A stretch of 63,379 bases of DNA, filler included, from Dugesia japonica (taxonomy: Eukaryota), in assembly GCA_001938525.1 (NCBI GenBank). It is 6 parts of 6 records of this genome, joined end to end, with 100 filler letters (N's around TTAATTAATTAA, not from the genome) between each part and the next. Parts side by side here need not be neighbours in the genome. Positions count along the whole stretch, not along the records: positions 11,995 to 21,440 come from MQRL01628283.1; 5 more parts are not named here. One strand, 5' to 3'. The notes under the pieces are model-generated. The model was not told where the DNA came from and did no database searches. It saw only the letters and a program-made list of their open reading frames with translations. The position numbers and the translations under genes are program-made. Below, in pieces: positions 1 to 63,379 of this stretch. Every line of letters begins with the position of its first letter. Position 1 is the stretch's first letter.

Positions 1-620
1 TTTTTTTTATCAAACTGAATTTAATAATTGATATGATCAATACTTGAAGTGATAATTCAAATAAATAAAAAATCAATAAAATAGAAAGAAATTCTATAAG
101 CCTTCTATAGCAATTAATTTTTGGCATATAGTTACATTATCATGATTTCTCATGATCAATATAAATTCAAGAAATAATCTTATTCACATAAATAAAATTT
201 TGTATTATTTATTTTAAATATATTTCTGCAAAAAACCTGTAATTTTGCTGAATTATTGTTTAAATGAAAAAAATGTTTTATTTGAGACAAAAATAATTAG
301 AATCTATTTTGATTATATATTTTAATTCTAAAATCATTATTTAAATCTCCGAGGTCTTGGAAATAAGATATAAGTCATTAGGAAATTAGAAGGGAGTTTT
401 TTGAAAGTATTTTCATTTTTGAAATGAATATTCATTAATAATTTTCCAGATAGATTGAAAGATTTAGTAAAACTATGACTATTATTTATTTTTCAAGATT
501 AATAAAACAAAAAATAGATTCATCAAAAATATATTCTCAAATGATCAAATGACAAAACCAGGCCTAATAAAACGATACTTTACTAAAATTGCCTAAAGCT
601 ATATTCGATGTCAATATTTA

Positions 621-1390
621 AAAAGAGTACAATGAAAACGAAAAAAATTATTTTTCATAAATAAATCGATTATGTGACATTAATCATTATCGAAAATCTA
701 TTTTTTTGTTTTAGGTTTTTATTAACAAATCTTTTTTCAATTTTTAATTTTATTTAATTACGATCTTTAGAATTACAAATTTCAGAATCAAGTTTCAAGG
801 TTTTTCTTTAGATTGTCAACTAAGTTCCCGCCATTTAATTAATTTTAATTTTTTGAAAGTTTTAATAAGATTCAAATAAAAAAAAGTTGTCTAAAATGCT
901 CATTTTTGTTAACTTGACATTCCATTTTAATGATCTAAAAATAAACAGAAATTAACTTAAATTAACTCGAAAAAAACAAAATAGATTACAAAATGATTCC
1001 AAAAAGAATTCTCGAAAAAAACATATTTCCAAATTTATAAAACAGCGGGAACTTAGTTGCCAACCCAATATTATCGGTATCAAATAGTAAAGAGAACCAT
1101 GGATCTAAATAATCATTAAAATTAAGTTCATTTACACTACCTACAAATACTCGATTTTATTTTTTATATATACTCAAACATGTTTCTGTGTGGTGGATAG
1201 GGACCGCATAAAAAATTGCATACAAAATAGTTTTCGCAACATAATGAAAATTTTTTTTTTGATAAATTCCTCAATAACTTTCAATTTGATTGAAATTTTC
1301 ATAAACCGCACAAAATAAATCGCAAAAAAAGATTAATGTCACAATCGATTTTTGAAAAATAATTTTTTTCGTTTTCATTGTACTTTTTTT
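621..1390. mobile_element. MITE-like element bounded by ~65-bp terminal inverted repeats
   Basis: 621-685 (AAAAGAGTACAATGAAAACGAAAAAAATTATTTTTC...ATCGATTATGTGACATTAATC) is the near reverse complement of 1331-1390; no coding capacity between the arms. Confidence 0.6.
807..1070. mobile_element. Internally deleted mariner-type element (MITE) nested in the 621-1390 element
   Basis: TTGTCAACTAAGTTCCCGC at ~813-831 and its inverse GCGGGAACTTAGTTGCCAACCCAATA at ~1045-1070; the right end reads TATTGGGTTGGCAACTAAG, a mariner-like TIR. Confidence 0.6.
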
Positions 1391-1999
1391 GATCTGTGAA
1401 TATTTTTGTTTAGAATTATGAAGTGTGTAGATATACCAACATCAGCAAACTATCACCCTTTGGTCACCAAAGGACCTATTTAATAATTTCAAGTGACTCA
1501 TTTGAGTTCCGCAAATAAAGTATAATATAAAAATATAAATTATGAAACAAGCACTTTAGGAAAATATAAAAATACATAGATTAGCCTTGCAGTTATTTGA
1601 GCAAAAGATTAATTAAAAATTAATTATTAATACTTAATTTTTAAATATTGAAATTCTAAATTTCCTAACTTTATTCTATGAAATTAATTTAATTATTTAT
1701 TAAACTATTTTCGTTAACAACTTCGGTCGAACTATCAAAAAATTTAACTGTCTCAAACCATACTTACAATATTTATTATGAAATTATATTTATTTCCAGT
1801 TAATTTAAAAATAAAAGATAATTCACAGATTTTCAAAACAATACCAATTTTTTAATAGCTACTTTGCTGCTGTTAGTTCATAATAATATTTTCAAAGTGA
1901 TGCATTTTTTTAAAATTAATCACTTGCATTTAATCGATTTCTGGCTTTTATTTTTAAATGGGACAGTGATAAGATAATAAGAGGTTGCAAATAGTAAAT

Positions 2000-4883
2000 G
2001 TATCTGCGATGCTGCTTTTTTCAACTGTTCCAAATTAAATTTTTCAAACTCCTATTGCCTATAGCTTTCATTGAAAATTAAAAATCTTCTTTTGAATTTT
2101 AAATAATGCTTTCTCGGACCCCTCTGTTAAGAACTACTGTTTAAGAGAAAGAAGACCTGTTATATTCTGAATTGTTCTGTATTTGCCTCAAAATTATGCA
2201 GACTGATAAAAATACAGAAACGTCAAACCTTCTCATACATATATTTATACAATCAGTTTCAGTTAACATTTCCCATTACTTAGTACAATATCAAACTAAA
2301 ACTTTGGATGAGCTAGACAAACTAACTGATTGTCACTTTGAAATAGAGTCCGATTCTATCAACTCTATCATCGAAAATCACGAAGAAGAGAATTCAACTT
2401 GTTCAAGCAGTTATTCAAGATCTCAATTTCATTAAAGGAAGATAGAATCATAACAATAAAATTTTAAGAGAGTTTTGTATTTTTCATCGAAAATTCGTAA
2501 AACACGCTGTAAAATGCCAATAACCATGCTCTTGGTTAACCATGCTCTTGGTTAAAAGTTACTCTGGAAAAGCCAACTTATCAAAGTAAAGCAACAGCTG
2601 AGATTCAAATCAAATCAAATTCGTTGAAATCTATTTAGTCAATATTCACGATTCCAGTTTTGTCAGAAAAACTAAAATTCTTGGTCGACTCTGGTCTGAC
2701 ATTAGTATTGTTTCTATACAACTATTTCAGCCAGATATTATAAAAAGCAGACATATGACCAATTCCAGAATGAGCAGAACTTTGAACAAAGTTAAAAGTT
2801 GTTTATTTTTTTCTACTTTAGATTTTAAGAAGGCGTATCATCAAATCCCAATCAACAAAGAGGACAGATATAAAATCGCTATTATAATTCAATAGAGATT
2901 ATTTGAATATAAATAGATTTCATTTTGACTAAAAAATATTTCACAAATATTTCAACGACACAAGGAGAAATGTTTGCAAGACTGTCGCACATACACTCCG
3001 GTATATATTGATGACAGTTTAATTCATTCAAAGAGCCCAGACGAGCATCAGACGCGTCTATATATAATAAAGGGAGTTCATCTTACAATCAAGCTGTAGA
3101 TTAACACAGAAAAAGGCCACTTCAACAAATCCTAGGTAGAATTTATTGGTTTTTTAATCTCTTTAAAATTTATAAAGCTAATACAAGATTGAAGCCATTA
3201 GCAATATGCATATTCCAAAACATTTAAATTGTTAAGACGGTTTATTTATACAATAAGATTTTATCAAAAGATGATTCCTAACTTATCAAAAACGATGTCT
3301 CCATTACATTATGTCACCAAACTCAAGGAAAAAAAAGCGCTTCAATGATTATCAACTTACAAATAAGCATTTAAAATTGCTATAAAGAAACTTATCAAGA
3401 TTATTGATATGGTAACAACAAACTATCTAAATACATTTGTNTGTATACCAATGCATCTAGTACGGCAATTAACGGCAGGTTAAACAGATGTTTAAGTCTT
3501 ATTTCATTTTTCACAAGAAAATTAAACTCTGAAGAACGAAAATATTCAAAATTCGACAGAGAACGTCTGGTATTGGTTCTCTCCGTCAAATATTTCAATC
3601 ACTACATAGCAAAAATTCATTGATCAAACAGATTATAGGCCATTACTTCATATAATACAGATGAAAAATCAATCTGCAAGACAATGGAGATGGACAGCGT
3701 TTATAAGCCAATTTGATATACAAATTCAAAGATTCTGACAACATGGTTGATGACTTTCTGTCCAGGAAAGATACAGACGACAAAAAATTAAAAGAAACTG
3801 AATATATTTCACTCTAAGACCTAGTCAAAAGCCAGAAGGACGATCAATCCCTCAAAGATATACAAAGTCACTCTCTGAAACTGAAAATAAGAAAGGAATG
3901 TGTTCTGATTGACACTCCAAAGAGCAATACAAAAATTGTTCCAACGAAATATTTTCACTTCAATGAATTCAACAGACGTCATAATCTGTGTCATCAAAGA
4001 TCAAATGTAACAATTAGATTAATGACAAGTTGCTATGTTTGACTAGGTGGAATGGTGTAGATTTTATCAAATCTGTCAAGCCAATAAAATTAATCAGCAC
4101 ACAAAATCGCCGTTATGATCGATTCCGAATCTGAGAAAATCCAAAGAGTTGCATATAAATTTGGTTGTTCTTTTACAAACCATTAAAAACAAAATGTTTA
4201 TACTAACAATGATTTATTGTGATATTTCATGAACAGAAGTAGTGGCTCTTAATTAAATTACAAAGCCGTTACTAATGAATGGATATCTTGCTTTGGAGTA
4301 TTAGAAATAATGGTAAATGGCAATAGTAGACAATTTATGCCTGAAGAATTTAACGATTTCCTTAAATTTTTGTACTTGAAAATAGGCATACAACACCATA
4401 TCACCCTTAGTTGCGGTGAAAAAAGAGAAAGATACCCTAAGTCTCTAAAAAATGCTCTACGAGATCCGGAAATTAATTTGGAACGCAGTTGGTTAGAAAA
4501 TATTTCAACTCTGAGAAAGCTTCAGAGCTATCACCGTCCCAAACAATTTTCGGAACTACTAACCGTTTATCAGGAGATATTTTTCTATAATCATGATGAC
4601 GTACAAAGGTTCCAACAGAATTTTAAAACAGCTGTCTCAGATCGCATTGAATCTCAAAAATATAAATGCCAATAGAAATTGACAAATGTCAATTTTTATG
4701 GATCAAACGCGAATTAAGAAAGCCGCCAAATCCAATTTATGAAAATCTATATCTCGTAACACAAAGAAATGAGGATGGTAAAGCTATTGAAGTAATCCNG
4801 TGAGGACAAGCAGATCGAATTTCTATTAACAAAATTCATCCTGTCTTTATATTAAACGTTCCTCCATCCGGTGGGGGGAGTAA
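2000..4883 (+). mobile_element. Degraded Ty3/Gypsy pol (RT, RNase H, integrase) with polypurine tract
   Basis: FSTLDFKKAYHQIPINKEDRYK (~2810-2880), VYIDDSLIHS (3001-3030), RNase H FTRKLNSEERKYSKFDRE (~3510-3565), integrase remnant (~3980-4675), PPT GGGGGGAG 4873-4880 then TGTAAT at 4884; many stops and frameshifts. The 5' boundary is approximate. Confidence 0.85.
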
Positions 4884-5026
4884 TGTAATATTACGCTCAG
4901 CAAATTATTAATAAAATATGTTAAACATTTNNNNNNNNNNNNNNNNNNNNNNNNNNNNNNNNNNNNNNNNNNNNNNNNNNNNNNNNNNNNNNNNNNNNNN
5001 NNNNNNNNNNNNGGATATTGACTACA
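4884..5026 (+). repeat. Probable 3' LTR of the preceding Gypsy (interrupted by an N gap)
   Basis: Starts TGT just after the PPT; possible end ...ACTACA at 5026. The end is uncertain. Confidence 0.45.
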
Positions 5027-5139
5027 ATAGTAAACGTTTCTTAAGTAAGTTTGTATATCCTTAGATACAACTGAGAATATATCAAATTATCATAATTCAA
5101 ATAAAATTATACTAATTTTACAAAAAAAATATTTCTTAC

Positions 5140-5513
5140 CTAACCCAGACTGCAAGTCTGTGACTACTTTTATCATCAACTCCTTGTGCTTGAATTACGT
5201 CCAATATAAGTGTATAACTGCGTCTCTTTTTTGCTAATAAAACTAGTCGCTCGGCTATTGTTTCGCTAATTGCCGAAGCAAGTCTTCTTTGATTAGGAAT
5301 AGATACAAAATTTAATTCTTGATCAGACATTGATCTTAATTTATCAATAGCTAGTCCAAGACTGCCATCATACTGACCGACTAATTGAACTATTTTCGTA
5401 AAACTGTGTGACAGTTGTTCTCCTTCAATTTGTAAACTTGCTGAAAGTTTTATAAAATCTATTACAGCTTTGACCATTTTTCGATTTTCAATAACTTCTG
5501 AATTTGCACTCAC
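5140..5513 (-). CDS. Internal coding exon of an unidentified host gene
   Basis: 374-nt stop-free reading frame bounded by acceptor ATTTTAG| (5514) and donor AG|GTAAGA (5139); VSANSEVIENRKMVKAVIDFIKLSASLQIEGEQL...; no TE motifs. Confidence 0.7.
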
Positions 5514-5538
5514 CTAAAATTAGATTTTATTTAATTAT

Positions 5539-6008
5539 TGTGAGGTCAATTCATGAATTTAAAATATCTGAGATTTTTTTAATTTTTATATAAAATATTA
5601 AAATTGGTTTTTTGAAACTTTTAAAATATAAACATGTTTTTTTAATCTACAAATTAATTGAATAAATTATAAATATTATATTATGCAAAATTATGAAATT
5701 ATAAAAATAATTTTGTAAACTTATGTTTAAAAATAATTGTAAAATAAAAGTATTTCAAAATTAAAATTATTTTATATTATGCAAAATTATAAAATTATAA
5801 AGATTATTTTGTAAAATTAGGTTAGATAAAATAAAAGTATTTTGGAATTAAAAAAATCAATATTTTTGAAAAATATTTTATTAAAATTTCTGAGATTATT
5901 TGTTTGAATATTGTGAATTGTACTTCATCATTTTTCATTTTAATAAAAGACTTGTTATAATCAATAAAAAATTTATGGATACTTGTGAAATTTTGAATTT
6001 AACTAATA
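5539..6008 (+). mobile_element. Solo LTR (family A) in the intron just upstream of the host exon
   Basis: Starts TGTGAGGTCAATTCATGAATTTAAAATATCTGAGA and ends GAATTTAACTAATA; matches the LTR at 32722-33115, which is followed by a PBS; flanks ATTAT/ATTAA are a near 5-bp TSD. Confidence 0.7.
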
Positions 6009-6301
6009 ATTAAAAAATTCATTTATAATATAATAATGTAATAAAAATTGTTTAAACATAACTACAAGATAAGATTTGTCAGAGCAAAGCATATTTATAT
6101 AATTGAATATATTACGTTATTAAGTATGAAATTTCAGATTTCGTGAAGTCCAAAGTTTAAAGTCGATATTTTTAAGATTTAAAAGTGGCAAATATTTGTT
6201 TTTATTTGACTGAATAGATACTTCATTACGCTTTTAAGCACACATTTTAATTTCCGATTATTTGATGAATTTTCTTTTTTAGATCAAATTTTCAGAAACA
6301 G

Positions 6302-6760
6302 ATGTCAAAAATTCATAATATTTTCGAATATGAGTTCCGTCGTGAACAAATGCAAAGAAAACAGTTCGAAATATATTCGAGATTTTTGGCAAGAATGTCG
6401 TCGAAGAATGATTGGTACTGCGATGGTTTCAGAAATTCCGTTCTGAAAATTTTTATCTCAAAAATAAGCCTCAGGCGAAGGTTAATGGTGATGATCTGAA
6501 AGCTTTAGTGAATGAGAATCTTTCTGAAAATACTATGGAAATAATGGCAAAGTTCAACGTTTTCATTTCAACAAAAACTGANAATTTCAAAATTGGCAAG
6601 GTCAAAAAGTTAGACTAATGGGTCTCGCATAAATTAAGTGACAAGCAGAAAAGGAATTGTCTCGAAGCTTATCTTTTTTTACTAGCACGACATTAAGGCG
6701 AACCATTTCTTCAACGTAACGTGACATGTGATAAAAAACGGATTTGTTTCGAAAATCGTA
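6302..6760 (+). mobile_element. Mariner transposase 5' remnant
   Basis: MSKIHNIFEYEFRR N-terminus, GKVKKLD*WVSHKL (WVPHEL motif), VTCDKKRICFEN (TCDEKW motif). Confidence 0.8.
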
Positions 6761-7690
6761 TGCGTTCATCTCAACAATGATGCCTACAACAACGATATAT
6801 AGAAAATGGCGACTTTTCACCGAAAATGAAGATGATTGCAGCCCTAGAGTTCGTTCCTCCACCAAATGTAGGTGCTGCATTTGAAGAGTTTTCTGATGAA
6901 CTTCCGGCTGAAGCACAACCAGTCGTCAATTATTTTGAAGACACCTACATTGGCAGACCACAGCGACGAGGACGTCGTCCACCTGTCTTTAAAGTTATCT
7001 TTGGAACATGTAAAAACGATGACAAGATGAACTTCCGAAAACAAACAACTCGGTTGAAGGATGGTACAGAAGTTTCCAGTCAAATGTTGGTTGTAATCAT
7101 CTAATTTTTGGAGTTTCCTCGACTGCATCAAACGTGAACAAGCCCTGTAGCAAGTACACTTGACACAAGCTCTTGGTGGCCACGCACCTCAACTTGGAAG
7201 AAAGACTTATTCAGATCTAAAGGCTCGAATCCTCACTATACAAGACGTTGGAAATCGTAAAAATTGGATTATTTACGTGGCATTGTCCATAATTTAGGGT
7301 TTGAAATAGATTTTTGCATGATTTCTTTTCTTTTATAAAAAATATAATAATTTAATACTAGAAAAAACAAACAACTTTTTCAGTAAAATTTTATTTTAAT
7401 TTTTCAATTTTTAGAAAGTTTTATTTTAATGAATAAGTCTTATAATATTTAAAATATTTTACTTTCCTAATTATTTCGTTAGGGGGAAATTGTCCTAGAC
7501 TCATTTATCTTATTAAAATTTGCTTAAAATTTTTTTCTCGGTTTTAATATCATAAATAATTATAACTTGGAATTGAAAAGAAATAATATAATTAAATAAT
7601 TTTCCGGGGGATATTGTCCGGGGGGAAATCGTCCTGGGGGATATTGTCCTGGGGGGATATTGTTCGGGAAATATTACCATAACCCCCCAA
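6761..7690 (+). mobile_element. MULE/Mutator transposase 3' remnant with G-rich subterminal repeats, interrupting the mariner
   Basis: MIAALEFVPP...VVNYFEDTYIGRPQRRGRRPPVF, then TNNSVEGW-like and DYLRGIVHNL motifs; GGGGGA(A/T)ATTGTCC repeated at 7481-7680. Confidence 0.75.
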
Positions 7691-7859
7691 AAAAACTTGT
7701 TACATAATCAATTCAATAAACTTAAATTAAAATTAATTTAAAAGTGAATGCGTGTCAATCTTAGTATCAAGAATCGGATTATGAGACACATCTCAAACCT
7801 TTGCACACAATTCTTTCAAATGAATTACCATAATCGCTGTTCCAAACTTTTCTATTTTT

Positions 7860-7995
7860 AGAGCCTGATCTAAAACCGAACTTTTTCTACTCAATTGCAA
7901 ATGCTCACCAACATGTGTGCGAAGATAACGTTTTACCTCTCCAAAGTGCGTGGCATCACATCCGTTACAACTAACTTCATAAACTACGTTAGCGA
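7860..7995 (-). mobile_element. Penelope-like element GIY-YIG endonuclease remnant
   Basis: Minus-strand translation ANVVYEVSCNGCDATHFGEVKRYLRTHVGEHLQ fits the PLE GIY-YIG pattern (VVY..C..C...YIG.T.R.L..R..EH). Confidence 0.8.
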
Positions 7996-8340
7996 GTTAA
8001 ACTTTTGGTGTAGTATATTTGATTCTTAAATAAATGAAGTTTTTTTTAAGTAAAAATTAATCTAAATTTATTACCATCAAAATATTTCATGAGTGAATAT
8101 TTCAATAATTTAGCTTTTTGTAGATTTATTTTATTTACATCATTTTTTTTTCAAAATGAGAATAGTAAAATTCAATATTAGAATGTTTTTATTATTCTAA
8201 CCATTAAAATTTATTATAAAAAAATTTATAAAATTAATCAAAAAGAATAAAATGTATCAAAGAGAATTTCTATTTTGATTTAAAACAATTATTTAAAAAG
8301 CTTCGATCAAAAATTGCTTTTTGTTTTTTTTTATAGATTT

Positions 8341-8377
8341 ATTCGATATTTCGACTTTGTCTTCGTGAGGAATTGAC
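8341..8377 (-). ncRNA. Degenerate minimal type I hammerhead ribozyme motif (PLE-type)
   Basis: Minus strand GTCAATTC-CTCACGA-A-GAC-AAA-GTC-GAAA-TATC-GAAT; core CUGANGA mutated to CUCACGA; same repeat as at 57494-57685. Confidence 0.55.
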
Positions 8378-8429
8378 TTTTTAACAATTAATTTAATACT
8401 AAATATTTTACATTGAATTCATTAATATT

Positions 8430-8845
8430 GCATATTTTCTAAGTTAAGATCTGCAGTGAATTTTCTTTGAATACTTGTGATGGAATTGGCACATATGGTT
8501 GGTGAAATTGTCTTCAGACCTTCTTTCATATGACTTTCTGTTTTTGATATTAATTTTGAAAGTTAAATTTTTCTTCAAATGCAAATGAGTTCCGTTAATG
8601 TAAAACAGCAGTTTCTTTCGATTATTTTTAACAAAATAATCTAATAGGAATTTCAGTAATTTTTGGAAATCTTTTCCCTCCTCGTTTGTCTAGGGTTTCT
8701 CCCTCTGATATCCAACGATATGCTGTTGATTGGGGAACCCTAAGCGTGCGTGCAAGTTCTCTTCAGTCTCCATTCATGTTTGACACGTCAAGTACTTGCT
8801 TTTTTAGATTCTTTCTAGTTTTTTAATATTCGTAGACATTGTTGT
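8430..8845 (-). mobile_element. Tc1/IS630-like transposase remnant (HTH region, internally deleted)
   Basis: RELARTLRVPQSTAYRWISEGETLDKRGGKRFPKITE on the minus strand. Confidence 0.55.
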
Positions 8846-9530
8846 AGCCTTTCAATTGTACTATTAAACTCACAATAACTTTAAATTAATTTTAAATGAT
8901 TTATTAAAAACACAAGGCTTAATTTTTTTATTTTAATATGATAATTTTAAAAATTACTGTTTTCATATTTATTTCATTAATTTATAAAATTTTCTCATAA
9001 GACGAATAAATTTTCAAGAAAATTAGTAAAGTTACTAAGTATATCTATTTATCAAATAGTTATTAGGTTTTTTTCTCATATTGAAGTTTGCTATTAGCAT
9101 TTTGAAGTTTATTATTCCACTTTGAAGTTTAATATTCTCATTTTAAAAATAAAATGGAATAAATCAAACCAATTTATATAATTGTTTATTTATATTTTAT
9201 TTTGCATTTAATGCAACGATTATTTAATCAATATAAATCCGATTTGTTGGGAATTTATAGCTTTATAATTGAAAATTTATTATTAACTGTTAGATGAGTT
9301 TTGAGAACTCGGATTACCAACATCAAAATTCAACTCCATCAAATTTATTTCAAAAAAAAACTATAACATCATTATTTATTTAATCAAACAAATTAAAACC
9401 TCATGCTCTGATTGAAAACCATTTTCTAATAGATTTAAAATTTCAGATTCATTCAAACGGGCTGCGTCTTTTTTATTTCTTCCTTCGTTTTTGTTGTCAA
9501 CACTTAAGCTTTCTGGCATGTTATACAGCT

Positions 9531-10640
9531 TCAGATAATCTCTTGTACTTTGCTCCAAAAATGTTTCGCGTTATATTTATGCTTCATATACGCTGCTACC
9601 TTTTCCGCTCCAGCATGACACAAAAGATGGTGTATCCTTATTATAACTTCTTCTACTTTATCATAAGGTATCCATGTCCCTTCATCATTTTCACAAAAAT
9701 TGCCTTGTTTTTCTTGAATATCTACTGTATTTAATATCCTTGTTTGTGATTTTCCACGTTTGGGATCTTTATGTGACATNNNNNNNNNNNNNNNNNNNNN
9801 NNNNNNNNNNNNNNNNNNNNNNNNNNNNNNNNNNNNNNNNNNNNNNTTTTTTATATTCTAATTTTATATCTAAACTGCTCAAATAATTAATCCAAATTTG
9901 AAACTGTGAATTGATCGGCTTCTTGGTATTTAGCATAAAAGTGATGGCTTTATGATATGTTCTGATGATAAATCTCTTCCCATATAAGTAATGTTTTAAA
10001 TTAATACAAAAGTAGTATATTGCAAGCAATTCTTTCCGCGTAGTACAATACCCTTTCTCATGACTCGTCATTGCGTGGGACCCATATGCAATTACTCTTT
10101 CTTGTCCATTGTTGTCTTTTTAAGATAGTAATACCCCAATTGTATCGAAACTCGCATCCATGTCCAAAATAAATCCTCTATTTATATCTGGAAAACATAA
10201 TATTGGAGACATCATTAGTGCTTCTTTCATTCCATTAAAAACTTCTTCTAATTCATTCGCCCATTCAATTTTCTCGTTACTTGACCCACTACACATTTGT
10301 TCCAGCAATCTAGCTTTTTTCGAATAATCTTTAATAAACTTGCGATAGTAATTGCAAATTCCTCAAATGTTTCTCATCTTCTTAACGTATTTTAGTTTAC
10401 CAAAGTTCTTAATTGCTTCTATTTTTGTTGGATCTGTTTGGACACCTTCTTTACTGATAANNNNNNNNNNNNNNNNNNNNNNNNNNNNNNNNNNNNNNNN
10501 NNNNNNNNNNNNNNNNNNNNNNNNNNNNNNNNNNNNNNNNNNNNNNNNNNNNNNNNNNTATTTCATAGTGTTGCTCCTTTGTTTCGGTAAATATGAGAAT
10601 ATCATCTAGATAAACCATCGCTCCTTTTATTTTTTCGATT
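9531..10640 (-). mobile_element. Ty3/Gypsy pol fragment (RT end, RNase H, integrase zinc-finger start)
   Basis: VYLDDILIF (~10590-10617), FILDMDASFDTIG, YCTTRKELLAI, IHHLLCHAG. Confidence 0.9.
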
Positions 10641-10759
10641 ACTTTTTTTATCGCAATCTCTCTCGATATCCATCAGCTTTCTTCAATGTCTTCAATGTCT
10701 GTGATTGCATCGGTGTTTAATAGATTTAAAATTTCAGATTCATTCAAAAATAATTTGAA

Positions 10760-10910
10760 GATTTTTAAAAAATAATTTCCGTTGCAAAATTTTAATTATA
10801 ATTCAAACACTTTTTTTTAATATTTTTAAAAAATAATTTCAATTGCAAAATTTTAATTCAAACGCTTTAAGATTTTTTAAAAAATAATTTTAGTTGCAAA
10901 ATTTTAGGTC
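10760..10910. repeat. Three imperfect ~55-bp tandem copies (TTTTTAAAAAATAATTT...TTGCAAAATTTTA)
   Basis: Motif recurs near 10762, 10823 and 10874. Confidence 0.6.
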
Positions 10911-11448
10911 AAACTTCCATTCACAATAATTATTTTAACTTTTTAATTAATTTGTGATTTTTTATATTTTTTTAAAAGATTTCAAAAAAAACAGTTTCCA
11001 ATCAAAGCACAAAAATTTCAACTCGCTTCTAAACTACTCACATTAACAAAAAACAAATATTGAAAATTTGGATTAAGAAAAGTTAAGAAATTTATTCTGA
11101 TTTTCAGTGAAATACTACATTTCCTTTTGCTTGAACTGTCAGTTCCTTTCTCAATTGACAATATTAGCCATTATGCATAAAAAATTTATAATCCCATCAA
11201 TTTTTCTGATTAGTTCAATGTTTTCCAACTACTTGATAGCTTAACGATTTNTGTTGATTATTTACAAATAATCTGTAGTTTTCTGAAGGAATACAAATTT
11301 CTACCACGATTCCTTAATTTATTTTTAATTATTTAGTTTGTTTAAGATATTCTTAACATATCCAGTTTTCTTTTCATTTGTTTTCAACTCAATCTACAAA
11401 TATTTTCCTATTTTTTGACAGTGATTAAGCCTTTCGTATAAATTCTGA

Positions 11449-11817
11449 CAGTAGTTCCCAAACTTTTTAAAATTTTCCACTGGTAGGTCCCTTAACAGAA
11501 AATGTCACACCACGGTCCCAAAGCTTCAGGAGGGGTATACATAAGTTAATGTTTAAATTTTTAATACGGATACATTTTTAAAATGTTTCATTTATAAATT
11601 TATATCTAATTAAATAAACTGTATGATTTGCACATAATACCATCTTAAAGCTCAGAGATTTCCGAATAATCAAAGTTTAACTTCAGCAGCTAAGATTTTT
11701 TATTGTCCACCAAAGTTTTATGACGCAAACCATATGTAAGTAACTCACTTTTTTAAAGCACAATCTCTCTTGCGGTCCCCAAAAACACTTACGCGGTCCC
11801 TAGTTTAGGAACCACTG
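11449..11817. mobile_element. hAT (Charlie/Buster-like) MITE
   Basis: TIRs CAGTAGTTCCCAAACT and AGTTTAGGAACCACTG; the right flank TTCTATAA fits a Charlie-type target but the left flank does not match it. Confidence 0.7.
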
Positions 11818-11894
11818 TTCTATAACATTGTATCAGCATTAAAAAATTAAGACTTTTAGCCATCTTATATTCAGTATAATTGCGTGCATCTTTG

Positions 11895-11994
11895 NNNNNN
11901 NNNNNNNNNNNNNNNNNNNNNNNNNNNNNNNNNNNNNNTTAATTAATTAANNNNNNNNNNNNNNNNNNNNNNNNNNNNNNNNNNNNNNNNNNNN
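11895..11994. other. Artificial scaffold linker (44 N + TTAATTAATTAA + 44 N)
   Basis: Identical 100-bp spacer occurs five times; the 12-mer has stops in all six frames. Confidence 0.97.
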
Positions 11995-11999
11995 AACAG

Positions 12000-14900
12000 T
12001 GGCAAAAGAGGAATTGTTGGTAAATCAGGATCTTCTGGTGCTCTTGGTGCTAAAGGGAAGATGGGAGAAAAAGGCTTACCTGGTGATATTGGAAATAGAG
12101 GTGTTGACGGACCAATTGGTTTTGGGGATAACGGATTTTTATATGCTACTCATTCTCAAAGTAAAGTTTCTCCAATTTGCCCTGATGGAGGTATTCCTTT
12201 GTATACTGGATACAGCTTGTTAGCTATTCATGGGGATACAGACTCTGTTACTATGGATTTGGGTTTATTTAATTCACATAAATTAAACGAGTTATCATTT
12301 AATTTTAATATATATATATAGGGACTCCGGGCTCATGTTTGAAAAATTTTTCAACCATTCCTTTTGTAAATTGTTTCCTTGAAAGAAATACATTTTTTGG
12401 AGGTCGTTGTCAAATAAACATGAGAAATTCTAGGTCATATTGGCTTTCGACACTTCAAAGCTACATGTCTTCTCCTCAGCCACCATCTAAAATGGATGAC
12501 TACATATCACGGTAAGAGTAGTTTACCATTTGCTTACATGATTTAGAAAATTTGAATTGAAACACATATTAAGAAATAGAAGGTCAAGTTTATTTATTTT
12601 GTAAGAATTTTAATATGTACAATAAATATTGGAAAATGTAAAGGATGTGATGAAAAAGTAAATGTTCTATGTGAACTTTGATTTTTTTTGAAAATATACC
12701 TCTTATTTAAAATGAAACTATTTTCATTTTATTTTCAAACGTCTTAAATTGAAATTTAGTTTTAATTTCCCATGANNNNNNNNNNNNNNNNNNNNNNNNN
12801 NNNNNNNNNNNNNNNNNNNNNNNNNNNNNNNNNNNNNNNNNNNNNNNNNNNNNNNNNNNNNNNNNNNNNNNNNNNNNNNNNNNNNNNNNNNNNNNNNNNN
12901 NNNNNNNNNNNNNNNNNNNNNNNNNNNNNNNNNNNNNNNNNNNNNNNNNNNNNNNNNNNNNNNNNNNNNNNNNNNNNNNNNNNNNNNNNNNNNNNNNNNN
13001 NNNNNNNNNNNNNNNNNNNNNAATTGTAATTGTAAAAAAGCATTATATATATAGATTAGGTTATTTGCAAGCATGACAAAAGTTTATTGATTCTCATTTG
13101 AAAGAAATCTGGATTTCTTTGAATGATGTTTTGATATCGCAGTGATTTTTGAACACTTTATCCTTCAAAAAAGGATCAAGATGTTCATAGAAATGAAAGT
13201 CTATGAAATTAGGTCTGAAGAGTATNNNNNNNNNNNNNNNNNNNNNNNNNNNNNNNNNNNNNNNNNNNNNNNNNNNNNNNNNNNNNNNNNNNNNNNNNNN
13301 NNNNNNNNNNNNNNNNNNNNNNNNNNNNNNNNNNNNNNNNNNNNNNNNNNNNNNNNNNNNNNNNNTGCATTTCTCCCATTTGCTCACAGTACGATGCCAC
13401 AGTGATTGTTTCGCCAGGCTCAATTTAGGAAAATTTAATAACTCTCGCTGTGTACCACCATATAGTGAACATAGACTTCTTCTGATTTAGCTTAATTTTT
13501 TGGAAATCTTTAGGAGACTCATCAATTGATAATCATTGTGCAGAAAGTTTGCGATTATCATAAATAATCCACTTTTCATCACAAGTGATGATGCAATCCA
13601 AAAGAAATCGGTGGAATATCTTCTGAGAGATATTGTTACCTCTAGTTTATTTTTCATGTCAATTTCCGTAAGATTCTGTGGCACCAATTTATCAAGTTTC
13701 TTGACTTTGCCAATCAGCTTCAGATGTTTAAAGACAGCTGATTGAGAACCATGCATCTTTGATGCTATCTTTGACACGCTTTATCTTGGATCTTCCAGGA
13801 CTATTTGTTTTCAATCATCGTCATCAAAAGCAAAAGATCGCTTGGTTCTTTATTTATCATTTAAAAGACTGATTTCTACTTTGGAACTTCTGAAACAACT
13901 TCTCACGGTATATCAATTGAAAAGTAAAATAGAGTTTTTTTTNNNNNNNNNNNNNNNNNNNNNNNNNNNNNNNNNNNNNNNNNNNNNNNNNNNNNNNNNN
14001 NNNNNNNNNNNNNNNNNNNNNNNNNNNNNNNNNNNNNNNNNNNNNNNNNNNNNNNNNNNNNNGATGAATAAATTCAATTATTCTGAGAAATTTAAATGAT
14101 GGATTTATTGCATTTACATTTACATTGATTTTTCAAAAATGATTTTATTTTAACGATGAATTGAATTTCTTTTTTGTTTAATTTGTTGTTCTTTTATTTA
14201 TCACTATTTTTCTAATTTATTTATTTTCTCTACCAATTAAAATCTATTGGCATCGTTATATTAAACAAGTTGGATCTAATCGATATTTTATTATTATTAC
14301 AGTATTTATTTTCTTATAATTCACACGTTAAAAATTTATTTTGTGCATTATAAGAAAATAAAAAATTTCAATTTCAAAATTTATTGTATTATTAAAAAAG
14401 GACTGCAGTTAGAAATGTCATCTTTTACGTTTTTGGAAGTGTGCGTTATAAGAAATTAAAATAAATACGGTAATATATTTGTTTCCAATAATGGAAGTAG
14501 CGATAAATCATCGGAAATACCGGTCATTTTTTGACAGACATTTTTAAATAATGCTTTAACTTGAAAATAACTTGTTTTTCAAATATTAAACATGAAATCA
14601 GACAAATTTGTTGATGACACTTAAAAAAATAAAATTGTAGAATTTTAGAAGATAGTTGTCGAAAATCTGAACAAAAATTAATGAAAAAAAACAATATTTT
14701 GATATAAACTTTTAACTTAATGAAATCTCAAATGCAATCAATGGTTAAGTCTAACAATTATTCTCGTAATAATTCTAATTGTAAAATTTATGATTCATTG
14801 TATATATAAAATTTCTGATTTGATTTTGAATACTCTAATAACTACAATAAACAACAATATTTGAGTTTAATCCTAGTATTATTAAGATGTTCAGTCTGTC

Positions 14901-15321
14901 AAACCAAATCAACAGTTATGGCTTTTCATTCCCAAAGATCTGATTGGCAAATGACTAAATGCCCATATGGTTGGCAAAAACTATGGGCTGGATTTAGTTT
15001 TCCTATGGTTACTTGAATAAAATTAATTACATTGAATAATTATTTTGACAGGCTGTTCAAGCATCTAGGTCAGGCTCAAATCAGCCGTTTTCATCACCAG
15101 GTAGCTGTTTGAAACATTTCCGTTCGTTACCATTTATCGAATGTAACAATCAAAACAGCAACTGCAATCATTGGCGCGATGGTGTTTCTTACTATATGAC
15201 TGCTGTCGATTCAGAAAACCAGTTTGTTAAAGCACAAGGAAAAATCTTAAAATCACAAACAGATATCATGAACAGTATTAGTAAATGCGTTGTGTGCCAA
15301 AGAGATTTAAATATTGTCTAA
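12000..15321 (+). CDS. col4a: Collagen type IV alpha chain, 3' part (end of triple helix + NC1); exons 12000-12262, 12322-12511, 14887-15007, 15052-15321
   Basis: 13 Gly-X-Y triplets, then GFLYATHSQ...CPDG..LYTGYSLL...DLG|TPGSCL...SYWLST...ISR|CSVC...HSQ...CPYGWQKLWAGFSF...SPGSCLKHFRSLPFIEC...ISKCVVC; GT-AG introns of 59, 2375 and 44 bp keep the frame; stop at 15319-15321. Confidence 0.95.
13085..13920 (-). mobile_element. Mariner transposase relic inside the long collagen IV intron
   Basis: GKVKKLDKLVPQNL, IITCDEKWIIYDNRK and YSSDL (YSPDL) motifs across frameshifts. Confidence 0.85.
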
Positions 15322-15477
15322 TGATGATTTATTATCTATTTGTCAAATTGGGTGATGTACATTTCATATTTTCTAGGTATTCGTATAAATTGAAGATGGA
15401 TTTCTTTTTTCAATTTTATCTATATAATTTTATGAGAATTACTAAATTATATTATGTATATTGTTCTTGATATTATC

Positions 15478-15483
15478 AATAAA
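15478..15483 (+). promoter_or_regulatory. Candidate polyadenylation signal of collagen IV
   Basis: AATAAA about 157 nt after the stop codon; common by chance in AT-rich DNA. Confidence 0.45.
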
Positions 15484-15686
15484 TTCTTTTTTAAGTTTAT
15501 TCTTAATGTATTTTCGAAGTAAATTAATATTATTCATATTTTGTTATTTTTACTAACACTCTTAATTTTTGTTAAAATAATAATAACAATAATAATTACA
15601 AAACAACTATTAATAATAATAATAAAATTTGTGACAAGGCTATTTTGATGGCGATATTTTGTCTAAATTTATTAGTCATCGAATAT

Positions 15687-15955
15687 ACTACCATGATCAA
15701 AAAATACCCGGTCAACTCAATTTGAAATTCACACACAAATGCTATAGATGTAATTCTTATTTTTAATAGTTGCTACATATTTGTTTTACTATATCACTAA
15801 ATTTCAGCTGAACAGATCGTAATTTAAAAAAGATACAATAATTTATGTAAATTAATTTTAATGTTATCTTCTATGTGTAGGATAGATGATATAATTGAAC
15901 AAAGAATTTGTAATAAATTCTGCATCAAAAACGAAATTAAACGTCAGGATGTAAA
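15687..15955 (+). mobile_element. Mariner 5' end fragment
   Basis: TIR-like TACTACCATGATCAAAAAATACCCGG and transposase start EQRICNKFCIKNEIK. Confidence 0.55.
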
Positions 15956-17227
15956 TTGGTCAGCATGACCCCATCATTTTGATTGGTCAAATCCAAAAAA
16001 TTCTCTTTTTCAAATTTTTTGTTTTAATTAACAAATAAATTAAGCGGAAAATTCAAATATCATAAATTAATTTTTTTGAAAATTTTTCCATTGCCAAATT
16101 TAATAATTTTTTCTCTTTTTATTTTTATGTCCCCCATCTTTTATTATTTTTCTTATCTTTTATTTTTTTTTTATTTCTTTTATTTGGTTTCGATGTTGTA
16201 TTTGAATAGGGTTTTTAAGTCTGTATCTAATGACATAGATAACTTTTNNNNNNNNNNNNNNNNNNNNNNNNNNNNNNNNNNNNNNNNNNNNNNNNNNNNN
16301 NNNNNNNNNNNNNNNNTTTTTTTATGGATTTGGATGATTTTTGCTTGGATTGAAAGAGGAACATCGGTACAAGTGATGGTGAAAAGGTTTAGTAATTCCT
16401 ATGTGACGGTGCTTGTGTGTGTGTAAAAATGTAAAATTTTAAAATGAAAATCGCGACAGAATTGGTGACGAGTGATAATTTTCGGGTTTTTAATGTATAT
16501 TTGAGTTTTCTAACAAAATCGATCTATAGATTGTCAAATGTAACTATGAGCTAAAATGTTTGTGTGTTGCATGAATGCAGCTTTTGTGTTATTAAAAAAT
16601 GACTTTCAAGTATATTTAGTGGTTTTATGAGATTAAAAATTAATAAAAATTATTTGATATGTGATTTTGAGTGATTATGTGCTGCTTATGTGATGTACAT
16701 GATTTGCAACCCTATTGCATTCATTATTAATACATTATTAACATTGAGTTAGTCTTGATATTTATTTATGATATTGGACAATCTTGATATTTTTTGATAT
16801 TACTGCAAGATATTGGGCAGTCTAAAATTAAAATAAGTTAATTAAAATAAATAAATAAAATATTAATAAATTAAATATTAATTAATTAATTAAATATAAA
16901 TTAATTAATTAATTAAATATTAATTAATTAAACATTAATTAATCAATTAAATATTAATTAATTAATTAAATAATTATTAAATATTAAATAATTGTTAAAT
17001 ATTCAAAAAGGGGAGTCTTTGGGATATTTACAAGATGAAATATATCTATCAAAAAACTTTAAACTTTAGGATATTTAAATAATAAAATANNNNNNNNNNN
17101 NNNNNNNNNNNNNNNNNNNNNNNNNNNNNNNNNNNNNNNATGTATCAAAAAACTTCAAAGAGGTGAGTCTTTGGGATATTTACAAGATAAAATATTCAAA
17201 TAAAAACCTTTCTTTACAAGTTGATAA

Positions 17228-17465
17228 AAACATATAACTTTTTTCTTAAAAAACATAATAGATAGGTAATTTTCTTTGAAAACATATTAGTCATACAATT
17301 TTTCTATAAAAAACATATTACTAGTGACAGTTTTCTTTATAAAACATACTAGTGATGCAATTTTTAATAAAAAATCTCATTAGCGAATCAATTTTTAATA
17401 AAAAACTCATTAGCGATGCAATTTTCGAAAATAAAACATATTAGTGTTGCAATTTTTCCATAAAA
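17228..17465. repeat. Degenerate ~30-bp tandem array (about 8 copies; AAACATATTAGTGATGCAATTTTT core)
   Basis: Units start near 17228, 17251, 17280, 17311, 17341, 17372, 17403 and 17434. Confidence 0.7.
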
Positions 17466-17761
17466 ATAATTCATTAAAGTGGAACTTTTTATTAAAAAAA
17501 ATTCACAGGCACATGATTTTGTGTGAATGTGTGATGCTCATATGTTGCACCTGAGTTGTATCCAAATTGTAATATTAATATTTTTTAGTATATTTTAATG
17601 GTTTTAGAATTTTAAAAAATTACCAGGCACATGATTTCAAGAGAATGTGTGTTACATCTTTGCTGCAACCCTATTGCATTAACTAATATTTTTACATATT
17701 TACTAATTATAAAATATATTTACAATTTTCCAAAATAGCATTTATTATTAAAACAATACAA

Positions 17762-17997
17762 CTAATTTTCATATTCGTCAGCTGCTGTAAGTATGGATTT
17801 CTTTAGAATCTCATAATGAGTCTTGTTTCTGTTATGTCCAAACTCCATTTCCAAATNTAACATGAAATCATCTATCAGCTCATCAATATCAATGCTTGTT
17901 GTTATTAAAACATGATTCCAATATTGTTCTGAATTCATAATATTGCATTCTCCCACGAATTCTGGAAAACTTTCATTCAGTATTTGAGTTGCTAGTT
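17762..17997 (-). pseudogene. Small Polinton-associated ORF, possibly a spliced second exon
   Basis: ELATQILNESFPEFVGECNIMNSEQYWNHVL...; preceded by a 44-bp GTAAG...TTTTAG intron-like segment (18041-17998). Confidence 0.4.
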
Positions 17998-18064
17998 CTA
18001 AAAATAAAATTTAATAAATTATCATTAATTAAATTTCTTACCATAAAAATGATCTTTTTACTTC

Positions 18065-18290
18065 AAAATATGTTCAACTGGTTTCTGATGTTCACAATTT
18101 TTAATAATTTGTGTTGTCTATAAGCAAATGAATCTTGATATCGAATTTTATTGTGAACAACTATCTAATGTTCTCCACATGGATTTGTAGTATGGGTATT
18201 GATGATTAAGGTAATGTTTACTGAAATATACTTATCCAAATAACTTTGATGCATACCGTTCAATTTGAATGGAACTGATAAATTAAGCAA
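18065..18290 (-). pseudogene. Polinton adenain-like cysteine protease remnant
   Basis: LIINTHTTNPCGEH*IVVHNKIRYQDSFAY resembles I.NTD...GEHW.......YFDSFG (TGG mutated to TAG); lies directly after the capsid gene. Confidence 0.7.
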
Positions 18291-18326
18291 TAAATTAAAC
18301 AATAATTCTTTCTTTATTGCAATTGT

Positions 18327-19539
18327 TTAAAATAATACTGTTCCGTTGTCTTTAATTTGAATTTCTTTTTCAAATACTCCAGAAATGAGAACATATGCTA
18401 ATGTTGTTAAAGCTTTGGCAAACTTGATATCTAATCTCAAATTCCCTTGTTGTGGTAATTGACTCTGATTTATATCGAAATGTGGAGCAAGAACAAATGT
18501 AAAGAATGGATATTTATCCTTAAAATCACTAAGTGTTATTCTACAATTCATATTCTTATCCAAATTTCCCATATTTCTTACTATAGATTGCATATATGTT
18601 GTAGCATAATTATCGTTTGTAAAATCTTGNGTATATATTTCTCGATAATCAGTGTTTTTCGTCAAGGAAACGAAAACAACATCTAGATTTTGAAATGTTG
18701 AAGTCGAGCGTTTATTTTTACCATTTTATTGTTCACCACTTTGAAATGTAACGAGAATAAAACTAGGTAATCAACGGTCACCAAAGATTTGTTCTTTATA
18801 AAACGATGAACTATCTTTACTAATTGCAAATGCATCGACATTTTTAGTTCTTATTGGATAAACAGCATTTTGCTTTTTAGTCCCATTTGATGAGCAACTA
18901 GTACTAAGAATTTAACTCGTACATGTCTAACTATTAATTTTGCATCTAGTAATACATATTTAGGTTCATTGGCTGTAGATTCCAAACAAATCTTAGAAGA
19001 TGCTCATTTCAATCGATTATGAACATTGACTCCTGGAATAAGGTATTTTAGTTGATCCATGAAATCAAGTTGTAATGAACCACATAGAGATAATTGTTTT
19101 GATTTTGCAATAAACGTTTTTCTATCTGCTTCTGACTCATATCCCATTGCTGTAAAACAAATATTCTTACTATCATCATTATAATTTATTAAAGTTTCAA
19201 TTAATGCTCTGTGAAGATAAGATCCGTTTGCACCTTCAATTTTTAAATTATTAAACGAAAGAATTACATCCTTAAAAGGTGTATGCAACACATAATTACT
19301 AGGAACTGCATCATGAGTGGCAGTCAAATCTTTGTCTGTTTTATCAACTNCCTTTACTTTAATATACAATAAAGTATCATTCAAATCCAAATATTCAGTT
19401 TGAGATCCATTTATAAAAACCTCTAAGTCACTTTGTGATTCAGAAATTGAATTCATAGGAAAAATATCTTCGAAAGTACCACTACAGCTTGTGGAGATGG
19501 TCGATGAAAAATATATAATTTAGTTTTGCCGCAAATCAT
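18327..19539 (-). pseudogene. Polinton major capsid protein (double jelly-roll), frameshifted
   Basis: FINGSQTEYLDLNDTLLYIKVK; YLHRALIETLINY; DFMDQLKYLIPGV; LDAKLIVRHVRV; AVYPIR; FKDKYPFFTFVLAP...GNLRLDIKFAKAL. Confidence 0.9.
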
Positions 19540-19542
19540 TTT

Positions 19543-19790
19543 TCAAATATTGTTCAATGTCCTCTCATTTGTAAGTTTATACGCGATGCATTTTAATTTT
19601 TTACGTTTTTTATTATTTGGTTCTGTTTTAGATTGATTTGTTAGCATATTTTCTGGTATTTTATTAGTTATACTTTGTGATAATATACCTGCTACTTTTG
19701 AAATCATACTGGTAACTCCACTAGGTAAGGAAGAAACTACATTTCCAAGTTCAGCTAATGCATCTGATTTTAATGTGGGTAGTATTTTTC
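19543..19790 (-). pseudogene. 3' part of the small ORF upstream of the capsid gene (putative core protein with basic tail)
   Basis: ILPTLKSDALAELGNVVSSLPSGV...NNKKRKKLK; position just before the capsid gene; 5' end appears removed by a deletion. Confidence 0.45.
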
Positions 19791-20158
19791 GTATCCACTC
19801 CATTTTACATAGTATTGTTTATTCTTTTCAGTTCCTTTGATTAAAATGGAACAGCTCTTGTAAATCTATTAAATATAACGATAAAAGACAAAATATACTT
19901 GTAAACTTTATTCACCTTTGAATATGGAACCATTTCTATTAGATACATTTACCATAAATCATCAATATCATATGCTTCATATGCACTTGTTGGAAATGTT
20001 TTGAACATTAATTTGTTCAGACTGTACACTATATGACTTGATAACCACTTTTTCGTCTTTCTGTTCGATTTTTTAGCTGCTTTCATCAACGTTTCTATGC
20101 CTCGAAAACCTGCCAGTTATTTTGTATCCGTCTATATTGTCTTCATTTTTGTCTCCAT
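19772..20158 (-). pseudogene. Polinton retroviral-type integrase with its catalytic core deleted (N-terminus joined to chromodomain)
   Basis: METKMKTI*TDTK*LAGFRGIETL...KKWLSSHIVYSLNK...IDDLW*MYLIEM...NKVYKYILSFIVIFNRFTRAVPF*SK, followed within ~10 nt by chromodomain-like NKQYYVKWSGY. Confidence 0.8.
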
Positions 20159-20399
20159 TACATCAATGTGATGCAAATTTCAAGTCAAAGTTAGGTAATG
20201 ATTGNNNNNNNNNNNNNNNNNNNNNNNNNNNNNNNNNNNNNNNNNNNNNNNNNNNNNNNNNNNNNNNNNNNNNNNNNNNNNNNNNNNNNNNNNNNNNNNN
20301 NNNNNNNNNNNNNNTATAAAATCACAACTTTGATTGTTCATTACTCGTCTCATTGATTTTCTATTTTTTGTGATTACAAGAGGTAATAAAGTTTTTTTA

Positions 20400-20582
20400 A
20401 TGTTTTTTCAATGTTTTCTTTTTGACTGCACTCAAATCTACATTACCACAAAAAATATTTATAATAATTTTAAGTAAATCATCTATAACATATGGTGGGA
20501 ATGATTGTAAAATTCTCATACTTAAAGGTTTTGATGATTTAATCAAAGCTGTAAAAAACGGAAGGTTTCTTTGTCATTTCAT
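20400..20582 (-). pseudogene. Conserved small Polinton ORF
   Basis: LPFFTALIKSSKPLSMRILQSFPPYVIDDLLKIIINIFCGNVDLSAVKKKTLKKH resembles the LNVL.GNV.L...KKKLKKH motif typical of Polinton ORFs between ATPase and integrase. Confidence 0.6.
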
Positions 20583-20619
20583 CTTTATTGATTAAAATAA
20601 TACATACTATTTATTTGTT

Positions 20620-20851
20620 TATGATAATCTTTTTCTGTTCTTATTTTGAGCTTCTTTCCACTTCTTTTTGTTAGTTTTTTAAACATATTCATTTGTTTCC
20701 TTTTATTTACTTGTTGCTTCTTATTTACATGATGTTTCTTATGTTATTGTTTCTTCTTTTCTCCATACTTTTACTTCTCAAAAGATATTTTTTGACGTTT
20801 AACAACACGATCTGTTACTTGATCAATTACAAATTTCTTTAATTTTGTCAT
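20620..20851 (-). pseudogene. Small lysine-rich basic ORF (possible DNA-binding/core protein), with internal stops
   Basis: MTKLKKFVIDQVTDRVVKRQKISFEK*KYGEKKKQ*HKKHHVNKKQQVNKRKQMNMFKKLTKRSGKKLKIR. Confidence 0.4.
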
Positions 20852-20874
20852 TCTTTGTAATATTATGAAAAATT

Positions 20875-21440
20875 ATCTATTTTGTTTATATAATGTGATA
20901 CCATTTGAATTTAATATATCTGTTCTTACTCTATAATCATCTGGGCATTGTTGTGTAAAGTCAAGATATAGATATCCATATGGTTTTTCTGTTGCATCCT
21001 GAAAGGATTCAATAAGAAATTGTCTGTTATTTGGACATGCTTATCTTGCTAGAAAATTAACTACAGTCTGATCTCTAGAATGTTTTTAATAGAACCAAAT
21101 ATTGCACGTTTAAATTACGAGTTCTATGACTACCTCCTTGATAAAACAGATTTTGTGTAAAAAATATCACAGTCACATTACGATATCTCGATATCTTTGT
21201 GAATAAATTATTGAAATGTTTTTCTTTATTTGCCTCCTGATACAGATCATCATCAACAACAACATCCCCTGGTCTTAATCCTTTGCTCCAATTAAAATCA
21301 AAACCATTTATAATTTTCATTTTAATATTAGAAAATTCAGATTTAGTCAGTCCATGCTTCTCATCGGCGCCCATATGCCAGTATATGTTTTTAAATTTAG
21401 ACTTGAATAACTTTGATTTCAATAATTGACATACAAACAA
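20875..21440 (-). pseudogene. Polinton A32/FtsK-family genome packaging ATPase (Walker A lies beyond the scaffold end; one frameshift)
   Basis: Walker B VVVDDDL, LFTKISRYRNVTVIFFTQNLF...SHRTRNLNVQYLVLLK, then after a shift DATEKPYGYLYLDFTQQCPDDYRVRTDI. Confidence 0.9.
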
Positions 21441-21540
21441 NNNNNNNNNNNNNNNNNNNNNNNNNNNNNNNNNNNNNNNNNNNNTTAATTAATTAANNNN
21501 NNNNNNNNNNNNNNNNNNNNNNNNNNNNNNNNNNNNNNNN
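21441..21540. other. Artificial scaffold linker
   Basis: 44 N + TTAATTAATTAA + 44 N. Confidence 0.97.

Positions 21541-21571
<31 letters not shown>
21541..21571. repeat. (AAT)n microsatellite
   Basis: Perfect TAA repeats abutting an LTR end. Confidence 0.95.
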
Positions 21572-21844
21572 TGTTAGATGACAAATAACTGCTAGTAAAA
21601 ATTATATTAAATGAAATAATTTTTCTGGTTTATATTGGGGAAATATTTAATGATTTCGTAATGGAGGACATACTCATTATATAAACACATCATTCTAAAT
21701 AAACATTAAATTATATATTACAATTAAACATGCATACCAAAACCTACATATTAAATAATTATTAACCCTTGTTTTCACAAAACTAATTTGTTACTATTAT
21801 GTAATAAATTGAAAAAATTAAATTTTAATTAATTTATTATCACA
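21572..21844 (-). repeat. 3' LTR (273 bp, TG...CA) of a Gypsy element
   Basis: Minus strand: PPT AAGAGGGGGAA (21855-21845), then TGTGATAAT...CATCTAACA. Confidence 0.8.
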
Positions 21845-24800
21845 TTCCCCCTCTTACTTTTTGCCATTTATTGCCGTTTTAAATGGTCCTCAAATATCTA
21901 TATAAGTACTTTCAAAAGTTTCTAATGCATTAATCTTCGTGATAAATTCTTTAGTTTTTGATGTAATTGACTTTCGTTTTTGACAAAATGGACAAGATTC
22001 TATAATTTCTTTTATTATTTTAGACATGTATTTAAAATTGTAACATGGAGAAATATAATTAGTTAACTTATTTGTTCCAATGTGGTGCATGTCTCTGTGT
22101 GTTTCATTTGCGAACTGATACCTGTAATTAATAAGAATATATATTTTATTTTCACTGTTATAAATAATATCATTAAATAGATAAAATTGTTTTTCACTGT
22201 TATCAAGAATATCTTTCTTCATAGTTGTTATTTCTTCAGATTTATCTTGCCACTTATATGGTTCTTTATTTTCAGAAATTCTTAAAAGTCGCGTTTTTAA
22301 TTTTTCAGTCTTAGCGTCATGGTGGGCCATTTGACATTGCTTACATTCCATAGTATTGAATCTTGATAATGCATCTGCATTATTGTGTGATCNNNNNNNN
22401 NNNNNNNNNNNNNNNNNNNNNNNNNNGCTTAAAAAATTAATCCAATTTTGAAACTGAGCAGTAATTGGTTTTTTTGTTGTCATCATAAAAGTAATTGCTT
22501 TATGATCGGTTCTTAGAATAAAATGTTTCCCGTATAAATAATATTTAACATGTTGAGTAAAATAATATATGGATAGTAATTCTTTTCTTGTAATACAATA
22601 TCCCATTTCATGTTTACTCATGCTATGATAATTTCTTTTCCATTTTCATCGTATTGTGAGAGTACAGCTCCAATGGAATCAAAACTGACGTCAGTATCTA
22701 AAATAAAGGTCTTCTTAAAATCAGGGTGTTCCAAAATTGGTGCTTTCATTAATCTTTCTTTCAAATTCTCAAATGACACCTTACATTTCTCTGTCCATAT
22801 GAATTTCTTATTTTTACAACCAACCAATTCTTTGAGTGGCTTAGTAATTTTTGAATATTCGTTAATAAACTTTCTATAATAATTGGCCAATCCCAAAAAA
22901 CTTCTTAAGTGTTTTATACAAGTTGGTGTTTTAAATTCTTTAATGGCATCAACCTTTGACATATCAGTTTTTATTCCGCGATTATTTAGTATGTGTCCTA
23001 AAACTTTTAATTCTGACACATGAAAATTACATTTTTCCGGATTAATTTTTAGGCCTGATGCTTCTATTCTTTGAAATAGTTTTTCTATTCTTATCTTATG
23101 ATCTTCTATGGATTTAGAAAAAATGAAAATATCGTCCAATTAAACTAAAGCTTCTTTCCACATAATGTCACCTACAATTATCGACATCAGATTTTGACAA
23201 GCCAAAGGAGCAGCAGCATTCTATTAAAAAAAGGCATTCTATTAAAGCAGTATTTCTCTTTTAATTCTTCATCCAATTCCACTTAATAATAGGCATTACC
23301 TAAATCAATCGAAGAAAAATATTGTGTTTCATGCAATGAATCAAGCATTTCGTTTATATTCGGAATCGGAAATGCTGGTCGCACTGTATTATTATTTAAT
23401 TGTCGAAAATTTAATCACATTCTAATTTCATTAGATTCTTTCTTCTTAACACAAACAATTGGCGAATTCCAAGGAGATTCGCATTTTTTNNNNNNNNNNN
23501 NNNNNNNNNNNNNNNNNNNNNNNNNNNNNNNNNNNNNNNNNNNNNNNNNNNNNNNNNNNNNNNNNNNNNNNNNNNCATTCCGTTAATATTCTATGTTTAA
23601 TAATTTTAGTTCTACCTATATCCCATTTGTTTCTCATAAAAATATGTCTGAATTTCGTTATAATAGGAAATAGTGAATGGATTTTGCTTATATCTGTTTT
23701 TAAAATTTTCATCTATACATACATTTTTGTGAAATTTAGCTTCTAAACTTAATACATTATTATACTATCTATTTCAACTAATCTTATTTTTAAAATATCA
23801 ATTCCAATCACTACTTCAGGATATATTTTGTCGGCTACATAAAATTCTCCTTTTACTATTTTTCCATTAAATTCAACACGTATTCTTATTTTGACTATGG
23901 TTATTAATTAACTGCCATTAGCACATGAAACGTCTTTACATTTTTCTTAACTTATTTTAATTCCTAATTTTTTAACAACGTTTTTNNNNNNNNNNNNNNN
24001 NNNNNNNNNNNNNNNNNNNNNNNNNNNNNNNNNNNNNNNNNNNNNNNNNNNNNNNNNNNNNNGCCTACCGTCAATTTTAAAATAATGAATTAAATTTAAA
24101 TCATGAATATCATTATTATCAAATGAACATTTATTTTTTTCAATACCTAATTCAGACATTCTATTATTATTTATAATTTCATTTATTTTTAAAGTTTTAC
24201 CTAAATTTAAATTTTTAGAATTATTATTAAATAAATATTCATCATTCTCTAAAATACATAAATCAGACATATTATTTTCAAAAATATTTTCATTCAAACA
24301 ATTATTTAAATATTTCATCATACTATCATTTTCAATCAAATCAATAATACAATTAAAATTATTAAAGCAATCATTATCACACATCATACATGTCCTCACA
24401 ATTCAAAAATCACTAACATTAGATTCAGAGCTCCGATCAATTCACCTTTATTCAGAGCTTCCACATTTCCCGAGATCTCGCGTTAATCAGCTTTTGAAAA
24501 ATCATCGTCGAATAGTGCTGCAACTGGGTTGTCATGGTTCTTTGAACAATTTAATCTTGATTTGTCATCATCTTTGTTCCAGAATCCTTTTTAATTTCGA
24601 AAATACTCACTTCTGCATTTAAATTATAAGTATCCCCTTGCATCACACAATGAGCATCGAATACTAGAACAATTTCGTCGGATATGCCCATATTCAAAAC
24701 ATCCATAACATTGTCGTTCATTCTTTGATTGCATTTGATTTTGTGTTTGATATTGATTTCTTCCCCTTGGATGAAAATAACTTTTTCTGTTTTGATTTTG

Positions 24801-25440
24801 AAAATTGTTCCGCATATTTTGTTTTATTGGTTTTCCTGCATTTCTTTCGGTGAAATTAAATTTAGGTCTCTTGGTCATATCAGCATAAGGTGGTTTTCCA
24901 ATAGCATGGACATATTGTTCATCTGATTTCTGATTCAAATGAATTAAGATTTTCTTAATATATTTGGTCTGGATTGGTCCTCTGGATTCCCCTTCCATAT
25001 CTTTTACAAAATCTTCTTTAGTTAATTTTTTCTTCAGTAAATCTTCTGTCATTTCAAATCGTTCGATTTCCTTCTTCTGTTCTTCTTTATCCAAACAATG
25101 CTTCAGAAAAAATGCGATGAGTTTGGTCGATGTTAATTTGTGCTTTATAACTTTTTCGACATTTTTCTCTATTTTTGCAATTTATGTTTCTACAGAATCA
25201 TCACCTCTTCTGTAATTTAACAACGTGTCTAAATCGTTTGCAAAATTGTTTTTCTCTTCAAACGTATTTTTAATTCTTTGGGTATAAATCTTAAGGAGTT
25301 TTATTTAATTTTTCTCTTGCAGCTTCACTGAGATAAGCTCTAATAACAATATTTCTTTGAGCATTATCAAGTCTTATCATAGAAAAATATGATTCCATTT
25401 TCTTGAGAAATTCTTCTAATAATAATACGGTTAAGTTAAT
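21845..25440 (-). mobile_element. Ty3/Gypsy internal region (gag with zinc knuckles, protease, RT, RNase H, integrase N-terminus); integrase core deleted
   Basis: gag CYGCFEYGHIRRNC; RT FSSIDLGNAYY and DDIFIFS; RNase H FILDTDVSFDSIGAVLSQ and YCITRKELL; integrase THRDMHH...CPFCQ ending at YIDI*GP about 30 nt before the PPT. Confidence 0.92.
24430..24471 (-). promoter_or_regulatory. Putative -1 ribosomal frameshift signal (gag to pol)
   Basis: G_GGA_AAT in gag phase, 6-nt spacer, stem GCTCTGA/TCGGAGC; the -1 frame equals the frame of ORF 23947-24399. Confidence 0.65.
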
Positions 25441-25837
25441 ATATTTCTAGAATTTATGACACACATTTTAATTATTGAAAAAAACCAAAAGAAATAAATT
25501 TGTTGATTTAATTATTTATTGATTTTTCTCTTTATAAAAAAAATAAAATTAATTCTAAATACAAAACACAGCATCACCAAATAATAGTTAATAGCATATG
25601 AAAAATGGAACCTAATTTCTCCTCAGAANNNNNNNNNNNNNNNNNNNNNNNNNNNNNNNNNNNNNNNNNNNNNNNNNNNNNNNNNNNNNNNNNNNNNNNN
25701 NNNNNNNNNNNNNNNNNNNNNNNNNNNNNNNNNNNNNNNNNNNNNNNNNNNNNNNNNNNNNNNNNNNNNNNNNNNNNNNNNNNNNNNNNNNNNNNNNNNN
25801 NNNNNNNNNNNNNNNNNNNNNNNNNNNNNNNNNNNNN

Positions 25838-26077
25838 TGAAGAATAATTCATAGTATTCAAACAAATAATCTGATAAATTTTTCAATAAAATATTTTAAA
25901 AATATCGATTTGATTTTTACGAAATATTTGACTTTATATAATAATTTCATAAAATATTTTAAAAATATCAGTTTTTAATTTTATGAAATATTTTATTTTA
26001 CTTGTTTTAAAAATAAATTTATATATATAAAAATTAAATAATCTCTCAGATATTTAAATCTATGAATGATTCTTACA
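25838..26077 (-). repeat. LTR family A copy (partial, runs into an N gap)
   Basis: Begins TGTAAGAATCATTCATAGATTTAAATATCTGAGA, nearly identical to the LTR start at 33115. Confidence 0.75.
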
Positions 26078-26199
26078 ATTACCATTGTTTTATGATCACT
26101 TAAAATTGTCACCATTATTTTTTAAATCTATCGTTATCATTATTATAAATCTAAAATAATTAAGATTATAACTGTTTATCATACTTAAAAGTATTTAAT

Positions 26200-28535
26200 C
26201 ACTTATTCCTCTTTTTAAGTCTTTATTCATCATAACTACCACTCTGAACTCATACATTAATTTTTTAAGTTATTCTGGCCAATCATCGTCATGTTGATTC
26301 AAAATTTACTATGAGTCGCTTTTTCTCACGCAGCATTTTGATTAATTTTAAATTAGTGATTTCATGTAAATTTAAAAGTTTAAATTGAAATCCAATTTTC
26401 TCCGCTTTCTTGTGGTTTCTGGAAGTGATTTTGGTCTTATTTTTTTGGGTATACTAATTAACTTCAAATGCTATATGTTATGTTATTAAGCGGGTAACAT
26501 TAATAATTCCCATATAGATCTTATTAAGAACCAATAATTAATTTCTTGCTTCTGTGAATATTATATTTTACGAGAAATGCTTGGAATTAATTGCAAATTT
26601 TTTCTATCACTTTAAATAAAAATAATTGTTGCTTAAGAAGTGATTTTTATCGATTTTTTCTCTTTTTGGTTAATGGTGTTAAAATCGTGATTTAAGAAAA
26701 TTTTAAACTTTGCCAAGTTAGCCGTCAAATTTTGAATCTTTAAAGGATAATTTTATCTCGGTTAACTACCTACATTACTCTGCTGTTTAGCACTCAAATT
26801 TGAATTTATTATATCAACTTTACTAGAGGTTCTCCGGGTTCTTGTGACTACCCATTTTATTAGTAACTAGTGAAAATAATATCTTTTGATAATTTATTTT
26901 TTAGTAAATGGTGGTAGAAACAAATTCATAACTTAAACGCTAGAGATCTACTAATTCACCCCATGAAAATAGATTACAAATTTTTTAGTCAGCTACTAAC
27001 CAATTCCTCGGATACAGCTACTTATATACTTTATAGTTCATACCATTTATTAGTTTATAATGCTCAACAGTTGGAAACTCCAATAATAATAACAACAACC
27101 AAATGATTTGATAACATATTAGGGTAAGAATCAACATAATAACGTTCATGATAAAAAAATTATTAAAAATATCATTTGCAGCTATTTGTGATAAGAAACA
27201 TGGTACTCACACTATACAGAGCAAGAAAAAGGAGCATTCTCACACCACTTTTCTTCTAAAATCTAAACTCATAATCGTATAATTTTTTTGCACAGCGTTC
27301 CGCCTAATATTAGTGGATTTCTATTAACCACTACTACAAAATTTCGGATAGCATTCCGCCTAATACTAGTTGATTTTTGGAAATCACTGTTGTTTTCTGC
27401 TCTACCGACCGGGGACGGGAGTCGCGGTACTTTTTATAATTTCTTTCTTGGTCTAGCAGTTAATGTCTAGCAGTTCTTGATCTCGCTAATTTCCAGATTG
27501 AAAAGTGGTTTTAAAAGAGAGTTTAAGAGCATAACTACAGACAAACGGTACATTTGGTTGAGTTTCCCTGTCAAAAGGCACCTCTCTGGAGGTGTACTAT
27601 CATTGAGGTCAGTGTTAAGTGCATCTGTTAAACGTTGTCCATGTTCAGCCGCAAGAGCAGGTTTGAAAGAAGTACTGAGTAGATTAATATTATAAGCAAT
27701 TTCATTGATCTTGTCATAAATGAACAGGTTCCAGTGCAGATTAATGAGGTTGACTGCAGAGACTATTTTATTAGCAGCTAAATAATTACCAATGTCGAAT
27801 CCTAGAGAGCTAATAGTGCCCTTCCCTGTGATAACTATCTGAATAATGCAGGGGTCAATGTTAAAAAGGCTGTCGCTGTCCAGCTTGGTATGCTTTAAAC
27901 CATTGATCTGTTCATCACTGAACCAATTGCTATACAAAATCTTTGAAGAAGGTTGTTGCATGAAGTTAAGTAATTGTGGGGGCAACTTTGGACTCTAACC
28001 ATCATTTTCCATGAGATAAATCTTTTCTTGGGCTCTTGATTGCATCGAAGAAGGTGAAACCATTCGCAATTTTGGTAGCATTGTGGATAGTAACGATGTT
28101 AGCAGCAGTATTTCCAATCTGCATTAAGGCTGACTTAATTGATTTACCACGCGCGTTGATCGATTTAGGTGTGGAATTTATTCGTTTGGTATTATGGTTT
28201 TTGGAATATGATATTTTAAAGCTTGAAAACAAGCAACAACAATTTTTAAAGCAGGAGGACTTCCAGAAAGACTCTGTTAGCTAGGGTTTTGAACAGTATC
28301 AGTGGTGCCAGAACTTGGAGTGGGTAGCACTTTTGTTGGTGAGTTGGGAGCCGATTGAGTAGAAAATATGGAAGAGTTCAATACATTTCTTTCCAAAATA
28401 GGGTTATGATCAATATTGAGAGTTACGAGAAAAGTCGATTCATCACAATGGCAAGGTGTGCCACAATGGGCAAGTGAGAAATGTCCACAGAAATTTTCTT
28501 CTTTCCTACAATATGTGGAGAAGGTATCTCCTGAT
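26200..28535 (-). mobile_element. Degraded element with a Cys/His-rich segment and a Ulp1/C48-like protease domain (possibly a NeSL-type non-LTR retrotransposon)
   Basis: ORF 27467-27985 has WFSDEQI and VSAVNLINLHWNLFIYD (Ulp1 HW motif); upstream YCRKEENFCGHFSLAHCGTPCHC. No clear RT motif seen; left boundary approximate. Confidence 0.45.
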
Positions 28536-28856
28536 TATTAGTTAAATTCAAAACCTTACAACTGTCCATAAAATTTTATTTATTATCACAAGATTTTTGA
28601 TTAAAGTAAAAATGATGAAGAATAATCCGTAGTATTTAAACAAATAATTTGAGAAATTTAATTTCAATTTTCAATAAAATATTAAAAAAAATATCGATTT
28701 TAATTTTACCAAAAATTTATTATTTTTAAAACATAATTTTTTAAAATAATTTTTATACTTTTATAATTTTGCCTAATATAATATATAGAAATTATTTAAA
28801 TTAATTTTCTTATAAAAATATTTTATATTTTAAAAATCTGTTTTTACTTTTTTACA
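28536..28856 (-). repeat. LTR family A copy (diverged)
   Basis: Ends GTTTTGAATTTAACTAATA like the copies ending at 32722 and 6008. Confidence 0.65.
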
Positions 28857-30228
28857 ATAGTATATGAATATTTCAAAAAAATAAATTTTTCTTCTTTTTA
28901 TCTTTTAATGTTGTATTTATGTAATCTCTGATCGTTCTGAATTGACATTCTATTATTCCGTTTGTATAATGATGATATCGACTTGAAAAGCAACTAGTTA
29001 TAATCAATGAATCTGTCATCTCTTTAAAGGCTTTCGATTCGACGATTTTTCCACAATCTATATGTATCTCTTTTGGAGCACCAAATCTCATGATCCATTT
29101 ATCGATAATGTTTTTATTTATTGATTCCTTATCTTGTTTAACTAGGGCTGTTAAGCATTTTTATCTGCTAAATTTATATATTATGGCACATTTATATCTT
29201 TTTATTCCTCAGATTTCTTGGAAAGACATACAGATATCAGTATAAGTATTCTCAAATGTTTCATTAAACTTTAATTTTTTTTAGTTTCTTCCTTTGTTCT
29301 AACTGTTGTTACTTTGTTCATTTGGTAAGCTGTATATTCTTTTATTACTTTTGACACAGTTTCTCTCAAATCGTCCATATCATATTTATTTTTAAAATAA
29401 TTTTTCCGTGCCTACGTGCACCAATAAATTATGCATTTCTTTTACAATCTGAATTTTCTTTTCTGAAGGCATCCATATTTTGCCGTCTTTTGTTTTTATG
29501 ATATCTTTAATTAATCGAACCTTTTTACATGTTCCATTTTTTATATCATTCTTTATCTGTTCAATTTCTTCTACGTTACTTGGCAATTTATATGTATCTG
29601 AGCCTGATATACCATTAAATGTTCTGGTCTTTATTTTTACTTCCTTTGGATTCTCGAGATCTGTTAATCATTGTATACACGTACCACAATTCATTCTCGA
29701 CACCATATCTGCATTCGTATGCTTCGCAACTTGTCGAAATTCCAATACCATATCTAGGCTACTAAGAAAATATATCCAAATCTGAAATTTAGGAGTAATT
29801 GGCTTGTTTGCCTTTTTCATAAATGCTATTGCCTTGTGATCTGTTCTCACAAAAAATCTTTTTCCATACAAATAATGTTTAAAATGGTTACAAAATTAGT
29901 AAATAGCCAATAATTCTTTTCTTGTTATACAATATTCTTTTTCATGAGCTGACATTACATGTGACTCATATGCAATGACTTGTTCTACACCTCTTTCATC
30001 TCCTTGCGATAAAACTGCTCCGATGGTATCAAAACTTGCATCTGTATGTAGTACAAACATCTTTTTGATATCTGGAAAACTCTATATTGCAAATGCTTCT
30101 TTCATCTCATTAAAAGCTTTATCAAAACTTTATCACAGCTTTATTACAAGTTTAGTATTATTACTTCTACATAACTTTTCTAAGCTTTTAACTTTCTTTG
30201 AGTAATTATTAATAAACCGTCTATAGTA

Positions 30229-31374
30229 GGTGTACTGGAAAGTAATGCGGATTTTTAACATCTATTTATTTTATCATATATGACTAAATAATTCTTATTG
30301 TTTATATATTGTATTTTGTTTGAATATTCATTGATTACTAGGATAAACATTTAAATATTACTAAAGTGTTAATATTTTTAGTATTTTTAGATTTATACAT
30401 GACAAAATTTATTCCTGGAAAAGAGCATTTGTGGGTAGTAATGATCCACTTTTTTATTATGGAAAAAGCTGCTGCAGAAACAGCGCATACTTTGCAATGT
30501 CTATGGGAAATAAGCACCATCCCAGGCTGCCAGCGAGTGTAGGTTTAAGGGCTTCAAAAATAATGATTTCAATGTGAAAGACAATGAACGTTCAGATTGT
30601 ACTTCTGCATTTGAAGACCAACAAATATAAGCTCCATTGAATGAAGATGCATGTCAAACTAAAAATAACTAGCCATGCAACTAGGCGTTGCCCAAAAGCA
30701 ATGTGCAAGATTTTAAAGGAAGGGATATGAGCGCAACATAAACTTGTCGATAGACAACTGAAAAACAGAAAAGTAGTCTGTGAAATGTTGCAGCAGCGAC
30801 ACAAACGAAACTTTTTCTTACATAAAATTGTGACAGTGGATGAAAAATGGATTTATTAATCCCAAACGCAAGAAATAATTTATGGATCTGGGTCAAAGTA
30901 AAATCGTTTTGGAAAGAAGCAGTGCTCAGCGTTTGGTGGAATCAAAAGGGTGTGAGCTTCTAAAACTATTAATTAATAAGTGAAACTATTAATTTTGATC
31001 GCTATTAAAACCAAATAATGGAGCTGCACCAATGTTTGATTACCAAACGTTGAGAATGGGCCAAAAGACATAGTAAAGTAAATTTGCTCCATGACGATGT
31101 ATCGTCACATACTTCAAAAGGAGTAAAAAAACATCTAACCTTGGAAGTACTCACCTACCCGCCATACTCGCCAGATTTTGCTCCTTCAGATTTTTATCAG
31201 TTCCGATCAATTGCACATAGACTTGGTAAGCAGACGGCATCAACAGGTTACCTGAAATAGGGGAGAAATGTGTATTTAATAATGGACATTTCTTTAAATA
31301 AAATATTTTCATGTAACATCTTTTAAAATTTTCGTGTTTTGTTTTTCAAAAAACCGTATTACTTTCCGGTACAA
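30229..31374 (+). mobile_element. Mariner element (degraded transposase, both TIRs present)
   Basis: TIRs TGTACTGGAAAGTAATGCGG and CCGTATTACTTTCCGGTACA with TA flanks; MTKFIPGKEHL, IVTVDEKWIY, LLHDDV, YPPYSPDFAPSDFY. Confidence 0.9.
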
Positions 31375-31750
31375 TATTGAATTTTTTCAATCTTTCCAAA
31401 ATTCTCAAACTCATCACATTAACTCTTGCTCCAGTGTCTTACTAGCAATAAACTTTTACGCCTTGTATTTCAACCGTTACACTTGGTCTACCTTGCATCT
31501 TGTCATAACTTAATTCTTGTCGCTTTATCTCTTCTATCATCAGAATTTCACTGTCATCTTCTCCATTTATATCATTGATCATCTCTGGTTGGCCTCTGAT
31601 CAATTCTTTCTTTACAAGCTGGTAAACCTTTTCTTTTACATCATTGCACTCATCTACTCGTTTATCTTCGTTTCTTTTATTTAAATCATTATTTATATTA
31701 CTTTTACTATAATTAACAATCCTGCGATATTTTAGGATACTTAATTCAAC

Positions 31751-31792
31751 GCTCCGACTATCTCGACTTCGGTCAGAGCTTGGCAATTTGGG
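31751..31792 (-). promoter_or_regulatory. Putative -1 ribosomal frameshift signal (gag to pol)
   Basis: C_CCA_AAT in gag phase, 6-nt spacer, stem GCTCTGAC/GTCGGAGC; the -1 frame is ORF 31442-31786, which runs up to the protease motif. Confidence 0.7.
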
Positions 31793-32721
31793 TATCAGTC
31801 TTTATAAATATTTGATCTTTCATTACGATAGTGACCTTTGTCTTCTCTACATACACAATCTTTTCTATTTTCCTCAATTAAATTAACGTGACTTCCATTC
31901 CTTCTCGTGTAGTTATTCGTATTGTTCGAATAATATCTTTGGTTGTCATTTCCTAATACTTTTCTGGTCTGTTCACTTATTATGATAACTAAACTGTCTG
32001 TTCATATTTGTGTAAGAGTCCTCTGTGTGATGATCTTTCTTGTTGCATCTTGAACAGCTAACTTTGGTACAGTCTCTTCTTAAGTATTGTTCAGATCCAC
32101 AAGCATTACACTTTTTTTTCTTGACAATTTTTGCTTACATGACCTATTTTATTACAGGTCCAACACGTTATTTCTCGTCTTTCGTTGTTTCTGTTCTGTT
32201 GCATTCTTACATTTTGACTCTTGTTGAAATTTGTTTGTTTTGGACTTGGGCGAACTGCATTTATATAGTTACGAACTACATTTATTTCTTCAGTTTTTAC
32301 TTCGTCTTGTATGTCTTCCCACTATTTTATTGTTTTAAATACATCGTCTACTTTTTCTATTTTTCCTGATTTGATTTAATATTTAATCTTTATGTCGTTC
32401 CAACTATTCATTATTAGCTCTTTTGTTAAGTCTTCTTTGTTCCATTTATGAGCCATTAAATTTTCTACTGATCCTTCAATCTTCTTCTTATAGATATTTA
32501 TATGCTCTCCATTCCTTCGATAATTTAAAGCTTCCTCCATATCTTTAATCATTGTTGATGGCGTAAAGAAAGCTTTTCTGAATCTTTCTTCAAATCCCAA
32601 TGATTCGTCTTCATTTTCATAGATTTCACGCAGTTCTTTATATTTTCAATATCATCGCCCAATTTGAAAATTCCAGGGTTCATGGCTTATTTTAGCAAAT
32701 CCAATGATGAGTTAGTCGCCA

Positions 32722-33115
32722 TATTAGTTAAATTCAAAACTTCACAACTCTCCATATATTGTATTTATTATTACAAGTGTATTTGATTAAAATAAAAATT
32801 ATGTCAAGAATAATTCATATTATTCAAACAAATAGTCTGAGAAATTTTTCAATAAAATAATAAATATTCTACTTTACATAAAAATTTATAAAATATTTAA
32901 AAAAAATATCGACTTTTTAATTTAATGAAATTTCTCATTTTACATAAAAATTTCATAAAATATTTGACCTAATAATTTCATAAAATAAATAAAAAAATAT
33001 CGATTTAATTTTATGGAATATTTTATTTTACATGTTTTAAAAATACATTTTAAAATTATATATAAAAATTAAAGAAAAATTTCTCAGATATTTAAATCTA
33101 TGAATAATTCTTACA
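32722..33115 (-). repeat. 5' LTR (family A, 394 bp, TG...TA)
   Basis: TGTAAGAATT...TTAACTAATA immediately followed by PBS-like TGGCGAC and gag. Confidence 0.8.
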
Positions 33116-34329
33116 AATATTAATATTTTTCATTGAGGATCCTGATGTGTCTATACTTATTTCTGAAATAGGACTAAATGATATTCAAATGTTAAATGGT
33201 ATTTTTCCAAGAAACGATGACTTTATGAAAATATGTGAAACAATTTTTATTAATTCAAACAAATGCATGATTACAGTGAAATTCTTGGATATAAGAAATT
33301 TAAAAGTAATGTTTTCCCAGTATAGAAAATTCAAAAAAATTCAAAAGATGAATTAGAAATTGATGTATTAATAAAATGTTGTTATCTTTAGGTAACTTAT
33401 CTTATTATTATTTACAAAAGGTTAGTTAAAGAAAATACTTTTATTTTTATACAGTTTAATTCAAGTACATGATTTGTTTATTCAAGTTTTTGTTTAATAA
33501 CATGTCTGAGATTGTTTTTATGCAATCATAACATGAATAAGCACATTAAGATGAATATGATAGATATATTTTTTATGGCAATACCAATTTTAAATCCTGG
33601 ATATTATAACTTCTTCCAGTAAATTTTAGGAGCTCAGTATACAGACTCATCGTTTATCATGTTTCCTTCAAAATGTTTCATAATATTTCTAATAAAAATT
33701 AGCAAATTTTAAATTTAATTAATTAAAAACATTATTCTTCATCATACAAGTTTGTAAACCAATCATTTACAGCTTCTTCATTATGTAATGATCATTTTTC
33801 TCTATCCACCTCTTTCATATTTAATGATTTTTCAAAAGAAAGTTTATGTTTATTGGCACTAATAAACAAATAATTCACAAATAATAGAAAAAACTTGATT
33901 CAAAATTATTTATCAAATCAAAAATTAAAAATCAAATTTTTAAAATCTGATAATATTAAATCAACCTGATATTGATAATATAATTTATTGATTCTAACTA
34001 ATACAACCTTTCCTGTTGAAAAGAAATTAGCACATATAGGATCAAACTTTGTAAGATGTAACCAGTGAAATAATTCTGATTCATACATACACTTGATTAC
34101 TTTGACCAATTTATACAAATTAAATTGTAAGTTCCAAATTGACTACAATTGTTAACGACTTTAATCGAATATTTTATATCATACTGCAAATCATTTGTTT
34201 CCACTGGTTTCTTGCATCACATGATTGGAAAATTTCCTGATTTAAAGAATACAATTGTATATTTTCCCGCTTTTGACAGCAACTTGTTTTTNAATTATAA
34301 TAGAGANGACCTGTTTTTTGTACCACTTT

Positions 34330-34440
34330 TTCNATATGAGGAAAACCATCTTTCAGTCTCCATGCTAGTTGGCGGAATAGTATTCAAATATTCATATGCT
34401 TCTTGTAAATTTATTCCCCGACACCCTCTTCCTTTGATAA
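34330..34440 (-). mobile_element. hAT transposase C-terminal dimerization domain remnant
   Basis: GINLQEAYEYLNTIPPTSMETERWFSS (IPPTSV.SER.FS motif). Confidence 0.65.
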
Positions 34441-34948
34441 GTTTAATAGTTTAAGGATTAGTTTATAAAATAACTATTTATTATTATTTCAAACATTTTA
34501 ATTAAATTTTTTTTCTAAAAAATGTCAGAAAGGTTTTAGCCGGATAATTTAATTTTAAATTAAGAAAAAGATTTCTCATTAAACATAATTTGTATTTGTT
34601 TGAATAAACCAATAATGATGGCCATTGTTCTTGTATTTGCGAATAAATCTTTTATAGAATCAAGTAGTGAATTCAATTCTTCAATGAGTACTTCAAACTC
34701 ATCTAACAAATATAATTTAGGTTTTATATATATCAAGGGTGTGTGTGTGTGTGATACTGTTTCTTTTCAAAGGGCATTAGCGTTAAATGAATTTTGTATG
34801 CATATCAAACGCAATATTGTAGCATCCACGCACGATGGTGGAATGCCAGGTGGAATTCCTTGATACCTTTGATTGAAAGACTTATAAAAATTTAAGCTTG
34901 TATCAAAAAACCGCTGATATAGCTTAATCAGGTAAATTTATTTAATAA

Positions 34949-35235
34949 CTATCGAATACCAGGCATGTGTTGCAATGCCACTCCAATAAAGTGTTTGTAT
35001 TTTAATTGTTTATTTAAGTGCTTTTGGATACATATTTTTCTTCTGTGTGATGAATATATGAACAAATCAGAAGATTGTCCATATGAGAAGCATGAATTTT
35101 CCAAATTTATTCCACACAATTGTAGCGATTATCTTTATACTTTGTTTATTGTTATTGCAAATAAAAGTCGCACCGGAAACTACAGGCGTGTGAATTCGAA
35201 TGGCATATCTGTAGGAATTATTTGGATTCGTGGCT
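34949..35235 (-). mobile_element. Helitron 3' end (helicase C-terminus, hairpin, degenerate CTAG)
   Basis: MPFEFTRL*FPVRLLFAITINKV*R*SLQLCGINLENSCFSYGQ; hairpin GGCAT...ATGCC at 34962-34979 about 10 nt before ATAG|T. Confidence 0.8.
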
Positions 35236-35239
35236 ACAA

Positions 35240-35793
35240 TAAATTTCACAACTCCAAAAACCGATAGAGTAAGTCTAACAGAAATTATATTCGGAAAAAA
35301 TGGTTAAGTAGCAAAAAGTAGATAGAGAAGTCGTAATGATGAAAATCAGAACAATAAGAAAGATAACATAATAACAATGCGGAATTTGAATATAGGAGAC
35401 GAAGTGCTAAGTAAACAAGAAATCCGTACTAATGACTAAGACAGATATTGGGACCATATACTTTGATCAAAATAATACATGAAAGAAGTTATCTAGTAAG
35501 AGAAAAACAATGATAAGAAATATAGTGGAGATTAAAGATTTTTAAAAGGTGGGATGTTAGAAGTTTAATTAATTGAAATAATCATTACCTGAAAAAATTT
35601 ATTAAATTTTATATGAATTACTATAAGTGTTGCAAATATTAAAATAATCTAACCTTAAAAAACATTTGTTTTATTGTACAGAATAGAAAAAACTATGTTT
35701 TTATTATGTTTTTAATTAATAAATTTTAAGGTATTAAATTGTTTCCATGCAAAATTATTTTAATGCAAAACTGAATGGATAATTTAGCTAACA
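35240..35793 (+). mobile_element. Gypsy 3' end with PPT and LTR (35555-35793, TGTTAG...CTAACA)
   Basis: Integrase C-terminal IGDEVL...GPYTLIKIIHERSYLV; AAAAGGTGGGA PPT; 6-bp inverted LTR termini. Confidence 0.75.
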
Positions 35794-35815
35794 ATTATTA
35801 TTGACTATCGATTAA

Positions 35816-35915
35816 NNNNNNNNNNNNNNNNNNNNNNNNNNNNNNNNNNNNNNNNNNNNTTAATTAATTAANNNNNNNNNNNNNNNNNNNNNNNNNNNNN
35901 NNNNNNNNNNNNNNN
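35816..35915. other. Artificial scaffold linker
   Basis: 44 N + TTAATTAATTAA + 44 N. Confidence 0.97.
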
Positions 35916-35919
35916 TTTA

Positions 35920-36075
35920 TTTTGTCGCCATTGACCACGTTTAGTCTTCCACACAGAAATCAAAGTCACCAGCATAAAAGTTTGTGACGTTCCTGTAAAG
36001 CTTTGTCACTGTAAACTTTGCGCAGTTTTTCATAAGCTTCGAGCGCGTTCCTCCTTTTATCGAAATCTTAATCTT
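35920..36075 (-). mobile_element. Mariner transposase N-terminal remnant
   Basis: RNALEAYEKLRKVYSDKALQERH followed by FYAGDFDF. Confidence 0.5.
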
Positions 36076-36471
36076 TCTTCAAATGCTGGTGCTTTATATT
36101 TATTTAGATAAATTTCTCGTAGTTCTTTATCGATACAATTTTCTTTTTCCGGATGTCTAGAAATATTTCGTAATCCCCTTTATAAATCTTTCTTGCAAAT
36201 ATGGCGAAATGCACACTTTGCTCTTCCATCTTCACCTTTTTGTACAATTGATTGATTTTTAAATTGATTTATTTAAACAATATAGTTAAAACTATCAGCT
36301 TTTAAAATATCTTATAAATTAGATATTCCATGACTTAATAAATGAGACTGCAAATTAATTTATTACGAACCCAATAGTAAATTGATTTTAGAAGATACTC
36401 TATCGATTAAAATATTGTGGAAATTGTGTAATCGTAATTTGCATGTAATCAAGGAAGCTATATAATCTATT

Positions 36472-36475
<4 letters not shown>

Positions 36476-36540
<65 letters not shown>

Positions 36541-36680
36541 NNNNNNNNNNNNNNNNNNNNNNNNNNNNNNNNNNNNNNNNNNNNNNNNNNNNNNNNNNNN
36601 NNNNNNNNNNNNNNNNNNNNNNNNNNNNNNNNNNNNNNNNNNNNNNNNNNNNNNNNNNNNNNNNNNNNNNNNNNNNNNNN

Positions 36681-36741
<61 letters not shown>

Positions 36742-36749
36742 TAATAATA
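36476..36749. repeat. (AAT)n microsatellite spanning an N gap
   Basis: Perfect AAT runs on both sides of the gap. Confidence 0.95.
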
Positions 36750-37801
36750 AAATAGATGATAACAATCGAAGTGCACACATTTTCGTTCCAGTGATGTAAT
36801 ATTACTTTATCTGTGCACAAAATCAATCAACAATGTCATTTGTTGTTTATATTAAATGAGGTTAAATAATAAAACTGAATTGTTCATTGAAAATTATTCT
36901 TAACAATTCTAATGCACAATGAGAATGAAAATAAACAATATTTGTTCAATATTTTATTGAGACTAATATTTTAACATTTCGACTGCCATGTCCTCCAGTT
37001 TTGTGGGATTTATTGATATGGTTGTACTGACTCCTCGACAGTTATCCTGGCACTATTAACTAATTTGAATTGTTAATATATTTTCAATGAAAAATGTTCC
37101 GGAATTTAGGTTGCTTATCATAATTTTATATTTTAGTTAGGAATTTCAAAAATAGCCAAAATAAATAAAATATAATTATCACTATTACCTAATTTAGTTG
37201 AGTTCCATTGTATTTGTTATGGTTTTGTTGGGTTTCTAAATGTGTTCGAAACTAAGATGCTGTGTGGGACTCTCATAATCCTCTAAAACTCGCATGAATT
37301 TTATTGTTGATAATTTAAATGAATTATTTTATCTTCACCTTTGTCTAATAGTAAAAATTTTCTCGTGTGTTCTTCTTACTCTCCCTTCCTGGTTCTATTC
37401 CCTGACTTTCCTTCGTTTTCGGTTACTATCCTACATACCTAGTCCTTTATCTGAAAATATTCGGGCCTCCTAAACTCTTGTTTATGAGTTCGATTTTAAG
37501 ATAGTTTTCATTACTTTTATGCAAATCGGAGCGCATGTACACTTTTATTCTTTTCATTTTCTACTAGACAGTGAATATCAAAATTTATTGTGGACTTCTC
37601 TTAATCGAATTATTGACTGTTGAATTGGATAAAATTACTATCAGATACGAAGACAAAAATATTTAACACAAAAATCAAAAATATTACTATTAGAATTGAA
37701 ACCAATATTCAATCTTATGATCGATACTATTATCACTTCGTGATATTAGTTATCGATAAAAAGAATTTTAATAAATTGAAAATAATGTCTTATGACTACT
37801 A

Positions 37802-38624
37802 TCAGGTAAACCCGAAGGTTCGTACGATTTTTGAATATGTAGCGTAAATCACTGTATCAAATTGAACACATAAAAATATATTTAATGAAAGCTTACATAT
37901 AGATTTTATTAATTTTGTTATGAATTATTTTCTGTAATGATTTATCTTTTTATTTGAATTACAAAATGTCTGCCGATTTTGTTAAATTAAAATATTTTTG
38001 CGTTAGAAGAAAATACAAATTTATGACGTAAAGAGTTGTTAGAAATCTTTAATGTTGACAAAGAAACATACCGGATACATTTTAAGCCTTACAAGTGGCC
38101 CCTATATAATTTGTCAAATGAGAACAAGCTCCGAAGATTTTCCAATTGGTTTGTTTTATATTGTGTCATAGAATCTCGCATTTTTGGATCGCTTGTTGAC
38201 ATGTGATGAAAAATGGATATATTTAACAATAACAAGAGAGTTTACCACTGGTTGTCAGTGAAGGATCACATACCATGCTCTCCAAGAACCCCGATTCATG
38301 TCTCCAAGGTGTATGATAGACTGCAGTTGGTATTACTCACTACGAGATTTTGAACAATAATCAAACATTACAAATATAGATTAGGAAATCATTTAAAAAA
38401 TAATGAAGGCATTTCAGTAGATGTTGGCAGTTTTTTCGCCTCAAAAGACATATTTTTTATAAAAATAGAATTTACAAACTTGTGTCCAATTTGGGAAAGT
38501 GTTGTTCATTATAACGGTGACTATTTTGGTGAATAAAATATCATTTTTTGATTTCTATTTTACTTTTTATTTGACTTTCATTGTATGATAAAAAAGAATC
38601 GTACGAAATTTTAGGTTTACCTGA
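37802..38624 (+). mobile_element. Internally deleted mariner with TIRs and TA TSD
   Basis: TA|TCAGGTAAACCCGAAGGTTCGTACGATT ... AATCGTACGAAATTTTAGGTTTACCTGA|TA; LDRLLTCDEKWIY motif. Confidence 0.85.
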
Positions 38625-39479
38625 TACAAAAATACTTGATATTACCAAAATACAAGCAACTAATTTTCACGAGTCTCATTAATGAGGTTCATGTAACGAT
38701 AATAAATATTATTTGTTTCGGCAATCTTTGAGAATAGAGGTAAAACTTAGAACAATATAAATATTCAACAGTTAGTGAAGGATGTCGTAATATATCACTC
38801 GTTATGACTACTTTCTTAAAAAAGTACAGTTTCTTATATGAGAATTTTCTTATTGAATTAATTCTCGTTTTTGATTTGTTTGAATTGATAAGTTACTGTC
38901 AAATTCTTATCATAATAATCATTTTCTAATTATCATTGATATTTGTTTCATCCTTCTAATTTTATAATGATCTTTCTTGCTCGGTTTTAATTCAATGTTC
39001 TAATTTTTATTTGATTTAAGTTTTATTTGATTTTTTTATTTTAATGTTAAATATTTCTTTTGTTGGGTTTTTTGAAGTTTTTGCTTTATTCATTGCTATT
39101 CTAATCTGATATTAGCATTTAATGCTGAACTTTGATTCGTATTCGACACTAGTAACAGGAATATCAAATAGTGAATCTTAATATTTTATTTTATCTCTAC
39201 AGTTTAATATTTTCAATCATTTATCCATGTAAATTTTAAAGCAGTGTGATAAACTAAACTTATTTTATTAGTCCTTGTTTCTGTTGTACTAGTGCGCTAC
39301 TAAAACTATTATATTATAATGTAAATTAAACCTTCGAATTTCCGCCATAGTAGGGTCCCTTGATTTTCTATAATCTTGGTCCAAGTGAATTTGGATAAAA
39401 ATCGAATTTTTCTCAATTGGTTGCGTATTGAAAATGTAACCAAAATATTTGAAGATTTTATATTTATAAGAAGTTTCCG

Positions 39480-40690
39480 GGAATCATTTTATGATACATC
39501 AAGATGCTAAGGCGAAAATGAATACAATATTATTACGAAAGATGGCTAAGATAGAAGACACGAGGGTGGAAATTCGGGAACAAGATAGAATAGAAGAAAA
39601 TAGAGTTTAAAGAGAATGAGACGAACTATGAGATTGAGAAGATTCATAAACTGTTGAAGTAGAGAAGTGATGGAATATATGTAAAAAACGTTCTATATGA
39701 GAAAATTTGAATAAAAAAATAGTATAGGTGGATTGGAGTTGTGCATTTTATCAAAAATTCAAGACTTGGACACAAATGACGAAATAAGAGATGGTAAAAT
39801 TAGAATCATGGCTCAAGCAAAAGTACTATTTGTAGATATTTGTGAACCGTGGAAGGAGACGGTGAGTCGAAAGACATATATATTATGTATGGTAGATCAG
39901 TTTACTAAATATATGGTTTCTGTAGCTTTATTTTGTCAAAATGAAGAGAGCAACAGAAAAGAAATTTTGGAACAGTGGGTTTTAAGATTTGATTGTCTTA
40001 TGGTGATCCGTACTGATTGTGGAAGAGTATTTGAATAGCTTATTATGAAAAGGTTTGTAGAAAGTCTTAGTATTTCGTTAGTGTCTTCGAATATAAGAGA
40101 GTTGGTAAATACCAATTTGAAGGAATAAGGCACATCAAATTGGACGACATTGCTCGCAGAGGTGGAGTTTGCGATTAATGCAACGATTTAAAAATCAATC
40201 GAAAAGTGTAAAACAGAATTGATGTTAGGAAGATGTATTGTAGGGAACGTTGGTACGAGACAGTTGGAGAAGAAGAGGAAATAATTAACAGGGAAGTTCA
40301 GATGAAGCGTACATTTCAAATAGGTGATTTAGTCCTGATGAAAAGAGAAGGATGATATAAAAGTCGCAGTAAATTTGTAGGCTTTTATCGTTTGTTAGAG
40401 AAGTTACATGAGAGAAGCTTTGGCTTCAAGTTGAAAGAGGGAAGAAGATTGAGAGAAGTATAGAAAAAATTTCTCAAAGGGGGATGTTAGATGTAATTAA
40501 AATATTTGAATTTTTTAATTTAAATTGTATGTTTTTTATTGTAAATAATAATTTGATGTTTGGTTTCAATATTGTTGTGGTACACTTTATTGAATTCGAA
40601 TTAAATTTTGAGTGTTTTTTTTTATCGTTATTAATCAAAATGTGAAAGATTTGGTATCAGGTTAGAATTTGTAATAAGTCTAACCTAAAT
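39480..40690 (+). mobile_element. Gypsy integrase remnant, PPT and 3' LTR start (TGTTAG at 40485)
   Basis: FVDICEP...YILCMVDQFTKY...WVLRF...IRTDCGRVFE; AAAGGGGGA PPT. LTR end uncertain. Confidence 0.8.
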
Positions 40691-40773
40691 TTGGTAATTG
40701 AATTTTGTAGTTTCTTTGGTAAAAGTTGTAATAAATTTTTTATATATTTTAATAAACATTGGTTAACTAGTTA

Positions 40774-41421
40774 GGGGCCATCCATATATTATGTACGCAG
40801 ATTTTGAAACTCTTCCCATCCACCTAGTGCTCTATGTACATTTTAGACCCTCGTCCTCTTAGACGTACATACGCACGGCAGTCTTTTCCCAGTGTAAATA
40901 TGCATAAAATATTATTAATTATTTCTTATTGTTCAATACTGGTTTTAGTACATTCGTCAGCAACAGCGACATAGGTCGATGTATTGTCAGTTGATCTTTG
41001 CCCAACTGTCTCTTCCACTATTTCCATAATTGTTGTTTCAGCTTTTTTTATTAGAATCAGTCGATATTGAAAGTTTGGGAATACTGGAATGAATCCAAAC
41101 TAACATTAGTTGGCTCTTCTGTTGCATTGACTTTCTCAGAATGTTATCCATTACTGAATCATAATTTTTGTGACTACATTTAATTGTATGCCACAAACGA
41201 TTTGCTTCCTTCTGTTGAACTGGTTTCTTACTCTGACCATGCAGCAAAATGTAATATATTCAGAGCCATCTTATTTTAAAGAAGCTACTATTACATAATG
41301 ATGGTATCATTTAATTTTGCGTACATACAGTTTTACTGAAATATCTCCCCCCATACGTTGTCATACGCAAATAATTCACTCTGAAAACATCTCCCTCTCC
41401 CCCTCAGTGCGTACATCATAT
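40774..41421. mobile_element. Non-autonomous DNA transposon relic (GGGGCCATCCAT-type end; Sola/Harbinger-like, uncertain)
   Basis: Left GGGGCCATCCATATATTATGTACGC, imperfect right GCGTACATCATATA; repeated GTAC subterminal motifs. Confidence 0.4.
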
Positions 41422-43079
41422 AATTGTTCAATATCTTATTTTTTAATTTAATTATTCAATATTTTTCATTTTTTTAATTAATAATTTCCTTTATGGATAA
41501 AAAAAAAGAATTAATTGAAAGTTTACATGAAACTAACACCAGGAACAGTCAATTTTTACACGTTAATTGTGCATTTATCATTTAGTGATTGAAATAAAAC
41601 TTTAATATAAGTAAATACATGAAGAAGAGATATGCAATCAAGAGAAAATTACATATTGTTTTTAAAGTATTGCGAATAACAAATAAGTTAGATTTAATAT
41701 CTCTGATTCTAAGCGTTCAAATATTTGTATTAATTAGGAAATAAATGGAACAGTTAATTTTCAATAATTTTGTTAACTCTCACTTGGATTTTATAATAAA
41801 TATTGTGCTGATTTTATAAACTCGATTTATTCATTTTATGAACTCTTTCACGATATTTTAATTATTTATTGTTGAATAACATTAAAATGTTTAATTGATA
41901 TTTATAATTTTAGTTAATAATATTAATAGTTCGTTTTATTATAAATTAAATATTCACTCTAAAATCTGAGATAATTTATATCAATGGTTTATTTTATAAT
42001 ATTGATATGCAATGGTATTTATTTATATTTTCACATAAGATTTCATTGGATATAGCTATTGATTTATACACATTTCATTTACAAAATGTCTAGGAAATTT
42101 CTTTTTTACATATTTGATAATGATTAGAATAAACAATTGTGATTACAATTTATTTATTTTTCTATTGTCCTACTCATTTCGAAATATGACATCTCCATTA
42201 CACGTCCGTCAAATAGTTTTACAACATCAAAGGAAAAAGTAAATTTCAAGTTAGTAAAATACTTGATGTTTAATTGACCCACAAAAACAATTGTTTTTAC
42301 TAATATTATTTGAAATATTTATTCAGGTCAAAATAAAATAAGTTCATCAGTTAGAATCTAATTCAGGTCAGTTAACAGAAGTGTTAAGCTCTAAATAGTG
42401 CTCTACCACAATCGATATATAGAGTTTTTAGTTTAAATTAATATTTTTTAATTGATAATTATTTTTTATTTGATAAATATTTTGAAAATATAAATACACT
42501 GACTCTTAAACAGATGAAACAATAACATATAAATAATAACAATAAACATAAGTAAAACATTAAAAACAATTTTATTCTTCAAATACATTTACACCTCCTA
42601 AGCATATTATGGTGTTATTGGTAACATGCCTTTCATAGTTTTCGCAATATTCAGTTGTTTAAATGATATTAAAAGTATTAAATATTCTTTCTACATACAA
42701 GCCATAACCGTTTTAGATTAACATATTTGGAATCAGCGAAAAATTCTGTATCGCATAGACACTTTCTAAAACTATTTAAGAAGGAAAATATTTTCGAAAT
42801 ATTTTTATTTGTGTAAAATGATCGCCATAAAGTTCTCAGCAGTTTGGTATAAAAAGCTTTGAAATCTGATATATAGAACATATTTTTTCAAAACTATAGA
42901 CTATTCACCAAGGCTCCCATAAAAATTTAATTTAAAAAATTTTAAATTTTCATATCATTTAAACAACATGAACGGTTTGCCCGGATTCCTATAAAACACT
43001 CCGATAAAATTTTTTAAAAACTTTCAAATTTAAACAAATTCAACTTAAACCGAGAAAATTATCATTCAAATTCTTCTAA

Positions 43080-43940
43080 AACTTACCCTTGTGAGGAAAT
43101 AATTAACAAAATCGTCCAAAACTGACCAAAACAGACTAATGTGAGAAAAATTCGACCAATATTACATAAACCGGGTAAATAATTGATTAAATTGTCCAAA
43201 ACTGACCCAAATTAACCATTCCTGAGGAAATAGTTGACACAATTTACCTAAAAATGACCCTTGTGAGTAAATAATTTACCAAATCGCCAAAAAATGAATC
43301 AAATTCAACCAGATCGATGAAAACTTTGATTGAATCACCCAAAAGCTACCCAAACTGACCAATCACGAGGAAAATTTTGACCAAATTTACCTAAAACCGA
43401 CCAAGTTTGCCCAGATTCGACCTCACCGATGAAAAATTTGACCAATATTACCTAAACCAGGTAAATAATTGACAAAGATTTCCAAAACTGACCCAAGTTA
43501 ACCATTCCCGAGGAAATAATTTACCAAATTCACCTCAAAATTACCTTTGTGAGCAAATAATTAACCAAGTTTTTCCAGATTCGACCTCACTGATGATAAA
43601 TTTGACCAATATTACCTAAACCATCTAAAAAATTACCAATCAAGAGAAAAACTTTGACCAAGTCACCCAAAAATTACCCAAATCAACCAATTCCGAGGAA
43701 ATATTTGACCGAATTCACCTGGACCAACCAAAAATCGACCTTAATCGACCTCACCGAGTTAATTCCTAACCAAATCATTCAAAAAAATTACCTAAAACCG
43801 ACCAAGTTTGACCAAACTAACCAATCCCGAGGAAATAATTGACCGAATCGTCCAAAAAATAAACCAAATTCACCTGAACCAACCAAAAATTCGACCAATT
43901 CACCCAAAAATTACCCAAACCGAGCAATCTCGAGGAATAT
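43080..43940. repeat. Degenerate C/A-skewed satellite-like array (short (G)ACC(A)A units with higher-order GAGGAAATAATTGACC repeats)
   Basis: ACC motif recurs every ~10-12 nt; GAGGAAATA recurs near 43094, 43224, 43510, 43695 and 43829. Confidence 0.7.
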
Positions 43941-44006
43941 AATTTCGTTATGTAAAAATAAAGCCAGAAGACTTACCATGTTTGAAGAATAAACTTTTTT
44001 TTAATG

Positions 44007-44229
44007 AATAGTAGGTAGATGTAAGCCATCTGTTTATTACTTGGATAAACCCAGTTTATTTAATTAAAAAAATTTTCCAAGCTATTTTAACGGGTAAATT
44101 TTTTCCAAGCTAATTTAATGGGGAAATTTTCCTAAGCTAATTTAATAAAAAAAAAGTCAGAGGGCTTACCAATTTGGAAGAATTTTTTTTCTTGGGGGGT
44201 TTCCAGAGGGCTTACATCTACCTACTACT
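44007..44229. mobile_element. 223-bp inverted-repeat structure with AGTAGTAGG termini (Polinton-like end)
   Basis: AATAGTAGGTAGATGTAAGCCATCTG versus the reverse complement of CAGAGGGCTTACATCTACCTACTACT; three ~29-bp internal tandem units; no TSD. Confidence 0.55.
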
Positions 44230-44820
44230 TGACTTAATTCTGGGTGTTATTTCAATTGCTTATTTCCCCTTTTCTGATCTCCCGTAATATCTTTTCATTG
44301 TAACTTGGAATCCTGTTTCATCAGAAAACAAGATTATTCGTCCTTCATTTGTTTTTTCAAGAAACCAACTACAATATCTTTTTCTTTCATCAGCTATATG
44401 TTTATTGTTATTATTTATATATTATTGTTTTATCTGTTTAAAAGTCAGTGTATTTATATTTTGAAAATATTCATTAATTAAAAAAAAATCAACATCAATT
44501 AAAAAAAAATTTTAACTAAAAACTCTAGACACTTGCACCTCGGTTTACGCGGTAATCGTTTTACGCGGATTCAAATTTACGCAGTTTTTAAAATAAAAAA
44601 AATATTAATATTTACTTTTATTTAATTTATTTTAACTTTGCTTTAAATCTGGCAATACTTATTATTTTAGTTAATTTTAAATCTGGTAACGCTTCATGCT
44701 ACTGTCATATTAGATGCTATTGTGTCATAATACTTTGACAAAACGTAAAAAAGAGGGAATTTCCTTTTTAATGCAAAAGCAAAATGTAAACAAACACAAA
44801 GTAAGGTACTCGCACACAGC

Positions 44821-44920
44821 NNNNNNNNNNNNNNNNNNNNNNNNNNNNNNNNNNNNNNNNNNNNTTAATTAATTAANNNNNNNNNNNNNNNNNNNNNNNN
44901 NNNNNNNNNNNNNNNNNNNN
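44821..44920. other. Artificial scaffold linker
   Basis: 44 N + TTAATTAATTAA + 44 N. Confidence 0.97.
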
Positions 44921-46300
44921 TATTTTAAATTAAAGTTAAAATTTTACATTGTGTTAAATTATAAAATTTTAAAAAATTATTTTCTAAAATGAGGGTTAAA
45001 AATAATTATTTTGGAATTTAAAAAACCAATATTTTTGAAAAATATTTTATTTAAATTTCTCACATTATTTGTTTGAAATTTTTGAATTGTTATTTCATAC
45101 TTTTATTTTTAAGAAAAGACTTGTAATAATCAATAAACAATTTATGGAGACTTGTGAGACTTTAAATTTAATTAATATGAACGAAGAGATCACATTGCTC
45201 GATTTTGCCAAAAAAACAATAAATTAAGGTTCTATAACAAAAATGATGAGAACACAAGTGAATATAATTCAATCAGCATTACAGAATCAGAGGACAACGA
45301 AGATATTCAAAACGAAACAATTAGTATAACAGAAAAGAAATTGAATAAAGAAAAATTGAAAGAGATTATAAAAAATCTAAAACCGCCAATAGAAGAAAAA
45401 CACGTCAACTTCATAAGCGGCCAAAGGGCAACACCAAAACAACAGTTAAAAAGATACGAACCAACAGTCATCTCTTACTCCAGACTAGAAAAAGCAAGAA
45501 ACACACCGATTGTATAATGCTAAGTAGCTGGTTTAACAATCAAAACTATGTTCAATATAGGTGCTGACCTTAATGTCATAAGCCAGAAGCTAGCGGAGCG
45601 TATAAGAAAACATAATCAAGCGGTTAAAATATATCACTTGACTACCAAAGTAACCTGTGCAAATCGAACAACTGAAAACTGTCTAGGTAAAATTCAATTG
45701 AATGTAGCAATCGGACCGGTAATAACAGCTCATGTCTTCGATATCATGCCAAATATTTCCCCCCATTTTTTTATCGGGTTATGAAGTATAATAAAAAATA
45801 ATAAGTTTTAGTGGACACTGCCAACGATGGAATAGAAATACAGGGTGTCAAAATTAATTTTCTGTCCTAAACTATAGCAGCTGAGTCAATAAAAAACTAA
45901 TTCCAACAGTATTGATGAGTCAAAATGCCTGAATCGGTAGAAATGAGACTCATGATAATAATTATAATGATAAAAATTATAGAGTGATTGTAGCAGAGAA
46001 TGTTAGTATAAGTGATAAAGGAGAATATTTTGTATGGTGATAAATGAAACAAAGCAGAGAGTAAAAGATATGAATGAAGATTTTCGTTATTTACAGGAGA
46101 TTAAAGAAAAATGGCAGAAAGGAATATTTTGATTATTGATGACTTAGTGGAAAACAACGATGGATATAAATGGTCTTTGACCTTGATGACCTTATTCTAA
46201 AAAGAAAAGTGTTAAGATATTAAGAAACAAGAGAATTACAACAGAAATCGATGGAACAAGGAGATCGTGTAAGGAGACAAGGTTATGATAAATGCCAAGA
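44921..46300 (+). mobile_element. Partial family-A LTR (44921-45177) followed by a Gypsy gag/protease remnant
   Basis: LTR ends ...AATTTAATTAATA; protease MFNIGADLNVIS...FFIGL (45548-45784); AAAAAAC-TAA slippery-like site near 45891. Confidence 0.7.
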
Positions 46301-47940
46301 AAATGGACCTCTTAAACGAAGATACATCGAACAGTTTATAGTTAAAGAAATAAAAGATAAATTAAAATTAAAAAATAAGAAATCAAAAATATTAAATCTT
46401 TGTTTTAATATTGATTGTTATGAAATATATATTTTTACTTAACTATTACTCGTATCTTTTAATTATATCGATTTTAGAATAACAATCTTTTAAGCAATAT
46501 GTAGATAACTCTTGATTCTGAGTCTAATGTTACTAAATTTGAAGAACCGAAAATTCTAAACCAAAATTCAAGTGTTTTAGTTATGTACTCTTTCTTTCGA
46601 AAATCAAGCATTTCTCGACAAAAGTAACGTAAAATTTATAAACAGCTTTTAATTATAAGTTCAAAGATACCAAATTCAAGGCAATACAACCATTTGACGG
46701 AGAAATTCTAAACCAAAATTTTGACCTTCCCGAGAAAAACTTTGACCAGTAAAATTCGAATAAATTTAACTAATCTAAAATATCGACCAATCAAAATCCT
46801 ACAAAACTAAAAACGCCAAATTTTGTAAAACACTGTCGGCGAAGGGGAACTGTTCAAGTGTTGAGGAATCTATCTACTCTGGTTAATAATTTTTCAATAA
46901 ATAATTATCAAGCTTGATGACTTATTTACAGAAAATATCTAAACATACGTATATTTCCAAATGATTTTATGAGTGTTAAATTTTAATAATTAACATTTAT
47001 TAAGAATATTATCTAAAAATATTTATTGTGTCACAATATTTATTTAATTTCATCAATTTGTTTAAAACATTATCATATTTAGCGATAATATTTTCAATTT
47101 CAACTTTAAAGTGTAAATATTTGTCAACAAACCATTTTGAAATTTTTTTTTATAAATTTCTCTTGCAAAAAATTTTTGCAATTTGATTGGTTTATTTAGT
47201 TGAATTCACTGCTAAGTTGGAACATAAAAGACAAATACATTGGTTCTCATTGCTACTGAGTTAAATAATACAAACATTATTCAATAATTTTGTATTTTGT
47301 AAAAAAAACACTAATATGATGGTCAATTAACACTTTCCATAAGATTTATATAATTTATTTTATTGAAACTGGAAAGGTTGTCGAATTTAGAGATTAACTT
47401 GAATTGTTTCCCAAATAAACATAATTCAATACGTTAATTACCGCATGAGAAATAGGTAAAATTGGACCATGATAATTTTCTGTTTTTCTCCAAATCTACA
47501 ATGGAGTTATGAAATTCAAACACATCCTGGGTTTACTATATGCGAAATGTCAAAACTCAAGAAAACTCATTACATTTAGCGTTTTAATTGTTTAGATTTA
47601 TAAGAAATAAAATGTTTTGTATAATGTTGTGCTCACATTTTTATTTAACATATAAGTAAAAAAACCAAAATCAGTCTTGTTATGTTTGGTGCCGTAAACA
47701 ACACCAAATAGTAACGTGATGATTACGTTAACACTACCGAAATACGAAGTTTCTACCAAATAAAGAACGAGATAGATTTCTTCATCAACTCTGATGTAAT
47801 GGCAACAGGCATCCATAATCAAAGAAACTTCATTAATCCATTATCAATGCATATTTACAGAAATATTCACTTGCTTAGTCAAACAAGAAAAAAAATCAAA
47901 AAACAAGAAAAAAGAAAGAAAGAAAAGATTTTTGAAACAA

Positions 47941-48355
47941 AAATAAATTTTATTATCAAATTGATTATATTTATAAAAACCATCCTCTAGTAGAGATGAT
48001 TTCGTAAAGCCTTGCATCATTGATAAAGCTCATCAAGTTTAAAACCTTAATAAATGGAAGTTACGTTATTCGAAATTGTATGATTTTAATTAAAATTTAT
48101 TTAAAATATAAGATGAAATTCAAACTTGGCAAGATATCGAGGAAAATGTTTAAAATCAAATAAATGTTATTATCAATTTGATTATATTCATAAAAACCAT
48201 ACTCTAATAGACTTGATTTCGTAAAGCCTTGCATCATTGATTAAGCTCACAAAGTTTTAGGCCAAAATAATTGGAAGTTAAGTTATTTGATATTGAATTT
48301 TTTTTAAATAAAATTGATTTTAGAAAATGGATGAAATTCAAACTTAGCCAAATTA
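47941..48355. repeat. Two tandem ~217-bp direct repeats
   Basis: AAATAAAT.TTATTATCAA...GATTTCGTAAAGCCTTGCATCATTGAT at 47941 and 48158. Confidence 0.8.
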
Positions 48356-49699
48356 TTTTATTGAAGAGAAAGCCTAGATTCAAAAAGAAAAATTTTATTA
48401 TATTTAAGAATTTTATTTACCTTGAAACTAAAGAGAAAATTCTAAGTACCAAATTTATCGTTATCGATAGAAAAAAACGGCTTCTTGGGTATAAAAATTA
48501 AGAGGCTGTCTAAACTAAGTAGTTTTTTTTTAGAAGTGGTTACGAAAAGAGTATGAAAAGATAAGACTGAATTTTTATAATGAACAAATATTAGAACTAG
48601 TCGTTTTGATTTTCTTTTCTCTTCATGGTTTAACTGACAAAAAAGTCATATTTTGGTAAATAATTTGGATATATAATCAGATAATCGTATTTCCTTTTTT
48701 GTTCAAATTAAAAAATTCAATATTTTGAATTTAAGTAAATTGTGAAATTGCCACAGTTTTTATTTCCAGCCAAAGCTCTCGACCGAAAATCGTATAAAAG
48801 TGTAGTTTGGACCGGAAAAAGATTACTTAGTAAACATTTTGTTTTTATTAATATTTTTAAAATTATTTCATTTAAAATAGAATATGAACATGGTTATCTT
48901 ATATATTACTGATAAGATGCTTGTTAAGATCACAGTGATTATTATAATGAAATGATAAATCTGAAATTATGGTTACATAATTTATTCAATAATAATATTA
49001 CAGTTCTACAATAAAATCAAATTACAATAAAACTTTAGACATTATTATAAAAAACCAATTTACTTTAAATATATATATATAAGTTCAAAGTAGAAACGAC
49101 CGTTTTATGTGATGGACAAGCACACTTATGAGGTTATCTAGGTCACTATACTAAAACCCGTCCTGACCTTTATGGTTTATAGCTATAAAATGATTGTTTT
49201 AATGTTTTTGAAACTTTATCAACATACATTTCAAAATGTTGCTAAATAATTTTATATTTGAACTCTTTTGCCTCTATTGGGACAATACGTCCAAGAAACT
49301 TTCATCAAGATCCTACTGGGATATTTTGAATGGTCCATAAAACCCTATTTTCCCAGAACTTGCTAGGATATTCAGAAGCGCCACGATTACAAAAATGAGA
49401 ATATTTCATATTTAGGTCAATATTAATAAGTTCCAATATATAAATGCAGCTTAGTGTCATCAGCGGAAAGTTGGTGCGAAAGGGTTAAAAATAATATTGC
49501 ATTGCGATTAACTAGTAAATTCTTGTTGTGTAAAGTCATATAAGCTTTTGAATCAATAATAATATTAATTATTTATTAGCAGTATTTACAAAAACAGAGA
49601 GGTAAATTGAATTATAATAAACAAAATGTTCTGTATTTAAGATTGTATGAATCCAGAAGAAAACAAATGTAAGTAAAGCAAATAAAAGTTTGCATGAAA

Positions 49700-50570
49700 T
49701 TTTTGGAAAAAAAGAAATTAAGGAATGAACTTAAGGAAAGCAATTTAGGTTTTAAAAATTCCAAAAAGAAGAATTTAGTTTAGAGGATATACATCATTAG
49801 GATAGATTTTTTGCTTGAATTGGCAGCAGATACATTTTCAGCTTCCAGAAAAATAGCGAAGAGATTTATTATTTCGTAGACAACAATTATAAACCACATT
49901 CATAAACTTGAATTTATTCGTAAATAGTCTAAAGAACTGACAAAGAAATTAGGAAAGATTAATAACTGGAGATGAAAAATAGATTTAATATAATAATGTC
50001 ATACATAAAGATCCTATATTTTACCAGGACACTACCAGTGTCTACGACATTTAAACCGGATATTAGTCTAGAAAAGCATATGTTTTATATTTGATGGGAG
50101 CGAAATAATTAAAACCGTTAATTACTGTAATCAACTGACTCACTTAAATATCGAATTACGTAATAAATATACAATTTTTGCCAGAAAATAGCGAGTCCTT
50201 CTTCAGCATAATAATTCTAGGTCACATAATGCAATCACAACACAGAAGTAGACACGTGTACCGGGGGGGGAGTTATTAGTCACTTACCATATTCTCCTGA
50301 CATTTTAATTTTTAATTGTAAAAATAGAGATAAAATATGTATCATCGATATAACTTACTTCTTTCGCCCCGGTTCCCATGTCTAGTGTTCATACATCTTT
50401 TAAATGTATTTATTCTATTTGAAACAATTATTTATTTAACTAGTGAACTTCCTGATAAAAAAAACTGTTGTTGCTTTCTTTGACTCAGAACGCGAAGACG
50501 TTTTTGCTATATGTATAAATCGTTTACCAGAAAGACGAATATAAACTATAGAAATTAATGGACAGAGCTG
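49700..50570 (+). mobile_element. Mariner transposase relic
   Basis: LITGDEK*I*YNN, LQHNNSRSH, HLPYSPD. Confidence 0.75.
50334..50388 (-). pseudogene. Diverged copy of part of GDH exon 3 embedded in the mariner relic
   Basis: AATATGTATCATCGATATAACTTACTTCTTTCGCCCCGGTTCCCATGTCTAGTG versus AATATGTATCAGCAATCCAACTCATTTCTTTCTCCCCGGTTCCCATGTCTGGTG at 51954-52007. Confidence 0.75.
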
Positions 50571-51187
50571 GATTAAGAAAAAGGACAAACAAAATATATG
50601 CCCAAAGTGCCAAAACCTATTTGTAAAATTAAGAAATTTAAATAAATAGAATAAAAAGTTGGTTTTATTGTTGATATCAACTTTTTATCTATTGAATATT
50701 ATTATCAAATAATAAGTATATTTTAATAAAATGTTATGTTTCTTAATTATACAACCTTATTGGCTCATATTTATAAAATATTGTTTCTTCGTTATAAAAC
50801 ACAATTTATAAAAACATTACAAAACAAAACAAATGATTAAGATTTACTTGATAGATAAATAAGTGGATTGATTATACTTCAAATACATTTATACTGACAT
50901 CTGAAACAGCTGGATAACAATTGCTAGTGCTAGATTTATGGGAGGGGGTCAACCGCTTGGGGAGTTAAAACTTATTTTTAGAATGAAATAATTTATAATA
51001 CATAGTATAAAAAGTATGATTTGCCCTTAATTACAAATTTCTACGAATTAAGCCTTATTATCAAATCAGTTAAGTTACAGTTAAAATGGTAAAAATCCAG
51101 AAATTATCAAATGTTATTAATTATTAACAATTTTTTGTGAATACTTTTTATGTTATCAGTTGAAATTTACTTTACGGAACTACTTAC

Positions 51188-51611
51188 CAGAGGCGTAGCT
51201 AGGGGGACAGTGGAACAAGTGTCCCGGGCGCCAGACCAGGGGGGCACCAAAATGGGGTTTGAAATATTTGTATAGTGTATTTTTTGTATCGTTTTAATAT
51301 GATATCGTCACCCTCTTGCAGTCAACTTTTTGTTATGCACTATCAATCTTATTGTGTGAATTTAATATTGCTAAGCCTACTCTATAGACAACAGATTTCG
51401 TAACCTATGACTAGAAACACATCTTATTTGTATACAGTATTTCGTTTGTATTACTTCTTGCTTTACTAATCACATGTTTCGTCTGCGCCAGTTTCTTCTC
51501 TAGTCTTTACTTTAGTAGCCGTTACATTGGAGGACTCTTAATTTTTCATTGGGGGTGGGCCCAAAATATGAATCTTGTCCCCGGGCACTAAACACACTAG
51601 CTACGCCTCTG
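51188..51611. mobile_element. hAT MITE with perfect 15-bp TIRs and 8-bp TSD
   Basis: CAGAGGCGTAGCTAG...CTAGCTACGCCTCTG; flanks CTACTTAC and CTACTTAT. Confidence 0.9.
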
Positions 51612-51941
51612 CTACTTATCATAGCTACGTTACTGAAAATGTGGGAACGGTTGAGAAAGAATGTCAAGTAATTCTTTTGCAAGAGGCACCTGAAATATTT
51701 AGTTCTGGGCTGATAAAGGAAATTGTATTTTGAATTAAATATAAATCTCTAAACTTTGTTTTAATTTTGCTTATAAATTGGCAAGAAATTTCTGTTCGAC
51801 TTAATACACACATAATGGTCATTTGTATAATAGATATTGATTAATAAGATCATTCCTTATGACAATTGGCACCAGTAATATTTATTTATTTATTATATAA
51901 AATTTTTCTTGTAAGATTACAGATATAAAAATTTCACCAAC

Positions 51942-52620
51942 CAAGTACGGTAGAATATGTATCAGCAATCCAACTCATTTCTTTCTCCCCGGTTCCCATG
52001 TCTGGTGCTGGAACGTCCGTTGCCGGTCCTGAATTAATAAAAATATTATAATAGTTCAAAAAAAGAATAATTGCCTACCTAGGAATCCTTTTTTATACAG
52101 TTCCATTGTAAATCTTCTAGTTAAACGCTCCAATTCACCAATAGAATAATTTTTAGGATTTATTTGAACTCCAGCTTTTGCACCCCCAAATGGGACATCA
52201 ACCACAGCACATTTATAAGTCATTAGTGATGCCAACGCTTTAACTTCGTCTTTAGAAACATCATCACTGTAACGAATTCCTTTTTTAGATCAATAAATTG
52301 CAAATAAATTTAATTTGATAACCTCCTTTTGTTGGAGTTCTATGAACACTGTGTTGCGCTCGCCAAGCATTAATATTTTCCAGCATACCATTATCCCTTT
52401 TGAATGCTACGTTAATAGCGAGAACAAAATGACATCGTCTCATTTTACCCAATATTCCGCTCACAAATTTTTCTTTTTCACTTTCAGGAATTTTCATCTT
52501 TAATTCATCTATTAATTGAGGTTTGATAATTTCAGCAGCACAATCAAAAAACCCTTCGACCATTTTGAAGAATGGAATTTCATCTGTTTTATTTGTTGAA
52601 AATCTTCGTATAAATGACAT
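51942..52620 (-). CDS. gdh: Glutamate dehydrogenase (mitochondrial), first three exons: 52620-52323, 52279-52079, 52028-51942
   Basis: [10 protein letters not shown]...[15 protein letters not shown]|IRYS...[26 protein letters not shown]...RRFTMEL..KGFLG|[24 protein letters not shown]; 43- and 50-bp GT-AG introns. Exon 3 donor uncertain. Confidence 0.96.
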
Positions 52621-52760
52621 TTGATTTGATTTAAAAAAGGAATTGATTAATTAATTAAATAAATTTAATTCTATTATGTATTGATTTTATTATAGAATCT
52701 AATATTTTTAACATAATGTAAATTAACGAGCACGATTATTTTGAAGTCATTCATTTAGAC

Positions 52761-53114
52761 CAGGGGTGCACAGTCTTTTTAGGATAACGGTCAAGTTGAA
52801 CATTCAAAACTTTTAGAGGGCCGAAATATTAAAAATGTATGTTTTATAATATAATAATAATAAATTAAAACATTTTGGAAGAATGTGGTCCACTTTTTTA
52901 TTCNACACACAAATTTTATAAAGCATATTTTCACAGAAATTGTTTGCCACCTATCTATGTATTCTGTTGTCATAGGTAACTGTGTATTTGGAATTAGTTC
53001 GATGGATATGAATATTCTAAAATTATCATTGTTATTGTGACAATTTTTGTGGCGTTATAATTTTTCCTGAGGCCCAGAAAAGCACATTGGCAGGCCGCGG
53101 GTGGTTCACCCCTA
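52761..53114. mobile_element. hAT MITE about 140 bp upstream of the GDH start codon
   Basis: CAGGGGTG...CACCCCTA ends; 8-bp flanks ATTTAGAC and ATTTAGCC. Confidence 0.8.
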
Positions 53115-53730
53115 ATTTAGCCGTTGTCTATTATTTTAAAAACAGAATTGTAATATTCATTTTTAAATTTATTATTTTTCATAGTATGAAATAATGTGCA
53201 AACTTTATAAAAATTCTGTTATTTTTATTTATTTTATATTNNNNNNNNNNNNNNNNNNNNNNNNNNNNNNNNNNNNNNAAAAATATCCTATATTGGTCAT
53301 TTGTTTACTTTTGATAAATTAAGTACTGATTGAAAATTGAAATTTTTAAGTTTCGATAAGAGGTTGAGTTACAATTTTTATTAATAGACAATTTATCACA
53401 AATTATTATAGGGGACTTCGAAAATTATTTTCATGGCCAAATTTTATTCTGAGTTGTTTTGCCATGGATTTTGAATTAACAATAGTATATGTAATTGAAT
53501 ATGAATAACCAAATGCTGATCTATTTGGTTGATTAATTTATTTAAACAATAAAATGAAGAAAACGTTATGTTGAGGAAAGCTCATAAATAAAATACATAC
53601 TAACAACATACATATACACAAACAAACACACAAGTCCATTCGATTCAATAACAATTCAGCTGCTCAAGTCAAACAATCAAACAATAAATTCGACAATTCA
53701 AATTGATTCAAACTAATCAGACTTTTTATA

Positions 53731-53830
53731 NNNNNNNNNNNNNNNNNNNNNNNNNNNNNNNNNNNNNNNNNNNNTTAATTAATTAANNNNNNNNNNNNNN
53801 NNNNNNNNNNNNNNNNNNNNNNNNNNNNNN
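53731..53830. other. Artificial scaffold linker
   Basis: 44 N + TTAATTAATTAA + 44 N. Confidence 0.97.
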
Positions 53831-53896
53831 ATGACTTGAAATGAAAAATTTTAAATATCATATTGTATAACTTTGTAAAGATAAAACTGATAATAC

Positions 53897-56800
53897 CTTC
53901 TTGTCTTTGAGAGTCTTGATTATATCTCATACTTTTATTACTGTCCCACTTTTTATTCTTGAAAACAGGAAACTGAGGAGCATCAAGCAAAATTGCCCCA
54001 GTTTTAATTGTTATTGCTGAAAAATGGCATTTAATTCATATTTTCACCGAAAGTATTATTACGAGAATCTCTATCATTAATACTACTTAATCCTATATCA
54101 TCTTTATCAGGATAATCACTTTCTCCGATATCTTCTTCCAAATCATCCACATTGACTGACGAATTATTTTTCAATTTCCGTAATCTTTTCATGACGTTTG
54201 GTCTGATTAAAGGTTGAAGTCTAGGACGAATGGGTGCTTCATTTTTCACATCGGACTATGAAATTTCTTCATTATAATTAATAAAATATGAGAAAGTACA
54301 AACATCGATTTCTTCATTTAATTTCATTATTGAATCTGAAAATTTGCTGCGAATTATCAATCGATCTCGACCAATGATATTAGGAATGAAATCACTGAAC
54401 ATGTTTAAAAAATAAAAAATTATTAAGTTCATATACCTTAATAATGATACAAAAAAGCGTTTAACTAATGAATTTCGTGCAATGATTTGTCAAAATATGA
54501 ATCAGGGAAATAAATTCGTCAAATTTCTGATGAATTAGAAACTAATTACTAGACTGTTGCCTCTAAGGTAAAGCATATTAAAACCATAGGTCGAAATGAA
54601 AGAGCTAATAAGATTTCTGGCAGATAAAACTACTAAGTGAAGAACAAATTTTTATTAAAAATAAAGTTACGGTGATGTTTCTATTACATCAAATAAAATA
54701 AAACAAGATTTGCTAGAAAATCTTACAATTTCATCATCAATAACCAGAATTTTGATGACGACCGAGTCATTTTTATATAGTTAAAAATGTTTCTTTGATT
54801 TCCTGATGCCAGAAATGTCGAAAAAAATATTCAAAGAAGAATGGAATATGCTTCAGAATTTATGATGATGAGTTATGACAAAATTATTTTTTAGATGAAA
54901 CTATAGTATGTGCAGGTAATATAGAAGAAGCTTAATTGGTAATACTCCAAGGAAAACAGAGAGATCAATTAAATGAAAGGATTTTTCGATTTCCGCCGCA
55001 GTGATAAGAAATGATTTAGTTTATTTTAAATTTATTCAACAATAATTTGATGGTGAAAGATATAAAGAATTTATTAATGATGTTTTAGAAAAAGCTAACA
55101 GTCGAAAGATAAAAAAATTGAATATTTCTTAGGATAATTGCACAATTCACAAAGTAAGAGAAGTTCAGCCAATTTTCTTCCATCAACCAAATCCAATTGA
55201 GGAATGTAAATAAAAATCAGCAATCGAATTTCTTATTTGCAAGACAGCTAAAGAACTATTATAAGCAATCGAAAGTTGGCATAATAGAATGAAGTTCGTA
55301 TCATTTTATGATCACTTGCAAGTTTTAATTGCATTAGCTTAAAGAAGTGAAAAATTTAATTAAAGTTAAAACATATAATGTAAATTTAGAGTATTCATTT
55401 TAAATACAGCCCAACGTCTATAAACCGCGTAGATCGGGCAACATTTTCCAGTTTAGGGAAGTCCGGCTGGCAGAGAAGCACTTAAATAAATGATTACTCT
55501 ACTATAGTATGTGTGCTACTTATAGTATAAAAAAAATTGCATACCTCTTCAGCAACAAAATGATAATGGAACCATAAAAATTTATTTTTATGTCGAATGT
55601 ACACCAATTATCATTATTGAAAATTACTGTCTTTGGTGAAAATAAACAGTTATCAGGGGNTGTTTCGTAGATGTTATTTTGAAGTGGTTCACAATATCCT
55701 CCACTTATGTATGGCAAACATGCTTCATATCAGTGTTAGCAAATGCTTGATGCCAGGTCATTAATTCTGCCTTACGTCACAGAATTTCTGATGCTTAGAG
55801 AATTTCTACCTTTCTCATACATAGATGCTAGTTTTCTACAACCATTTTTAGATTTTTCATGATCAGAAATAAAGGCAACTTTCTGCTTCAGTGATAATTC
55901 ATTTTTGTGAGTAAGCTTCGAAGAATTATTTGAATGAGAAAGAGTAGAGGAATTCATTTTAAACGTTAAAACTTGAAATAATAAAAATTGACTATTGTCC
56001 TATTTGTAATCCAATATACAGGTGCTTAAATCAGTTTATTGTGTAAATTGATTTATATTTGCAACTTGTCACTAAATTGCTAATAAAAAATGGGTTATAC
56101 ATACATATGAATCGAAGTAATTATAACTTTTGTGTGTATTCTTAATAATAGCTAATCGAATTACAAAGACATTGAAGCCGTGAAAAAATTAAAGTGTTGA
56201 AATCAAACTACTGCCCGTCTGTATGAGGTAATTTAAAATGTCAAATAAAATTTCAAACGTTACTGACTGTCCGGTGTCTGAAATATAGAGTGCGCGGTTA
56301 GTTTGGGGCAATTGCTGAAAGAAATATAGACTAATATACCCAGACCCACATAAACTGTCCGGATTTTAGAAGTGTCTGCAACATAAAGGTGTCCGCATGT
56401 AGAGAGTTTTAAATATTAAAAATTTTAATTAATGTTTAATATAATTTAAAATTTATTGCAAGGTATTTTTGTTGAAATTTTAAATAACTTTTTAACTACA
56501 ATTTTATTGAGAAAAAATAATTTGAAAAATCTTTGAATTTTTATTGATTTTTCTGGTAATTTTTGTGAAATTATGAAAAATAATGAATTTCAGAAAATCT
56601 ATTTGCAATAAAATACATATACACTCATACCTCCGTCACACGACCGCCTTTTATTCAGCTTTTCAATTTAACAGCCTATTTTTTCTATTTACGATCGAAA
56701 ATGTTTTGTTGTTTGACCGAAGAAAAACAATGCGGAAAAAACATAATGTACTTAGTTTACTGCGTTGCCACTTAAGTGTAGTTACATGTGCTTGTAAAAT

Positions 56801-59800
56801 ACATCTTTATTTCTATTGAATCAACATGGGTTTGTATCAAAAAATATGATTCATTATACGCCTAGCTTTATCGGAACAAATCTAGGCCATAAAACGAGGT
56901 ATAAGTGTATTAAAAACGAAGAATGTAAAATTAAAAACTACCTTCCACATGGTTCTTTAACAAAAGGAATGACAAACAAGTTTCTATGACGAGTGAGAAC
57001 ATTCATAATTCCAGCCAAATGACTAGATTCGTCGGAATATTTGATATTATTTGTATATAGCTTGACAATGTGATCTTTAGCTTTACAGCCCTTAGAAACG
57101 TCAATAACGCAATATGCAGTTAGTAATAAAAAATAATACTTTATTCACTTGAAAAGGATCGAAACGAAGAGTTTTCAAACCACAACATAAATACATTCCT
57201 TCGGTAATTGGAATTACACTGAAATTCAAATAAATAATTTGATAAATAGAAAATTCTTTACATTCATGTATACATTGAAATATAATTACGGTTATATTAT
57301 AAGGTCTTGTAAAAAAAGTTTACATTAGTATTAACGAAGTGGAATTTAGTAGTTTATTATTTTTAGTTATTATATTTTCGTGTTTTACTAATTTCTTATT
57401 CTATTTTATTATAATTTTATATTATAAATAAAAATATATAATTCATTTAAAATAAAAGCTTCGATCAAAATTTTTTTTATTGATATTTGATAACAATTTG
57501 ATATTTTGACCTTGTTTTCTTCAGGAATTGACTTTTATATACTAGCCATGCATAATCAATACACACATGTATGTACCTAGAGTTTATAGATACACACATA
57601 TTTCCTGTAAGAGTCACCACACACTATATTGTTCTAGAAATTAAAAGTCAATTACTGAAGAAGACAAGGTCGAAATATCAAATGGTTATGCCCAAAAATT
57701 ATTCTCGCAATAATTGCAATTGTAAAAAAATATATAAATAGAAATATATTAATTCAGTCAACAAATAATATTAATTGTCAAAAATAAATTGCAAAAACTA
57801 TTAAGCACATAAAATTAAAAACTCAAAATTTATACAAAATAGACAAACAAAAGTCATTAATTTTTGCTAGCAATTAACCTTCGAGTACCAAAACATTGAG
57901 AATGAAATCGAGAACCAGAGTGAAGTTCGAAACTACCACATTCAAATTTTCGAATGTGAAATGAATTGTTTTTATTTAATCTACTTTCATTTGTAAGTAT
58001 TATAATAAATACAATATTCTCATGTTATATATTACAATATCAATAAAATATTTCACTTTTTCCTTTAAATAATTTCAATTAGAATGTGAACTAGAAAATT
58101 AAATGCCTGACTCAATTATATTAGTTTCAGTTTAAGATGTAATTTGTTCATCAAACAATTTGTCTTGCTTCTGAACTAAGCATATCATCCAAGACCATCT
58201 AACCATTTGCAGAAAATTTAGAAATCAAAGAAAATCGATAAATGGATACCCCATGAATTGACAGAAATTAAAAAAAATTGTCGTTTGGAGGTATCGTCAG
58301 CAATTCTTTCGCGGAACAAAAACGAACTATTCCTTGATCTGATTGTGAAGAACTACAACCGTCTACATTCAGAGCAAAGATTTTGATTAAATTGAAGCTC
58401 CTAAACATTTGCCTAAGGTTATGGGGTCTGTTTGGTGGTCTTCTACAGGTCTGATTCATTACAGTTTCTTGCATACTAGTGAAGCAATTACATCAAAAGC
58501 GAATTGTAATCAAATCTATTTGTTGAGGTTACAAAGCAATAGATACATATATCACAAATTAATAAACACATATAGATACATATACATAGTATGTAAATAA
58601 ATATATATTCGAAATCAATGAAAAGAAAAAAAAGAAAAATCAAATAATTATTCTCCATCTCCATATCCAAACTCATTAATCATCAAAAAATAATGAATCC
58701 CCATCCTATTTAATTGACTATTTAATTAAATGATTTTCAAATTATTTATCTGACTTTATTTATTTTATAAATGAAATGATTATTTATCTGGCTTTATTTA
58801 TTTTGTAAATGAAATTATTGATTGATTTTTGTTGTAAGAAATGTTGTACATAGATTTATTTATTTGGATTATTGATTAATTTGGCTAGAAGAAATTTTGT
58901 GTATTGTGTATAAAAAAATACTGGAATTTAACCTTCATTGGGGAATTAATGTATTTTTATTGTTTTTTTTTGCGAAAACAAATACAGGGACATTTATTTT
59001 ATTAATTGATATATTTTAATGTTATGTGTGTGTAAAAATTCACTGGTCAGAATTAGTATAAATACTAATCTGTTTCAGTGGTTATTCAGTAACCTTTAGT
59101 CAGTTGACATCCTACCTCTCTGGGCGGTATCGTCAACCTGATTTAAAATACTGCTGAATAAGGTCTTAAGCTTGTACCTATATTATTTTATACATCCAAA
59201 TATATTATTGTAAAAGGTNNNNNNNNNNNNNNNNNNNNNNNNNNNNNNNNGGACACTTACACATATATTACATTATTTATAAATTTCAGTTAAAGATATA
59301 TATTATATAATATCGTACTAACATATATACGGTAAAATCAAACACCCGTAAACTCATAGACATATTATTGAACAATAGTTATAAACAAACGAACCATAAA
59401 ATAACTTGTTGAGCAGAAATACCCAACATATTAAATTAATCAAAATATGAAGCTAATATATCCAGCCCTTGTCAATAGAAAGAAGCCACTATTTCAACAT
59501 GACAATACCTAGCTTCACGTCGCACAATATACCATACAAAAATGAAATCAGTCTCACTCAGCCCTTTCACTAGATCTCACGCCAACTGAATACCATTTTG
59601 TCAAACATATGAACAAGTTCTTTGACGGAAAAACCATCAACATCAGAAATACTTTCGTTGCATCTAGAACTCCCGATTTTTATTCTGTTATAAATAATAT
59701 TTAAACATATTTGTTTAAATATTATTGATTTATTTAATTTTAATAAACTTTGATAATGTCTACTTTTGAAATACAAAATCTACCTGGCGACCATGTAGAA

Positions 59801-60624
59801 GTTAATGCCATTACTAGGCAAAGGAAAGAAGAGCGACAAAAGATTTTTAAAAATCTTTCACAAGATACTCAAGAAATACGGATTCCGAAGCCTACATTTT
59901 TATGGATCTTTAGATACTGCAGAAGATTGGATCCAAACCACCAAGGAATTCGCCATATTTAATCAAATGGGAATTCCTTTCGCATTTGATATGCTATTAC
60001 GAAGCAATTCTAAGGAATTATGACAAGAAACGAACACAAATGAGGACTTCAATACAAATGAAAAGTACGAAAGTTGGTTTCTATCAACATTTATTAATGA
60101 TAAATCTCTAGTTGAAAAAATTACAGATCTATCATCAGATAAACAAAGGATTGATGAAAAATATCGGAATTTTCTGATTACCATTTTATCAAACACATGA
60201 ACAAGTTCTTTGATGGGAAAACTATCAACATCAGAAATACTTTCGTTGCATCCCGAAATCCCGATTTCTATTCTATTGGGATAAATAAATCTGTAAATTG
60301 TTGAGAGAAATCTGTATATAGTAATGGATTTTATTTTGACTAATAAAATTTTTAAGCTAATTCACTTGAAAGTTGAAAATTAAAACCTACCATTTATTTA
60401 TTTACAATCTAATATCTCTATTTCCAAATAAGTGTCCGAACTAGAAAAAATAAAAATGTCCAAGAGTTAATAAAATGTTAAAATAATAATTATTCTCATA
60501 CATTATTATTTGCTGTGTAGTTTTTACTTACTTTTTTGTTATTTTGAAATCGATTAAGTATTTTTTAACAGAGACAGCACAAAACACCAATCATTGTATT
60601 AATGATTTCTTTCTCCTTTCTCAC

Positions 60625-60671
<47 letters not shown>

Positions 60672-60721
60672 NNNNNNNNNNNNNNNNNNNNNNNNNNNNN
60701 NNNNNNNNNNNNNNNNNNNNN

Positions 60722-60785
<64 letters not shown>

Positions 60786-63343
60786 CCAATTATTATTATT
60801 TATTTTGATAATTTAAATCATGATTTGCATTGTAAAAAATAAATATAAAACAATAAAATATCGATACTTGCATTTCGATAAAATAAAATACAATTTAAAA
60901 AAAAACCTTCTTCCATCATCTTTTCCATATCTCGGTGTCTCAGGATGATATCGACAATGCCCAATTTCATAAAGAGGAAAAATATCCTTGCAAATTTCAC
61001 ATTGGAGAACATTTAAATGTGACCAAAGACGCCAATAAATCATAGATGATGCATCAATAATAGAAGAATTATTAATTCTAAAATGTTGAACCCATTCAAA
61101 TAGTTGATCGTCAAGTTTCCAAGACTCATTGATTTCATGACAATAGATTATATTGCCACTAGAGTCAACACATAATCTTGAATCGACGCATTTAATATTT
61201 TGTTCAAATGTTCGAATTAAAATTTTTTCACAATATTTACACCTAAAAGTGAATATTTTTTAAAAANTTCATTATTAAATTAAAAAGATTTCAGAAGACT
61301 TTTCATGTTTATAAATTTACTACTAAAATAAAAGAGAAACATTTAAAATTTCTTTTTCATACAAATTAAACAAAGCCAAATATTCTGAGATTCAACTCCA
61401 CTAGTGAAAATTTTTATGAATGCCCAATTTAAACATTTCTGATTTTGCAAATTAATCTAAAAAGAAATACAACAGCAAAATGTGTAGAGTCTGCTTTAAA
61501 CGAGAATTTCTTGGTATACAAGGACATTATATGAAGACAACTTGGATTTACAAATGATGTAAAGATGAACCCGGTTTATGTTTGGATGGTGACAAGGACT
61601 ATTTTGAAATTTATCACATCAAATTCAGAGATGAACTTTCGAAAAAAATTACCCATTACGTACGTAACACGATTAGCTAATATACTGGTAACTAAACTTT
61701 TATTTAGAAATAATAAAGATATCTCTAATGCATTAATTCTCCTTATATTATAATGTTAGTATTTCGAATATGTTTTGAAAACTTTTTACATAAAAGTTTT
61801 TACCTTAATAATTGTTTTATATTATATATTACAGTGATTAGTATAGAAATATAAATAAATAACTGGTGTAGTAAAAATAGCAGAAACACAAGAAGAACTA
61901 TGAAAGTGATTCTCAGAAAGATTAGAATTTATGGATAAACTTAAATTTAATCTAGAATTGATGGTAAATATGAGATTTCTAATGGATAATTTAGTAAAAT
62001 TTCAAAAAATCGAACTGTCAACGGTTGCAAATGAGTTTTATGAGAATGAAATATATACTTTAACGAATAACTTCAATGAAGTTTTAAGTTATTCAACTCA
62101 TGAATTAAAACAATATGTCAGATCACGTTTGCTATCGAATGTTATGTAAATTGAAACCTCATTAGGTGAGTTTGTGTTTTCTCCGAGAATCATATTTTAA
62201 TAGATCTTGTTGATATGTGAGCTGTTAAATGATTGGCTAATTCAACAAATGGAATATTTATTTCAAAACATAATTGNATCGGGTCGATAGCTCAAAATAC
62301 ATAAATAAACTACTTATTTTCTAGCAATGCATTATGATAGGATAATTTCTCAATTTCTACAATAAATTATGAGGATAAAATTGCTTCATTTTCAAAATTT
62401 GACATATTTAAAATTTAGATATTATTAAATTGATTAAAAGGGGTTCTTTTGTGTGCTAAGTACGTAACCCGTTACTGCAATGGATCTAAATCAGTTTTTC
62501 TTAGGCATTTACGTATACAGCGAAAACTCTGTTAACATTTCAGCATATCAATTCATACAGCAATCGTATGTTTAACCACGTCTAATTGTAAGCCCCTCCT
62601 GCTACTTCTGATACTTTGTACACTAATTTTCCCATTTCTTTCGTATTCTAACTAAATTCATTTAATCCTCAAACGTAACAAAAGGGTTAAATTTAGATAT
62701 TTAAAAATTCCAATATTAAATACCGAAAACTCCAAAATATATTTTCATTGTAAACTTAATTTTTAATTATTCAATAAAATCATAAAAACTTATCGAAAAT
62801 ATTGATTCCACTATAAATTTACAAACTTAATTTTGAATTTAATTAATCTATTTTTTTAGATATTGAAGTCGAACTATCGATAAATCTAAACTTTGTAATT
62901 AATGTTTCCTTACAATAGAAAACTCGATAATTCTTAATAATAAATTTTCAAAAAATTGAATTTGGAAACATTTTAAGTAAAACAAATAAATAAATAACTT
63001 GAATAAATATGTTGCTGGAGCAATTGTAAAAGATTTACGACAATATTGAGAATCGTACAAATTTTCAATTTTGTTTTTTATCAAAGTACTAAAAAAAAAT
63101 TGGAAATAATAGAGTAACTTGATTTAAACAAAAAACCTTTTAATTTTGTCTTTCTTATCAATAATACTATCAATTTCTAAATCCGTAAATTTCTCAGCAA
63201 TTCTGAAGATAAATGACGATTGAGAAAAAATATAAAATTGATTTATATTACCGAGTAACCAATGAAGAATTTACACAATTGATATTACTTGATGCCAATA
63301 AATTATTAACGTTTTCGCAAATGAAATTGATGCATTCATTCAC
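53897..63343 (-). CDS. SANBR: SANBR/KIAA1841-like protein (SANT and BTB domain), internal exons: 63343-63252, 63202-63137, 63088-62999, 61242-60907, 57218-57140, 57090-56942, 54394-54304, 54255-54063, 54016-53897
   Basis: Spliced translation VNECINFICEN...LVTR|IAEKFTDLEIDSIIDKKDKIKS|TLIKNKIENLYD...LFK|CKYCEKIL...IYWRLWSHLNVLQCEIC...HCRYHP...YLCCGLKTLRFDPFQVNK|GCKAKDHIV...KWDSNKSMRYNQDSQRQE matches motifs I recall from vertebrate SANBR; all junctions are GT-AG and in phase (two donors have alternatives). Confidence 0.85.
54440..55360 (+). mobile_element. Tc1/IS630-like transposase relic in a SANBR intron
   Basis: FLDET and DNCTIHK catalytic-like motifs, NPIEE motif; heavily disrupted. Confidence 0.55.
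55740..56410 (-). mobile_element. Pogo/Tigger-like relic (CENP-B-type HTH)
   Basis: ELSLKQKVAFISDHEKSKNGCRKLASMY; repeated TGTCCG motifs at 56268-56400. Confidence 0.6.
57494..57532 (-). ncRNA. Minimal hammerhead ribozyme motif (degenerate copy)
   Basis: Minus strand GTCAATTC-CTGAAGA-A-AAC-AAG-GTC-AAAA-TATC-AAATTG; G12 mutated. Confidence 0.55.
57647..57685 (+). ncRNA. Minimal type I hammerhead ribozyme motif with intact core
   Basis: CTGAAGA (57655-57661), extra A, stem II GAC-aag-GTC, GAAA, palindromic ATAT helix III, AUC cleavage triplet; helix I partly mismatched. Confidence 0.65.
58180..58530 (+). mobile_element. Mariner relic
   Basis: IDKWIPHELTE and PKVMGSVWWSSTGLIHYSFL. Confidence 0.75.
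59590..60280 (+). mobile_element. Probable LTR-retrotransposon gag fragment bracketed by a ~95-bp direct duplication
   Basis: FYGSLDTAEDWIQ gag-like motif; repeat at ~59591-59686 and ~60179-60274. Confidence 0.45.
60627..60800. repeat. (ATT)n microsatellite spanning an N gap
   Basis: Perfect ATT runs. Confidence 0.95.
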
Positions 63344-63379
63344 CTAAAATTAGTATTTCATTGTCAATTATATATATAT

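What the first reader, a model, noticed from the sequence alone, without database searches (positions are those of the whole stretch)
17760..21440. Endogenous Polinton/adintovirus-like element retaining most of its virion morphogenesis module
Seen: one strand carries a packaging ATPase, a basic ORF, a small conserved ORF, an integrase, a core-like ORF, a double-jelly-roll major capsid protein and an adenain-like protease, all decayed. Established: this is the Polinton/Maverick gene set. Inference: this invertebrate lineage was colonised by a capsid-encoding Polinton virus, possibly an uncharacterised family. The protein-primed polymerase B should lie beyond the scaffold break at 21440.
Basis: partly seen in the sequence, partly recalled or inferred. 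Interest (0 to 1): 0.75.

Follow-up and report, generated by a model that had tools for sequence, protein, structure and literature searches.

The report
Decayed Polinton capsid block, penton deleted
This is an ordinary broken remnant of a virus-like jumping element (a Polinton) in an animal genome: its major capsid gene is full length but disrupted, its minor capsid gene is missing and no polymerase gene lies in the window, so it likely cannot make particles or move by itself.

Summary
The gene block is real. The minus strand of 17.8-21.4 kb carries decayed Polinton genes in the order of intact metagenomic relatives: A32-type ATPase (65-72% identity), basic ORF, two small ORFs, integrase N-terminus plus chromodomain scrap, half a core-like gene, a full-length but broken double-jelly-roll capsid gene (72% to its best relative, whose model matches iridovirus/PBCV-1 capsids) and a protease fragment. 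Three corrections: the penton and the integrase core are deleted (about 1.8 kb); most of the protease is gone; and pPolB lies past the protease in 6 of 6 relatives, so it was probably lost on the left rather than hidden beyond 21440. A decayed Polinton-type TBP gene lies at 33.9-34.3 kb. Public DNA runs hold thousands of related contigs, so this is one fossil of a large family. Identity to catalogued families was not testable. Side lead: an ATAAAC box precedes 130 of 213 gene starts in relatives; this scan already noted TBP-plus-box Polintons on other DNA. Ordinary; low interest.

The parts
20879..21440 (-). A32/FtsK-type packaging ATPase pseudogene, one frameshift near 21085; starts just after Walker A, which falls in the scaffold linker
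   Evidence: 65-72% identity to ATPases of L003-L008, L014; relatives hit Pox_A32 PF04665; profile iE 5e-49
20585..20851 (-). K/R-rich basic ORF with internal stops, ATAAAC box 38 nt upstream
   Evidence: same position and composition as 50-70 aa basic ORFs of relatives; no sequence match; box
20427..20582 (-). conserved small ORF (first half of about 105 aa), ATAAAC box 40 nt upstream
   Evidence: 35-49% identity, profile iE 6e-18
19980..20201 (-). tiny conserved ORF overlapping the integrase start in another frame
   Evidence: 17.3 bits, 0 of 200 control stretches reach it; tblastn E 3e-5
19835..20161 (-). RVE integrase N-terminal ~120 residues with stops; the rest of the catalytic core is deleted
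   Evidence: 41-49% identity to close relatives; relatives hit rve PF00665
19785..19838 (-). scrap of the integrase C-terminal chromodomain between two deletion junctions; holds the ATAAAC box that precedes the penton in relatives
   Evidence: 21.1 bits, 0 of 200 controls
19540..19791 (-). C-terminal half of the core-like gene (penton and first half of the core gene deleted upstream)
   Evidence: weak: 6.4 bits, 1 of 200 controls; pairwise E 0.008-0.15 within the region; position directly before MCP
18330..19539 (-). double-jelly-roll major capsid protein pseudogene, full length, two frameshifts (near 19480 and 18875) and three in-frame stops; ATAAAC box 41 nt upstream
   Evidence: 72% identity over 408 columns to P0001; P0001 model pLDDT 83.7 matches DJR capsids
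18099..18233 (-). adenain-like (C5) protease fragment around the catalytic His and Asp; C-terminal part with the Cys not found
   Evidence: profile iE 2.5e-5, 0 of 200 controls; relative L033 hits Peptidase_C5 E 1e-7
17762..18010 (-). orphan ORF (about 72 aa), not part of the protease; multi-copy; membership of the element uncertain
   Evidence: one close relative P0165, 78%; no Pfam; no match among 881 ORFs of 75 related loci
   Evidence: 38-52% identity to TBP-like ORFs of related loci, E down to 4e-15, profile iE 1.7e-14, PF00352 E 0.003
21441..21540 (.). scaffold linker (44 N + 12 bases + 44 N; the same pattern occurs five times in the window) that cuts the ATPase
   Evidence: that it is an assembly join is inferred

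Best explanation
This is a dead, internally deleted copy of a capsid-encoding Polinton (Maverick) that belongs to a large repeat family and likely inserted through its own integrase just downstream of a host collagen IV gene. Shown: homology and order of the genes, the broken frames, the missing penton and integrase core, the absence of pPolB from the window, and many related copies in public DNA runs. Inferred: the parent element worked like other Polintons (pPolB copies the DNA, the RVE integrase inserts it, and the A32 ATPase, MCP, penton and C5 protease would build and mature an icosahedral particle). After insertion this copy likely lost about 1.8 kb in two deletions (integrase core; integrase end + penton + half the core gene), lost its right arm (protease end, exonuclease-like gene, pPolB, terminal repeat), was likely split from its left arm (TBP-like gene) by Gypsy insertions, and decayed by point mutation. 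It now has no coding function of its own.
For: Homology. Fold of natural relatives: MCP model matches iridovirus and PBCV-1 capsids (E 2e-16, TM 0.63-0.68); the gene missing here folds like mavirus and adenovirus pentons (E 2e-7). Gene order of 75 related loci. ATPase-to-MCP spacing 1340 nt here against 3104-4059 in 8 of 8 relatives. Collagen IV exons end at 15318 on the same side of the linker. 17,108 and 12,699 contigs of two DNA runs lie on the stretch, most 80-95% alike. Of 30 and 46 RNA reads laid, none was 99% alike and one 95-99%. In print, 96% of vertebrate Maverick loci are such fossils (PMC8097293, passages).
Against: No terminal inverted repeat or target-site duplication was found, so the element's ends and its insertion by integrase are not shown. 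The core-like assignment is weak. Only 3 of 8 TBP-bearing relatives have TBP upstream of the ATPase, and a scaffold linker lies between the two parts, so the TBP gene may belong to another copy. No listed contig of the laid runs spans the stretch and none of the joints shown matches the two deletion junctions (most joints not shown), so the junctions rest on this assembly alone. No genome was available.
Confidence: 0.9

Rival explanations
1. The block is an assembly chimera: pieces of several copies of a high-copy Polinton family were collapsed or mis-joined, so the deletions and part of the decay are artefacts.
For: Draft assembly with many gaps; very high family depth; the best DNA run holds only 0.36 of the sampled words; no contig spans the stretch.
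Against: The pieces are colinear with intact relatives and all on one strand; MCP is covered end to end without gaps; 1,228 contigs of X1 are 99% or more alike to the stretch, so sequence like this copy exists in reads.
Confidence: 0.07
2. It is a non-autonomous Polinton derivative that was amplified after the deletions, mobilised in trans by intact family members (like Polinton-N elements).
For: Non-autonomous Polintons are listed in PMC4028283 Table S1. Depth stays high on both sides of the junction region.
Against: No terminal repeats found; depth falls 20-fold or more below 18290, so most family members do not continue as this copy does; no listed joint reproduces the junctions.
Confidence: 0.08
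3. The host has domesticated the capsid or another gene of the element.
For: MCP is retained at full length while neighbours are deleted.
Against: MCP has two frameshifts and three stops; no RNA read 99% alike among 76 laid.
Confidence: 0.01
4. The contig is a contaminant or a free virus joined into the scaffold, not an endogenous element.
For: Nearest intact relatives come from metagenome assemblies.
Against: Decayed frames; GC like the flanks; collagen IV exons 2.4 kb away without a scaffold linker in between, only two small gaps; thousands of related contigs in runs of one animal label.
Confidence: 0.02

Closest known systems
Polintons/Mavericks with capsid genes (class Polintoviricetes), e.g. 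Polinton-1_SM and Polinton-2_SM of Schmidtea mediterranea, Polinton-1_HM of Hydra (PMC4028283, part 1 of the text and Table S1)
   Same: Same gene set in the family: pPolB, RVE integrase, A32 ATPase, C5 protease, DJR MCP, penton one gene upstream of MCP.
   Different: This copy lacks penton, pPolB, integrase core and termini. Sequence identity to the named elements could not be tested: their sequences are not held by the tools.
Degraded Maverick fossils (PMC8097293, passages)
   Same: Stops, frameshifts, deletions, no discernible terminal repeats; 96% of the vertebrate loci in that study are like this.
   Different: Invertebrate host; MCP about 406 aa; family carries a TBP-like gene and an exonuclease-like ORF not among the eight vertebrate core genes.
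Adintoviruses, Alpha and Beta (PMC8502044, passages and section 3.4)
   Same: Animal-associated, hexon/penton/adenain/FtsK/integrase module; 3 of 4 pPolBs of relatives give no PF03175 hit, as described for the divergent Beta class.
   Different: No gasdermin-like or PLA2-like accessory gene was looked for or seen; no named adintovirus protein among the top sequence hits (searches show no informative names); TBP is mentioned in that paper only in a figure legend on MELD viruses.
Unnamed metagenomic Polinton-like contigs L003-L008, L014, L027 and proteins P0001-P0032
   Same: Same order ATPase, basic, small, tiny, INT, penton, core, MCP, PRO; MCP 55-72% identical to the window's; same ATAAAC box.
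   Different: They have open frames and keep penton, exonuclease-like gene and (where long enough) pPolB.

Membership tests
Polinton/Maverick (autonomous element) | Protein-primed PolB gene | tested here: not met
   No hit in the window with a 4-sequence profile (best iE 0.57) or tblastn; present in 6 of 75 related loci. So this copy is filed as a Polinton-derived fossil, not as a complete Polinton.
Polinton/Maverick (autonomous element) | RVE integrase with D,D,E core | tested here: inconclusive
   Homologous N-terminus and chromodomain scrap present, core deleted; whole in relatives.
Polinton/Maverick (autonomous element) | Terminal inverted repeats with AG/AGT ends and 6-bp target-site duplication | tested here: not met
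   No flanking inverted repeat among the 25 longest of 253 pairs shown; no AGTAG or AGAGAG on the + strand at 15.3-18.3 kb. The left end may lie in a gap.
Polintovirus morphogenesis module | Double-jelly-roll major capsid protein | tested here: met
   72% identical, colinear relative P0001 folds as DJR; gene broken in the window.
Polintovirus morphogenesis module | Single-jelly-roll penton | tested here: not met
   Absent from the window; present in 40 of 75 related loci and folds like mavirus/adenovirus penton.
Polintovirus morphogenesis module | A32/FtsK-like packaging ATPase | tested here: met
   65-72% identical to relatives that pass the Pox_A32 cut-off; Walker A not visible, frame broken.
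Polintovirus morphogenesis module | Adenain-like cysteine protease (His, Asp, Cys) | tested here: inconclusive
   Only profile positions 28-76 of 122 match; the Cys region is not found.
Polintovirus morphogenesis module | Virions formed | not testable with these tools
   No particle data.
Catalogued planarian families Polinton-1_SM / Polinton-2_SM | High nucleotide identity to the Repbase entry | not testable with these tools
   Entries are listed in PMC4028283 Table S1 but their sequences are not held; host species not verified here.
Beta adintovirus | Beta-class PolB and Terrapene-class virion genes (GasderminX, Cupiennin) | tested here: inconclusive
   pPolB of relatives lacks a PF03175 hit in 3 of 4; no named references to compare; likeness of the core gene to 'cupiennin' is recalled, not tested.

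The most novel reading that the evidence does not exclude
The fossil belongs to a TBP-encoding Polinton family that switches on its packaging and capsid genes with its own single-module TATA-binding protein reading a private ATAAAC box about 40 nt before each late start codon. The box precedes 130 of 213 distinct gene starts in relatives (15.8 expected by shuffling; 0 of 9 TBP starts), and survives 38, 40 and 41 nt before the three locatable starts of this copy.
Probability: 0.35. Interest if true: 0.55.

Novelty: new member of a known kind. Interest (0 to 1): 0.18.

Why it matters
As a locus it matters little: it is one of probably many fossils of a capsid-encoding Polinton family, a kind in print since 2014 and known from planarians and most invertebrate phyla. 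Its use is as a marker of a large family in this host and as a record of how such elements decay (penton and integrase core lost, capsid gene kept in length). The only part that could interest a specialist is the family's TBP-like gene with a position-fixed upstream box, which would give Polintons a self-encoded early/late switch; that idea comes from earlier notes of this scan on other genomes, and here it gains a further box variant but no functional proof.

Tried and rejected
Pfam on the window's own 12 Polinton fragments: no relevant family at E 0.1. Pfam on the 32 MCP relatives: only 2 of 32 hit DJR-like PF21738, best E 0.005. PDB sequence search with the MCP profile: 0 hits; with a relative's pPolB: 2 chance hits. 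IMG/VR scans: no relative in two scans. Whole-genome search impossible, no genome held. VIA-align fold search not run, machine busy. Host naming through the GDH exon: one unnamed hit. ESM Atlas on the orphan ORF: best score 0.76, uninformative. Rejected: pPolB or exonuclease-like gene elsewhere in the window; ORF 18010-17762 as protease C-terminus; the element lying inside the collagen IV gene (the gene's last NC1 exon ends at 15318); the TATAAG/TAAGA box of earlier notes in this family (TATAAG in 0-2 starts per gene class). No tree was built: no named reference sequences were available. Search of the adintovirus paper's supplement for Schmidtea, Dugesia, Girardia, TBP, TATA: no hit (figures and any cut part of the file are not searchable).
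Full report
Setting. The window is 27% GC with many gaps. It holds collagen IV exons (11947-15318, PF01413 E 2.5e-19), glutamate dehydrogenase exons and several Gypsy-type LTR retrotransposon remnants (Pfam on 92 further stop-to-stop ORFs of 70 aa or more), so the host is an animal. An earlier AI note on the same genome calls it a planarian; I did not verify this (one search gave one unnamed hit). No whole genome is held.

Observation. Three-frame translation of 17.6-21.5 kb shows protein-like pieces on the minus strand only, broken by stops and frameshifts. Pfam recognised none of 12 pieces. A search with the longest piece (19007-19519) found 32 proteins of 405-417 aa among 391 candidates, 41-73% identical. 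The best, P0001, aligns to 19539-18333 in three frames over residues 1-405 of 406, 72% identical overall, with two frameshifts and three in-frame stops and no gaps. Its model (32-sequence alignment, pLDDT 83.7, pTM 0.85) matches double-jelly-roll capsids: grouper iridovirus E 2.4e-16, PBCV-1, Sputnik, mavirus (266 PDB chains at E 0.001 or better). The top predicted-structure hit is a Cotesia sesamiae bracovirus protein (25% identity, E 1e-26); a Polinton in that bracovirus is listed in PMC4028283 Table S1, and I infer the hit is its capsid.

Gene order. The MCP profile found 75 metagenomic loci among 336 candidate stretches. The long ones read (TBP) - ATPase - basic - small - tiny - integrase - penton - core - MCP - protease - exonuclease-like, with pPolB convergent on the other strand. 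Pfam names in these relatives: Pox_A32, rve, Chromo, Peptidase_C5, TBP. The large opposite-strand ORF is pPolB: PF03175 E 7e-13 in L063, and L004 is 31% identical to it over 1121 columns. 'Exonuclease-like' and 'core' are my labels from recalled motifs and position; Pfam gave none. The gene between integrase and core folds as a penton (24-sequence alignment, pLDDT 89.6; mavirus penton E 2e-7, adenovirus penton bases).

What the window keeps and lacks. Profiles from these relatives against six frames of the whole window (reversed-window control best iE 0.13) hit ATPase (5e-49), integrase N-terminus (1e-33), small ORF (6e-18), TBP (1.7e-14) and protease (2.5e-5, positions 28-76 of 122). They found nothing for penton (26 sequences), exonuclease-like (16; best iE 0.8), pPolB (4; best 0.57), and at whole-window scale nothing for core (45) or tiny (6). 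Local tests against 200 random stretches: tiny 0 of 200 reach the score, protease 0, chromodomain scrap 0, core 1, penton 95. The ATPase-to-MCP distance is 1340 nt here and 3104-4059 in 8 of 8 relatives; the difference fits loss of the integrase core, the integrase end, the penton and half the core gene. The ATPase is cut by the scaffold linker just after where Walker A would be. The ORF at 18010-17762 is not protease; it has one close unnamed relative, a 72-aa protein (4 hits at E 0.001, the other three low-complexity-like).

Where pPolB should be. pPolB is seen in 6 of 75 loci, in all 6 downstream of MCP/protease. In the window that side is a tandem repeat, AT-rich repeats and the collagen IV 3' end, so pPolB was most likely lost from this copy. 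Beyond 21440 lie a TAA run, Gypsy remnants (21.9-25 kb, 27-32.6 kb) and, at 34279-33930 on the same strand, a decayed TBP-like gene 38-52% identical to those of the relatives. TBP lies upstream of the ATPase in 3 of 8 TBP-bearing loci (L004, L005, L008, whose MCPs are 56-57% identical to P0001) and elsewhere in 5 (MCPs 28-44%). Same-copy origin is therefore plausible, not shown. No terminal repeat or target-site duplication was found.

Family and expression. 14 of 24 listed runs hold part of the stretch, none half of it. On 17700-20200, 17,108 contigs of run X1 and 12,699 of X2 were laid; in X1 1,228 are 99% or more alike, 3,574 95-99%, 6,857 90-95% and 5,449 80-90%. Summed depth over MCP is about 5.8e4-8.3e5 in X1 and drops to 0.8-2.9e3 below 18290; the tool warns that this is no copy number, but it shows a large, diverse family of which most members do not continue as this copy does. 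In two RNA runs (about 6% and 25% read) 30 and 46 reads were laid, on both strands, none 99% alike and one 95-99%: low-level transcription of other copies, none traceable to this one, with the caveat of strain differences. No listed contig spans the stretch.

Literature. PMC4028283 (part 1 of 4 of the text; Table S1 whole): 46 of 72 Polintons have full-length MCP, the penton is usually one gene from MCP, and four S. mediterranea entries are listed, two with MCP, penton, ATPase and protease. PMC10748475 (passages; 1 row of Table S2 and 31 of 748 rows of Table S3): pPolB1 Polintons in 17 of 23 invertebrate phyla and 748 integrase-linked copies in 8 of 73 flatworm genomes. PMC8532177 (passages): planarian Polintons are repressed by SMEDWI-2/piRNAs. 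PMC8097293 (passages): 96% of vertebrate loci are degraded. PMC8502044 (passages, section 3.4, supplement search): adintovirus classes; TBP appears once, in the Fig. 5 legend on MELD viruses. PMC11161782 and PMC6431247 (passages): background. Three searches for a Polinton TBP with promoter listed no paper on it; subscription papers and bioRxiv supplements are not covered.

Side lead. Earlier notes of this scan describe Polinton TBP genes with family-specific boxes in other genomes. Their TATAAG box is not enriched here. Instead ATAAAC, picked by eye and so post hoc, stands in 130 of 213 distinct 80-nt upstream windows of nine gene classes (shuffled mean 15.8; 10% of random plus-strand and 1% of minus-strand windows), mostly 30-60 nt before the ATG; it is in 0 of 9 TBP and 2 of 4 pPolB windows and only 2 of 12 integrase windows. 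The relatives are related to each other, so the counts are not independent. In the window it lies 38, 40 and 41 nt before the basic ORF, small ORF and MCP (background 0.018 per 30-nt slot). Against a private code: with a preceding T it is close to a canonical TATA box, it equals the Forkhead consensus (recalled), and no binding or start-site data exist.

Verdict. Real, correctly recognised as Polinton-derived, less complete than claimed, and of a well-known kind. It works like nothing now; its parent likely worked like other capsid-encoding Polintons. It fails the tests for an autonomous Polinton (no pPolB, no termini) and is filed as a fossil fragment. Left open: identity to catalogued families, the reality of the junctions in long reads, and whether the family forms particles. 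Interest 0.18.

Noticed in passing
window 33930-34279 (-), with further ORF-like pieces 33300-34900: Decayed Polinton-type TBP-like gene; neighbouring pieces match no ORF of the 75 related loci but several ATAAAC sites lie on the same strand.
   Followed up: partly
L004:9125-12391, L008:10212-14105, L027:2818-6474, L063:13687-17724: All 4 full-length pPolBs of relatives carry an endonuclease VII/HNH-like insert (PF02945, E 8e-6 to 2e-4); PMC10748475 treats an HNH insert as special to nematode and oomycete pPolB2, PMC11161782 says such inserts are diverse.
   Followed up: no
L008:5616-7684, L009:2-1830, L026:1432-3475; L063: Tandem duplicated penton genes in some relatives; L063 has two penton-like genes on the opposite strand.
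   Followed up: no
L008:225-719, L006:952-1260: Accessory host-like genes in the left arm of relatives: ubiquitin-conjugating enzyme (E 2e-12) and dual-specificity phosphatase (E 1e-20).
   Followed up: no
window 17762-18010 (-): Orphan 72-aa ORF, multi-copy in DNA runs, one unnamed relative at 78%; function unknown.
   Followed up: partly
window 11947-15318 (+): 3' exons of a collagen IV gene (triple helix end and two NC1 repeats); Polinton block starts 2.4 kb downstream, convergent.
   Followed up: partly
window 17240-17466 and 16639/17491/17609: 31-bp tandem array (7.5 copies) and a thrice-repeated 59-bp unit at the right border of the block; origin unknown.
   Followed up: no
window 2.6-4.7 kb, 9.5-10.4 kb, 21.9-25.2 kb, 27.4-32.6 kb, 39.7-40 kb, 45.2-46 kb: Several decayed Gypsy-type LTR retrotransposon remnants (RT, RNase H, integrase, zinc knuckle, protease hits).
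   Followed up: no
window 5768-6008, 25840-26081, 28536-28785, 32720-33119, 44998-45179: A dispersed 150-300 bp AT-rich repeat in both orientations, possibly a MITE.
   Followed up: no
window 52059-52650 (-): First exons of a glutamate dehydrogenase gene.
   Followed up: partly
window 43077-43937: Complex degenerate tandem array with 50-60 bp subunits.
   Followed up: no
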